Position numbers and translations under genes: made by a program | Assembly (NCBI GenBank): GCA_965603825.1 | Contig: CBFDEM010000021.1 | Span: 868,001-932,000 of the forward strand | Direction of reading: 5' to 3' | DNA from: Blepharisma stoltei ATCC 30299 | Lineage: Eukaryota > Protista > Ciliophora | Length of the DNA stretch: 64,000 nucleotides | The notes under the pieces: generated by a model | What the model was told of the DNA's origin: nothing | The model's input: the letters and a program-made list of their open reading frames with translations, nothing else | Databases searched by the model: none | Shown here: one piece after another, positions 1 through 64,000 of the stretch | How the letters are laid out: the number at the start of each line of letters is the position of its first letter | How positions within the stretch are numbered: the stretch's first letter is position 1

Positions 1-1973
1 TTTAATTAAAGCTTGTAGCAAAATAATTGAATTGAGAATATTTCCAAAAACATATAACTTAAATGGTATATAGCTCTTCATAAGTATAATGCCAAAAAAT
101 GATTGAAGAGCTAAATACTCAGATATACTGTTATATTTAAATTCTAAGAAATGTAATTAGTCCAATTAGGGCTGATGCTGATTTTCATGTAAGTTTTTAG
201 CTGTAACTCTTCAGCTTTCAAAATTATATCCATTTCATTTAAAGCTGCTAGAAAAAAGAGCAGCTTGTTTTTACGCTCTATTTATAGGGTTTTTGAGCTC
301 AGCCAGAGCTGATTTTTTCTTAAAAAATTATTGTTGATTATAGCCGTAATATAAATAAATTATTACAAAATACGCTTTGATAAATGAATCTATTTAATAT
401 TACAAAAGTTATATGTTGAGAACTATACAGAGTCTAAATATTTATTGAAATATTTTTATGTTATAATTTATAATCTGGAATATTAAGAAATAATTAGTTA
501 ACCTTGCTTGAATGATACCTTAGTATTAGCAGGGAGCTGGCTAGCTCTCAAAATATTAGTTAGGTAATAGATTATCATTTTGCACCTAATGTTTAGCCAT
601 TATTTCAGAAGTTCATATAATGCTTAAAGAGTTTTATCTTCTTATAGAATATTTTAAAATAGAGAGGAGATTCTATTAACATTATTGAGGAAAAAAAACC
701 CCGCAAAAACAACTTGCTGTTGTATATTTTTAAATTCGACTAATTAATTTTAGATTTATAAATGCTTTAAGAAATTATTTGTGAATATTGGATAAAAAAT
801 AGCTTGAATAATGCAGGTCGCTTTCTAAGAATATTGCTAAAAAAATTTAGCTTCAAAGAAAAGTATTCAGTCACTAGACAAGTATTGATGAATTTGAATT
901 TATCTGAGAATTAAAAATGAGACTTAAAATAAATATTTATTAAGAAATAGGCTTCAATGATCAATCTTGAAATCCAATTTTTTGCCAGCAGATTTCGATA
1001 ATGAAATTATTAAAAACAAAGAAATATATGAAATTAAAAGACTCAAGCTTTAAAGGTTAAGTAGCTTTGAAAAATTAGCATCAGAATTGATTGTGAAACC
1101 TTTTTCATTCAGAATATTTCCAATGAAAATGCTTTGATGATGTTATTATACAGCAGACCTTGAGATTAGTTAGCTTGCTTAGCTTACTAGCACTCAAGTT
1201 ATTAGTTTTAATTTTATATCTGACTGTGTCTGCAATGCAAGATAAATCTAAATAGATCCTGTTTATAAATTCATAGGCATTTTTTATTTTTGCATTTCTT
1301 TTCTAAGAAACTAAGATATTATTTCATTAAAATAATGAGTCAATAAAACTTAATTATAAAAATTAATTTTTTTGTTAAAATCAGCCTTTAAATGCTGGGT
1401 TTTTTAATTTTTGAAACTTTAATTTAAAATATTTCTAAAAAAATTAGTAATAGCTCCATTTTATAGGCTTTTGAGCTAAGCCAGACCTGCTTGCCATTAA
1501 CGATCTTTTTTGATTACAGCGTGACATTAAAAAATTATTACAAAATGCAGTTTGATAAATAATCTAGAGTGATTTTATTTATTGAAATTATTTTATTTAT
1601 AATTTATAATCTGAAATATTAAGAAATGAGATTACTTAAGCTTGGTCAAACTTTAAGACTATGGTTAAAGGTAGCTGACTAGCACTCAAGTTATTAGCTG
1701 TAATTGTGCAGCTTACTGCGCCTGCAACGCAAGAGTTTAGAGTCCAGTTTGAGGTATCAATAGTAGTTCCATCATCTAAAGTCGCTACAATGCTATTTTT
1801 AATCAGAGTTGAAACAAGTGGATGAGGGAAATCAAGTTCAATATTTGGAGAAGAGAAACTGATCTGATACCCAACAGAATCAATCCTGCAAGTAGGCCCA
1901 TCTTTAACAATTAAGCTAGCACATTCAAAACAGTCAGGACTTGTTGTGCAAGAATCGCAGGCGCCAGTACAAG

Positions 1974-1988
1974 CTAAATAAAAATTAC
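1974..1988 (-). other. 15-nt spliceosomal intron
   Basis: GTAATTTTTATTTAG; removal turns CVGNFYLAC into CVAC; same intron at the same position in all paralogs. Confidence 0.85.
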
Positions 1989-2090
1989 CAACACATGATG
2001 TCACTCCAGCTTTATCATAAAGGAAATACCCTGAATTGCATTGGGTGCATACTGTAGAAGCTGAACATTTAGCACAGTTTGCAGAGCAGC

Positions 2091-2105
2091 CTAAGTAAAA
2101 ATTAC
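2091..2105 (-). other. Candidate 15-nt intron
   Basis: GTAATTTTTACTTAG matches the intron consensus but is not seen at this position in the other copies. Confidence 0.55.
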
Positions 2106-2506
2106 AAATATCGTTGTATAAAATTAAGCCTGCAGGGCAAGAATTGCAATACGTTGCAGGATCTTTGCCGGTTGTTCCACAAGCTTTACATCCGTTTGAG
2201 TCGCAAGAATCGCAGGCAGTTGTTAAGCTTAAGCATTTTTGAGTAGGATGGCACCATGAATCTGAGCAGGTCGCTGAACAAGTCCCATCTACAGAGTTAT
2301 TCCATAAAAAGGAGGATCTGAAATACCAGCTCTGTAAAACCAAGTAAATTCATACAAGTAAGCCTTAACATCATAGCCAAAGCCAATACCATCACCTTTT
2401 GGACTAGCATAGTCATTAGTGCGGGTTCTTGTCATTTGTTCCTGCCCAAACATTATAATAAAAGTTTCCCCACCTTGCCATTTCATCACCAAAAAAATTC
2501 AGGAGT

Positions 2507-2521
2507 CTAAATAAAAATTAC
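2507..2521 (-). other. 15-nt spliceosomal intron
   Basis: GTAATTTTTATTTAG; conserved position (VP.x|xSW) in paralogs at 8025-8039 and 13124-13138. Confidence 0.85.
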
Positions 2522-4289
2522 TTAATGGAACATTGAAAGAGAATGAAGGGCTCTCTAGAACGCCACTATCGTCTATATAATCAAAATCTAAAGTACCTTC
2601 AGTTGTTGATTTTCCTATATAAGTTGTTTTATCGAAAGCAGAGTTTCCAAATTTCATTACTTCTTGACTAAGGGTTGATTGGAAATTTACCCAAAGCCCC
2701 ATCGTCACCGTTTGATAGCTTCCACAATTTGAGCTGGAAATTAGTCATCTCCACGAGAATTTGTTCATATAGACTGATGAGCAAGTAAAAGCTGATTCTA
2801 CTGCGGAATTGGCTTGAACAGGGTCTGTGCTAGCAAAGTAAGAATCTTTTTTAACCTTGACATCTGAGCTACTGTAAAAAGGTTTGGTAAAAATAAGGTC
2901 AAAGAGGTAGCTGAAATCACCTGCCCTGACTATAGAGACAAGCAAAAGGACGAGAAGGGTATTCAGAGATAGGGAATAAGCCATTTATAAGAGAAAAAAA
3001 TTTAGTAAATTTTCCTAATAATCTAATTAGTTTTTCTTCCAATTATAAGTGCAAGCTTTAAGAATAGACTGATATTGAAGTAAACCTCATATCTATCTAA
3101 TAAAAAATAAAATTTCTCCTGAAATTTATGAATTCAAAACTTTATTCAATGCCCTAAAAAATGTAAAAATTTAAAGGTCAAGATAAGGTGAAATCGTTTA
3201 TTTTGGAAAAAGGTATCCAGCTGGTCAATCTAAAGAAAGAAAATTCTAATTTTTGGAAGCTTTGCATTGAAGACCCATTTTTATATAAGCAAAATCATCG
3301 GTGTTAAAATATTGATAGATTAAAATGGAAGGCAAAAAAGACTTTCTATTCAAAATTTGATTCAACAAAGAATAAATAAAACGCAAATTAAGTTTAGAGG
3401 GTAAATATATATTTACTTTTTATTCCCTGAGATTACTTCTGTCTGGTGCAGATAAAGGTGGGTTGTACCAAGAGATTAGGGATACAACTGATTGATTGCC
3501 ATGCGAGGCTAGGTTAGCAATAAACTCTATTATTGTATTCTATCAGCTGCCATTTTAAGTTACTGCATTATTGAGTTATATTTATTTTCATTTTGTGCTG
3601 GGTCATTTTGATATTGAATTTTTTAATAAGAGCTGATAAGCAAATCTTTAAGGCATTTTTGATAAAACTGCAATTGCAGGCTTTATTATTTTTATCTATC
3701 TTCCGCTTTTAGAGTCGTTATACTATTGCATATTTGAATAATTTTTCCAACCTTTTTTAATAATATTACTAATAATTTAAAAATCGATAATTTTTTGATG
3801 AATAATATTATTCTATTTTTTAATAAATTTAGCATTAATAATTTAAAATTAGAATTTATAATTTTTCGACGAATAATATTATTCCTCACATGTAGATATT
3901 TTCCATTATTTAATAAATGAGCTACGAAATATATCTAATTATAAAGGAAATTTATATAAGACTCATTTCATGCTACTCCCAATTAGTCCACAAAATTGCT
4001 GAATTTTTCCGATATCACAGATTCAAAGGATTTATTAATAACTAGATCTTAAAACAACATATTAACGCTAATCATTTAAATTTATATCGATATGCCGCCA
4101 AATTATAATGTATAAGTTTTTCTTTTCAAATCTTTGGTCTTTTCTCGTTTGATTGAGCCCGATAAACAATAATTATATGGGAAAGATTTTTTTTCCGATT
4201 CAAAGGGAGGATCTTAGATTATTATTTCAGTTAATATTGACTTATTTTAAAATATGATAAATAATTCGAGGATTAATTAGCGAGTTACT

Positions 4290-5340
4290 AAGGAAACTTT
4301 ATTATCTTTTTCTACAGAATAGACTTTAAAATATAAAAAATATTGGCATAAATTGTGTGCTTTAAATTGTCAATTCTATTAAATCAAATATATTAAAATT
4401 TTAATATTTAATCTCTATCAAAATATGCTGGCAAAAAATGGATTTCAAAATTGATCATAGAGACCTATTTCTTTTATTTCTTAATTAAGTCACATTTTTA
4501 AACCTCATATAAATTCATTAGTACTTATCTGATAATATTTTTCTGAGATTAAGCTAAAATTTTTCAACAAACTCTTATCCGATATTTGACAAATAATTTT
4601 TTAAAGCTTTTATAAATCTAAAATAAAATTAGCTGCTTTGCTTATGAGTTTAATTTATCGAAAATTTAAAAAATAGCAAGATGCTTTAGCATTTTTCTAT
4701 TTTCCATAATAAAAGCTCCTCTATATATTTAAAGTATGCTATAAGAAGATAAGCCTTTCTAATTTATATGGGATAAACAGGAAAAAATACCGGGTATTGA
4801 AGTGAAGGGGAATTGATAAAAGGAGGAAGAGAAAACAGAAGAAGATTAAATTCATTAAGAGGACATAAGTCCTATGGCAGCATAGCTGCTGAAGCTAAAG
4901 GTAAAAGATTACAGGTGATATAAAAGCTTATTACAAAATACGTTTTATAAATGAATCTATTTAACTATCAAAAAGCTTTATGTTGAGAACTATAAGGTTC
5001 AAGATGAAATATTTTTGTTTTATAATCCTAGATATTAAGAAATGAGATTAGCTAGGCTTGGCTAAACGTGAACTCAATGCTAAAAGCGCTTTATAAGAGA
5101 TAAAACTCAATATATAAGCTATTTGCTAAGAAATAAGAAGAAAAAGTTTTTAAAGAGCAATCTTAAAATTCAATTTATTGATACCAGGTTTATGTGAAAC
5201 TAAAATTCCTTTTTAAAGGAAATAAAATAAAAAACATTTTAAAATATCATAAATTGATATAAATCTAAATAGATTCCTGATTATAAATCTAAGCATTTTT
5301 TACTCTCAAATTTTCTTTCACAGAAACTAAGATAATATTT
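4290..5340. repeat. Dispersed segmental duplicate, inverted and block-permuted relative to 32520-33400
   Basis: 4290-4740 matches the reverse complement of ~32520-32945, and 4870-5340 matches the reverse complement of ~32940-33400 (by-eye alignment; ends approximate). Confidence 0.7.
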
Positions 5341-5849
5341 CATTAAAATAATGAGTTAATAAAATTACTAAAATTAAATTTTGTGATTATAATTGATTTA
5401 AAAATCAGCCCTTAAGTGCTGGGTTTTTATTTTCATGTTAGATTTTGAAATCAATTAGCTTGCTTTGAGAGATAATTTAATATCAGTTGGGATATGATTT
5501 TCACGTAAGCTATTAGTTTAATTGTGTAGCGTTCTGCTCCAGAAACTCAAGAGTTAAGACTCTAGCAGATGCATTACTTCATCATTTAGGCTCTCTTTAA
5601 ACTATTTTAATTCCATTTGAAACTCTTAGAAAAAAACGGCTTATTTTTATGCTCCATTTATAGAATTCTTGAATTCAGCCAGAGCTGGTTTGTCATTAAA
5701 AATTATCTTTTGATTAGAGCAGCGATATAAAAAAATTATTATAAAATACTCTTTGTTAAATAAATCTATTTATTAATTTAGTATAGCTATATGTTGAGAA
5801 ATGAAATATTGCTATTTATAATTTATAAGCCAAAATATTAAGAAATGAG

Positions 5850-6330
5850 ATTAGTTAGCCTTGCTTGAACGATAGCTTAATATGACCAGGGAGCTGACTA
5901 ACACTCAATTTATTAGTTGTAAATTTGCAGCTTACTGGGCCTGCAACGCAAGAGTTTAGAGTCCAGCTTGAGGTATCAATAGGAGTTCCATCACCTAGAG
6001 TCATTTCAATGCTATATTTAGTCAGGGTCGAAACAAGCGGATAAGCGAAATCAAGTTCAATATTTTGAGCAGATTGAAAAGAAAAATAATATAAAAAATC
6101 ATAGCAAAAATAAATAAAACCCCATGAATAATATTTTGGACTCTTTTACTGTTTTATTCATCACAATTAAAAACACTCGGATTATTGTCTTTATCAGTAA
6201 AAATAGAAGGAACAGCTTTTACATGGAGTATTGGCTGCAGTTCTTGCCAAAGCGGCCTGTAAAAACGGTAAGTGGCTCATAACATAATAAAGCAAAAATC
6301 GATAAAATTGCATATGCTAAATGCTCATCT
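5850..6330 (-). pseudogene. Chimeric relic: receptor TM-domain fragment (~6075-6330) fused to the Cys-rich gene 3' end (~5850-6075)
   Basis: Reverse complement matches the receptor RPLWQELQ..HVKAVP segment, then switches abruptly to the IELDFAYPLVST...WTLNSCVAG segment. Confidence 0.7.
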
Positions 6331-7484
6331 TATAGGAGGATTAAAAGATTAAAGCTCAAGATAAAAGCTATTTATTAAGAAATAAGCCTCTGAAGGTCAA
6401 CCTTAGAATTCAATTTATTGCTAGCAGGTTTATAAGAGGATAAAAATACCCTTTTAAAGGAAAGGAAAACAATTTTAAAATATAATAAATTGATATAATC
6501 CTATTTAAAACTCATAGGAATTTTTTGTTGTAGCATGAAACTAAGAAAATAAAACGTAATTATTAAATAAGAATCGATTTAAAAGCTTCTACTTTTATCT
6601 CAAATTAGATTTTGATGCTTTAATTAATTAAAATATTTTCTCAAAATTTTGTGTTATATTATTTAAAACAAATAATAGAAAAACTTCTACATTAAAGATT
6701 AAGAAGATTTAAGAATTTTTGATAAAGCTTATAGCTAAATACTTTAATTGAAAATATTTCGAAGAAATATATATTTAGAAATTAGATTAGTTAGCCTTAC
6801 TTGAGAGATATTTAATATTAGCTGGAAGTTGATTTTCACTCAAGTTATTGGCTGCAATTGTACAGCTTTCTGCTTCAGAAACTCAAGAATTAAGAGTCAA
6901 GTTGATGATTCTACTGCACATTTGCTTTCTCAAAGCTATATCAATCCCATTTAAATCTGCTAGAAGTTCAGCCAAAGCTGATTTGTCATTATAGATTTTT
7001 TTAATTGCGCATTGATATAACAAATTATTAGAAATTCACATTGATAAATCATATTTAAAGTCGCTATATGTTGAGAACTACAAAGGTTCTTATATTTATT
7101 CAAATATTTATAATTTATAAGTCAAAATATTAAGAAATGAGATTAGTTAGGCTTGCTTGAACGATACCTTAATCTCAGCAGGGAGCTGACTAGCACTCAA
7201 GTTATTAGCTGTAATTGTGCAGCTTACTGCGCCTAAAACGCAAGAGTTTAGAGTCCAGTTTGAGGTATCTATCACAGTTCCATCACCTAGAGTCACTTCA
7301 ATTTTGTCCTTAATCAAAGTTGAAACAAGCGGATGAGCGAAATCAAGTTCAATATTTGGAGCAGAGAAACTGAGTTGATACCCAACTGAGTCAACTCTGC
7401 AAGTATCCCCATCTTGAGCAATCGAGTTAGCACAGTAAAAACAGTCAGGAGTTGTTGTGCAAGATTGGCAGGAGTTAAAGCAAG

Positions 7485-7499
7485 CTAAATAAAAATTAC
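7485..7499 (-). other. 15-nt spliceosomal intron
   Basis: GTAATTTTTATTTAG at the conserved family position. Confidence 0.8.
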
Positions 7500-8024
7500 C
7501 AACGCATGATGTCGCTCCAGCTTTATCATAGAGGAAATACCCTGAATCGCATTGAGTGCATACAGTAGGAGCTGAACACTCAGCACAGTTGCCAGGGCAA
7601 TCTACCTTACAAACATTGTTTTTTAATATTAACCCTGCAGGGCAAGTATTGCAAAAAGTTGCAGGAAGTGATCCGGCTGTTCGCAAGTTTTACAGCCACT
7701 TTTATCGCAAGAATCGCAGGCAACTGTTGAGTAGGATGACATACGGAATCTGAGCAAGTCCCTGTGCAAGCCCATCTATTGAGAGACTCTGATAACTGTT
7801 ATCAGAAAGAGTAATAGAAGTAAGGGGACTATAACTGATAATGAATGTTGCGAAGTAGTTAATTTCATACAAGAAAGCTTTAATGCCATAGCCAAAGCCA
7901 ATAACTACACTAGCTGGTTTATCATACTTTGCACCACTAACGTGTCATCGATTTTTATTCTCCCCAAGAACAGTAGTATATACATCTTCGCTGTCAAAAG
8001 AAATAATATAAAAAATCCAGGATT

Positions 8025-8039
8025 CTAAATAAAAATTAC
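8025..8039 (-). other. 15-nt spliceosomal intron
   Basis: GTAATTTTTATTTAG at the conserved family position. Confidence 0.8.
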
Positions 8040-8944
8040 TGATTGGAACATTGACGGAGAATGATTTGGTTGAACTTGTGCCACTACTGTTTATATAATC
8101 AAAATCTAAAGTACCATCAGTTGTTGATTTTGCTATATAAGATTTAGAATTGAAAGCAGAGTTTCCAAATTTCATTACTTCTGAACTAAGGGTTGATTGA
8201 AAATTTACCCAAAAACCGAATGATTGGAAGTCGGTTTGGCAAGATGAACCGTCTATGAGTCATCTCCATGAGAAGCTGCCCATATGACTGATGAACAACT
8301 AATATTTGGCTCCACATCGGCATTGGCTTGAACAGGGTCTGTGCTAGCAAAATGACTATCATCTTGTTTCACCTTGACATTTGAGCTATCGTAAAAAGGT
8401 TTGGTAAAAAAAAGGTCAAAGCAATAGGTGAAACTATCTACTTTGGCTATAGAGGCAAGCAAAAGGACGAGGAAAATATTCAATGATGGGGATAAAACCA
8501 TTTATAAGAGAAAGAAATTTCGTAGTAAATTTGTGCATGCTATTCCTAATAAGCTAATAATTTTTTTGCAAATTACAAGAGCAAGATTTTATGAATAGAC
8601 AGATATATAATTAAAATTCATATCGATCTAATAGCACAGATAAAACTCCTGCTGAAATTAAAGCTTTCAAACCTTTTTATTCGATTATAAAAAAATTTTA
8701 AAATTAAAGACAAGGTCAAATCGTTAATTTTGGAAAAAGGCATCAAGCTTGTCAATCTAAAAACAGAAAATTTTAGATTTCGGGAGCTTAAACTGAAGAA
8801 CCATTTATTATCTAAACAAATTATCGGTTTTTGAAATATGGATAGATGAAAATGGAAGATAAAAAGAACTTTCTCGCCCAGAATTTCAATTAGCAGAGAA
8901 TAAATAAATGTAAATTAAATTTAGAGGGTAAAACATTTAATTTT

Positions 8945-9420
8945 TAAAAATTACTTTTTGGAACATTAAAAGAGAATGATTTGCTGTATTTAGCGCCACT
9001 AGTGTCTATATAATCAAAATCGAAAGCACCTTCAGTTGTTGATTTTTCTATATAAGAATTAGAATTGAAAGCAGAGTTTCCAATTTTCATTACTTTTGAA
9101 CTAGGGATTGATTGGAAATTTACCCAAAGCCCAACAGATCGAGCATTTGATCTACAAGGTGTGAAGTTTATGAGTCATCTCTACTCGAAGTTGCTCATAT
9201 ATACTGATGAATAATCAAATACTGGTTCTACTGCGGAGTTAGTTGAATTGGGTCTGTGCTAACAAAATGATTACTATCTTGTTTTACCTTGACATCTGAA
9301 CTATCGTAAAAAGTTTTGGAAAAAATAAGGTCAAAGCATGGGGTGAAAGTACTTGCTTTGGCCATAGAGATAAGCAGAAGGACGAGTAAAATATTCAGTG
9401 ATGGGAATAAGCAATTTATA
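8945..9420 (-). pseudogene. Cys-rich family copy C3, 5' half (ends inside intron 1)
   Basis: Homologous to the C1/C2 N-terminus; start codon mutated; stops after GTAATTTTTA at 8945-8954. Confidence 0.8.
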
Positions 9421-9518
9421 AAAGAAATAGATTTAATAGTAAATTTATGCACATATTCTAATAAGCTAATAAGTTTTTTGGCGAATTATAAGAGCAAGGT
9501 TTTAAAATAATTATTAAA

Positions 9519-10346
9519 TATTTAGAATCCTGGATTTTTTTGATGCTAACTTGGAAATCAGATTTAATTGATATTTATAAGTTTGATAAACCATTAGGAT
9601 TTTTGCGTACTTCATTATATGCTACACCTTCTGGTGGGGTTGCTGGCTTTGGCTATGGTGTTAGAGCTTACTTATATGAAATTTCTTGGTATGGATCAGG
9701 TTGGTACTTCTTAGGCTATATGATTATGTATGATTGCGATGGTATCTACACATATTTTGATAGGACTTGTGCAGGGGCCTGCTCAGATTCCAAGTGCCAT
9801 CCTACTCATCAATGCTTCAGCTCAACAACTGCCTGCACTTCTTGCGATTCAACTGGATGCAAAGTTTGTGGAGAAACCAACAAAGATCCTTCAACTTATT
9901 GCAATCAAGACTGTCCTGCAAACTGTGATAGATGTTCATCTTCTACACTATGCACTCAATGCAAATCAGGGTCTTTCCTCTACGATAAAGCTGGAGCGGC
10001 ATTATGCATTGGTAATTTTTATTTAGCTTGCTTAGACTCCTGCACTTCTTGCACAGCAACTCCTGATTGTTTTTACTGTACTAGCTCAATTGTTCAAGTT
10101 GATTCTATTGGGTATCAGATAAGTTTCTCTGCTCCATATATTGAACTTGATTTTGCTCATCCACTTGTTTCGACTCTGACTATAAATAGCATTGGAGCGA
10201 CTTTAGATGATGGAACAGTGATAGATACCTCAAACTGGACTCTAAACTCTTGCGTTGCAAGCGCAGTAAGCTGCACAATTACAGCTAATAGCTTGAGTGT
10301 TAGTCAGCTACCTTTAAACATGGTCTTAAAGTTTAACCAAGCTTAA
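9519..10346 (+). pseudogene. Cys-rich family copy C3, 3' half (begins inside intron 1, opposite strand to the 5' half)
   Basis: Starts with TATTTAG at 9519-9525, then the conserved SWIF exon; ORF 9540-10346; intron 10012-10026. Confidence 0.8.
10012..10026 (+). other. 15-nt spliceosomal intron
   Basis: GTAATTTTTATTTAG at the conserved family position. Confidence 0.8.
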
Positions 10347-10819
10347 CTAATCTCATTTCTTTATATTTCGGGTTATAAATTATAAATAAAATACTTCAAT
10401 AAATATTTAAAATCAGTTTAAATGTTAAATAGATTCATTTATCAAAATGATTTTCTAATAATTTCTTAATGTCACGCTGTAATAAACAAATATTTTTAAT
10501 GACAGCTCTTGCTGAGCTCAAAAAGTCTATAAAATGGAGCAGACAAGCAAGCTGTTTGCAAAATTTTTGAGAAATATTTAATAAATTAAATTTTCAAAAA
10601 CTTAAAAAACCTAGCGTTTAAAAGCTAATTTTAATAAAAATTTAATTTTAATAATTAATTTTATTAATACATTATTTTAACGAGATATTATCTTAGCGTT
10701 TCTGCGAAAGAAAATGTGAGAATAAAAAAAGCCTATGATTTATAAGCAGGACTCTATTTAGATTTATATCGATTTATGATATTTTGAAATGCTTTTTATT
10801 TTATCTTTTAATTTCTTAG

Positions 10820-11140
10820 GCTGTCCTTCAAACTGTACCAAATTTCATTAGGTATAAAGTGTATTCAATATAATCAAGATGATAAGCTGGAGTGACATCA
10901 TGTGTTTGCAATTTCGATTTAGTATGCTCTAGCTCATGGTAGTTCTTGCACAGAAACTCCTGATTTTTTAAGTGTGCTAGCTTATAGAGTCGATTCTGCT
11001 GGTGATCAGCAATTTTTCTGCTTCAAATATTGATCTTGATTATTAGTAGGCACCTTAGCCTAGACTCTAAACTCTTGCGTTGCATGCGCAGTTAGCTGCA
11101 CAATTAGAGCTAATGACTTTAGTGCTAGTCAGCTCCCTGT
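10820..11140 (+). pseudogene. Highly degenerate 3' fragment of the Cys-rich family
   Basis: Remnants of DKAGVTSC, a mutated intron (GCAATTTCGATTTAG) and TLNSCVA..VSCTI..N..SASQLP. Confidence 0.65.
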
Positions 11141-11364
11141 TGATAAGAGCTATTTATTAAGACATAAGAAGAAGTAGGCCTCTATGATTAGTCTTGAAAT
11201 CTCTTTTTTGCTAGCAGATTTCGATAAAGAAATTATCAAAACAAGCTACTATATGAAATTAAAAGATCTTTAAAGTTTAAACAACTTTGAGCTTCATACC
11301 AAAACTTATTTGGAACCTTTTTATTTTAGAATATTTCCAAGAATGATGCTTTGATGGTTTTTGC

Positions 11365-11957
11365 TCGAGATTGCTGTTATTTTGCTGAAAAGTTGAACAT
11401 TTAACTCATGCAATATTATCATTTTTAGCTTTATTTTTATATATACCCTTCACTATTTTCTGTAGGCCTCTTTGGTGAGAACTCCAATCAATGATCCATG
11501 TAAAAGCAAGTCCTATGTATTTAATGGCAAAAACAATTTTAAAAAACCCTTAATGTTATGAATAAAACTGTAAAAATGTCTTAAGACATAACTCATGGGT
11601 GCTTATTTGCAATTGTTTTAATTTTCATATATTTTATTTTTATATTTAAATTCAAGCTTTACAACTACGCAAGATTCATAAGATTCAGTTGGTGGCAAGG
11701 ATTAATTTTAATAGGAGTTGCATGGCAAGTTTTTATTTATACAATTGCGATAGGAATACAGAATTATTTTACTGAGTTACTTGCAATACTTTTTCTTGGG
11801 TGGGCTATTATTATAATAGTAGGATTATACAAACAAAAGAAAAAATACCCAATCTTGTTATTCAGAAAAGCGCAATAGACTTATCTACATTGTTTATGTT
11901 TGGTTTTATATTTGAAAAAGTGCAGGTATTTCGAAAGATAGAGCTGGTCCATATTAA
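11365..11957 (+). pseudogene. 3' fragment of the double-VFT receptor (duplicate of R1 ~21730-22317; shared 3' flank continues to ~12260)
   Basis: High nucleotide similarity to the R1 TM region, with indels. Confidence 0.8.
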
Positions 11958-12700
11958 TATAAGATTGAATTCGGCTAGTTAATTTTGCATATAAATATTT
12001 TAATTTCATTAAATTAATGCTAAAATGAAACCATTTTAAATTTATTTCAAATATTAAAACAGAGTGAAGCAAAATCTTATTGCTTTGGCTAAAGATATTT
12101 ACTCTCAAATATCATCTTATTCCTCCTTCAGATTGTGAAAAGGCTTTATCAGAAAAAAAGCTTTATTTATTTTTTGATTTATTATTCAAGTTTGCCTTTA
12201 TTTTTGGAGCTGCATAACAAAGTCTAGGCTGAATTAGTTGAGTGTAGTTATAAAACTATATATTAGAAGTACACATTAAAATGTGTTTTGGAAAAAATCT
12301 TTAAAGAGACATTTTAATTAATATTTAATGATAAGACGAAAATTAAAAAGAAAGCTTAATTACCCTTATTAAGCAAAATCCAACTCAGCTTCAATAGGCA
12401 GCATGCTTTCATTTACGTTGTCCGTCAAAATAATGCAGCTTGTTGCCCCCACAGTGCAAGAGTTTAATGTCCAGCCAGAAGTGCTAATTGTTGATCCATC
12501 ATTTGCTTTAACCACAAAGCTGGATCTAGTTAGAGTAGCAGTAAGTGGAGAAGCAAAATCAATTTTGATGTTGGGGGCAGCAAAACTGATTTGAAATCCA
12601 ATAGAATATAGGCTACAAGTAGATCCTTCTTTAACAATAATTTCAGCACACTCAAAACATTCTGGACTTGTGGTGCATGAACTGCAAGATTCAGCACAAG

Positions 12701-12715
12701 CTAAATAAAAATTAC
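12701..12715 (-). other. 15-nt spliceosomal intron
   Basis: GTAATTTTTATTTAG at the conserved position, even in this divergent paralog. Confidence 0.85.
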
Positions 12716-13123
12716 AAAGGCAAGCTGCTAAGCCTGCATTAGCATGAAGGAAATAGCCAGTTTCGCATCGCAAGCAGCTACTTGTGTCGCAAGAATTGCA
12801 AGAACTTAACGATCCCAGGCATTGTTTTACTGGATGACAATAAGTATCAGCACAATTTACTGAGCAAGTCCCTGTGGCTGCATAGTCTGCTGTTGAGCCA
12901 TCAGATAAAGCAATCACATCAGTCGCAGCATTTATTGTAGCTGACTTGAACCCAATCATTTCATAATAATAAGCCTTAAGTCCCCTACCAAGAATGATTT
13001 GTCCGCCAGCTGGAGCAAAAAAGGTAAACCCAGGCTTTGCAGTCTTTGAAATGGCTTGATGTCCTGGCATATAAATGTTAAAGGTTGAGCCTACCCAATA
13101 TAGTACCAAAAAGGTCCATGAAT

Positions 13124-13138
13124 CTAAATAAAAATTAC
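13124..13138 (-). other. 15-nt spliceosomal intron
   Basis: GTAATTTTTATTTAG at the conserved position. Confidence 0.85.
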
Positions 13139-13719
13139 GTAATGGCACGTCTACGGAAAAGTCATTAGAGTCTCGATTGGAATTAGCATCAATAAAAGTA
13201 AAGACAAGAGTCCCGCTAGTGTCTGAGCCTATTCAATATAAGCTTTTCTGGTTAGTCAAGTCTCCAATAGTATTGGGTATATCCCTAAAGTCGATTCAAA
13301 CTTCGCCCAAATTCCCAACCCAAATTCACTTGAACTTGCACTGACACATGTTGCAAAGCTTCCAGCTAGAGTTCAATCGGTGTATTGGTTCAAATACATG
13401 AACCCGCAGCTGACGGCACTGGTTAAAATGCTACAATATGAGGCCGAATCTATAGCGATGACATCTGAACCGCCTTGGCTATGGAATGAGCAGCTTGACG
13501 AGTCATAATATGGCTTAGTGAAAATCCAATCAAGGCATGCAGTAAATGCCAAGACTCTGACTGGCGAGATAAGCAAGACTGCAGAGATAAACCATAATTT
13601 TGGGTGATCCATATTTACTAAGCCTAAAAATTTTTTTGCTAAATCTTTAAAAATATGGATTCATTAAATCTATCTCTTCATCTATGAAGACAGCGAGATG
13701 CTTAGCGTTTTTTAAAATT

Positions 13720-14460
13720 AATACTTAGATATCGGCTTTCGTTAATAATAACTAAAGCTTTTATATCATCATTGGTAAAGCTAAAAATAGCCAAAAAGTG
13801 AATTCTCGTGATTATTCCTTACTAGGCTAGAATGGAATATTTGAGCTTATTGCTGTTTTAAAAACAATCTGATTATAATTACATAAGAGCAAAGCAGCCT
13901 TGAAAAGTCTTCCTTTTGATTTAATATTTTTCAATCGCTAGCACTGATAAAAATGTCTACCCGCAAGCACATAAAATTATCTTCCCCATTTGCAATTAAA
14001 AATTTTTTAGATGATAATTTAATCTTCTAATGATATGAGTCTTTACTTGGATATTTTAACCAAATTATTTCTTAAGAATAAGAATTAATTTTTCCGATAA
14101 CTAATCTAAAAAAATATTGTGATTAAATTCATTATGATCTTCCACTCTAAAGACCATCACAATTATTTCTTAAGATATTTAAAAATTATTAGAATAACTA
14201 AAATTTTGCTTAGATATCGGCTTCTTTAAATAGCTAAGAACTTTTGCATCTTCATTGGTGAAGTTAAAAGCAATCGAAAAATGAACTCCGTAATTATTCT
14301 TAAAGGCTAGGGACGGGATATTTGAGTTTTTCAAATTCAATTAATTTCAATAGCCAGCATAGATAAAAAATGGTAACCGCGAGCACAGAAAAAAATTTTC
14401 CCTTGGCGCTTTAAATTTTAAGATGATAATTTAATGCTTCTTGATACTGCTTAGTTATTA
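13720..14460. repeat. Imperfect tandem direct duplication (~300/250 bp) upstream of C4
   Basis: cttagatatcggct...atatttgag occurs at ~13724 and ~14210; ccgc.agcaca...agatgataatttaat occurs at ~13960 and ~14377. Confidence 0.7.
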
Positions 14461-15054
14461 AATGTTTAACCTTCTTATTCGAGTGTAAAATGATTCGTGT
14501 TTAAGGTCATGACTCCTTAATCACTTAAAAATTGTTACATCAGATTATTTCTTAAGTATAATATCTAAAATACTTATTACGTGCAAGAATACCAAAAAAT
14601 TTTACTTAGCAAAAATTATTTACAGTTTATAGTTTCCTTATTCTTGATATTAAGATTTATAAGCTGATAAAATTGAGCAATTTCGACGCTAAAATCTGCC
14701 GTCTAGATTATTGAGTCGCAATAAAGGATAGAAAATTTTCTGGTAAAGAAGCTTAAAAATCGAGTAAAATAATTAAAAAATAATGTTTATGCGACCATTA
14801 TCCAGATTTTAGCTATTCCTAGCCACTTCGAATTATACATATAGCAACTTTATTTGAATTTTTTAATTTTAAATCAAAAAGTTAACCTTCAAATTAGCAA
14901 AAGATAATTTTTAGTAATATAAAAGGTTCATTTTAGAATCATTAGCTTTATTTCTTGCATTTAGAATAAAGATTAATCCAAACATGCTGCTTTTAAGCTA
15001 TAATGAAATGCTTTGCTTTTGGTGATTTTTATATAAGAGGGAGGTTTTTATTTT

Positions 15055-15320
15055 CCTGCAAGATTTAGATAGGTTCAAAGTTATTAAATTAATTGGGAAC
15101 TTGCTTTAGTTCTCATAAAAAAAACAGTGGAAAAGTATTAAGAATCCAGGACATTCCTATAGTGAAAGCTATCTTTATTATAGCAGAAATTAAATCAAAT
15201 ATTGCAAATTAAAAGAAAGAAAGAAAGTGCTGACTAGGTGCAAGGCCAGAAGATATGAATAAGCTAATGAAACATTTATAAACCTTATGGGAGATGAAAA
15301 ATACATAGAAATCCTTAAAG
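15055..15320 (+). mobile_element. Possible degenerate non-LTR retrotransposon fragment (APE-RT linker)
   Basis: Purine-rich; short colinear similarities to the LINE at ~25845 (RLDRLQ), ~25980 (AERVLGVKD) and ~26115 (ELMRKH). Confidence 0.35.
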
Positions 15321-15449
15321 ATTTAATTATATAATTATTTATTAAAAAAATAATTCATATGCAAAAATGTTTCTTGAAATTTTTTCGCTCGCCTAGTTAA
15401 TTTCTGAAAAATAAACTTTGCATATTCGCAGGGGGAGGAGGGATTAAAT

Positions 15450-17951
15450 AGAGAGCAATTAAAAAACTACCGAACTATAGCATAAAAATGCAGCTTAAAA
15501 AGTGATCTACTCATTTTAAATTTTTAACAATTGAGTCACAGTCAAGCATAGAAGGACTCGTAAATAAAGTAGTTGTAAGACAAGGTGCTACAGTTTTTTA
15601 TATTTACTAGTTTTTTAGAGTCTCTTACACTGCAAAAAAATTTGAAAAATGCAAAACTTTTGACTGAAGGAAATGGAATTATTTTGAATCAAGAAAGCGG
15701 ATACCAATATAGTATTGATGGCTTTTTAATTTTTACTGAGTTTGGGCAAGAATTCGCAGCTTCTCTTGAGGAATATCTGAAAAAATCAATATTAAATGTA
15801 GTTTCTTATATTTTGAGGAATATCAAAATCTTGATATCTAAATCCAGCCATTAAAGTCCAAGGCTTAGAAATCGTAAATCCTAAAAGCACACAGTGAATT
15901 CCTGCAAATCGGCCTTAAAAAATATTCATATATTGCACAAGGTATTATCAGCTCACAAGCCAGATTATTGATACTAAATATGGGATATCCCATATCAATT
16001 ATTTTTTTGAATTACTTTATGATTTAGGCATGAGAAATGGCGATTTTATTACAGTCTCAACATATATAGACACTTTAACAGTAATTGGGATAAAAGATGA
16101 GTATACATATAAAAGGCTTGAAGTTGGGATTCCTATTTGAAGATTATCTTTAAGTACTTGGGTTAGCGAAATTGGGCAAGCAGTCAAGGCAGAAATCATG
16201 ACTATTCATAAACTAGTGCTCCAGATGTATTCTCGCTGGCAATCAGCCAAACTTGTCAGAAACAATGCAAATGCTTGAATCCTGGGAGACAGACTTTAGT
16301 TATTAAAGGAGTACCTTTAAGGATAGCAGGTCCTTCAGGTATCTAGGCATTATAAAGTAATTCGAATTCAAAAGCCAGAGCAAGCTGGATAGCTCAATTC
16401 GGTATGCTTGCCCCCTTTAAAGATGTACTTATCGAACGAAAAGCAACTATTCTGCAAGCCTGCGTCTTTACCATCAGCGTTTAGGCAAAAGAATGGGGCT
16501 CAGACAAATGGCAAGGCCCAACTGGGATCACATGGATAGAATTTTGAGGAAAATGGCAAGTGTTTCCTAGAAGCCCTAAACAGTACAGCTAATGAGACAG
16601 CCTTAATGGAGCTGGAATGGATCTTCCTATAGGAAGAATTGCATCAGATCCCTTAACCTAGCCAAAGAAGTAGCAATTAAGAGCCCTCATGCAACTTAAC
16701 GTAAAGTAAGGCCTGAACTGGCAAGATAGATGTGCAGAGCAGCTTAAGGGCTCTTCTATCGAAGATTGCCTAACTGGCAAAGGAGCAGCCACTACAAGTT
16801 ATGGGGTATCGGAATATCAGGACAGTTGAGTATACTCTTAATAATCCCATTTTTAATTATAAGGTGCACAGGATTAATCACAATAGATTCAGATAGCAAT
16901 GATCGAACATTTGAATCCTGAAATTTAGAAGCCAATATACTTGATAGTTCCGGAAGCATTACTGCAATTGTTATAGGGCACTTTAAGCCTTTTTCTTCTC
17001 CTGAACTTACTTTATTAAGCTCTTTTACTTATCCTGACGGGACTAAAATCAAGCCTAGTGACTTAAGAAATGAAGACAGTAAATGCCCATTTCCATATAA
17101 ATTAGTCAAAACTTGTGCAAAGGGGAGGGCACTGCTATTTGGGATTTGCTTTTTTATTGCAGTGGTTACCTCTGCTATTACAATTTTTATATGAAAAAAA
17201 TGGTGGATTATTACAAATGAAGATCTTAAGCAGAAAGAAGAAATATCTGTGCAAGATTCAAAGATTCAATTGTAGGGATATCAATAATAATTGAATTTTC
17301 CAGTATTCCTCTATGGGACCTGATTTTTCATCTCTAAGCCCTTTTATTGCAAAAATTTCTGTGTGTAATTTATTTTAAATTTTATTCCTGATTTTCATTA
17401 TCAACCTCTTTGAATCTTAGCTTTATAAATAAATTTTTTATGCCAGATTTATTCTATGTTTTAAGTAATAATATATGTTAATAGTATCTTTTACTATATA
17501 AAATTAGGATATAGGCAGCCACTCAGAAGGATTTTGCTTTATATCAATGAGCCTATTTAAATTCATGATTTTTAAAAATTAAATAATCAAATAAACTTTC
17601 AAGAGGTATGTGTTAGCAATTTATATAATTTTTACATTTGCAATCAAGCCTTACAATTATCCAAGATTTAGTTGGTGGCAAGGATTAATTTTAATCTCAG
17701 TTGCATGGTTGGCATTTATTTCCACTATCGCTATCTGAATACAGAAATGCTCAAATCCATTATTTGCAATTCTAATTTTTGGAAATTTTCTTATTATAAT
17801 TATAGGGTTATATATTCAAAATAAAAAATACCTGAGCTTATTGTTCAGGAAAAAAGCAAAAGATGCTAGTACTTTGTTTAAATTTGCATTCACTTTTGGA
17901 AAAAGTACAATTATTTCAAAAGAAAAAGTTATTCCATTTTCAAAAGATTAA
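15450..17951 (+). pseudogene. Double-VFT receptor pseudogene (R1-like) with large internal deletions and a LINE insertion
   Basis: Colinear patches matching R1 from FLT.ESQS to FAFTFGKS; frameshifts; ~0.6-kb deletion near 15815. Confidence 0.8.
16215..16835 (+). mobile_element. Degenerate fragment of a second, related non-LTR retrotransposon (post-RT region)
   Basis: GC-richer insert. FRYLG, RKATILQAC and LEALNSTANETALMELEWI match FKYLG, KKAIIARAC and LVAPRGTARETAGLDLGWI of the full element, in the same order. Confidence 0.75.
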
Positions 17952-18906
17952 TATAAACGTAATACTTAATTTTTATATTTTTATTAGAAAATAAATATTT
18001 TAAATAAAAATCGTATTTTAGCCTTAAATTTTAATTAGTGCAGGTCTTTCCAAATAAATATTGTTTATATTATAAATTATCTTGAAGATTTATTCTAAAT
18101 AAAATTAGTTTAGATCAAGGTATAAAACTTAAGAATGGCTTTGTTTAATATTATAAATTCAAATGCATATTTAAATTTGGTTAAAGCAGAGCGAAATAAT
18201 AAAAGCCTGTTTTGGGTATTCTAAATCTACTTTTTAAATGAATTTTATGAATTGAGATCTAGTATAAGCCTAGTAATTTTTTAAAAAAACCCTGAGCTTT
18301 GATTTTAGAGCGACTTGAAGGAAAAAGGGAATTTTGCTTTAAAAGAAAAGTAAAATCATAAAGAATAAAGTCTGATGAGAAAAGAAATTTAAAATATTGG
18401 AAAATTATTTTTATTTTCTTCCTATTTAAGTATCGGTAATATTATAAGAAGATTATTTTTGATTCTAAATAAAAATTTAGGGAAGAATAAAAAATTTAAA
18501 ATCAAAATATTAATCCTAATTAATTAAGAACCTTTATGTTTTAAATTCAAATTCTTAATTTTCTGATTTTTGTAATTTAAATAATCCATCTTAATAAATT
18601 TCAGAAAATTACTGTTAGTTATTAAATTTAATTGTTTTCTTAACCTTTTTGTAATTTTATCACATCTGATTATAAATTAAGCGCTTAATTTATTAATTTC
18701 ATATAGAATAAAATTAAATTTTAACTATTCTTACTGTATAATGCTTATTTTAATCATAGAAATAGCTGGAAGATTCTTTGGAAATCAGGTAATACTTAGC
18801 AAATTAGGTTAATATTAAATATTTAGCTTTATAATCTTAAATTGTCTTATTAATTTATTTTTTGTTAAATGTTTTTTTTTGCATATATATTAAAGTTGCA
18901 TTAACA

Positions 18907-21900
18907 ATGGCATATTTATGAAGACTTCGTCAGAATTTTCAACCCATCATCTTACTATTTACTTTCTTTCAGCTGTCTGTTTCTTTAGAAATTATTCTTG
19001 CTTATGAAGACAATTATAATTTAAATTCCAGAGACTTAAATGTAACATCTCTTCTTGAGGTCACCCAATCACTAACTTCTCAAGTAGACTGGCACAATTG
19101 CAGAATCTCAAATTTGGCTAACTGCGTTGACTATTTCCCGAATTCATTAATTATCTTAGATTTATCTGAAAATTTGGATACCAGAAATGCAGTTTCCCAT
19201 TTATGTAAAAGTCATATGATAATCCATTTTGTTTTACAAAGTGATTTTCGATTTCAAGACGACTTGACTTTTTCACTTGCATCTTCAAAAAATAAGCAAA
19301 TAAATGCATTTTTGTCAGTTTTAGACTATTTAAATTGAACACAGGGAGTGGCAATTAAAAGTATTGAAAATCATAGTCTCAAAGAAGAATTAAAAGAATA
19401 TTCTTCAAACATAGATTTTTTAACTGTTGAGTCACAATCAAACATAGAAGAATTAGTAAATAGAGTTGTTGTAAGACAAGGTGCTACTGTTTATTATATA
19501 TTTACTAGCTCATTAGAGTCTTTAGAGCTGCTAAAATGATTTCAGAATGCAAAACTTTTAACTGCTGGTAATGGAATTATTTTGGATCAAGAAAGTGGGT
19601 ATCAATGTAATATTAATGGAACTTTAATTGTTACTGAGTTTGGCCAAGAATTCGCAGCTTCTCCTGAGGAGTACTTGAAAAAATCTATTATAAATGTGAT
19701 TTCTTATATTTTAAGCCAAATATCTAACGAAACTGCTCAAGATATATTATCAGTTTTACAAAAATACCAAATTGAATATAAATTTTCTTTAGTCAATATC
19801 CAGAATGGAGCACGCGTCATTGTCGGATCAATTGTAAATAATATTATCTCAATATCAAATAATATGACTTTTCCTGGCAACTCAAATTCAATTCCAAAAT
19901 CAACCAAAAAAATTTTAAATTTAAGCATTAATGCTGGGTCTACAAATCCGAATGCAGCTTCATCTACTAGCGGAGAAATCGGTTCTTGGGGCGCATACTT
20001 CGCAATGGACGAAATAAATGAAGGAAACACCTTTTTGCAGAATTTTCAGCTTCAATTTTTTAGTTTTGACTGTGGCGTTACAGTTTACGATTCACAATAT
20101 GCTTATAATTGTTATAGCAAAAACATAAATAAATTAGGGCTAGGACAAATTTCACCATTTAGCTCAAGCAATGCAATAGGAGCTCTCCAGACTTTTAAAA
20201 AACTAAATGTGACGTTACCAGTAGTGGGCTGCTCAGTCACTGAGCCATCACTGAATTCTACAACAAGTTATCCTATGTTCACAAGGGTTTGGTTTACAGC
20301 GTCTTATGGATCCTCTTATCTTTCTGTCTTACTTAAAGCTATGGGATGGGAAAAAGTCTCAGTTTTGTATCAAAATAATTCATGAGGATTCTCTAAATTT
20401 TGGTATTTAAATCCAGCAATTGAAAGCCAAGGTTTAGAAATAGTAAACCCGGAAAATACTTGGTGAATCCCTGCAGGGCTTAATAGAGAAAGCCTAAAAA
20501 ACTACACAGATATTGCACAAGGCATTATTAATTCTCAAGCGAGATTACTAGTACTAAGTATAGAATATCCTATGTGTAATTATTTTTTTGAATTGCTTTA
20601 TGATTTAGGCTTGAGAAAAGGCGATTTAATTACAATTGCAACTTATCTTGACACTCTCACAGTTATTGGGAATATCGATAATTATAGGTATAAAAGACTT
20701 GAAGTTGGAATCCCGACGATGAGATTATCTTTGAGTACCTGGGTTGGTACAGTTGGCCAAGCAGCTAAAGCAGCTAAAGCAGAAGTCACAGCTATTCATA
20801 AGCAATCTCCTACTGTCTATACCTGCTCTTTTTATGACGGGACTTATCTTTTAGCTCATGCTTTAGATTATATGATAAACAGAGGCATAGATTATAAAGA
20901 TCCTAATAAACTAGAATCAATTATCAGAATCCAGCAATTTATAGGGTGCACAGGAAGAATAGCCACAGACTCAGACAGTAATGACAGAATTGTGGATTCC
21001 TGAGATATAGAAACTAATGAGATTGATAGTGAAGGAAATGTTACTACACAAGTCATTGGAACTTTTAAGCCATTTTCTTCACATGTTTTTACGATATCTA
21101 ATTCTTTTTTTTATCCTGATGGGACTACTATTAAGCCTAGTGATTTAAGAAATGAAAACAGTAAATGTCCGTTCCCAGAAAAATTAGTTAAAACTTTTGC
21201 AAAGGGGAGGGCACTGCTATTTGGGATTTGTTTTTTTGTTGCAGTAGTTACTTTTGCTATCACACTATTTATATGGAAAAAATGATGGAACATTACAAAT
21301 GAGGACCTTAAGCAAAAAGAAGAAATTTCATTGCAAGATACAGTAGTAGCAATTTCTATAGTAATTGAATTTTTCCAATATTCTTCTATGGGGCCGAATT
21401 TTTCGATTTTAAGTCCTTTTATCGCAAATTTTTCTGGGGCGTTTTCATTGAATTTAGGAGATATTATAAAATTAGAAAATGGAGTGTTTTGGATATTAGT
21501 CGACATTGTTTTTGGAGGCATATTATTATGGGCAATTCTTTGTGCTGTAATTTTATTGAGACTTGATGAGAAATGGAATTTTTTATCAGTCATAAAATTT
21601 TTATCGTGGCTTGCAGATTATCTTATGCCTATTTTAGGAAATTTGTGCTTTATTCCTTTTATTTCTATTTGTTTAGATATTTTCTTATGTGATCAATCCA
21701 TCGGAGATAATTTTACAGACAGCTTTCTTGCTCGAGATTGCTATTATTTTTGCTGAAAAGATGAGCATTTAACTCATGCAATATTATCATTTTTAGCATT
21801 ATTTTTATATGTGCCCTTCGCTATTTTCTGTAGACCTCTTTGGCAAGAACTCCAAGGAATGCTTCATGTAAAAACAAGTCCTACATATTTGATGGTAAAA

Positions 21901-22317
21901 ACCATTTTTCAAATAACCCTAATCGTTATGAATAAAACTATAAAAAGGTCTCAAGACATAACTCATGGGTGCTTATTTGTAACAGTTTTAATTGGTTATA
22001 TTATTTTTACATTTAAATTCAAGCCTTACAACTACGCAAGATTCAGTTGGTGGCAAGGGTTAGTTTTAATAGGGGTTGCATGGCTAGCGTTTATTTCTAC
22101 AATTGCGATAGGAATACAAAATTATTTTACTTCACTACTTGCAATACTTTTTCTTGGGTGGGTTATTATTATAATAGTAGGATTATACAAACAAAAGAAA
22201 AAATACCCAAGCTTGTTATTCAGAAAAAGCGCAAAAGACACGTCTACATTGTTTAAGTTTGCTTTTACATTTGGAAAAAGTACAGGTATTTCAAAAGATA
22301 AAGTTGCTCCATATTAA
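18907..22317 (+). CDS. Receptor R1: signal peptide + two tandem Venus-flytrap (ANF-receptor/PBP type I) domains + ~9-TM domain, 1136 aa
   Basis: Single uninterrupted frame when TGA=Trp, with all ORF pieces in phase. Motifs A.DEIN...L, SLN....YP.F.RV, LLK.MGW.KV..LY, YDG.Y.LAHAL, F.GCTG. Ends TAA. Confidence 0.9.
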
Positions 22318-23058
22318 TATAAGATTGAATTCTGCTATTTAAGTTTTGCATATAAATTATTTTAAATTTATTTATAATTTAACTGAATTAATGATAAAAT
22401 GAAACTTTTTCTTTTTAAATTTATCTCAAATACTAAAATTGATTGAAATAAAATCTTATTGCTTTGGCTAAATATATTTACTCACAAATATCATCTTATT
22501 CCTCCTTAAGATTGTGAAAATGACTTTACCAGCAAAAAAGCTTTAATTAATATATTTATTTTTTAATCAATTTATTCGAGCTTGCCTTTACTTTTGGAAC
22601 TCTGCATAACAAAGACTAGAGTATTATTAGTTAGAAGATTTGAAAAATTATAGCGAAATATTTTAATTGAAAATATTTCCTAGAAATATATTTAAAATTT
22701 AAGAGATGATATTAGTTAGCCTTGTTTGACAGATAATTTAATATTAGCTGAGAGCTGATTTTTGTGCAAGTTCTTACTATAATTGCACAGCTTTTTGCCT
22801 AAAAGCTCAAAAATTAAGTATCCAAGCTGATGTATCTACTGCATATTTCAAGCTTTCTTAAAACTATATCCATTCCATTTAAAACCATTAGACAAAGAAC
22901 GGCGTTTTTATACTCCATTATAGAGTTCAGCCAGATCTCGTTTGTCATTAAAGATTATTTTTTATTGCAGCAGTGATATAAAAAATTATAAAATACGCTT
23001 TGATAAATGAATCTATTTAATTATTAAATAATGCTGCTTTTCATATGTAAGATGTATA

Positions 23059-23913
23059 TTTAGAATCCTGGTTTTACTTGTTAATGTATTGGTATAATGG
23101 GCTAATTCATATTGTAATGTTTGGGCAGAATTCACTTATAAAGACTCATAATGGTGGCTATTCAAAGCCAACTGGTACTGTGGCTCTTGGCTTTGGCTAT
23201 GGTGTTAGAGCTTACTTGTATGAAATTTCTTGGTTCAGCAGATTTACTTTATCGAGCAATAGTAACCAAATTACTCTATTTGATTCGTCTGGTAACCTCA
23301 AATATCTAGATGGGACTTGCACAGTAACTTGCCCAGATTCCTGGTGTCATCCTACTCAAAAATGCTTAGGCTTGGCAACTTCCTGCTCTTCTTGCGATTC
23401 AACTGGATGTAAAGCTTGCTGAACAAACAAGGATCCTACAACTTTTTGCAATACTGACTGCCCTCCAATCTGTGCTAGATGTTTATCTTCTACAGTATGC
23501 TCTCGATGCAATTCAGGGTATTTCCTCTATGATAAATCTGGGGCGACATCATGCGTTGGTAATTTTTATTTAGCTTGTATTGACTCCTGCGATTCTTGCA
23601 CAACAACTCCTGATTGTTTTTACTGTGCTAACTCAATTGCTCAAGATGGGTTGACTTGTAGAGTTGATTCTATTGGGTACCAACTCAGCTTCTCTATCCA
23701 AATATTGAACTTGATTTTGCTCATCCGCTTGTTTCGACTCTGACTAAAGGCACCATTGAAGTGACTCTAGGTGATGCAACAGTGATTGATACCTCAAGCT
23801 GGACTCTAAACTCTTGCGTTGCAGGCGCAGTAAGCTGCACAATTACAACTACTAACTTGAGTGCTAGTCAGCTCCCTGCTGAGATTAAGGTATCGTTTAA
23901 CCAAGCTAACTAA
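23059..23913 (+). pseudogene. Cys-rich family copy C5, 3' part only (starts inside intron 1)
   Basis: Begins TATTTAG then the SW exon; intron 23559-23573; frameshift near 23697. Confidence 0.8.
23559..23573 (+). other. 15-nt spliceosomal intron
   Basis: GTAATTTTTATTTAG at the conserved family position. Confidence 0.8.
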
Positions 23914-24078
23914 TCTCATTTCTTAATATTTTATAAATTATAAATAAAAATATTTCATAAAACCACTTTAGATTTATTATCAAAATGCATTTTATAATAA
24001 TGTTTTAATTCACGCTGTAATAAAACAAGGTCTTTAATGACAAAGCAGCTCTGGCTGAGCTAATTACATTATTTAAAG

Positions 24079-24096
24079 TGATTAAGGTGTCTAAAC
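24079..24096 (+). repeat. Left target-site duplication of the LINE (18 bp)
   Basis: TGATTAAGGTGTCTAAAC, identical to 29309-29326. Confidence 0.95.
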
Positions 24097-24109
24097 TTTT
24101 TTCATTTTT

Positions 24110-27100
24110 ATGAGTCAGCAGAAAAAGAAGATTGTGACACTCAAGGCTGCCCAAGAAGAAATTCAACATTTGGGACTTAGCGGGAGTGGAACATTTTTCG
24201 GATTCCTGGCTCCAAACGAAATTTTGCCTGAAATAGAAGAATCACAATACCTCGAGAACTCAATAAAGGTCTATTTTTCCAAATACAAAAACAGGGAAGA
24301 CAAAGGTGAAAAAAGGAGCTCTATGTTGCACTCATACTGGCACTGGAAGTTGCGGCAAAACCTGGAGATATCCTGAAGTGCAGACAGCTGCCGTCCGGAG
24401 ATGCAATAGTCATCTTCACCAAGAGCGAGGCTAGAAAGCAACTGCTGCAGGAAGGAAGAATGATGATCCAGCTTTGAAGTCAAAAAGTAAATGTACCAGT
24501 TGGACCAGTCGGTAGAAACGGTGACATTAACTTTCTCAGGTACCTCATGCAAGTGACATTACCAATAGAAATCGGAATTGGAGATGTCTTGGAAGCCTTG
24601 GAGAGCAGGTGCAGAGTAGTGGAGGTTGTGATAGACAACATAATGAGAGATGAGAATACATGATATGCAGTTCACTTCAACCCCAACTCGAGGTACAGGA
24701 TTTATGGAGAGTTTGCGAAACTGGAAGATGCGATAGACCTCCCAGAGGAAATCGTAATAAAAGGTAGGAGAATCTTTATCAATCATGCAGCGTCGCTGCT
24801 CTGTGGGATCTGTAAGCAGATAGGACATAACGATGAGGGCCACAAAAGGATGGAGATGCAAAGAGAAGAAAGAATACGAGTAGATGGTATAAGGAGGAAA
24901 AAGAAGGAGGAAGAAAGGAGGGTGCGAGTGAAGGCTATAGGGGAGAATTTAGGATTAAGAATGAAGTTAGAAGACGATAAACATAATAACTCTACATATG
25001 CTGGGCTGATTAAAGCTGAGGAAGCCAAAACAGAGGCAACAAAAGAGCAGATAGATGGGAGGACGAGTGGACTGGCAAAGAGAACTCCGCAAGAAGCAGG
25101 ACTAGTTGATCCACCAATGAAGCGAGCTAAAATCAGGAAGAATCGGACTATGGCGATCGCTCACCTGAATATACGGAGTAAAACAGAAGAAGGAACAGAT
25201 AGAGAAATTTCTGCAAGAGGTGGGGGTAGAATACTTGGAATAAGTGAGACACACTGCTCAGAAACAGATTTCCTACCAAAAATCAATGGATTCAACTGAA
25301 GCCACAACCCAGGAACAGAAAGAAGTGCGGGTGCTGGAATCTTATATAGGAAAGGACTAGCGATTGAAGAAACCAAAGAATTTACTCAAGGAAGGATAGC
25401 AGGGATAGTGATTGAGAGTCAGGTAATAATAGAAGCTTACTCACCTAAGGAAGGGGACGAAAAGGCTCTGGATGCTTTCTATGAGGGTTTAAACGAAGCT
25501 TGTGAATGGGGGAGAGCTAGGGGAAAATATCTACTACTATTTGGAGATTTCAATGCTCATATTAGAGGGTGATGATCAGACCAAACCAACGGAAACGGAC
25601 ATCTTTTTAAGCAACTATGTGACGAATGAGGGTTGGAGATACTGCCGATGAACAAACCGACTCATTTACACTCAAGTGGATCCACATTCTGCCTTGAATA
25701 CTGCGCGATTGACAGACACATATTAGGCAAAGTGATAAGCTATGAGGACATTCAAAATAACCCGATCAAATCGGATCATTTACCAGTACTCCTTAAAATA
25801 TGAGAAGGATGGTGAGAGACGAACAGACAAACAAAGAAAATGCTGAGACTCGATAGGCTCCAAAGCTCCACATACCTCAAGCTATATCAAGAAGACGTCA
25901 AGCGAGATTTGCAGGACCTGGACATGAATGGAGATGTTGGACAGATCTACAGGGAGATAAACAAGATCGTTCTTGGATCGGCGGAAAGAGTATTAGGGGT
26001 CAAAGATGGGCAAAGAAGTGTGCTGGGAAGAGATTCCTTGTTGCTGCTTCGTGAAGCACGGAGATTTAGGTGAAAAGCGTTAAAGGCGCTGAAGAAGGAT
26101 GCTGGAAAGTATGATGAGCTAATGAGAAAGCACAGGCTAAAAATGAAAGAATTTAAAAGAGAAAGGAGCAGGATAGAGGCCCTTACAAAAAGGGAGCAGG
26201 AAATCGAAAATGCAATCATTGGTGAAAAAGACATGTGAGTCCTTTACAACAGGATCAAAAGACTGAAAAGAACCGAAATAATAAAGCTTAGTGGCAAAGA
26301 GGAAGAAGAGATGGTAGCATGGTGACAGGCCCAATACTCGGATTTGGTGGTTGAGACTGATCTCCCTAACGCAGACCCGATATTGCCTACCTGGGAAGAG
26401 GTGAATTGAGCCATATCTACGCTGGGAAATAAGAAAGCAACAGGCCCTGATGGAGTACCGGCAGAGCTAATTAAAGAAGGCGAGGAAATCATGAAGGAAA
26501 TATATTGGAGACTGATCCGAAGGATTTGAAAAGAAAGATACTTACCGGTAGAAATGAAGGAAGCACTAGTGGTTCTGATCCCAAAAAAGAAAGGTACTAA
26601 AACACCGGAGGATTACAGGCCAATAACGCTACTTAACACGGTCTACAAAATATTAGACAAAATAATTGCGACGAGATTGGCGCAGGAAATAAATACGAAA
26701 ATGATTATGCACACATCGCAAGCAGGATTCATCACTAATAGGGCGACATCTGACCAGATACATAAATTGGGAACAATAATTGAGTACTGTCTACTGAAGA
26801 AGAGGAAAATAAGATGCGCATTTTTGGACATTAGCAAAGCATTTGGCTCAATAAGACACAACAATTTATACGAGACTATGAAGCAAAGAGGGATCTCCAC
26901 AGACAATATACGAATGCTGATAGCAATGTATAAAGAGGCAGAAAGCAGGATAATTATGGACGAACATCTAACCAGATCTATCAGTATAAAAAAGGGTGTG
27001 AGACAAGGTGGAAGTTCATCTCCAGTATGCTTTAATTTTATACCAAACGAGCTAGCATGGAAAATAGACGAAATGAACATAGGGGTTACAGTAGATGAAG

Positions 27101-29249
27101 ACCGGCAATTAAAACTGGGGTTGCTACTCTATGCGGATGATATAGTGCTACTCGCACATAAAAAGAAAGAATTACAGGCACTCTGCGACATATGCGATCA
27201 ATGAGCAAAGTACTACTCGCTAAAGATTAACCAAAGTAAGTCGGTCGTGGTAGATTACTCGAGTAGAGCCGGAGATCTGCATATAGGAGTAAACGGACAG
27301 AGGCTAAAGCAAGAGAAACAGTTTAAATACTTGGGCAAAATAATAGCAAGGGGAAAACATAACAAAGCAGACTCGAAGAAAACCACGGAGAAGACCAAAG
27401 CAGCATGTAGATCGACTAAAGCGATGCTGACAATGATGAAAAACATAAAGGCAACAAAAAAGGCCATCATAGCAAGAGCGTGTATAGATCCAACAGCATT
27501 GTACGCGAAGGAATGTAGCCAGCAAAACTGAGATGATATTGCGATGAAGGTAGCTGAAAATGAGAGGATGGGAGTAGCAAGAGCTATACTGGTAGCACCA
27601 AGAGGTACAGCGAGAGAAACAGCAGGGCTAGACCTTGGATGAATCAGTTTAAAGAACCAAATGAGAATGCGCACCCTGTTCTTTAGAAAGAAAATGCTGG
27701 AAGCAGAGGACCAGCTCACAAAGGTGATAATGAAAATCAATAAGCACAATGCACTGGCCTGAGAAAAACGATGCAAAGTTTATATGAATAATTTGGGAAT
27801 TGAGGAATATGACAACAAGCAGATTAAGAGGACAGAAGCGAAACAGTGAAAACGAATACTAGAAGAAGCTGTAAAGAGATGTAACCTAAAGGAAATGGTG
27901 CAGAGACTGGAAGCCGAGACGTACAAAACAACGGACCTCTACAGATGGACGTTTGAGGGAGCCAAGGCTACATACACTCCAGCGTATGTTCGGCTCAACT
28001 TCAATATGCACATGGCAATTGGTGCTATGCACAGTATGAGAGCAGGGTTTAACAGCAGCAATAGCTGTGCACACAAGAGACATCTGACCAAGACGCATTG
28101 TGTAATAATTGCAAGGTGGTGGAAACTGAGAAGCACATGCTAGTGCAATGCCCAATGTATGTGACGAAGAGAACAGAGCTAAAAAATAGCATAAATAAAG
28201 TGTTACAGGATGCACTGATAATGGATGTATCATTGTATGATGACCCGTTGCAAGGTCTGGTAATGCAGGTTGCACAGGTACGAGAAAAGCTAGGAAAAGG
28301 TGTACACATAATAGACAAAAATGAGGCACGGGTTAAGCAAGCATTGAGCGCCAGTGAGAATCATCTAGAGTGGCAAATGCTAGAACATGAAGATTTGCCT
28401 ATTCAAGGCATGCAACTACAAGGCATGCCATATTGTGGGGCGATTATGGACGGGGATACAAATGCAACAGCTGAGATGCTAGTGCAAGACACGCACATAA
28501 TTGACAAAAAAGAGGCACTTAGCGACAGTGGCACACAAGGGAATCATATGGAGTGACGGATGCCACAACATGAAGATTTTCTTATGCAGGACATGCAATT
28601 ACAAGACATGCCATATTGTGGGGCGATTATGGACGAAAATATTGAAGAAATTATGGCGTCTGCAGGTACTGATGCTACACTTGGAACACAACTACAGCCG
28701 GTGCAAGCACATGCTGCACATGATATACAGGTGGCACATGATATGCAAGATGCACATGCACACACAAATGCAGCACCTGAAATGTTAATACAAGATGCAC
28801 ACATATCTGATGAGGAAGAGGCACGGATGAAGCAAGCATTGAATGACAGCGCTATACAAGGGAATCGTCTAGAATGGCCGATGCTACAACAGGAAGATTT
28901 GCTCATACAGGACATGCAACTACAGGACATGCCATATTATGGAGCGCCGATGAGTGAAAATACACAAGCTACGCATGAAGTTGAAATGCAGGACGGTTGG
29001 CAGTGAAACTATAACAAAATAGAAGCAATGGATTTACTGATGTGTACGTGAAGATATGAAATGATAATAGACAACTGAAGTAGGGAAGGGAAGCATGAAG
29101 TGGCGTTGGAGGTGGATCGACTAGTTAAGAAATTCCATGCAGCGACACTGAAGGAAAGAGCGGTGAAGCATCTTGAAGAATCAGGAAGGAAAGATGAAGT
29201 GGAATTAAGACAGAGAAAGATTACCTACTGATTTAAAAATGATCCATAA
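24110..29249 (+). pseudogene. LINE polyprotein (~1,710 aa): gag-like zinc knuckle + AP endonuclease + reverse transcriptase + C-terminal zinc knuckle + repeat tail; two -1 frameshifts
   Basis: With TGA=Trp: CGICKQIGHNDEGH; HLNIRS, ISETH, GDFNAH, SDHLPV (APE); KATGPDG, YRPITLL, QAGF, GVRQG..SSP, YADD, FKYLG (RT); CNNC...ETEKH....C. Frameshifts at ~24310 and ~28095; stop TAA at 29247-29249. Confidence 0.9.
28305..28965 (+). repeat. Three imperfect ~50-55 aa Met/Gln-rich coding repeats in the LINE C-terminus
   Basis: HI.D..EA...N..EW.M...ED...Q.MQLQ.MPY.GA.M occurs three times. Confidence 0.9.
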
Positions 29250-29281
29250 GGATCGTTGGGCGGTTAATTGCCGCTAGATAA

Positions 29282-29282
<1 letters not shown>

Positions 29283-29313
<31 letters not shown>
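29283..29313 (+). repeat. (ATTG)7 microsatellite 3' tail of the LINE
   Basis: Read directly from the sequence; overlaps the first bases of the right TSD. Confidence 0.95.
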
Positions 29314-29326
29314 AAGGTGTCTAAAC
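29309..29326 (+). repeat. Right target-site duplication of the LINE (18 bp)
   Basis: TGATTAAGGTGTCTAAAC, identical to 24079-24096. Confidence 0.95.
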
Positions 29327-30403
29327 CACGCTCCTAATAAAGGGACAAAGGTTTTACAATAAGGCTTTTTAATTTCATATAAAATTTTATTAGCTATCAA
29401 AAGCTAAGAGTAAGACACTATTTGTCGAATGTTGAATAAAAAATAGTGCAAATCGTTTATTAGCATAAGAAAATTGTTTAACTTCGCTGTCAAACGAATC
29501 TTGTAAAAAATATTTGCTTATCAAACAACTATAATCTGTCTTATAAGAAGATTAAAAGATGAAAGTTCAAGATAAAGCTATTTATTAAGAAATAAAAAAA
29601 AATAGCATATGGAGGTCAGCCTTGAAATTCAATTATATGAGGGAAAAAATTACCTTTTTAAAAGATATAATTTTAAAATATAATAATCGATATAAATTTA
29701 AATAGAATCCTGCTTATATATTGATAGATATTTTTTATTCTCGCATTTCTTTTCGAAGAAACTAAGATAATATTACGTTAAAATAATGAGTTAATAAAAT
29801 TTAACTAAAAAATTCAATTTTGTTATTATATTTAATTTAAAAATCAAAATATTTTCTAAAAATTTAGGAACAGCTTGAATTTCTGCTCTATTTATAGATT
29901 TTTTGAGCTTCAGCCAGAGCTGATTTGTCATTAAAGATCTTTTTTGATTTCAGCGTGACATTAATAATTATTAGTAAAAGCATTTTGATAAATAAATCTA
30001 TTTGATATTTAAGCTGATTGTAATATTTTTATTTATAAGTCAAAATATTAAGAAATGAGATTAGCGCAGTAAGTTGCACAATTACAACTAATAACTTGAG
30101 TGTTAGTCAGCTCCCTGCTGATATTAAGGTATCGTTCAAGCAAGCCTAGCCTGCAACGCAAGAGTTTAGAGTCCAACTTGAGGTATCAATCACTGTTGCA
30201 TCACCTAGAGTCACTTCAATAGTACCTTTAGTCAGAGTCGAAACAAGGGGATGAGCAAAATCAAGTTCAATATTTGGACTAGAGAAACTGAGCTGATACC
30301 CAACAGAATCAACTCTACAAGTCAACCCATCTTGAACAATTAAGTTAGCACACTTAAAACAATCAGGAGTTGTTGTGCAAGATCTGGCAGGAGTCAGTAC
30401 AAG

Positions 30404-30418
30404 CTAAATAAAAATTAC
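30404..30418 (-). other. 15-nt spliceosomal intron
   Basis: GTAATTTTTATTTAG at the conserved family position. Confidence 0.8.
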
Positions 30419-30921
30419 CAACGCATGATGTCGCTCCAGCTTGATCATAGAGGAAATACCCTGAATTGCATTGAGTGCATACTGTAGAAGATGTTCATTT
30501 AGCACAGTTTTGCAGGGGAGTTAGCATTGCAAAAAGTTGAAGGATCTTTGATGGTTGTTCCACAAGCTTGACATCCAGTTGAATCGCAAGAAGTGCAGGC
30601 AGCTGCTAAGCTTAAGCATTTTTGAGTAGGATGGCACCAGGAATCTGAGCAGGTCCCTGTACAAGTCCCATCGATGTTTTTTTATTTTGTCCGAGAAATC
30701 AAATGCAATAATTGAGTTAAAAGGAGTCCAGATACTAGCTGAACTGAACCAAATAAGTTCATACAAAATGAGCTTTAACACCAAAACCAAAGCCAACAGC
30801 CCCACCAGTTGGAGAATAATAATCACCATTACGGCTGTTTGTTATTGAATCCTGCCCAAACATAATAATCATAGTGTTCATGTCATTCCAAAACATCACA
30901 ATAAAAATCCAGGAGTCTAAA

Positions 30922-31392
30922 TATACCTCTCGCAGATGAGAAGCAGCATTATTTACTAATTAAGATAAGCTTAGGAAAGTGTTAAGATAAGATGGCCTTA
31001 TGATTTCAGTTTTAACAAATAGAAAAGTATTTAAGGATCAACAGCTGCCCTTTATAAACTGTTCCAGCTAGAAATGAACTTCTAGTTAGTGCATTTTCCA
31101 ACTAGAACATTGTTGAAAGTAGAGCTATCTAGCGTTAAAACCTTTTTTTCAAGTGCCACTGAAAGAAAATGCTGGGCGAGCGATGCAAAACCTGCCCGAA
31201 CACAATTTCCTATTGCTTTAGACTCAATTTTCTTCTCTTTTTGGTTTCTGACAGCAGCAAACTCCTCAACTCTTAACAAGCCTAGAAGAGAAAGGGTAAT
31301 CGTCAATTTATTTGAGTGTTTAAATTTTAGATAAATATTTTTTTTATGGCTGTGGCTAGATTTATATGGCAAATACTTACAGAATAAGTATA
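30922..31392. mobile_element. TA-bounded IES-like insertion (469 bp plus one TA)
   Basis: CTAAA-TA-[insert]-TA-AAAATTAC. Excision leaving one TA restores the exact 15-nt intron. Both ends read TATAC inward. Confidence 0.8.
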
Positions 31393-33489
31393 AAAATTAC
31401 TTCTTGGAACATTAAAAGAGAATGATTTGCTCTTTGTACTGCCACTACCGTCTATATAATCAAAATCTAAAGTACCTTCAGTTGTTGATTTTCCTATATA
31501 AGAATTAGAATTGAAAGCAGAGTTTCCAATTTTCATTACTTCTGTGCTAAGGGTTGATTAAGAGATGCATAATTGCCACAAGGTGTGAAGTTTATGAGTC
31601 ATCTCCACGAGAAGTTGTTCATATGGACTGATGAGCAACTAAAAGCTGGTTCCACATCTGAATTGGCTTGAGCAGGGCTTGTGTTAGCAAAATGAGTGCT
31701 ATCTTGTTTTACCTTGACATCTGAGCTAGAGTAAAAAGGTTTGGTAAAAATAAGGTCAAAGCATGGGGTGAAAGTATCTGATTTGACCATAGAGGAAAGC
31801 AAAAGGACGAGGAAAGTATTCAGTGATAGGGAATAAACCATTTATAAGAGAAAAAAATTTATTAAATTTATGCACATTTTTCCTAATAAAGTTTTTTGCG
31901 AATCATAAGGAAAATTAAAATTTTTGACCTTCTTAAATTTTAAAACTTATTTTAATTTAATAAAATACTACATTCAATAAATACCCAATTAAAATATCTA
32001 CTTCTCTGATTTTCTAAATTTTTTCTAAAGTTAATAAACAAAAAAATATCGAAGCGAAAAAAAAAATTTCTCTAGAGACTTTAAACATTTTTCTTAATCT
32101 AATACTTAAATATCTCTCTTTTACTAAGAATAGACAGATATTAAAGTAAACCTCATATCTATCTAATAAAAAGATAGGGCTGCTGAAAATTTAAGATTTC
32201 AAAACCTTATTCAATTCCTTAAAAAATGCAAAAAATTGAAGCTCAAGATAAAGTGAAATCATTTATTTTGGAAAAGGGATCCAGCTTATCAATCTAAAAA
32301 ACGAAAATTCTAGATTTTTGAAGCTTACATGAAAACCAATTATTATTTCAAACAAATATCGATTTTGAAATAGAGATGAATAAATATGAAAGGCAAAAAG
32401 GACTTTCTTTGCAAAAATTATTCAACAAAGAATAAATAAAACGCGAATTAGGATCAGAGGGTAAATATATATTTAACTTCTATTCTTTAATATTCCCCAG
32501 AATTTTATTGCACATTTTAAAAAATATAGAGGAGCTTTTACTTGGAAAATAGAAAAATGCGAAAGCAGCTTGCTATTTTTTCAATTTCCCCTATATTAAA
32601 TTCATAAGCAAACAGCTAATTTTATTTTAGATTTATAAAAAATTATTTGTTGAATATTGGATAAAATTTATTAAAAATGTTTAGCTAAATCCTTGAAAAA
32701 TATTCACTTATCAGATAAGTGCTGATAAATTTATATGAGGATTAAGCATGCGACTTAATTAAGAAATAAGAAGAAATAGGCCTCTATGATCAATCTTGAA
32801 ATCCATTTTTTGCCTGCAGATTTTGATAGAGATTAAGTATTAAAATTTTAATTTATTTGATTTAATAGAATTGAGCAATTTAAAGCATGCAATTCATGAC
32901 AAAATCAAATATTCTGTCGAAAAAGAGAAGAAAATTTCCTTAGTTTCTACGAAATAAAATGCGAGAATAAACAATGCATATAATTTATAAGCAGGACTCT
33001 ATCTAGATTTATATTAATTTATGATATTTTAAAATTTTTTTCCCTTTTATTTCCTTTAAAAAGGAATTTTTACTTTCATATAAATCTAGCGCCAATAAAT
33101 TGAATGTCAAATTTGGTCTTCAGAGACCTATTTCTTCTTATTTCTAGGTAAAAAGCTATATATTTAGTTTTATTTCTTCCAAGCCTTTTTAGCATTGAGT
33201 TCACGTTTAGCCAAGCCTAACTAATCTCATTTTTTTAATATTTCGGATTATAAACTAAATCTATTTCATTTTAAATATTTATAGTTCTTAATATATAGGT
33301 TTAAATAATTAAATAAATTCATTATAAAACGTATTTGTAATAAGCTTTTATATCACGCTGTAATCTTTTACCTTTAGCTTCAGCAGCTATGCTGCCACAG
33401 GAATTATCGATCCCCAGCATTTCTTCCGGTTTCTACCACAGATTCTCCTCAGTTTTTCCAAGTTCTCTTTATTTTCCCTTCAACTTTTG

Positions 33490-34382
33490 TTGAATTTGTC
33501 TCAATTGGCTTTAGTATTTCATATTTGAGCTCAATTTAGGAAAATTCAGCAATTACTGACTCTAGAATTAACATATATTAAAAAACTCGAAATGGGGTGC
33601 TTTTAGCTGTGCGTGAATTTATAATGCTTTGGATTTTTATGTGAATTTTTCGTTTAGATGAAAAATCAAAGTTTGTAGACTTTGTAAACTGGCTTGGGGA
33701 TTTTTTGATGCCGATTTTAGGATACTTGGGCTTTATTCCTTTTATTTCAATTTGTCTTAATATTTTTGTGTGCGATAAGCCAATAGGAAATAGCTTTGCA
33801 GATAGTTTTTATCATATGACTGCTGTTATTTTTACTGAATAAAAATGAGTATTTAGCATATGCAATTTTATCAATTTTTGCTTTATTGTGTTATAAGCCA
33901 CTTGCCTTTTTTAGGCTGGTTTAGCTGATGCTCCATGTAAAAGCTGCTCCTTCTTTTTAATGATAAAGACAATAGTCCAAGTGTCTTTAATTGTGATGAA
34001 TAAAACAGTAAGACGAGCCCAAAAATTATTCATGGAGTTTATTTATTTTTTTTTATGGATTTTTATATTACTTTTCTTTTCACCTTAAGCCTTACAGCTA
34101 TTCAAAGTTCAATTTGTGGTAAAATTTAAGTTTAATGGGCGTTGTATGGCAAGCAATTCTATCTACAATTGCATTAGGCGCAAAAGGAATTCCATAATTT
34201 CAACAGTGTTTTTGTTTAGTGGATGGTTTATTATTATATTATTTGAATTGTATTGTACATCCAAAGAAAAAAGTATCCAAATTTATTATACAGAAAAAGC
34301 TTCATGATACAACAAGTTTATTTAAATTTGCTTTACATTTGGTAAGACCTCTCATAAAGCGTTGACTAAAATAGCTCCATAA
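33490..34382 (+). pseudogene. Degenerate 3' (TM-domain) fragment of an R2/R3-type receptor
   Basis: Remnants of MPILG...FIPFISIC, HVKAAP, KPY and FKFAF, with many indels. Confidence 0.8.
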
Positions 34383-35099
34383 GCAGCTCGTCAGAGCGCC
34401 AAAAAATAAATAATGGAAATCGTTAAAAAGAAATTAATATATGAAAGTAAAAAGGTCAAACTGTAAAGGTTAAGCAGATTTTAAAATTCACAACAAAACT
34501 TATGGTAAAACTTTTTTTATAATTCAGAATATTCCCAGAAAGATGCTTCAATGATGCTATTATGCAGCTAAATCTTGAGATTAGTTAGCCTTGCTTAAAC
34601 ACTTTGATTTGAGGATAAAATTATAATTTTAAGAAGATTAATTACTCTTGCTTAAACGATTCACTGATTTCAGCTGAAAACTTGCACTCAAGCTATTAAC
34701 TGTAATAGTGAAGCTCCAGCACTCCCAACACAAGAGTTTAGAGTCTAGGCAAAGGTAGGTTTAACTTTAAAAATACAATCGGCTGATATAAATATAATTA
34801 AAAATATAAAAATTACATTTCTTTTTTAGAAATACAGAATTTTTTTATTATCGTGAAAAATATTAAAAAGCATCTCTTTTAAATCTATTTATTAAATAAA
34901 ATTATTAATCGATATTTTATTCTTAAGATTGTTTTTTATTTATAGCGGATTTTACTTTACTTCTTTCATTGGCAAGATGCTCTAATTAATCATAATTTTA
35001 GCTGGTCAGTTTTCGACAAAAAGCGCTCAGATTGCTTCACAAATAATTATTTTTATTCTTATTCAATTTTAGTTTAACAAGAAATTAATTAAAAAAACA

Positions 35100-38000
35100 A
35101 TGCCACTGGTGCTAAAACAGAAATCTTTTATGAAACTATTCTATTTAGCGTGATTTATTAATCTTGCAGTTTCCATAGAAGTCATTATTATTCAAGATAG
35201 CGACGACAAAAAAGACTTTTTATGAGATGCCACAACTATAACCTCTTTTCTTCAGAATTCTGCTCCTCAAATCGACTGGCATATTTGCCAACACATATCA
35301 GCCTACCAATGTATAGATTCATATCCAAACGCTTATATACTGCTTGACCTATCCCAAGACCTAAGCACCCAGCTTACAATATCTCAGCTCTGCCAAGAGT
35401 CAAAAAGAGTGCACTTAGTTATCCAAGACGAGTTCAAATACTTCGACGATAGGACTTATTCAGTCATTTCCTCCAAAAATCACAGATTTAATGCTTTCTT
35501 TGCAGTCCTAAATTATTATAGCTGAAGCAAAGGGACAGTTTTTACGACTTGGGAAGACGAAGAAAGGTTTTTGAATTTTACCTCAAATTTTGAATTAATG
35601 ATTATTGAATCGTGAACTGACATGGAGAATTTAATAATGAGGGTTGTGCCTCCTTTGGGATCGACTCTTTATTATATTTTCACACAAAATAATGAATCCC
35701 TTTCTATACAAAATTACTTAGAAAGTGCACATTTATTAACGGAAGGAAGTGGGATTATTTTTAATCAAAAAAGTGGGTATAAGTGTAAAACGGAAGGTGC
35801 TTTAATTGTCACTGAGGAAGGACAAGAAAATGTCGATTCTGAAGAAAAATATTTGGAAAATTCTATTATGAAATTTCTAAATGCTATAATAAACACTCAG
35901 AATTATCTTGAGGCAATTACAATATTGAGCAGTAACTGGAAATCTCATTATGGGCAAGATGCATTTTCGCTTGTCAATGTGCAGGCTGGAAAAAGAATTA
36001 CAATTGGATCTGTTATTAATGGGCAAGTTATAATCCGTAATAGCACAATTTTCCCGGGGGAAACTACATCGATCCCAAAATCCAACAAAAAAATCCTAAA
36101 CCTCAGCATTGAAGCAGGAATTACAAATCCAAATTATTCTCCTTCTACAATAGGATCTGTAGCAGCTAGAGGAGCTTACTTAGCAATAGACTATATAAAC
36201 GCAGGCACCTCTGGAATGCTACCAAATTATCAAATTGACATGTTTAACTATGACTGTGGGGTGACTATTTATAATGCAACCTATGCTAAAGCTTGCTTTA
36301 AAAAAGACTTTGATAGCTTTGGCCTAGCCCACATTGTATCATATGCATCCTCAATGGCTCTCGGGGTGTTAAAATTATTCAAGTCTTTAAACTGGACTAT
36401 TCCAATTATCGGGATTAATTCAGATCCTTCTTTTAATTCTTCAACCCTTTACCCATTTTATCAAAGGGTTTGGCCTTCAACTTCATTTACTCTCCCTTTA
36501 ATCCCTGTTTTATTAAGATCTCTTGGCTGGGAAAAAGCAGCTGTCCTCTATCAAAATGATAGCTGGGGGCAGGGTGGGTACTATTACTTAAAAGTCGGAG
36601 CAAATACACACGATATGCTTTTTGTGAATCCTGACGAGACAAGAGCGATTCCTACAGGACTTGACAGGGCAACAATAAAAAATCACTTAGATATTATACA
36701 AGGAGTTATCAATTCAGACGCAAGGCTAGTCATTTTTATTATTCAGGTTCCATTAGTGCAATATGTAATCGAAACTTTCTATGACTTAGGCCTAAGAAGG
36801 GGCGATATATTAATATTTACAGCTGTTCCAGATATTTTGACTAATATTTTGACAAGTGACGACTACCTTTATAAAAGGCTGGAAATCGGAGTCCCTATGA
36901 TGACTTTTTTTGGGGAGCAATGAGTTGGGGAATTTGGCCAAGGCGCCTATACCAAGATTGTGAAGCAGTATAATGCCACTCCAAGCTCATTTGCCTGCCA
37001 TTATTTTGACATAATTTATTTAATAGGCCATGCTCTTGATTTTATGATTAACCGTGGGCAAGATTATACAAATCCTTATAAGCTGGAAAGTGTTATCAGA
37101 AATACACAGTTTACAGGGTGCTCTGGGCGCGTGATAATCGAAAAAGGAACCAATGATAGAATTACATCAGTCTTAAACGTCCAAGCAGATAAATTTGATA
37201 TAAGTGGAAACGTAATTCCTTATTTTATAGGAGTGCTAAAGCCTTTTAGCACACAAATTTTGCATATTACTAACCCACTTGTCTATCCTGGTGGGACTAC
37301 TACAAAGCCAACAGACCTAAGAAACCAAAATAGTGACTGTCCTTTTCCTGACGATAAAGTAAAAACCTTCATTAAGGGGAAAATCCTGATTTTTGGCATT
37401 TGTTTTGCAATAGCCTTGGTATCAATGATAATAACATTTGTTATATGAAAAAGATGATGGAATATCCCTATAGAAGAGCTCAAAGAAAAACAAGAAATTT
37501 CTTTCCCAGACTTGATTGTAGCTATTACAATCGCGATCGAGTTTTTCCAATATGCGTCGATGGGGCCTAATATCTCATATTTAAGCTCAGTTATGAATAA
37601 TTTCAGCAATTCTCTGACTTTGGAGCTAACAAACATCATAAAGCTCAAAAATGGTGTCTTTTGGATAATTGTTGATGCTGTATATGGGTTAATCCTCCTA
37701 TGAATTTCTATGTGTGCAGTTGTTCTTTTCCGCTTAGATGAAAAATATTCCCATTTTTCTATTTTTCGGTTTGTAGCTTGGCTTGCTGATTATATGATGC
37801 CGATTTTAGGAAATTTGTGCTTCATTCCGTTTATTTCGATTTGTCTTGATATTTTTGTATGTGATCAGTCAATCGGAGATAATTTTACTGATAGCTTTCT
37901 ATCATTTGACTGTTATTATTTTTGCTGAAAAGATGAGCATTTAGTATATGCAATTTTGTCATTTTTCGCTTTATTGTGCTATGAGCCGCTAGCAGTATTT

Positions 38001-38537
38001 TGTAGGCCGCTTTGGCAAGAATTGCAGCTGCTTTTGCATGTAAAAGCAGTTCCTCTTTTCTTAATGGTCAAGACGATTATCCAGGTGGCTTTAATAGTGA
38101 TGAATAAGACAGTAAAAAGAGCACAAGATATTACTCATGGGGTGTTGTTTATCGCTGTGATGATTATTTACATTGTTTTTCTTTATAAATTCAAGCCTTA
38201 TAATTACTCAAGGTTCAATTTATGGCAAAATTTGAGTTTAATTGGGGTAGTCTGGCTTGCAATATTATCCACAGTTGCATTGGGTACAAAAGGAAACTCT
38301 GTGATCTTGACTATATTTTTATTTGTTGGATGGCTTATTATTGGCCTTATCGGGCTGTATATACAAAGAAAAAGGTGCCCAAGTTTACTTTTTAGAAAGA
38401 AAGGCCATGATACAGCAAGCCTGTTTAAATTTGCTTTTACTTTTGGTAAGAGTTCACGAAAAGCTTTGAATCGGATAGCTCCTTCTAGTGGCTCACTAGA
38501 ATCTCAAAACAAAAATAAAAAACTTAATAGCAGATAA
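35100..38537 (+). CDS. Receptor R2: double Venus-flytrap + ~9-TM, 1145 aa
   Basis: Continuous frame with TGA=Trp from ATG 35100; signal-peptide-like N-terminus; colinear with R1. Confidence 0.9.
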
Positions 38538-38608
38538 TTTTTTATATATACTAAGACTTTTTTTAATTCTTTTTTAATTGATATAATTGCAAATGGTATT
38601 ATAAAAAC

Positions 38609-41600
38609 ATGCTAAGAATGTGGTTTATTTTACTTCGAAGACTTTTTTTAAAGCTCTTTTTAGTCGCATTGCTCCTAAACCTTTCGCTTTCTCTAGAAAT
38701 TATTTTAATCCAAAGTAATGAAAATTTCAAAGGCAATTTGTGAAATGAAGAGACTTTGATTAATTATTTAGTAGATGCCAGTCCTCAAATAGACTGACAT
38801 ATTTGCCCATACATTTCAGCAGCTAAATGTATAGAATTTTATCAAGACTCCTACATTTTAATTGATCTATCGCAAGACCTAACCACCCAAGCTGAAATAT
38901 CTGAGCTTTGTAGGGAATATAAAAAAGTTCATCTAGTAGCTCAAGACGAGTTTAAATACCACAATGACTTGACTTTTTCTGTCATTTCGTCTAAAAAAGC
39001 CAAATTTAGTGCATTTTTTACTTTACTGAACTTTTATAACTGAAGTAAAGGGACAATTTTTACAAATTGGTACAACCAGGAAATGTTTTTGAATTTCACC
39101 GAAAGCTTTAATTTATTAACAATTGAATCAATGATTGATATGGAAAATTTAATCATGAGAGTTGTGCCACCGTTAGGATCAACTCTTTATTATATTTTTA
39201 CTCAGAATAATGAATCGATTTCTATACAAACTTATTTAATAGAGGCAAATCTATTAACAGAAGGGAATGGAATTATTTTAAATCAGAAAAGCGGCTACAG
39301 GTGTAAAATAGAAGGAGCCTTGATAGTAACTGATATGGGTAACGAGTACGCTGACTCTGAAGAAAAATACCTGGGCTCTTCTATTTTAACTTTTCTCAAG
39401 GAAATCGAAAACTCTGAAAATTTTCTCGATGTGGTAAATATATTAGAAAAAGAACATAATTCTCATTATGGGCAAAATAAATTTTCTATTATCAATATAC
39501 AAGGTGGGGAAAGGGTTATAATTGGATCGATTATTGAAGGAGTGGCTTTTATGCCAAATAACCCAATTTTCCCAGGAAATACTACGTCTATTCCAAAATC
39601 ACACAAAAAAATCCTAGATATCAGCATTGAAGCAGGATCTACAAACCCGAATTATTCACCCTCAACTGTCGGCCCTCTTGCAGCTAGAGGTTCATATTTA
39701 GCTGTCAGCTATATAAATGCGGGTACCTCAGGAATATTATCAAATTTTCAAATTAATATGTTTAATTATGACTGTGGTGCTAGTGTTTATAATGCAACAT
39801 TTTCCAAAGCTTGTTTTCAAAAGGATTTTGATAGTTTTGGCTTAGCTCACATAGTATCATATGCATCCTCAATGGCTCTCGGCACTGTAAAACTATTCAA
39901 GTCACTAAATTGGAATTTTCCTCTTTTAGGTATTAATTCAGATCCTTCATTTAATTCCTCCACATTATATCCATGGTATCAAAGGGTTTGGCCTTCATCA
40001 TCATTTACACTTCCCTTGATCCCTGTCTTATTACGATCTCTTGGCTGACAAAAAGCAGCAATTCTATACCAAAACGACAGCTGAGGCCAAAATGGCTACT
40101 ATTTTTTAAACCTAGGCGCAAATACCCATAATTTGATTTTAGTGAATCCTGACAATACCAGAGCAATTCCTATAGGACTTGACAGAAATACCATAAAAAA
40201 TCATTCAGATATCCTACAAGGCGTAATAGACTCAAATGCAAGGCTTGTTATTCTTCTAGTCCAAGTCCCATTAGTACAGTATGTAATAGAAGCTTTTTAT
40301 GATTTAGGCCTAAGGAGAGGCGATATACTTATCTTTGTTTCTGTCCCCGATATTCTGTCCAATATTTTGACGACTGATGACTACCTTTATAAAAGGCTGG
40401 AAATCGGAGTCCCTATGATGACTTTTTTTGGGCAGCAATGAGTCGGAAAACTTGGCGAGGGCGCATATTCAAAAATTTTGCAATTATATAATAACACTGC
40501 GCCCAGTTCTTTTGCGTGCCATTATTTTGATATAATTTATTTAATAGGCCATGCTCTTGATTTTATGATTAACCGTGGGCAAGATTATACAAATCCTTAT
40601 AAACTGGAAAGTGTAATAAGAAACACACAGTTTATAGGCTGTTCTGGAAGCGTGATTATAGAAAAAGGCAGCAATGACAGATTTGTGTCAGTTTTAAGCG
40701 TCCAAGCAGATAAATTTGATATAAATGGAAATGTTGTCAAGTATTTTATAGGAGAATTAAAGCCTTATAGCACTCAGATGTTACAAATCTCTACCCCACT
40801 TATTTATCCTGATGGGACTACCATAAAACCTGCAGATTTACGAAACCAAAACACTGACTGCCCTTTTCCTGATAGCGAGATAAAAACCTTTGTGAAAGGA
40901 AAAATTTTGGTCTTTTGCATTTGTTTTGCTATTACTCTTATATCAATTATAATTACTTTTATTATATGAAAAAGGTGATGGAAATTTTCAATTGAGGAGC
41001 TCAAAGAAAAACAAGAAATTTCTTTCCAAGACGCCGTAGTCGCTGCGACGATCGCTATCGAATTTTTCCAATTTGCTTCGATGGGGCCTAATATGTCATA
41101 TTTAAGCTCGGCTTTAGGAAATTTCAGCAACTCTTTAACTTTGGAAATGACAAATATCATAAAACTCAGGAACGGGATGTTTTGGATCATTGTTGATGCA
41201 GTTTATGGATTGATAGTTCTATGACTTTCTATGTGTGGAGTAATTCTTCTTCGCTTGGATGAAAAATATTTGCATTTTACGCTGTTCAGGTTTATAGCTT
41301 GGCTTGCTGACTATATGATGCCGATTTTAGGAAATTTGTGCTTCATTCCGTTTATTTCGATTTGTCTTGATATTTTTGTATGTGATCAATCTATTGGAGA
41401 TAATTTCACTGATAGTTTTTTATCGTATGACTGCTATTATTTTTGCTGAAAAGGAGAACATTTAGCATATGCAATTTTGTCATTTTTCGCTTTATTGTGC
41501 TATGAGCCACTTGCAGTGTTCTGCAGGCCTCTTTGGCAGGAGTTCCAATCTTTACTACATGTAAAAGCAGCCCCTCTGTTTTTGATGGTAAAAACAATTA

Positions 41601-42040
41601 TTCAGGTGGCTTTAATAGTGATGAATAAGACAGTAAAAAGAGCCCAAGATATTACTCATGGAGCTTTATTTGTTTTGGTAATGATCATTTATATTGCTTT
41701 TCTATTTAAGTTCAAGCCTTATAACTATTCAAGATTCAATTTATGACAAAACTTAAGCTTAATCGGAGTGGTGTGACTAGCAATATTGTCAACAATCGCA
41801 CTAGGCGCTAAGGGAAACTCTGCAATATTAACAGTATTATTATGTGCTGGATGGGCCATGATTGGAATATCCGGGCTTTATATTCAAAAGAAGAAATGCC
41901 CAAGCTTACTTTTCAGAAAGAAAGGCAATGACACAACAAATCTATTTAAATTTGCCTTTACCTTTGGAAGAAGTTCACGCAAAGCTTTGACTAGAATAGC
42001 GCCTTCAAGTGCCTCATCAGAGCTTCAGCACAATAAATAA
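38609..42040 (+). CDS. Receptor R3: double Venus-flytrap + ~9-TM, 1143 aa
   Basis: Continuous frame with TGA=Trp from ATG 38609 (alternative ATG 38618); closest to R2. Confidence 0.9.
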
Positions 42041-42113
42041 ATTATAAATAGTAAAATAATGATATATTTTTATTATCTGAAGAAAAATGAGACAATTAAT
42101 TATTTATAATAAG

Positions 42114-45100
42114 CTAGTCAGCACTTTTGATCTCAGTCGGCATTATTTTTTTCGAAAATGCGCCTTTTCCAAAAGTAAAGGCAAACTTAAATAAAGTAGA
42201 TGTATCTTTGCCCCTCTTTCTAAATAATAAGCTAGGATATTTTTTCTTTTGAACATATAATCCAATAGCAACAATGATAAGCCACCCACCTATTAAAACG
42301 ACAAGCAAAGGAACAAAATTATCTTTTATCCCAATAGCAATTGTAGATAACAAAGCCAGCCACACAACTCCAATCAAGCTTAATTCTTCCCATCAGCTAA
42401 ATCTTGGATAATTATATGGCTTAAATTTAAATGTAAAAATAATATAAATAATCATCACAATGACAAATAAAACTCCGTGTACAATGCTTTGAGATCTTTT
42501 TATTGTTTTATTCATCACAATTAAAGTAATCTGAAGAACACTTTTTACCATCAAATATAGTGGAGTTGTTTTCACGTGAAGCATGTGCTGTAATTCTTGC
42601 CAAAGAGGCCTGCAAAATATTGCTAACGGGACATATAAAAGTAATGCAAGAAATGAACCTATTGCATATCCTAAATGCTCGTTTTTCCAACAAAAATAAT
42701 AGCAATCCCTTGCAAGAAAGCTATCAGTAAAATTATCTCCAATTGACTGGTCACATAAGAAAATATCAAGGCAAATTGAAATAAACGGAATAAAGCACAA
42801 ATTCCCTAAAATAGGCATAAGATAGTCAGCAAGCCATGACAAAAACCTAAAAACAGAAAAAACCCTCCACTTCTCGTCCAACCTTAGCAAAACAACAGCA
42901 CAAAGAAGTGCCCATACCCCGACCCCTCCAAAAACAATATCTACAATAATCCAAAAAGTCCCTTTATCGAAATTCAAAATATCCCATAGACTTAATGATA
43001 AAGCATCAGAAATTTTTGCAATAGCAGAGCTCATAATATCGAAGTCAGGCCCCATAGCAGTATATTGGAAAAACTCTATAATAATAGAAGCCGCTACTAT
43101 TGTGTCCTCTATAGAAATTTCTTCTTTTTGTTTTAGCTCTTCAATTGAGATATTTCATCATTTTTTCCATATTATCACTGTAATACCAAGAGAAATTGCT
43201 GCAACTGCAAAGCAAATTCCGAATAGCAGCCCTCTTCCTTTATCAAAAGTTTTTATTTCTTTATCAGGGAATGGGCATTTGCTGTTTTCATTCCTTAAAT
43301 CGCTTGGCTTATTGGTAGTTCCATCAGGATAAACAATAGGATTTGTGATACTTAAAATTTGCGAAGAAAACGGCTTTAATTTACCTATAAATTTTGTGGT
43401 AATTTTACTAGATAAATCGACCTCACTGACCTCAATATCTCACCCATCAACAATCCTGTCATTCGTCCCTTTTTCTATTGTCACCCTTCCTGTGCATCCT
43501 TGAAACTGCTGATTCCTTATGACTGCTTCTAGCTTTTTAACGTCAGTGTAATCCTGCCCTCTATTTATCATATAGTCCAAAGCATGAGCCAAAAGATAAA
43601 CTCCATCATAATAAGGGCAAGTAAAGGCATTTGTAGGCTCTTTATAGATTTCCATGACCTTTGCTTTGGCTTTTCCCCCAATTTCCCCTACCCAATTCTG
43701 TTGTATCATTCTAAACATCGGAACTCCAACTTCTAGTCTTTTATATAGAAAAGTGTCATTAGTCCCAATAATGGTCAGCATATCCAAATAAGTCGCGAAA
43801 ATTAGCATATCGCCTTTTCTCATGCCTAAGTCATATAAAATTTCTAGCACAAAATTGCACATAGGAGACTGTACCGTTACTATCAATAATCTTGCTTGGG
43901 AATCTATGATTTTTTGAAAAACATTGGTGTAGTTTTTTATAGTGGTTCTGTCAAGATTTGCAGGAATGTACCAGGTGCTTTCTGGGTTCATTATTTCTAA
44001 GCCTTGACTTGCGATAGCTGGGTTTAAATACCAAGACCTTGAAATTGCCCATAAATCGTTTTGGTATAAAATCGCGATTTTTTTCCATCCCATAACTTTG
44101 ATTAAAACTGAGAGTAATGATGAAGCATAAGCTGTGGAAAAACCGACTCGGGTGTACATAGGATAGGTTTGGGTCACATTTAAAGAAGCATCAGAATTGG
44201 TGCACCCCACAACAGGAAAAGACACATTAAGGGATTTAAAAGTCTGCAATGCCCCAACAGCTATACTTGAGCCATATGATGAAATATGACCTAAGCCGAA
44301 TTTATCAATGTCTTTTAAAAAGCAGCTATAAGCAAATTTCGCGTTATAGACGGTAGCTCCACAGTCATAATTAAAAAACGCAAGCTGGAAATTCGATAAA
44401 ATGCTGCGGCCTTCATTTATTTCGTCTCTTGATATCCATGCACCTCTGGCGCCGATTACTCCACTTGTGGCTGGCAGTGCATTCGGGTTTGTGGGCCCAG
44501 CATTTATGCTTAAATTCAAAATTTTTTTGGTCGATTTTGGAATTGTGCTTGACTTTTCAGGAAAAGTCAAATTATTTAAAATAAAAACGTTGTTATTTAT
44601 AATCTCTCCAACAATGATTCTTTTGCCATTCTGGATGTTGACTAAAGAAAATTTGTTTTTGCCAGGATCATTTTTAAGCACTGTGAGGAGATCTTCAGTA
44701 GTTTCCTTTGAAATATGGCTTAAAATGTAAGAAATGACATTTATAATAGAATTTTTAAAATATTCTTCAGGAGAACCAACAAATTCTTGCCCATAGTCAG
44801 TAATAATTAAGGCTCCATCTGTATGGCACTGATGCCCACTTTCTTGGTTTAGAATGATTCCATTACCGACTGATAATAGTTTTGCTTGTTTTAAGTGCTT
44901 TTGGATCTCAAGTGACTCTGAGGTATGAGAAAATACACAATACACTGTAGCTCCTTCTCGAAAAACGACTTTATTTACAAGTTCTTCAATGCTTGATTTT
45001 TCCTCAACTGCTAAAAACTTAAATTTACTTGAAAAATTTTCAACATTTCCTTTAAAATCATAATTCTCTTGATTATAAAACGCAATCCCTTGCGTCCAAT

Positions 45101-45527
45101 CCAAATAGCCTAGAGCTGCTAAAAACGCATTTATTTGGTCAGTTTTTGATGATGCTAGGGAAAAAGTCCAGTCGTCAGAAAATTTCAAACTGCTTTCTAG
45201 GACTAGGTGAATTATGAAGCTACTGCTGCATAATTGGGAAATTTTGTTTTGGGTGTCTAAATTGCTGGATAAATCAAGGAGAATTAATGAGCCAGGAAAA
45301 TTGTCTATACACTCAGCAATGACTGAAATTTCGCATCTGTGCCAGTCAATTGAGGAATTTAGCGATTGAGTCACTTCAAGAATAGAGGTTTCATTTCACT
45401 TGCCAGAATTTGAATAATTACTATCTGTATAGGCAACTATAATTTCTAATGAAATTGATAATTGTGATATTGCAAATAATAACAGAAGTTTTCTGAAATA
45501 ACGCTGAAGAACGCCTGAAGCTGTCAT
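42114..45527 (-). CDS. Receptor R4: double Venus-flytrap + ~9-TM, 1137 aa
   Basis: Continuous frame with TGA=Trp from ATG 45527; ends TAG. Confidence 0.9.
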
Positions 45528-46504
45528 ATTAAAATTATGTTATTAATATTAAAAAAAAATTATGTTTTAAGAAAATTTACTTAAAATCGGACTGATAAGC
45601 TTTCAGATTCAGTGAGGCTTTCTAATTAGATGATAGCAGCATTGCTTAGCAGCACATAAAAAAGTTTTATGAAGAAATACCCATGAAAATACAAACTGGA
45701 GTTAAATATTGACTTGCAGCTTATTTACCATGAAGAAGAAAGAGATTGATAAATATTTAAAATAAGTAATAAGATAAGATTTCAAAGAAATAATTTTTTG
45801 CCCTCATACTATCACTTAATAACTATTATTTGAAGCTATCTACTGATCTGTAGTAATATTTTTCTAGCTTGTCTAATTAAAGTGAATGTTGACCATATCA
45901 ACTCTTTTTGAAAATTTCAAAAGTTGTCTGCTGAGCTGAACATTTTCCAAGCGGAAAACTTCCGATTATGCAAGAGGATATTATAAAAATTGAGAGAGAA
46001 AGAGGCTAAAATAATCGCTTTAAAATCAAGCTGCTTTAATAGACCTTATATAAAACATGCATGAAATTAAAAATTAAATATTGGCACTAAAAACAAATAA
46101 TTAGCTATGAATTTTTACATGATATCACTGGCATTTTATATAATTGTATTTATTTTTAAATTAAAATAATTTTAAATTGAAAAGAAATATTATTATTATT
46201 ATTATAAATTTTTATAAAAATGGTTTAAATATTTCTAATAATTCTTATTAATAATGGAATCGTTTATAGCTTTCCTGATTAAGTCAAATGCAATCGCATA
46301 AATAATGGGCTGTTTTTTATCTTTATCTTTATGTATTAGCCTATGTGCGTAAGACAGGTTTGATAATTAATTTATGCTTTTTCTTTAATAAATTTTAAAA
46401 GTAATATTTTAAAGTAAAATTTATTTAGGTGAACACTAATTTTTATTTAAATGGTGCTTTGTCTAAAAATAAAGATTACAATAAAACTAAAAAATTATAA
46501 TTTA

Positions 46505-49500
46505 TTAAGTAATTTTTTGTTCTTTTGGGAATATTTTTCCCTTTGAAAATCCAACACTTTTTCCAAAAGAAAAAGCAAATTTAAACAAAGTTGATGTATC
46601 TTTGGTACTTTTTCTAAATAGCAGACTGGGATATTTTTTCTTTTGAATATAGAGTCCAACAATGGCAATAATAAACCAGCCAAAAATCAAAACTACTAAA
46701 AGCGGAATGAAATCATCCTGGATCCCTATAGCAATCGTAGATATAAAAGCTAGCCATTCAACACCAATTAGGCTTAAACCTTGCCATCAGCTAAATCTTG
46801 GATAATTGTAGGGCTTAAATTTAAAAGTAAATATAATATAAACCAGCAGGACTATTATAAACAAAACACTATGGGCTATTTCTTGAGATCGTTTTATAGT
46901 TTTATTCATCACAATTAATGAAATCTGAAAAATACTTTTTACCATCAAATATAAGGGAACGACTTTGACATGAAGCATTAGCTGCAATTCTTGCCAGAGC
47001 GGCCTACAAAATATAGCCAAAGGCACATATAAAATCAACGCCAAACAAGACAGTATTGCATATACCAGATGCTCATCTTTTCAGCAAAAATAGTGGCAAT
47101 CTCTTGCAAGAAAGCTGTCTGTAAAATCGTCACCAACAGATTGATCACATAAATACACATCTAGGCAAATCGATATAAAAGGAATAAAGCACAAATTCCC
47201 TAAAATCGGCATGAGATAGTCAGCAAGTCATGATAAAAATTTAAAAATAGAAATAAACTGCCATTTTTCATCAAGCCTTAACAAAACAACAGCACATAGA
47301 ACAGCTCAGAGCCCAATCCCTCCAAAAACAATTTCCACAACCACCCAAAATACCCCATTTTCCATCTTTAAAATATCATCTAAATTCAGTGACAAAGAAT
47401 TAGCAAATTTCGAAACTATTGAAGAAAAAATTGAAGTTTCAGGCCCCATCGACGTATATTGGAAAAATTCAACGATTATTGATATTCCCACGATTAAATC
47501 TGGGACTGAAATTTCTTCTTTTTTCTTCAGCTCGTCGACTGATATATTTCATCATTTTTTCCATATTAAAACAGTAATTCCAAATGTAACCAAGGCAACC
47601 AAAAAGCAAATCCCAAAAAGCAGTCCTCTCCCTTTAGGAAAAGTCCTTATGTCCTTATCAGGGAATGGGCATTTATTATTTTCATTTCTTAGGTCGCTAG
47701 GTTTAATAGTAGTTCCATCAGGATAAATGATGGGGTTTGTGATACTTAAAATTTGTGAGGAAAAAGGCTTTAATTTCCCGATAAACTGAGTTATAACATT
47801 TCCTGCGTCGTCGAACTGGTTTATTTCGATGTCTCAGACGTCAACAATTCTATCATTAGTCCCTTTCTCAATTGTCACTTTTCCTGTGCAGCCTTGAAAT
47901 TGCTGGTTTCTAATAGCTGCTTCTAGCTTATAAGGGTCAGTGTAATCTTGCCCTCTATTTATCATATAATCCAAAGCATGAGCTATTATATATATTCCAT
48001 CATAATAAGGACAAGTATAGGAATTTGTAGGCTCTTTATACATAGATGTGATTTTTTCTTTAATATTCGCTCCTTTTTTGCCTACTCAATTTTGTGGAAG
48101 CATCCTAAAAGTAGGGATTCCGACTGCAATCCTTTTTCATGCATAAATATCGTCCTTTCCAGCAGCAGTTAACTGATCCAAATAAGTCGCAAAAAAAAAT
48201 AAATCACCTTTTCTAATGCCAAGATCATAAAAAAACTCCATTAAAAAGTTATACATAGGATACTGCATAGTCAAAACCAACAGCCTAGCTTGGGAGTCAA
48301 CAATCCTTTGGATCGTGCTTGCATAATTTTTTAAGCCTTCTCTGTCAAGGCCTGCAGGAATATACCAGGTGCTTTCTGGGTTCACGATTTCTAGTCCTTG
48401 TTTATCTATAGCTGGATTTAAATATCAAGACCTTCCGATCGCCCAAGAATCATTTTGATATAAAATCGCAATTTTTTTATATCCCATAACTTTGATCAAA
48501 ACTGAAAGCAATGAATAAGCATACGCAATGGAGTAGCCCACCCTTGTAAACATAGGAAAATTTGCAGTGGAATTCAATGAAGCGTCTGTATTGGAGCATC
48601 CAACTATTGGGAATGTTACATTGAGCAGCTTAAATGTCTGCATTGCTCCAATAGCTACATTGGAAGCATATGATGACACATGGCCAAAGCCGAATTTATC
48701 AATGTCGTTGAGAAAACAGCTATAAGCAAATTTTGCATTATAAACGGTAGCACCACAGTCGTAGCTAAATAGCTCTATATGAAAATTAGGCAAAATAGTG
48801 TGGCCATCATTTATTTCATCTTTTGCAAAATAAGTCCCTCTAGCTGCAATTACACCCCCTGTTGCTGGCAATGCATAAGGATTTGTAGGGCCTGCGTTTA
48901 TGCTCAAATTCAAAATTTTTTTGGTAGATTTTGGAATAGTATTTGAGGGCCCGGGAAAAGTCAGATTATTTGTTATGAGGATATTATTATTTACAATTGA
49001 CCCAACGACTACTCTGTTTCCGTTCTGAATATTAACCAAAGAAAACTTGTTTTTGTTAGGACTATTTCGGAAGCCCTGCATAAGGATTTGAATATCTCAG
49101 GCGGTTTCATTTGAAGTTTGGTTTATAATGAAAGAAACCGCACTTATGATGGAGTCTTTAAAATATTCGTCAGAAGAAATCGCAAATTCGTGTGCGAAGT
49201 CAGTGATTATTAAAGCGCCATCAGTTTCACACTGATAGCTGCTTTCTTGATCAAGAATAATCCCATTGCCAGCTGTTAGAAGTTTGGATTTTTTTAAGTT
49301 TTTTTGGATTTCTAATGACTCTTCTCAGTTTGTAAAGATACAATATACAGTTGCGCCTTCTCGAAAAGCGACTTTATTGATAAGCCCTTCAATACTTGAT
49401 TTTTCTTCAACAGCCAAAAAATTAAAGTCATATGAAAAATCTTTTATGGCTTCTTTTACATCATAATTTGCTTTATTGTTAAAAGCGATCCCTTGGGTCC

Positions 49501-49915
49501 AATTTAGGGATCTCAGTACAGACAATACAGCATTTATCTGCTGAGTTTTGGAAGATCCAAGCGCAAAAGTTCACTTATTTTCAAATTTCACGTTGTTTTG
49601 GAGAACTAAATGAATCAAAATCCGACTTTGGCATAAATGGGAAATTGAGCTTTGTGTCGCTATATCATTTGATAAATCTACAAGAATTCTCGCAGTGGGA
49701 AAATAGTCAGTGCAGCGAGGAAGATTTGAGATGCTGCATTTGTGCCAGTCCACAGAGCCACTTAACGATTGAGTTATGCTTAGAATAAAGTTTTCATCTG
49801 GATAAAGGCTCTCATCATAGGCAATTATAACTTCTAATGGAGAGGATAAATGCAAAAAAGTGAATAATGTCAAGATTTTCCAAAAAACGTGTGATCGGAT
49901 ATGTGGAATTATCAT
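46505..49915 (-). CDS. Receptor R5: double Venus-flytrap + ~9-TM, 1136 aa
   Basis: Eight ORF-track pieces are all in phase and separated by TGA codons. Confidence 0.9.
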
Positions 49916-50443
49916 ATTGGTTTAATTCTTAAAAATAATTGCAAATAAAGATTTTAAATATTAAAGCAAAAATAACTTTTAAAGATGCAATTTTGGCTTT
50001 AGATTATTGTGGCTCTTATTTTAGGTAATTGTATGTAGGACAATAAAGTATGAGAAAATTTGAGCAAGGAAAGGATTTATACTTATTATCATTATATACT
50101 TTGTAGCTTGATTATTTTTAATTTGCAATAATATATGAATCAGATAAATATGTATCATCGCGTCTTCATGGTTATGGCATGCTTATCATTAGCTTTCTCT
50201 TCAACTAGCAAATTTCTTTATCATTTAATGAAGAAATTTTAAATAAACTTTACATTTTTAAGTCTTAAGATCGATTTATTGTAAAAACCATACAATTATT
50301 GGGGAGATATTTCCTAATTATTGTTTAGTATATCATTAACAAATAATAAATGCACCTTTTTGAATTAAAGATATTTAAAAATATAGCCATTAGTATTTAA
50401 AGATATCTATATAGGCTAAATATATTAGGATACTTTATATTAC

Positions 50444-53400
50444 TTAATCATCTATCAAATAAATACTGCTTTTTAGGCTAAAGTTAAACGCGAAACTAAA
50501 TAAAGCAGACTCATTTCTTGGCTTCTTTTTATAAAGCAAGCTTGGGTATTTTTTCTTTTGTATCAAAATGCCAACCAAGCCAATCATAGCCCACCCTACA
50601 ATCAAAATTGTTATATAAACTATCGAGTTCCCACCAGCTGATAATAAAATAACTGATAATAAGGCTAACCATATCACTACAATCAAACTAAGTGCTTGCC
50701 AGAAGTTAAATCTCCCATAATTAAAAGCATTGTATTTTAAAATATACCACACATATGCAGTCATTATAACTATAAAAACAATTCCATGCGATATATCGCT
50801 AGCTCTCTTAAGTGTTTTATTTAGAGTAATTAGCATCATTTGCACGATAGACTTAACCATAAGATAAATTGGCAATGCTTTTACGTGGAGGTTTAGCTGC
50901 AGCTCTTGCCAAACCGGTCTAAAAAAGACAGCTAGCGGCTGGTATAAAAGCAAAGCTACAATAGAAAGGAGCGCGTATATTAGATGTTCGTCTTTTCAGC
51001 AGAAATAATAGCAGTCTTTCGCAAGAAAACTGTCGGTGAAGTCGTCTCCTATAGACTGATCACACTGAAACATTTCAAGACAAATTGATATAAAAGGAAT
51101 AAAGCATAAATTGCCCAAAATTGGTATTAAATATTCTGATAATATACCTAAGTTCCTGAATATCCAAATATTATCATATATTTCATGGAGCCTCAGCAGA
51201 ACCACAGTACAGAGAATGACTCATAGCCCAATAGAGCCTAATACAATATCTGCAATTATCCAAAAAAATCCATTTTTAAACTCTATAAAATCATTCAAGT
51301 CAAAAGATATTGCTTGGCTGAGCTGAGATAATAGAGAGATTAAAGCCTGGAAATCAGGTCCCATAGAAGCAAATTGAAAAGCTTCAATAACGATAGTGGC
51401 AGCTACTATGAAATCTTGCAAAGAAACTTCTTGGCGCTCCACAAGATCATTTATTCTCTCATTCCACCATTTTTTCCTTATCAAAAATGTGATTATCCCA
51501 GCAATTAAGGCCATAGTAAAGCATATCCCGAAAAGCAAGATTCTTCCTTTTGCGAAGGTCTGGATTTTGTTTTCTGGAAATGGGCATTTACCGTCAGTCA
51601 CTCTTAAATCAGGAGGCTTAATAGTTGTACCGTCTGGATAAATCAATGGTTTTTCAAAATAAAGCAGCTGTGTGCTAAATGGCTTTAAAGTTCCAACTAA
51701 AGAAATATTTGCAGTCCCTTGTGCTTGGTTCACGTTGGCAACTTCAAATTGGTATAAATCAAAAATCCTATCATTACTATTCTGTTCTATTTGAACATAT
51801 CCAGTGCAGCTTGCAAATCTTTGAACCCTGAGCGCTTGCATTAGTTTATAAGGATTCGTATAATCTTGTCCTCTGTTTATCATGAAATCAAGGGCATTTG
51901 CTACAAGATAAGCACCGTCATAGTAATTGCACCCAAAAGTATTTGGTGCTATATTATACATCGCCCAAATTCGTTTTAAAGCATCTTGGCCTATATCTCC
52001 CAGTCAGCTTGGTGTTATGAGGCGAATCATGGAGTGTCCGATTTCCAATCTTTTTTGCAAAGAAGTATCATTAATTGAAATATATGTTAAGGGATCAGGA
52101 GTCACTGTAAAAATAATTATATCCCCTTTTCTCATTCCTAAATCGTAAAAGGTTTCTAATGCATAGTTGCACATTGGGCATTGAAAAACCATAATAAAAA
52201 GCCTTGCCTGAGAATCAATAACCCCTTGGAATGCATCTGTATGATTTTTTATGGAGTTTCTGTCTAAGCTAGGAGGGATCGCCCTCAGCTTTTCTGAATT
52301 GATAATTTCCAAGCCTACGCTTTTAGCAGTATTTTGTGTAATGGAATAACTAGCTATCCCCCATGAGCTGTTTTCATATAAAATTGCTGCCTTTTTTCAC
52401 CCAAGTGCTTTGACGAGCACTATATTTTCGATATAAGTCACTGAAGAGATAGTTCTGACATACATAGGATAATTTTGGGAGGATTTTAGGCTTATATCAC
52501 CATTGGTGCTTCCAATGCAAGGGAGACTTATGTTTAGTTGTGCAAAAGTTTTCATTGTGCCTATCGCCATTCCAGATCCATATGAATTCAGATGTGCCAA
52601 GCCTAATTTATCAATGTCGTGGCTGAAGCAAGATTTTGCAAAGGCTGCATTGAATATAGTGACCCCACAGTCGAAGTTAAATAGCTCTGTATGAAAATTT
52701 GGCAAAATATCGTTACCTTCGTTGATTCTTTTCAAGCATGCGTAAGCTCCCATTGATCCTAATTTTTGTGTCATACTTGGTTGGGCGCCTGGGTTTGTTG
52801 TTCCAGCGTTGATACTTAAATGCAAAACTTTTTTAGCTGACTTTGGGGTAGAATATGCATTGCCTGGAAATGTAATATTATTAAAAATAATGACTCCATC
52901 ATGAGTAATGGATCCCACAATTTTTCTTTTGCCTTTTTGAATATTAACAATCGAAAAGTTACGCTTATTATTAGGAGTTGACATGCTTGAGTCAAGTAGA
53001 ATCCTGATTTCATCATACGTTCCTCTTGATGTAGTATTTGATATGAAACCAATAGTATTTATAATAGAATGTTGAACATATTCTTCAAATGATAAGTCGT
53101 TCTCATAGCCCATCTCAGTAATAATTAAAGCGCCTTCAAGCTCACATCCATAGCCACTTTCTTGGTTCAATATAATTCCATTACCAGCTATCAAAAGTTT
53201 TGCACTCTGCAACGATTTTTGTAAAAAAAGCGACTCTGAAGGCTCCAAAAGTACATAATAAAGCGTCGCACCCAATCTTGAGACCTCTCTGTTGACTAAA
53301 TCATCAAAACTTGTCATTGTTTCTACAGATAAAATTTTAAACTCAGCTGAAAAACTAAGAAAATGTTTTTTGGCTTCCAAATATTTTTGATTAATAAAAG

Positions 53401-53839
53401 CCACTCCTTGTGTTCAGTTAAAGTAGCCCAGCAGTGAAAAAAGCGCACCCTGTTGCTCATTCAGTGAAGATGAAATTGAATAAGATTGCTGAATTGAATA
53501 TTTAGAAAATAATTGATATGACAAGTGAATTAAGCGGTTATCAAGGCAAAGTTGGGAAATTGCATATTGATTTCCATAATCAGTTGATAAATCAAGGAGA
53601 ATGACAGCATTTGGGAATTCTTCTAAACAGTCCTTAACCTCAGAGTAATAGCATGTGTGCCAATCTACGTCAGTGCTAGCTTTATTTGACAGAGAGAATT
53701 CTGATAAACTATTATTTTTTTCAGGAGTATCACCTCTATTATCAGGGTAAACAATTATCACTTCCAGACTGCTTGATAAAATAAATAAGCTCCAAAAAAA
53801 AAGGGACTTGCTCTGATGATAAAAGTTAATTTCGATCAT
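50444..53839 (-). CDS. Receptor R6 (most divergent): double Venus-flytrap + ~9-TM, 1131 aa
   Basis: Six ORF-track pieces in phase, separated by TGA; same motifs. Confidence 0.9.
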
Positions 53840-54123
53840 AATTTTTTTTTAATTTTAAAGATATAGTGCTTTTTTAAACAAAAATTAAGCTCAGCTTTTA
53901 ATAATAGATTGAAGATTCTTGAAGCAGAGAAAATAATATTTAAAAAAATAGCCTTATCTTTATAACAAAAAAAAATGACAAAATTTTATTTGGGAGGACT
54001 TTTAGATTTATCAACAATGCAATATGATAAATAATGGAAGTCATAACTTAGAGCTGTCCAAATATCAAATTTAATTAATTTTTACTATGCTTGCTCAAAT
54101 GATTTAATCCTATATCTATTAGT

Positions 54124-54687
54124 TTATTCAGGAAACACAAGCCACATTGCTTCCTTTTCTCTTTTCTTTATGTACTCATTAAACTCCTCCTTAATCTTTT
54201 CGAAATCCTCTCCAAAATACGTCCTCTTCAGCGCTATCTCAGTCTTGGTATCTTTGACTCCATCAATTTTTTTCTTATGCCTGCGCTCATAGGTTAAATT
54301 GTTTCTCTTTGGCTTTGGTATGACGGCTCCGCTCTTTTTGGAGACCCTGACCCTTGTCCCATCTTCCAAATATCCAATTTTCACACGAGTCGGCTTCTTT
54401 GTTTCTGGATCTGAAAGAAGCATATTGGACACATGAATCGGGGATTCTTTTTCATAAGTTGTCGTTGACTCTGAGCTCATAACGCCCGCCCGCTTGTGTC
54501 TGATCCTCAAATTAACCCCATGCACTATCACTTGGTTTCTCTTTTTCAAGACACACACAACGCGTCCATGCTTGCCCTTCTCGTGGCCTGAAATAATGTG
54601 AACGTGGTCGCCTCTGGTGATATTCCACTTCTTGAACGGAACCTGCTTCGGCTTGAAAGAGAAGGCTCGGAATAAAGCTGTAAGCAT
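54124..54687 (-). CDS. MRPL24: Mitochondrial ribosomal protein uL24m
   Basis: W.I..GD.V.II.G.EKGK.G.V (KOW), V.GVN, ESPIHVSN..L.DP....PTRV....EDG.RVRVSK.SG..IP; N-terminus MLTALFRAFS resembles a mitochondrial transit peptide. Confidence 0.9.
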   Translation of the reverse strand: MLTALFRAFSFKPKQVPFKKWNITRGDHVHIISGHEKGKHGRVVCVLKKRNQVIVHGVNLRIRHKRAGVMSSESTTTYEKESPIHVSNMLLSDPETKKPTRVKIGYLEDGTRVRVSKKSGAVIPKPKRNNLTYERRHKKKIDGVKDTKTEIALKRTYFGEDFEKIKEEFNEYIKKREKEAMWLVFPE

Positions 54688-54698
54688 TTTATTAGGCA

Positions 54699-55769
54699 AT
54701 GGCACAAAATTCTATGGAAAACTCAGTGTTTTTAACGCTGCCAAGGCGAGCGTCCTGCCATCAAATGAATCCTCAGAAAAGCAGGCATTTTATGACTTTT
54801 TCACCCAATTTTGAAAATCGGCATCAGTCATTTAACGTGAAACCAAGTTCAAGAATCAGCTTAATTTTTGGGCTACCGTTTAGAAAATACAATGAACGGC
54901 TTATAAGGGACGAAGAATTCCAGACCTATGCTATTAATCAAGAACTGACACTTATTGAGTCAAAATCCAAAGAATTGAACCAAAAATTCAATAATGTAAA
55001 ATAAATTCAGGAAGAAATTGTAGAGCTATTTAAGAAACTTTCTTATGAAAGCCAAGTAACTTTAAACCGAAGCTTAGAGGAAACCTTAGGCCTTTTAAAA
55101 GAAATTTCAACTATGGTCTTGCATGGTAATTCTCGAGTAGAGCATGGAAATTCTCCTGAAGAAATCGGCCTGCCCAGCATTCCAAGCTTATTCTTCGAGC
55201 TCAAAGAAAACGACGAGCTCAAAGTTTTCAAGCAAAATAAAAAGCTGCATTACTATATGTTTAAAGCGCTAAAAGGCGCTATTGGTGCTTATAATATATT
55301 AAATAAACAAAAAGACCACAAGAAGTTCGACACCTCTGCATGCAATCTTTTATTTCAGTATCTCGCCAGGGTAAGGCTGCTACAAAACAAATTAATAGAA
55401 ATTATTAACATCCACAAAGAATCGCACACAGAAAAAATCACGTATACAAAAGAACCCCCAAAAAAGAAACTCCTAATCCAGCTGCAGAAAAAGAGGCCAT
55501 CCAGGATAAAACTGCCAAGCTCTTATTCGTCAATTCAGCTAATCCAAGAAAATGCATCGTCTCCTATAGAAGCAAATACGTCGTTTAATAACATTTCAAA
55601 TTTATTTTCAAACCCAAACCAAACAGGCAATATACCATTGCCGAAAAGCTTGTATACTGTTAATAAAAAGCGAGATGTGAGAAATGCTATAAGGCTGGGC
55701 AAAAAATTAGCTAGAGATCCTGCACTTGTATATAGGTTCCGCAGTATGGACTCTATTAGATTATGTTAA
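54699..55769 (+). CDS. Hypothetical protein (~350 aa), join(54699..54995,55011..55769)
   Basis: Removing the 15-nt intron 54996-55010 removes the only stop and joins the two ORFs in frame; start codon uncertain. Confidence 0.7.
54996..55010 (+). other. 15-nt spliceosomal intron containing an in-frame TAA
   Basis: GTAAAATAAATTCAG. Confidence 0.9.
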
Positions 55770-55799
55770 TAATTAAGATAACTAATAAATTTAGCTTAA

Positions 55800-57242
55800 C
55801 TATGCAGTTGAGCTCGCTTTAGCTGCAATCCACTGGCTGATTAAGATTTCTTCGTGGTTTCTTGCGTACATGAGGGTTTGAGGATCATTTGGGGAAGGAG
55901 TTCTCAGATCGACTGCAGTTGTGGCGTTTCTGATGTAGAAAACTGTCGTTTGAGGGTTAATTTCGTCTTGAATGCAGGAGTACTTGAATGGATCAAGCTG
56001 TCCATAAGAGAAAACGATATTTGAAGCGTACTGCAAGGTCTCATTTACGTTTGCTGACATCCCGTAGTTCACAGAAATCCAACTTGGCTTAGGGGTCACG
56101 CCGAACACGCTTTGGCACATTTGGATAAATTGGGCAGTGCTCCATGGCCTGACTGGGAACATGTCATTTCCTCCAAGAGGGTTGGAGGCAGTTTTTATAG
56201 GGCCGTATTGTCCCATAGGCATCATAAGCTCAGTGCATTGTTGGTACATCCATGGTTGTCCTTCTTCAAAGACGTTGTAAATATCAAAACAGGTAGCTCT
56301 TCCAGTGTAATTTAAATACAAATTAGCGACTTCATACATCCCTTGAAGTGTTGACCACTGATTAACTGGAGCCATGTTGTATTTTTGAAGCAGCTGGCAA
56401 GCCACGTTGACAGGCCATGGTGGGAGAGGGCCATAGACATTGGAAACATAAGGGAAGTTGTATAAAGCAATTGACTTGATAATAGAAGTCAGCCAATCTT
56501 GAAGCTGGACAATGTCGCCCATGTCATTTAAGGACTGGCAAGTGTGGAAAGTGTCTTCCAGTGCAGTGTAAAGGGTAGGGCGGCTGATAAGGTTGCTCAA
56601 AATGTTGAAACCATCAGTGATCCAGATGTGGCAGAGCTGATTTACGTTGCTCATTGAGTAATCATAACTCACAACTCTGGAGAAGCCAGTCCCTTGTGTA
56701 TCAAGTTGGGCAAGCAGAGGTGCTGAGCTTGCAATGGCTCCATCAATTATATGAGGGTACTTAATTCTCATGAAAGCAGCCAACATCCCACTGTAGACGC
56801 TGCCAAAGGCAATGACAGCTGTGGTGTTAGATGGGACGACTTGGTCTAAGATGTCAGCGAAGTCATAAAGGGCTTGGCTCGTCGTCAGGTATTGGTAGTC
56901 TTCTTCACTTGGAACTGAGTCGCCGTAGTATCTATGCTCAATGAATATCACAGTCGCGTTTAATTCAAGCTGCAAGTACTCAGTGATGAACCCAGCGCCT
57001 TGGAATTCGTATTCAATTGGATGATTCCCTCCTGTATAAACAAAAACTGGCCCTGAAGGGCTTCCGTTCATAATCAAAGCTTTGATGTTGATGAAACCTG
57101 AATCACGATTCATATGGTCAATCGGTTCTGTAAAATACTCAACTTGGTAGTTTGGATTAAGCAAAAAAGTCTCTGCATTGCCGACTCTGATGGAGTTCAC
57201 ACCTAAAAGAAGTCCTGCGATAAGGAAAAGCGGAAGAACCAT
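55800..57242 (-). CDS. Peptidase family S28 (PRCP/DPP7-like) homolog, secreted/lysosomal, probably catalytically inactive
   Basis: Signal peptide; P.DH, GPVFVYTG, EHRYYG.S, YLT..QAL.DFA, R.KYPH..DGAIASSAP, W.YQ.CTE, SNIVFS.G.LDP; nucleophile and His motifs altered. Confidence 0.9.
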   Translation of the reverse strand: MVLPLFLIAGLLLGVNSIRVGNAETFLLNPNYQVEYFTEPIDHMNRDSGFINIKALIMNGSPSGPVFVYTGGNHPIEYEFQGAGFITEYLQLELNATVIFIEHRYYGDSVPSEEDYQYLTTSQALYDFADILDQVVPSNTTAVIAFGSVYSGMLAAFMRIKYPHIIDGAIASSAPLLAQLDTQGTGFSRVVSYDYSMSNVNQLCHIWITDGFNILSNLISRPTLYTALEDTFHTCQSLNDMGDIVQLQDWLTSIIKSIALYNFPYVSNVYGPLPPWPVNVACQLLQKYNMAPVNQWSTLQGMYEVANLYLNYTGRATCFDIYNVFEEGQPWMYQQCTELMMPMGQYGPIKTASNPLGGNDMFPVRPWSTAQFIQMCQSVFGVTPKPSWISVNYGMSANVNETLQYASNIVFSYGQLDPFKYSCIQDEINPQTTVFYIRNATTAVDLRTPSPNDPQTLMYARNHEEILISQWIAAKASSTA

Positions 57243-57481
57243 TTTATTCCACACCTGAAATTAGTTGGCATGAAAAAGTGGTGAGGAGTTTTATGGAAAA
57301 TTTCACCAGAGACTGAATAAGAAAGAGACTAAATATAGCAAGCTGTGAAGAGAAATACACAAGGGATATTTTGTTTAAAGATTAATTGGGAATTATGACT
57401 ATTCATAATAAAGCAAGTTTATTATAAAAGTTTTGCATTTAAATTGTTTTCTAATTAATTTCACCGTGTTTATATAAAAAG

Positions 57482-58648
57482 ATGTGGATTCTTTTAGTCG
57501 TTTTGGCCTGTGATGCAGCACTTGTAAGTGTGGTAGAGACGTTTAGACATGGAGCCAGGTCTCCAGTGAAGCAATTTTCATGGGATAACGCTGTTTGGCC
57601 ACAAGGCTACGGAGAATTAACTCCTGAAGGAATGAGGCAGCATTACTTAAACGGGGTGGAATTTAGAAGAAGATATATAGAAACAGCTCAGCTCTTAGGC
57701 CCAAACTACAGTGTTGAAGATGTTTATGTCCGCTCAACTAACTTGAATAGAACTCTCATGAGTGCTGAAAGCCAGCTATTTGGTCTTTTCCCACAAGGCG
57801 CTGCTATAAAAAATCAATTTTTAGCTCAAAAAGCAGTCCCTCCTATTCAAGTTTCAGGATTAGCTAATGCCCAAGCGGAGCTTGGGCTAAATGCTGTAGC
57901 TAACAGATATCAAATGATTCCTATAAACACAGTAACTGAACCATATGATAACATGCTCAGCGGCTATCGTCTTGCAAATTGCCCAAGATTTGCAGAAATC
58001 CAAACAGAGCAGCAAGGCACCTCGACCTATGAAAGAAAAGTGACCCAATACAACGACGGCCTCCAGCAGCAGGTTTTAGAAGTTTTCAAGGTAAATGCTA
58101 CTTTTTCTGAGTGCGGGGTGTTCAGTGATACCTTGCACTCTATGAAATTCCATGGGTATGATTGGCCTGCTGGAGTTACTGAAGAAATGTACAATTCTAT
58201 GGAAGAAGTCCTCACTTATCAGTATTCCTATTATTGGACCTCAGAAGCAACAAGTCTTTCGTCTACTGAATTTATGGAGGCTATTTTCAGTCAGTTTGAT
58301 TCTACCATTAATGGGACAGCAGCTCCCAAAATGTCCTTATACTCTACCCACGATGTTACCTTGATTGGATTTTTGATATTTTTGGGGATTTGGGATAACA
58401 TCAACCCTCCTTATGCTTCATCTCTCATTTTTGAGCTATACGACAATAATGATGTATACCAAATACAAGTCTTATACAATGATGTCTTGCAGACAATTCC
58501 TGGCTGTGGAAATCCTTGTACATATCAAAGTTTCAAAAATCTAATTACCCCAAAGCTAACTCCTGACGTAAGAAAAGCTTGCCAGCTGCAAGGAAGTACG
58601 ACTGAGTTTGACCTCGATCCTTTATCAGTAATTTATCAATATACTTAA
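57482..58648 (+). CDS. Histidine acid phosphatase (lysosomal/prostatic acid phosphatase-like, branch 2)
   Basis: Signal peptide; RHGARSP, G.LT..G..Q...G...R.RY, RST...RT..SA, YSTHD. Confidence 0.92.
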   Translation: MWILLVVLACDAALVSVVETFRHGARSPVKQFSWDNAVWPQGYGELTPEGMRQHYLNGVEFRRRYIETAQLLGPNYSVEDVYVRSTNLNRTLMSAESQLFGLFPQGAAIKNQFLAQKAVPPIQVSGLANAQAELGLNAVANRYQMIPINTVTEPYDNMLSGYRLANCPRFAEIQTEQQGTSTYERKVTQYNDGLQQQVLEVFKVNATFSECGVFSDTLHSMKFHGYDWPAGVTEEMYNSMEEVLTYQYSYYWTSEATSLSSTEFMEAIFSQFDSTINGTAAPKMSLYSTHDVTLIGFLIFLGIWDNINPPYASSLIFELYDNNDVYQIQVLYNDVLQTIPGCGNPCTYQSFKNLITPKLTPDVRKACQLQGSTTEFDLDPLSVIYQYT

Positions 58649-58714
58649 TAATTTGCATTAATTTTCATTTACCGCCTTTAGAGATATTTTTGGCTGAATT
58701 TTTCAATTGTATAA

Positions 58715-59965
58715 ATGGAAAACTCAGATCATCATTCCTCACGCACGATTTTCGACCCAATTCATGGTCACGTCACATTTTCATCAAAGATCTGAACTTT
58801 TATAGACAACCCAGTCTTCCAGAGGTTGAGAAATGTAAAGCAGCTCGGCACATCCAATTATGTGTTCCCAGGGGCAACTCATAGCCGCTTTGAGCATTGT
58901 TTAGGCGTTGGATATTTATCAAGGAAGCTCTTAGCCACCATCAAAAAAAAGCAGCCAGAGCTCGAAATCTCAGAGAATGATCTCACAAATATAACCCTTG
59001 CTGGAATCATGCATGATCTCGGACATGGACCTTTTTCGCATGTTTTCGATGCAGAGGTCGTCCCAGCTCTTGGGATCCACAATTGGACACATGAAGAAGC
59101 TTCAGTCAGCTTGCTCAGGTATATGATTGATACTTATAACTTGGACATAGAGCAAGAAGATATAAGAAAAGTATCAAATTATATAACAGGGGCAGGATGC
59201 GGGTTTATGGACCAAATAGTAAACAATCGACTGAACTCGATTGATGTCGACAAATACGATTACATTAAAAGGGACTGCTACTGCTTAGGCTTCCGAGAGT
59301 TTCCTCTAGATATAGACAGACTTATGAAAAACTCCAAAGTTATTGACGACACTATTTGCTATCATGAAAAAGTGGTCCATAGCGTCTACAGTCTGTTTCA
59401 GAACAGGTTTTCACTGTTCCAGCAGTGCTACTCACATAGAGTGGAGCAGTCTATCGGATTAATGTTTACTGATGCCATTGTAGCTGCCGAGTCTGTGCTG
59501 AACATCAAAGAAAGAATAGCTGATCCTGCACTTTATTATCAGGTGACTGATAATATCATCAACGAAATTATGATAACCAAAGATAGCCAGCTTGATTCTG
59601 CAAAAGAGATTATCAATAGGATCCAGAGGAGAAATCTATATAAGCTTGCAGGAGAATTGATTTATCCAGCAGATGTGTCAATTCAGAATATAACTCGAGA
59701 AAACATTGTAAGCTATAATCCGACTTCTGAGCCTTTGTCTGTGGACGATATCATAGTAAAGCCGTTTACGTTGACATATGGGAATCCTGCTGACAGGGTG
59801 TGGTTTTATAAAGGAGACTCAAAATTCTTGATTCCTCGAGAAAAAGTTAGCACGTTAATTCCTGGGAATTATTGTGATAAATATGTGAGGGTTTTCGTAA
59901 GAAACCCTGAGAAGCAAGAAGTCGCGAAAAAAGCGTTTGAAGCCTTCTGCCAAAAAGAGAGATAA
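58715..59965 (+). CDS. SAMHD1: SAMHD1-like HD-domain dNTP triphosphohydrolase (no SAM domain), 416 aa
   Basis: N-terminus extended through TGA=Trp: FDPIHG..., IDNPVFQRLR.VKQLG...VFPGATHSRFEHCLGV, HDLGHGPFSH.F, HE..S, IDVDK.DY..RD. Confidence 0.9.
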
Positions 59966-60819
59966 ATGATTAATAATATTCTATAAGTAAGTATTTTAAA
60001 AGGAATTTGATAGAAGCTAACTTCTATAAAAAACTTATGAATTTTGATTTGTTCAATAATAACTGAATTATCATTTAAGAATGTTTAATAATTCCTGAGA
60101 AAAAATTTGCAGAGTCAAAATCAAATAATTGCTTTATATTTTGCCAACAATATATAACTGAATCAGTCTCAATTTGGTGCTAAAATTGCTTCTCTTGTAT
60201 TTAATAAATTAGGGCATAAACAAACAATCTATAACTTCTCCTATTATTGAGTCAAATATTAAATAAACTTCCTTATATTAAATTTTGGGAGAATCATGGG
60301 CTTTAGATCATGATCATATTATAGTACAATTGAAAAGTTTTGATTTTTCAAAAATGGAAGCTTTGCTAGTTCCTAAATGAATGATCATAGATTAATTATA
60401 TTTTTCTATAACTTAATTTGAGTTAATAATTTTTTATAATGAAAGCATAATTAATTAGCTTATAAAGATAGAATAACTTCTTTCATTGAATTTAGCAATA
60501 TGAATAATGCATATATTTTTCAGTTCACTCCCTATAAGACTCAAAATAATTTTAACATCATAATTCCTAATAAAAATTGTAGAGTTTATAATTATCTAGT
60601 AAAAGACAAATAATCTATAATTTTTGCTACTGAGCTTTAAATTGCTTTATTCTAATTGTTTATTAGAATAATTTATAAAATGCTACATAAGCAAATTATG
60701 AAGAATTACTAGCAGTCTTCAGACATGACTCGCAACGCCATACTGATAACACCATTGAAAACCATTTATTTTGGAAAATGGAAACTTTGTAGTTTCATGA
60801 ATAAATAATTATATCTAAG

Positions 60820-61128
60820 TTAGTAAATAGCACAAGCACACGAGCACTTTCCTCTTGGGATGATTTTTGAGTTAATTAATTTGTCTAAATCTGTTTCTGG
60901 TCTTTGAGAAATATCTGAACAAAATGATTCCATTACACTGGTGTCCAGTCCACTATCAAACTTCTTTATTGGTAAGCCTAGCGAATCACTCATAGCTGAT
61001 CTGAAAAAATCTGGAAATTTTCCGTCTTTGTGCAATAAAGCTCCATTCAAAGTATTTGACCGTGAAGGAGGATTGCTGATTTCTCTTGCTTCAGATATTT
61101 CGGAGATTACGCTGAGTCTTGCATTCAT
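60820..61128 (-). CDS. Small Ser-rich protein with a C-terminal CxCxC-aaX motif (102 aa)
   Basis: ATG to TAA; end-to-end similarity with 62614-62928 supports coding. Confidence 0.75.
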   Translation of the reverse strand: MNARLSVISEISEAREISNPPSRSNTLNGALLHKDGKFPDFFRSAMSDSLGLPIKKFDSGLDTSVMESFCSDISQRPETDLDKLINSKIIPRGKCSCACAIY

Positions 61129-61566
61129 GATTAGCGATAAATTTATAGTTTATATTAACATAGAGATGGAGAAATAATAGCCATGCTCAAATAATGCGAG
61201 GCCTACATATAAATATGATATACAATTAGAGGAATTATTAAAATAGCAAACTTCTTCACATTATATATGACATTCTAGAATATTCATGCTAATTAATGAA
61301 ATACAAATGCTTACTTTGTGATTAATTAGAAAGACAAGAAAATTTAAATTATCAGATTAATTATATATGGCTTTCGAATTTCCTCAGAAAATACTTAATT
61401 GAAGAAGGATGCCTTCCAGCTGCTTCTGAAAGCAGATCTTGGACATATTTTGTCTGCTAGCTTTAATTAATTTGTGTTTTCATAATTAATTGCTAGAATT
61501 TGTGTATTGCAAGCCTAATAAACAGTTTTTTAAACGTCAAGAATCGATTCCAGTTTATGAGAGGAC

Positions 61567-61884
61567 TTAGATTATTTTAGTTAAGTGATATTGAGTAGTT
61601 CTTGGCACGCTAGAAAAGTGATTTAAATGCTTTTCTTCATCTTCAGTCAGCCAGCATCCGAAAGCAGAATCCAATTCGTGGATAAATCGCCAGTCGAGCT
61701 GTAGAGCTTCCCTAATTACCACATGCCTAAAGCAAAGCGGCCCGGTTGTTCTCATGTCGCGTTTGACATAAACTGCAAACCTCAAAAGTTTGAAAAAAAA
61801 ATTCTTGCCAACTTCGGGATAATGGGATTTCGAAGGTCAGGCTGCTGCACCCAGTATGACGCTTGGAAAGTGCATGAACGACAT
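61567..61884 (-). CDS. Possible hypothetical protein (105 aa with one TGA=Trp)
   Basis: Open frame in a GC-richer island; no motif recognised. Confidence 0.25.
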
Positions 61885-62613
61885 AATGAAATTCTAGTTT
61901 TTACTAGGCACTCACAATTTCAAGTCTCATAATCTCATGAGAAAAAAATCCAGCCTTGGAAATGAACCGTTATGCTCTTAACGCTGGCAGGTTGCTTAGC
62001 ATGGCTTTCATTTTCCAATGAAGAAAATAAGAGATTATCAAAAGGAATTTTTTTCACATATTAACTAATGATTTTATAGATTATAGAAGAGTTTAAGCTT
62101 TATAAAGAATTAATTTCAATTTATGATAAAAGTACCCTATGACTCAAGCTGCTCAAATGTTCTATTTTTCCACTTTTGCATATTTTTCTCAAAAATGAAA
62201 AATATTAAATTGTATTTATCAGCTTTCAGATATATCTTCCATTAATGCCTTTTATCAAAAATCCAGTTTCATTTTAAGAATTTATTGTAAAATAGATCAA
62301 TATAAAAGCCAGAAAATGAAAATTTTTCTAAATCCCTAATTTCTCGTCCAAGCAAATTCTATATTTTCAGCCGTTTCTTATCTGATAATTTTTTAGGTTA
62401 ATCAATTTCTATGTAACAGCAATTTCAAATTTTCAAATATTTTTATTGCCAGTTTAGAAAGTCTTATTCTTTGCTTTTATATCTAAGAGTTTTATATAAA
62501 GATATCTTTTCAAGTTAATATTCACCCCTGCATTAATAAAATTTATATAAACTAAAAAAATCTTACATATTAAGTGTGTATTTTTGGATGCATTCGATTA
62601 ATAATTACAAAGA

Positions 62614-62928
62614 ATGAATCGAACTTTGAGTGTGATTCTTGAACAAACAGAAGAAAGAGAGATAAGTGAGCCCCAATCTCCTTCAAACACTCTAAAAAGC
62701 GACTGTAAACAAAGCGATCGATCTTCTTTAACTGATGTGACGTCCAAGCGTGCTTCTTTGGCGTTCTCAGTTAGAAAAGTTGATAGTAACATAGACACAT
62801 CCCTTCTGGACTCATATATTTATGATAAGTCTCCAAGAAATCAGCGGCCAGATACTGATTTAGACAAATTAATTAAATCAAAAATTGTGTCTGGTGATAA
62901 ATGCTCTTGTACATGCAGTATATTTTAA
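62614..62928 (+). CDS. Small Ser-rich protein with a C-terminal CxCxC-aaX motif (104 aa)
   Basis: Paralog of 60820-61128: LSVI.E..E.REIS.P.S.SNTL, DTS, RP.TDLDKLI.SKI, KCSC.C.I. Confidence 0.75.
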   Translation: MNRTLSVILEQTEEREISEPQSPSNTLKSDCKQSDRSSLTDVTSKRASLAFSVRKVDSNIDTSLLDSYIYDKSPRNQRPDTDLDKLIKSKIVSGDKCSCTCSIF

Positions 62929-64000
62929 TTTATGATTATGAGATTTTAATTTACTTTATTGAAATATCTCCACCTAAAGTTCAAATATTCCAAGACCCAT
63001 TTTTCACTTAAGACTCTAATTAAATTTTTACAAATTTAGTTATATCTCCTTTGAGATCCTGCCTAAACAAATAGTTGCGAGAAATGCTCGATAGATACAG
63101 AAAGATCAGCAGTGCATATAAAAGATTTTCATATAATGCATGGAATTTCTTCTTATTATTAATTCAAAGAGCATAATTATTAAGCATTCTCTTAAACACT
63201 GCCTTCTCCCTCACAGTTTCTTCTAGCGATTTTCAAAAATTAGCTTGAAGTGCAAGGCCATCAGTGCAAATTTGCCTTGTTTTTTTGAAATCTGATTAAA
63301 ACTGGAATCGCAGCAGTAGCATATAAAGAAAATCTTAAGCCCTGCACATCGCGAACAGTCTTAAAGCATTTAGAGCTTTAACAAACATTTTGGTATTCTG
63401 TGTATCAAGAAAGCTACTCTATCTGCAGATTAACCTCTTTTAATCAGACAGCATAGAGATGATATTGAAAGTCCAGAACTCATTTATTTTAAGCTGTCAA
63501 TATAATAATTTTAACTTTTTCCAATTTTTGATGACCCTGATAAATCAGTCTTTAAGCAGAGGATCAGATTTAGCCATTCCAGGTAGATTTATTTCCATTT
63601 AGAATATTTTAGAAAATATTTAAATGCTTTATTTCAAATACTCAGTAATACTAAAAGAGCTTTTTTTAAATTTCAGCTATCATTATTCTTTCAACTTAAT
63701 CACCAATAAAAATTTTGGCGAAAATTATTCAAACTATATTTGCAGGAAAGCATGGATGGAGGAAGTATTCATAATCAAGGATAATGATTAGGTAGCTACT
63801 GGCTTTCATTCAATAGCTATTTAAATAAGATTTAATTAATAGCAGTGAGGATAATTATTAATTTAAAACCTTTGATTATTAGCCAGGATCATTATCCTCT
63901 GACAAAATTTCCTATTCCTAGGGTTTCTCCAATTTCCCTCACATTGAGCTAAAATTTCAGGTCCAAAATTAATCGCTTTTTTACCATATATCTAAATTGT

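Follow-up and report, generated by a model that had tools for sequence, protein, structure and literature searches.

Organization of the gene cluster

The window, by which we mean the whole stretch of 64,000 nucleotides that was analysed (C21:868,001-932,000), carries copies of a gene family in the somatic genome of Blepharisma stoltei ATCC 30299 (Table 1). Members of this family begin with a signal peptide and an N-terminal domain (exon 1), which a 15-nt intron separates from the cysteine-rich repeats of exon 2. The copies are 71-84% identical to each other, and most of them contain frameshifts. Since the letters of the pseudogenes were confirmed by short-read contigs, these frameshifts are not assembly errors. 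The genes of the window have 15-nt introns and in-frame TGA codons, which fits the published somatic genome of B. stoltei (PMC9942856).

With the exons searched separately, no Pfam family was found for either half of the copy C3, which is described below, or for C1, and a search of the protein atlas returned no usable match. The gene family is lineage-specific, and the cluster is a tandem, decaying one that is made up largely of pseudogenes. Because the copy C3 is dead and the cluster is largely pseudogenic, a functional consequence of the rearrangement reported here is not evident.

Table 1. Gene copies, junctions and TA-bounded elements of the cluster, with positions in the window.
Feature	Position	Strand	Evidence
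C0	just before the window	-	
C1	1573-3422	-	
C2	7105-8946	-	
C2 exon-2 region, frameshifted; second 15-nt intron at 7485-7499	7105-8024	-	homology map, frames, RNA contig
C2 15-nt intron GTAATTTTTATTTAG; TA 8030-8031 is the germline insertion site	8025-8039	-	X8 splicing; X4 contig 11
C2 upstream region (U)	8502-8946	-	homologous to C0, C1 and C6 upstream up to TA 8945-8946
J1, TA junction between C2 upstream region and inverted block	8945-8946	.	X4 contig 13, X7 unitig break, X1 bridging contig
C3, 5' part of the split intron GTAATTTTTA	8954-8945	-	window letters
C3 exon-1 half, pseudogene	8955-9416	-	lesions; letters confirmed by X1 and X8 contigs, 0 differences
C3 promoter-proximal upstream DNA	9417-9504	-	alignment; homology to other copies ends at TA 9503-9504
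AT-only filler of 14 bases (AAATAATTATTAAA) with a TA on either side; may be a fossil of hybrid IES ends	9505-9518	.	
J2, TA and 3' part of the split intron (TATTTAG)	9519-9525	+	window letters; bridged by X1 and X4 contigs
C3 exon-2 half	9526-10346	+	open, 272 codons; spliced 15-nt intron 10011-10025; transcribed
C5 exon-2-only copy; about 47 nt of the intronic element before TATTTAG	23017-23068	+	
C5, exon 2 only	23070-23946	+	
C6	30024-32482	-	
C6 TA-bounded element, about 467 bp, retained in the soma at the homologous intronic TA	30917-31400	-	
C6 second unique TA-bounded insert, about 210 bp, upstream region	31916-32126 (insert 31918-32124)	-	alignment

Structure of the split copy

C3 consists of two adjoining halves on opposite strands. 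In gene orientation, the exon-1 half ends with CCAAAAA followed by GTAATTTTTA, with the TA of junction J1 at 8945-8946, and the exon-2 half begins with TATTTAG followed by AATCCTGG, with the TA of junction J2 at 9519-9520. The coordinates and letters of both halves had been given in a preliminary description of this DNA and were found to be correct when rechecked in the window. Joining the halves at their common TA yields GTAATTTTTATTTAG, a 15-nt sequence that agrees letter for letter with the intron of C1 and that of C2, and the reading frame is kept across the rebuilt join (FNVPK before and KSWIF after it). An inversion of 8945-9520 thus restores the exact intron, as had been claimed.

The flipped block measures about 560-575 bp and contains exon 1 together with 88 bp of the promoter-proximal DNA upstream of it and the first 10 of the 15 intron nucleotides. 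In the unflipped remainder of C3, the last 7 nt of the intron are followed by exon 2 and the 3' flank. A simple two-break inversion rebuilds the intron exactly, yet it leaves 14 extra bases of unassigned origin at J2. The first four of these filler bases match the start of the insert upstream of C6, and the last eleven together with the TA match the stub of C5; both matches are so short and AT-rich that they carry no weight. That two adjoining halves of about 1.3 kb of gene should be broken in an exactly complementary way would be unexpected by chance except at a hotspot, and this site is a hotspot.

The preliminary description had also reported a match between the bases before 9519 and the remnant of the element at C5, which it called weak and which looked as if a further TA-to-TA deletion of 28 bp had occurred. 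The match itself exists, as the 13-nt sequence TAATTATTAAATA at 9508-9520 is found again at 23018-23030. It is indeed weak, because the 13-mer is of low complexity and has a second, unrelated copy at 6557, and about 1 in 500 of the AT-only 13-mers of the window that end in TA match the element by chance. The link to C5 is kept as a weak lead only, and the proposed deletion would rest on this low-complexity 13-mer. Short inverted repeats at the two junctions were considered as a substrate of the inversion and rejected: the pair (16 nt, 81%) is no better than ten other AT-rich pairs in 700 nt and is not centred on the TA.

Decay and expression of the two halves

In the exon-1 half, the ATG is replaced (N at 9414-9416), a frameshift occurs near 9230, and a TAG stands in place of a conserved TGG. 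This half is dead. In the whole cluster, the exon-2 half of C3 is the only exon 2 whose frame is open throughout (272 codons), and its dN/dS of 0.7-1.4 does not separate a fast-evolving gene from a young pseudogene. Its first in-frame ATG (9543) is not followed by a signal peptide.

The RNA-type run X8 omits exactly 15 nt at 8025, 7485 and 10011, and the omission at 8025 demonstrates that the C2 intron is real. The exon-2 half is covered by an RNA contig at 9581-10213 that is spliced at 10011; its depth of 132 is the highest among the X8 RNA contigs on 7000-11000, a measure that cannot rank genes. The exon-1 half is covered by an RNA contig at 8920-9306 with a depth of 12, which reads through the broken 5' splice site. 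The preliminary description had proposed a search for RNA that joins the halves; X8 holds no contig that connects 8955 to 9526, although contigs cannot exclude rare molecules.

The contig of the spliced C2 transcript in X8 differs from the assembly at 8169, 8173 and 8183 and then continues with C3-like letters (joint 8213 to 9154). This contig probably represents an allele or a second strain of the mating time course.

Contig support for the junctions

The germline study of B. stoltei was based on short-read sequencing of four sucrose-gradient fractions (PMC9942856). Study P2, comprising the runs X4-X7 from four samples, fits these fractions, and we infer that it is the micronucleus-enriched set and that X4 is rich in germline DNA. 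A junction was regarded as bridged by a contig that extended 31 letters past it. The X1 contigs cover 8158-9077 including J1 and 9322-9858 including J2 without a difference from the assembly, and X4 contig 14 covers 9322-9747 with J2 unbroken. Two further contigs fall below the 31-letter threshold, namely an X7 contig at 8158-8974, which extends only 28 letters past J1, and the X8 contig at 8920-9306, with only about 26 letters to the left of J1.

The preliminary description had reckoned with an assembly artefact. A chimera of paralogues made by the long-read assembler would be in line with the many 31-mers that the paralogues have in common and with the frequent contig breaks in the region. 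However, independent short-read contigs run across both junctions in X1 and across J2 in X4 with 0 differences, and an artefact is therefore refuted and hardly conceivable. It had also been proposed to look for both orientations of 8945-9520. An opposite-strand joint 8946/9519, which would mark the other orientation of the block, was found in the contigs of no run.

Several irregularities of the contigs were noted in the same region. An X7 contig starting at 9515 bears 10 extra letters, TCCAGGATTC, that together with 9515-9534 form a perfect 30-nt palindrome centred on the TA 9519/20, which is exactly the pattern of a k=31 unitig at a true fold-back. A fold-back artefact of the library that started from the natural 10-nt palindrome TAAATATTTA could explain it, as could a real head-to-head molecule at this TA. 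The stretch 9144-9277 has a depth of about 2 in both P2 runs and of 28-80 alongside, and it is covered by X1 and X8. Contigs of X1 and X7 join C2-like letters (to 8352) through GTAG to 9275. The low depth and this joint suggest a second haplotype or a converted variant of the exon-1 half, with the caveat that coverage holes prove nothing. Two loose ends of the MAC-type run X1, at 8691 and 9425, were dismissed as extra junctions, as they are unrelated somatic loci aligned over 18-nt words.

Germline-limited DNA at the intronic site

The genome of B. stoltei contains about 40,000 IESs, three quarters of which are TA-bound and about 70% of which are intragenic, introns included (PMC9942856). The TA-bound IESs are removed by a PiggyMac-type excisase (Seah et al. 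2023, PMC9942856). For the detection of germline-limited DNA, the loose ends of contigs were searched for in the somatic assembly (41.46 Mb, 64 contigs).

In C2, X4 contig 11 (1350 nt) follows exon 2 (7494-8031), passes through the intronic TA 8030-8031 and runs on for at least 812 further nucleotides. This germline stretch starts with TACCTCTCGCAC, the longer reading of its start being TACCTCTCGCACAAGAAAAGC, and its first 30 nt are absent from the somatic assembly. At 23 positions (77%), the same 30 nt agree with the E2-proximal end of the element retained by C6 at the homologous TA. The element has an E2-proximal end that resembles TACCTCTCGCA and, in C6, an E1-proximal end that closes with CAGAATAAGTA, and the roughly 47 nt before TATTTAG in C5 represent the same E2-proximal end. 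Since the element occurs in C2 as germline-only DNA, in C6 as a retained element and in C5 as a remnant, it must date back to the ancestor of the family. The family thus has a conserved IES site at the intronic TA, where the element is excised in C2, retained in C6 and truncated in C5.

At J1, X4 contig 13 (1852 nt) matches only 8686-8946, with both ends at TAs, and then continues for about 997 nt that are unlike anything in 7000-11000, while the X7 unitigs break at 8945. The run-on of this contig and the X7 break identify J1 as a place where germline-only DNA is removed. The TA at 8945-8946 is present, and X4 holds extra DNA at the site that X1 bridges; the left end of this extra DNA is seen in X4, and its right end would be marked by the X7 unitig break at 8945. 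J1 thus behaves like an ordinary TA-bound IES-excision junction of B. stoltei (PMC9942856). The earlier proposal that the gene was broken exactly on an IES boundary was borne out by both sites, the homologous TA of C2 being followed by at least 812 germline nucleotides in X4 and J1 by about 1 kb of unlike DNA.

Further loose ends in X4 and X7, at 9336 and 9741, are likewise absent from the somatic assembly. The TA 9743-9744 in exon 2 of C3 is a candidate germline insertion site: to either side of it, at 9741 and 9747, X4 has loose ends with sequence missing from the somatic genome. Overall, X4 contigs leave the somatic sequence at 8185-8188, 8502-8507, 8686-8689 and 9743-9744, and a TA could lie at each of these points. 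Within 1.6 kb, the germline may accordingly carry several additional insertions, one of them inside the open exon 2 of C3. A loose end at 9337-9366 in X4 and X7 consists of exon-1-like sequence (ACATAGGTGAAATC...) that has at least 31 nt in common with exon 1 of C3 and is absent from the somatic genome. From this germline-limited exon-1-like sequence it follows that the germline holds extra fragments of the gene family.

Ends of the inverted block

The upstream homology of C3 to C0, C1 and C2 ends at the TA 9503-9504. The insert of about 210 bp upstream of C6 sits at the TA equivalent to this right end of the block and is a candidate for a second retained IES in the same copy. At the other end, the upstream homology of C0, C1 and C6 continues beyond the TA 8945-8946, where C2 stops; in C0 and C1, the upstream region proceeds past the equivalent of 8946 as TTNNNTGAGATTACTTCT. 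The block thus ends on both sides at a TA where TA-bounded inserts are found in sister copies, and it matches a single macronuclear-destined segment with an IES site at either end.

Origin of the rearrangement

Taken together, the data speak for a dead gene that was rearranged long ago and inherited in this form, rather than for a fresh cutting error or a scrambled gene that still works. A fresh error, in the form of a fixed mistake of programmed excision, had been put forward in the preliminary description. In this case, the excisase would have cut the intronic IES boundary and a distant TA while the current macronucleus developed, the ends would have been joined wrongly, and the inversion would exist in the soma only. 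Such an event would be consistent with the TA at both junctions, a dinucleotide that is its own reverse complement, with the position of J1 on an IES boundary, and with the low-frequency erroneous excision of retained DNA reported for B. stoltei (PMC9942856). Nevertheless, it requires an unrearranged germline, whereas J2 is uninterrupted in the presumably germline-rich X4, a run dominated by IES-containing forms. Moreover, neither the other orientation nor a different junction occurs in the contigs of any run, X1 bridges both junctions, and all copies in a highly polyploid nucleus would have to come to carry the event. The three lesions in the exon-1 half argue for age. A somatic error of this kind is therefore very unlikely. 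A working scrambled gene, whose halves would be reunited either in DNA at some stage or in RNA to give a full-length product, finds a precedent in the two-segment opposite-strand loci that were called scrambled in Blepharisma americanum (PMC6101598), and both halves of C3 are transcribed. An inverted germline segment is indeed indicated by the strand switch at J2, which is unbroken in X4. However, a colinear somatic gene was not found, as the somatic assembly and the X1 contigs themselves hold the inverted state. A colinear transcript was not found either among the RNA contigs, which rare RNAs can escape; the RNA contig of exon 1 extends past the broken splice site as far as 8920, and the exon-1 half, which has no ATG, contains a frameshift and a TAG. 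Functional scrambling or trans-splicing is accordingly highly improbable. The suggestion of incipient scrambling, which had also been made, holds in the weak sense of an inverted retained segment but not in the sense of a reordering of DNA or of a transcript that joins the halves, of which the contigs contain none.

For the inherited rearrangement, a single germline inversion with breaks in or at the flanking IESs, followed by somatic excision that trims J1, has in our assessment an even chance of being correct. It would have started from a colinear C3 on the plus strand, arranged head-to-head with C2. One inversion in the germline, with its two breaks in or at the ends of the IESs that flank the promoter-proximal and exon-1 segment, would have turned this segment around. 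From between the upstream region of C2 and the exon-1 half, excision would then remove germline-only DNA of at least about 1 kb and leave a clean TA at J1, whereas J2 would already be joined in the germline, with a leftover stub too short for excision. Because the IESs are removed, the soma would show a base-perfect flip at J1. The halves are not reunited, and the exon-2 half is transcribed and spliced alone beside what would now be a divergent promoter region. We infer for this course of events that the germline DNA at J1 ends at the TA of exon 1, that a single inversion was the origin and that the filler stems from IES ends. Several points count against it: J2 carries 14 unassigned bases, C3 before the inversion needs to have only about 90 bp of its own upstream DNA, and C5 demonstrates that an exon-2-only module with a remnant of the element exists independently. 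Alternatively, an exon-1-only fragment and a C5-like exon-2-only module, which were never one copy, may each have been cut short at one and the same IES hotspot. They would have become neighbours in the course of the duplications and deletions by which the cluster was formed, and the true 3' half of the exon-1 copy may lie in the germline-only DNA beyond J1. This multi-step juxtaposition, the main rival of the inversion, is possible but rather unlikely. It agrees with C5, which was independently cut at the same place and whose stub begins within 1-3 nt of the position of the 13-mer match at J2, with the many fragments and small inversions of the cluster, and with the germline-limited exon-1-like sequence at the loose end at 9336. 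The three lesions in the exon-1 half as compared to none in the longer exon-2 half (p about 0.05) hint at separate histories of the halves. In maximum-likelihood analyses, each half gave a star-like tree in which no fork was supported; these trees leave room for separate origins and cannot show a common history. On the other hand, the juxtaposition needs at least two events plus adjacency, whereas one inversion accounts for both junctions with no overlap and no loss. In addition, the weak exon-2 tree does not pair C3 with C5, and the 13-mer is of low complexity and found elsewhere too.

Relation to known systems

C3 resembles the TA-bound IESs of B. stoltei (PMC9942856) in its TA junction, in the germline-only DNA at J1 and at the TA of the C2 intron, and in the intragenic, intronic position of the site. 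The homologous elements that are retained in C6 and excised in C2 fit the "continuum" of excision described in the same study. Unlike in the usual IESs of this species, the IES site of C3 coincides with the strand change of the gene halves, and one flank of J1 is the upstream region of a neighbouring gene instead of the other half of the intron. The retained IES of C6 belongs to the same gene family, lies at the same intronic TA and is an element of the same kind; it represents a simple failure of excision, in contrast to the rearranged flanks of C3.

With DNA amplified from single cells, two-segment "scrambled" germline loci on opposite strands have been described for B. americanum and Loxodes (Maurer-Alcala et al. 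2018, PMC6101598). C3 shares with them the two large segments on opposite strands, and it likewise comes from a heterotrich, as do the loci of B. americanum. In those loci, however, a colinear transcript defines the somatic product, whereas the somatic DNA of C3 is inverted and no joined RNA was seen. Compared to scrambled genes of the Oxytricha type with inverted MDSs (PMC9797194), C3 likewise has a retained segment that is inverted between two germline IES sites, but it has no unscrambling, no pointer beyond the TA and no restored gene, and it is associated with a PiggyMac-type excisase instead of the spirotrich machinery. Models for spirotrichs assume that recombination within IESs inverts MDSs, with an inverted segment as the postulated first step (PMC9797194). 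It is conceivable, although doubtful, that the segment of C3, flipped between its two IESs, shows gene scrambling at its first step, natural and unrepaired, in a ciliate that branched off early and relies on PiggyMac. Such a flip could have arisen by recombination within the IESs, or by an excisase that cut both TAs with re-ligation in reverse, and would then have become heritable. We file C3 as an IES-associated germline rearrangement in a decaying cluster of paralogues.

C3 links the rearrangement of a heterotrich gene to conserved IES sites, with one intronic TA at which the element is excised (C2), retained (C6) or truncated (C5) and at which the strand switches in C3. It also illustrates that IESs can mask untidy germline breakpoints, so that a base-perfect flip remains in the soma. 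For "scrambled" loci in Blepharisma that are called by mapping transcripts to the germline (PMC6101598), caution is advised, since the transcript of a paralogue would map to C3 in two inverted pieces. If it is true that such flips recur, some of the published two-segment loci of Blepharisma may be dead paralogues like C3.

Further rearrangements of the gene family

Opposite-strand joints of 7146/7148 with 7231/7237, which were found in three DNA runs, proved to be C6 contigs. Relative to C2, C6 contains a micro-inversion of 84 bp (7146-7237 compared to 30064-30148), and a related inverted fragment lies at 11052-11143. At C21:794,843-795,866, a 146-nt fragment of exon 1 adjoins the 3' flank of a partial exon 2. 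The homology of this exon 2 starts just after the equivalent of the TA 9743/4. The idea that these fragments start at IES-equivalent positions was rejected, as it does not hold for the exon-1 fragment and a TA is missing from the junction of the exon-2 fragment. The upstream region also occurs alone, without a gene half, at C21:854141-854459 and C19:56892-57146, and thus behaves as a repeat of its own.

Follow-up and report, generated by a model that had tools for sequence, protein, structure and literature searches.

The locus considered here raises the question of how a 469-bp element bounded by TA dinucleotides came to lie inside a 15-nt intron of Blepharisma stoltei, and whether this element is, or ever was, an IES. 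The window, by which we mean the whole stretch of 64,000 nucleotides that was analysed, belongs to the somatic (MAC) assembly of strain ATCC 30299, and the insert is present in it. This species is characterised by UGA as a sense codon and by introns that are predominantly 15–16 nt long (PMC9942806), and both the sense UGA and the 15-nt introns are seen here. The interrupted gene, C6, has decayed and belongs to a local tandem family of secreted, cysteine-rich genes; the product of one paralog carries the UniRef name 'TNFR-Cys domain-containing', and no Pfam domains were found in the C1 or C6 pieces. The gene array is rich in rearrangements and frameshifts and contains a LINE. The parts of C6 and of its insert are as follows.

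31401 to 31841, minus strand: C6 exon 1, with the signal-peptide-like start MVYSLSLNTFLVLLL (sequence and an RNA contig)
31393 to 31400, minus strand: 5' part of the first intron, GTAATTTT (sequence)
31391 to 31392, minus strand: left copy of the duplicated TA, forming TAT with 31390 (paralog homology restarts at 31391)
30924 to 31390, minus strand: insert body, 467 nt, single-copy in the 41.5-Mb assembly (genome-wide search)
31085 to 31396, minus strand: stop-free frame of 104 codons, of putative coding origin (shuffles and homology searches)
30922 to 30923, minus strand: right copy of the duplicated TA, which provides the A at -6 of the 3' splice site (sequence)
30917 to 30921, minus strand: 3' part of the first intron, TTTAG (sequence)
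30419 to 30916, minus strand: C6 exon 2 (sequence and contigs)
30404 to 30418, minus strand: second 15-nt intron of C6, intact and with the same 15-mer as the first intron restored (self-BLAST)

On the minus strand the first intron of C6 (30917–31400) reads GTAATTTT-TA-(467 nt)-TA-TTTAG, the order being GTAATTTT (31400–31393), TA (31392–31391), TAC..., ...GTA, TA (30923–30922) and TTTAG (30921–30917). The interrupted unit of 484 nt is thus the 15-nt intron plus 469 nt, namely the body and one TA, and the insertion point is T9–A10 of the intron. In a self-BLAST of the window the homology to paralogs stops at 30923 and restarts at 31391, so that the insert is defined to the base, and its removal in silico yields GTAATTTTTATTTAG, the intron of C1, C2 and C4. 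The first-pass annotation had described exactly this placement and this restoration of the paralogous intron by TA-to-TA removal. Its account of the ends needs some adjustment: the TA is indeed duplicated but the direct repeat is really TAT (GTAATTTT-TAT-AC...GGTA-TAT-TTAG), and TATAC does occur at both ends but adds only three complementary bases (TAC/GTA) beyond the TA, an inverted repeat with a chance of about 0.02 at the local base composition. The body itself has 34% GC. As a counterpoint to an IES reading, an inverted repeat of 3 nt is trivial, and TA or TAT repeats are weak signals in DNA of 33% GC.

The insert is not detectably removed in the sequenced strain and behaves as ordinary somatic DNA. 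DNA contigs of two libraries span both junctions with no base differences, as had been claimed of its retention (X1 record 4, 850 nt, 30626–31478; X6 records 21 and 22), and the depth of the X1 junction-crossing contig is 77 against 79–97 in neighbouring contigs. Among the contigs of four runs (X1, X6, X8 and X11) no joint skipping 467–469 nt was found, and a query of exon 1 plus the junction found no insert-free or germline alleles in the protein collection. Retention was judged from assembled contigs, which drop rare variants, so that low-level excision in this strain is possible. The locus has a TA-containing direct repeat and a host intron that is restored by precise in-silico removal, as an IES should, but lacks detectable removal from mature MAC DNA, since the X1 and X6 contigs carry the insert. 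An artefact, in which an IES-bearing germline read was built into the somatic assembly, has a precedent in one Paramecium IES assembled into the MAC reference (PMC3464196), and the assembly does have small indel errors nearby (in exon 2, relative to Illumina-type contigs, near 30764 (1 nt), 30691 (2 nt) and 30513 (1 nt)); this explanation is effectively refuted by short-read-derived contigs of two independent DNA libraries that carry the insert and both junctions, by the near-normal X1 depth and by the lack of any insert-free contig.

The host gene is a pseudogene. Relative to Cx and C2, exon 1 of C6 has a frameshifting deletion of 22 nt at about 31566/31567, which is followed by a first in-frame stop, TAA, at 31538–31536; over 31513–31605 an RNA contig (X8 record 31) agrees with the assembly at every base, and the RNA contigs matching C6 exactly have depths of only 3–5. 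Removing the insert would not switch C6 on because of this frameshift and early stop, and the earlier suggestion that excision or retention acts as an on/off switch fails for this gene. Nor does it follow, as had been argued, that splicing has to wait for DNA excision: with the TA duplicated, GTAA (31400–31397), an A at -6 (30922) and TAG (30919–30917) are all still in place, so that the 484-nt unit is formally a GT–AG intron. It resembles heterotrich introns in its GT...AG ends and its A at -6, but its length is very atypical beside the 15–16 nt usual in B. stoltei (PMC9942806). It is very improbable that the whole 484 nt is spliced from RNA as an unusually long intron with no need of DNA excision, given that no RNA joint skipping 484 nt is listed (although coverage of the C6 copy is too low for this to be decisive), that one RNA contig (X8 record 29, 30766–30944, depth 3, no differences) runs from exon 2 into the insert, and that exon 1 is frameshifted in any case.

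What the insert contains was sought in genome-wide searches of the somatic assembly (41,464,486 bases in 64 contigs) and in wider collections. At the DNA level its only matches in this assembly are itself and a 47-nt relic in C5, and the search for further copies asked for in the first-pass annotation thus reveals no MITE family there. Membership of such a family was rejected on the lack of dispersed copies in the 41.5-Mb somatic genome and on ends unlike those of Bogo/BogoMITE and BstTc1. The Pfam search found no transposase domain, in agreement with the earlier reading, a six-frame search found no protein-level paralog in the organism's own genome, and there were no matches to Rfam or to phage DNA. 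The insert shows no sequence relationship to another one, of 484 bp, that lies 7 kb before the window. Of the proposed coding-like relic, a stop-free frame of 104 codons stands (31396–31085, minus strand), with slightly raised GC and no start methionine; its P value in shuffles is about 0.012 with all three stops and 0.05–0.07 with the organism's two stops. No credible homolog of the frame was found in Pfam, in PHROGs, in the six-frame translation of its own genome, in a word-indexed protein search or in an exhaustive HMMER search. The only protein match (E 1.7e-7) was to a ninefold repeat protein (DUF7623) and was set aside, its score being summed over repeats of which each stretch gives about 25 bits, and an Atlas search of the insert frame gave weak PPR-like leads, all of them below the recognition threshold.

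The paralogs show the same intron in other states. The exact 15-mer GTAATTTTTATTTAG occurs nine times in the window, and the homologous first intron is uninterrupted in C0, C1, C2 and C4, whereas further copies hold a relic or a broken junction.

2507 to 2521, minus strand: uninterrupted homologous intron of C1 (paralog comparison)
8025 to 8039, minus strand: uninterrupted homologous intron of C2 (paralog comparison)
13124 to 13138, minus strand: uninterrupted homologous intron of the distant copy C4 (paralog comparison)
just outside the window: variant intron GTAATTTTTACTTAG of C0 (L009; paralog comparison)
23017 to 23058, plus strand: relic in C5 of the last ~40 nt of the C6 insert, directly before TTTAG at 23059–23063 (alignment)
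8945 to 8954, minus strand: Cx, a copy of exon 1 only, in which the TA of GTAATTTT-TA runs straight into the C2 upstream region (paralog comparison)
9510 to 9525, plus strand: C3 junction, with only ATTATTAAATA between homology to the Cx upstream region and TTTAG (alignment)

The C5 relic is 85–87% identical to the C6 insert, where the flanking exons are about 80% identical, and a family 3'-flank sequence adjoins the relic on its upstream side; the insert is therefore old. The region joined in Cx has a homolog in C1 that reads GGGAA-TA-AAAAG, which identifies the Cx joint as a TA-to-TA deletion. A fragment 23 kb upstream of the window (L010, C21:845247–845398) has its junction at the same intronic TA, and past this TA neither the fragment nor Cx shows any relation to the insert. 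The alignment suggests that C3 probably broke at that TA as well: ATTATTAAATA matches the start of the C5 relic, which tentatively indicates a loss of about 28 nt between two ATA repeats. With 99 TAs in a gene the size of C1, two or three independent breaks at one of them are improbable by chance (about 1e-4 to 1e-6, an estimate). The three states proposed for the family are thus all found, namely absent (C0, C1, C2, C4), retained (C6) and relic or mis-joined (C5, Cx, C3 and the 845-kb fragment); the heterogeneous editing of a paralogous IES that the first-pass annotation read from them is hypothetical. The paralog trees are star-like and group C2 with C5, and they may be blurred by gene conversion; a C5 plus C6 clade that would date a single insertion was not recovered, and the trees do not fix the order of events.

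Comparison with known systems places the insert near, but not within, several of them. The IESs of B. stoltei contain TA, most commonly with TA, TAT or TATA as direct repeats, have a median length of 255 bp with a long tail and share no universal inverted repeat (10.1101/2022.05.02.489906). Many are intragenic, introns included, and the authors mention introns interrupted by IESs (10.1101/2022.05.02.489906 / PMC9942856). With the long, non-periodic class of these (Seah et al.) the C6 insert shares a TA direct repeat, a length of a few hundred bp, an intragenic position, unique sequence, the lack of a conserved inverted repeat and ends beginning TAT-A. It lies outside the IES length peaks, and it has nothing like the C-rich inverted repeats, 30–38 bp long, that are published for Bogo/BogoMITE and BstTc1. 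It is also present in somatic DNA with no excised form seen, whereas absence from that DNA is what defines the IESs. Paramecium tetraurelia has 5.4% of its IESs in introns (Arnaiz et al. 2012, PMC3464196), with IESs at the same position in paralogs and alternative boundaries that lead to larger deletions (PMC3464196). The B. stoltei locus is alike in being TA-bound, intronic and retained, with junctions at the same site in paralogs that may reflect alternative boundaries, but it belongs to a different ciliate class, its ends lack a TAYAGYNR-type consensus, and its excision and maternal control are hypothetical. Retention of P. tetraurelia IESs in the MAC can reportedly be inherited, and Paramecium mating type is said to be switched by IES-like excision of the mtA promoter. 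The latter is the model behind the on/off idea, in which the retention or excision of a TA-bound segment decides expression; there, however, an intact gene has been seen in both states, whereas C6 is frameshifted and known only in the retained state. MITE-derived introns form a further parallel, in the account given by Seah et al. of Huff et al. 2016. The insert shares with TA-targeting MITEs of the Tc1/mariner/pogo type a TA/TAT target duplication, small size, lack of a transposase and an intronic site, but its inverted repeats are of 3 nt where at least 10 bp are expected, and the 41.5-Mb somatic genome holds it once, plus one paralogous relic, in place of many dispersed copies.

On balance, we lean towards the view that the insert once was a TA-bound IES or failed to become one, or else is the fossil of a TA-targeting element, and that it is now a fixed part of the somatic DNA within a dead gene. 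Its anatomy is that of a long, non-periodic, TA-bound B. stoltei IES, or of a decayed TA-targeting element ancestral to such IESs, and an IES origin is favoured because the same intronic TA is the junction in Cx, in the 845-kb fragment and probably in C3. The element may have entered the intron before C5 and C6 split; TA-cutting excision machinery would then have recognised the boundary TA and produced the TA-to-TA joins of these three copies (C3 probably among them), and in C6 excision would have been lost, or never established, and the gene would have decayed. We infer that the recurrent junctions were made by an IES excisase and that the element may once have been germline-limited; the junctions could also be germline microhomology deletions from one insert-bearing ancestor, and not excisase products.

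Rather unlikely, in our judgement, is a live IES with nearly complete retention in ATCC 30299, for example by a maternally inherited, small-RNA-dependent mechanism as in Paramecium, with excision still taking place in a fraction of the molecules, following some of the conjugations or in other strains, and with homologous IESs at the same TA in germline paralogs. The anatomy and the recurrent TA junctions fit this equally well, and some contigs hint at it. In X11, a DNA run whose listed pieces are about 90–93% identical to the window and which probably represents another strain, there is a contig with its end at 30923 and a second that starts at 31390 (depth 11–13), while the insert interior is a single 151-nt contig of 93% identity at depth 2; a depth of 2–3 may nevertheless be the single-copy depth of that run, as an intergenic contig (record 16) has 3.4. 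An RNA contig (X8 record 30, 413 nt, depth 32) anchors at 31415–31528 and at about 30630–30670 and is too short to contain the 744 nt between them; about 258 nt are left over, against about 257 expected for a spliced, insert-free message. The variants of another RNA contig (X8 record 32, 31600–31760, about 90% identical) match no assembly paralog (best 10 of 16) and are mostly absent from the X1 and X6 DNA, and in the published RNA series ATCC 30299 and HT-IV are combined. The insert-free RNA may, however, derive from a different family member of the other strain. The excised joint is seen in none of the four runs, and the frameshift in C6 leaves retention with no phenotype to switch. We consider it improbable that the insert is an ordinary germline insertion, for example captured filler DNA or part of a lost gene that entered at a double-strand break, with TA/TAT as chance microhomology and with later rearrangements of the array inheriting the breakpoint. 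Its unique sequence without terminal inverted repeats, the open frame with its slightly raised GC and the disordered, LINE-bearing array would all suit such an origin, but the frame has no homolog in the searches run, and the same-TA breaks in Cx and the 845-kb fragment, with unrelated sequence beyond the TA, are left unexplained. A bolder extension of the live-IES reading, and a doubtful one, would make the intronic TA a live germline IES boundary common to the whole family, with the soma of ATCC 30299 keeping the C6 copy by inherited, maternal and small-RNA-dependent retention, other strains excising it, and the use of alternative partner TAs in the course of somatic development deleting half-genes (Cx, C3 and the 845-kb fragment).

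Intronic, retained and paralogous IESs with alternative boundaries are already known from Paramecium, and with C6 dead the locus opens no new question. It does carry a caution for gene annotation, since the gene calls of this genome leave out introns longer than 99 nt. Should the family-wide live boundary prove true, programmed DNA editing would shape the repertoire of secreted, cysteine-rich proteins in an early-branching ciliate. If the insert is instead a former or failed IES, as we favour, it would be a heterotrich case of an eliminated sequence turned into permanent somatic DNA, and the set of paralogs would record the reuse of one cut site, making it useful for understanding how IES boundaries are recognised and lost.

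The tandem family of secreted Cys-rich genes studied here carries introns of the size typical for the published macronuclear (MAC) genome of B. stoltei ATCC 30299, a 41 Mb assembly made with Flye out of HiFi reads, in which UGA encodes tryptophan and introns are predominantly 15–16 nt (PMC9942806). Nine copies of the 15-mer GTAATTTTTATTTAG lie in the window (1974, 2507, 7485, 8025, 10012, 12701, 13124, 23559 and 30404) and mark two intron positions of the family. The sequence is perfectly kept at both, even in the distant copy C4, whose exons are only 44–61% identical to the others, which implies that the tiny-intron sequence is probably under very strong constraint. C0, a copy just beyond the window (L009), has a one-base variant of the 15-mer at the position that corresponds to the interrupted intron of copy C6.

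Interrupted intron of C6 as read from the sequence, its intact homologues, and other copies of the family
31400–31393, minus strand: 5' intron part, GTAATTTT
31392–31391, minus strand: left TA copy
30924–31390, minus strand: insert body, 467 nt, ends TAC ... GTA
30923–30922, minus strand: right TA copy
30921–30917, minus strand: 3' intron part, TTTAG
2507–2521: intact homologous intron, C1
8025–8039: intact homologous intron, C2
13124–13138: intact homologous intron, C4 (distant copy)
8945–9492: Cx, exon-1-only copy
23017–24058, plus strand: C5, annotated as P0003
C21:845247–845398 (L010 1501–1653): small family fragment outside the window

The first-pass annotation had placed the insert precisely inside a 15-nt intron, and both the sequence and a self-BLAST of the window bear this out; paralog homology ends at 30923 and restarts at 31391, so the observation is exact. 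Other elements of that description need trimming. The TA is duplicated as claimed, but the full direct repeat is TAT, and the TATAC ends are present but form an inverted repeat of only 3 nt past the TA (chance about 0.02). The supposed coding-like relic corresponds to a stop-free frame of 104 codons (31396–31085), which is only mildly unusual in shuffles (P 0.012 with three stops, 0.05–0.07 with the organism's two stops) and for which two large protein searches gave no credible relative. The single match, a DUF7623 protein whose score was summed over nine repeats, is regarded as spurious.

Across the somatic assembly (41,464,486 bases, 64 contigs, with the window at C21:868001–932000) the insert, whose other copies were looked for, is single-copy except for a 40–47-nt relic in C5. 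No protein-level paralog was found in its own genome and no Rfam family was found for it; the reported lack of a transposase agrees with the lack of any Pfam or PHROG domain. BogoMITE and BstTc1, known germline mobile elements of B. stoltei, have C-rich inverted repeats unlike the ends of the insert, and membership of either was rejected. A 484-bp insert at C21:860950–861442 (L004:1451–1943), 7 kb upstream of the window, belongs to another gene family and shares no sequence with the present one; the equal length is a coincidence.

Four sequencing runs were compared over 29600–32300 as contigs, a form in which rare variants are lost. In the DNA run X1 one 850-nt contig (30626–31478) spans both junctions with no base difference, at a depth of 77 against 79–97 in neighbouring contigs, and in the DNA run X6 two contigs (30626–31033 and 31031–31478) do the same, again with no base difference, which excludes an assembly artefact. 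No joint that skips 484 nt, as splicing would, or 467–469 nt, as DNA excision would, is listed among the contigs of the four runs, which would lose rare variants. Most of the somatic DNA of ATCC 30299 carries the insert, and low-level excision is possible. For RNA, run X8 has a contig of depth 3 (30766–30944) that matches exactly and runs from exon 2 into the insert, and exact-match contigs for C6 reach a depth of 3–5 only. DNA excision had been held to be required before splicing; this is not forced, as GTAA, the A at −6 and TAG all survive the TA duplication. On the other side, an intron as long as 484 nt would be highly unusual in B. stoltei.

Some signals, to which we give little weight, would fit a relative in another strain that lacks the insert and is expressed. 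The published RNA series is a mix of ATCC 30299 and HT-IV, and X8 holds RNA contigs about 90% identical to the window at a depth of 30–54, one of which (413 nt) is anchored on both sides of the insert and is too short to hold it. The variants of another of these contigs, X8 record 32, match no assembly paralog (best 10/16) and are mostly absent from the X1 and X6 DNA. The pieces listed for X11, a third DNA run, all have about 90–93% identity with the window; 30923 is the end of one contig and 31390 the start of another, and the insert interior is represented only by a 151-nt contig (93% identity, depth 2). These signals fit such a relative, and they also fit a different family member and a low single-copy depth in X11.

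Retention or excision of the insert had been proposed as an on/off switch. Exon 1 of C6 has a 22-nt deletion at about 31566/31567 relative to Cx and C2, which shifts the frame into a TAA at 31538–31536, and an RNA contig that does not differ from the assembly covers the deletion site. Taking the insert out precisely would thus leave no intact gene, and the switch does not apply to C6. Indels of 1 nt occur in Cx and C2 as well. Compared with the assembly, the Illumina-type X1 contigs consistently lack 1, 2, 1 and 1 letters at 30764, 30691, 30513 and 29908, the first three in agreement with X6; these are probably small assembly errors in a paralog-rich region, and because they change apparent frames, those of C6 exons 2–3 are not fully reliable, although the lesion in exon 1 holds. 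Most of the array is in decay: exon 1 has frameshifting indels or in-frame stops in Cx, C2 (8040–8500) and C6 (31401–31841), and the annotated products of C3 and C5 (P0002 and P0003) are truncated at the N terminus, without the signal-peptide exon. Contigs of all four runs also contain opposite-strand joints at 30063/30152 or 30064/30148, so an 84-bp segment (30063–30152) occurs in either orientation, varying between family members or strains.

The last 40 nt or so of the insert lie directly ahead of the TTTAG of C5, 85–87% identical to C6 (adjoining exons about 80%) and joined upstream to family 3'-flank sequence via an overlap of about 11 nt; the insert is therefore older than the C5/C6 split. 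Trees of exon 1 and of exons 2–3 are star-like (75–84% identity). C2, whose intron is intact, forms a pair with C5 at a support of 0.83, to which C6 attaches at 0.90, so either some copies lost the insert precisely or gene conversion has blurred the tree. A LINE-like element (24079–29326) lies between C5 and C6, and the C5 3' flank (23969–24061) and 22924–23015 both repeat the family 3' flank in inverted orientation, which places C5 within an inverted-duplication structure.

Maternal control of internally eliminated sequences (IESs) is documented. Retained IESs, paralogous IESs and alternative boundaries are also on record, and 5.4% of Paramecium IESs lie within introns (PMC3464196); for B. 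stoltei, introns interrupted by IESs have been mentioned (10.1101/2022.05.02.489906). With its TA/TAT repeat, length of a few hundred bp, uniqueness, intragenic position and TAT-A ends, the insert resembles the long non-periodic IESs of B. stoltei, but it is present in somatic DNA, whereas IESs are defined by being absent from it. For that reason it is not filed as an IES of ATCC 30299 but as IES-like, a former or failed IES. Of the earlier reading, the IES-like anatomy and the three states are kept and the working switch is dropped. We lean, by a little, towards a TA-bound element of IES type, fossil or failed, that has become fixed in a pseudogene's somatic DNA; the main rival, a live IES that ATCC 30299 retains almost completely, is rather unlikely.

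The same intronic TA is a junction in other copies. In Cx, GTAATTTT-TA is followed by sequence from upstream of C2; since the homologous place in C1 is GGGAA-TA-AAAAG, Cx/C2 is a TA-to-TA deletion, which took out the remainder of Cx together with some of the spacer. In the fragment outside the window, family homology stops at GTAATTTTTA(TT) and unrelated DNA follows, with TATTTAG 30 nt further on (chance of this heptamer within 60 nt, about 0.02) and no recognisable exon 2 behind it. L010:1642–1686 (C21 about 845388–845432) can be written GTAATTTT-TA-(28 nt)-TA-TTTAG, an 'interrupted intron' of 45 nt. The exon-1 piece is immediately preceded by 84 nt with homology to the last exon of the family, an order that makes this locus a patchwork of fragments. 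In C3 just ATTATTAAATA, the same as the start of the C5 relic, separates the Cx-upstream homology (ending near 9509) from TTTAG (9521–9525); tentatively, C3 may be a form of C5 that lacks 28 nt between two ATA repeats, of which the right-hand one is the intronic TA.

A C1-sized gene contains 99 TAs, and it is unlikely that two or three independent junctions would fall on one given TA by chance (by our own estimate, about 1e-4 to 1e-6). On the simplest reading, the intronic TA would be a boundary at which a TA-specific excision activity has cut or still cuts, at times with a different partner TA, much like the 'alternative boundary' behaviour of Paramecium IESs (PMC3464196). The joins of Cx, the L010 fragment and C3 may either be remade in each somatic development or be old germline deletions; if they are remade, germline IESs should occupy these sites. 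The finding is of modest interest, and the most interesting point of the locus is the reuse of one TA across paralogs.
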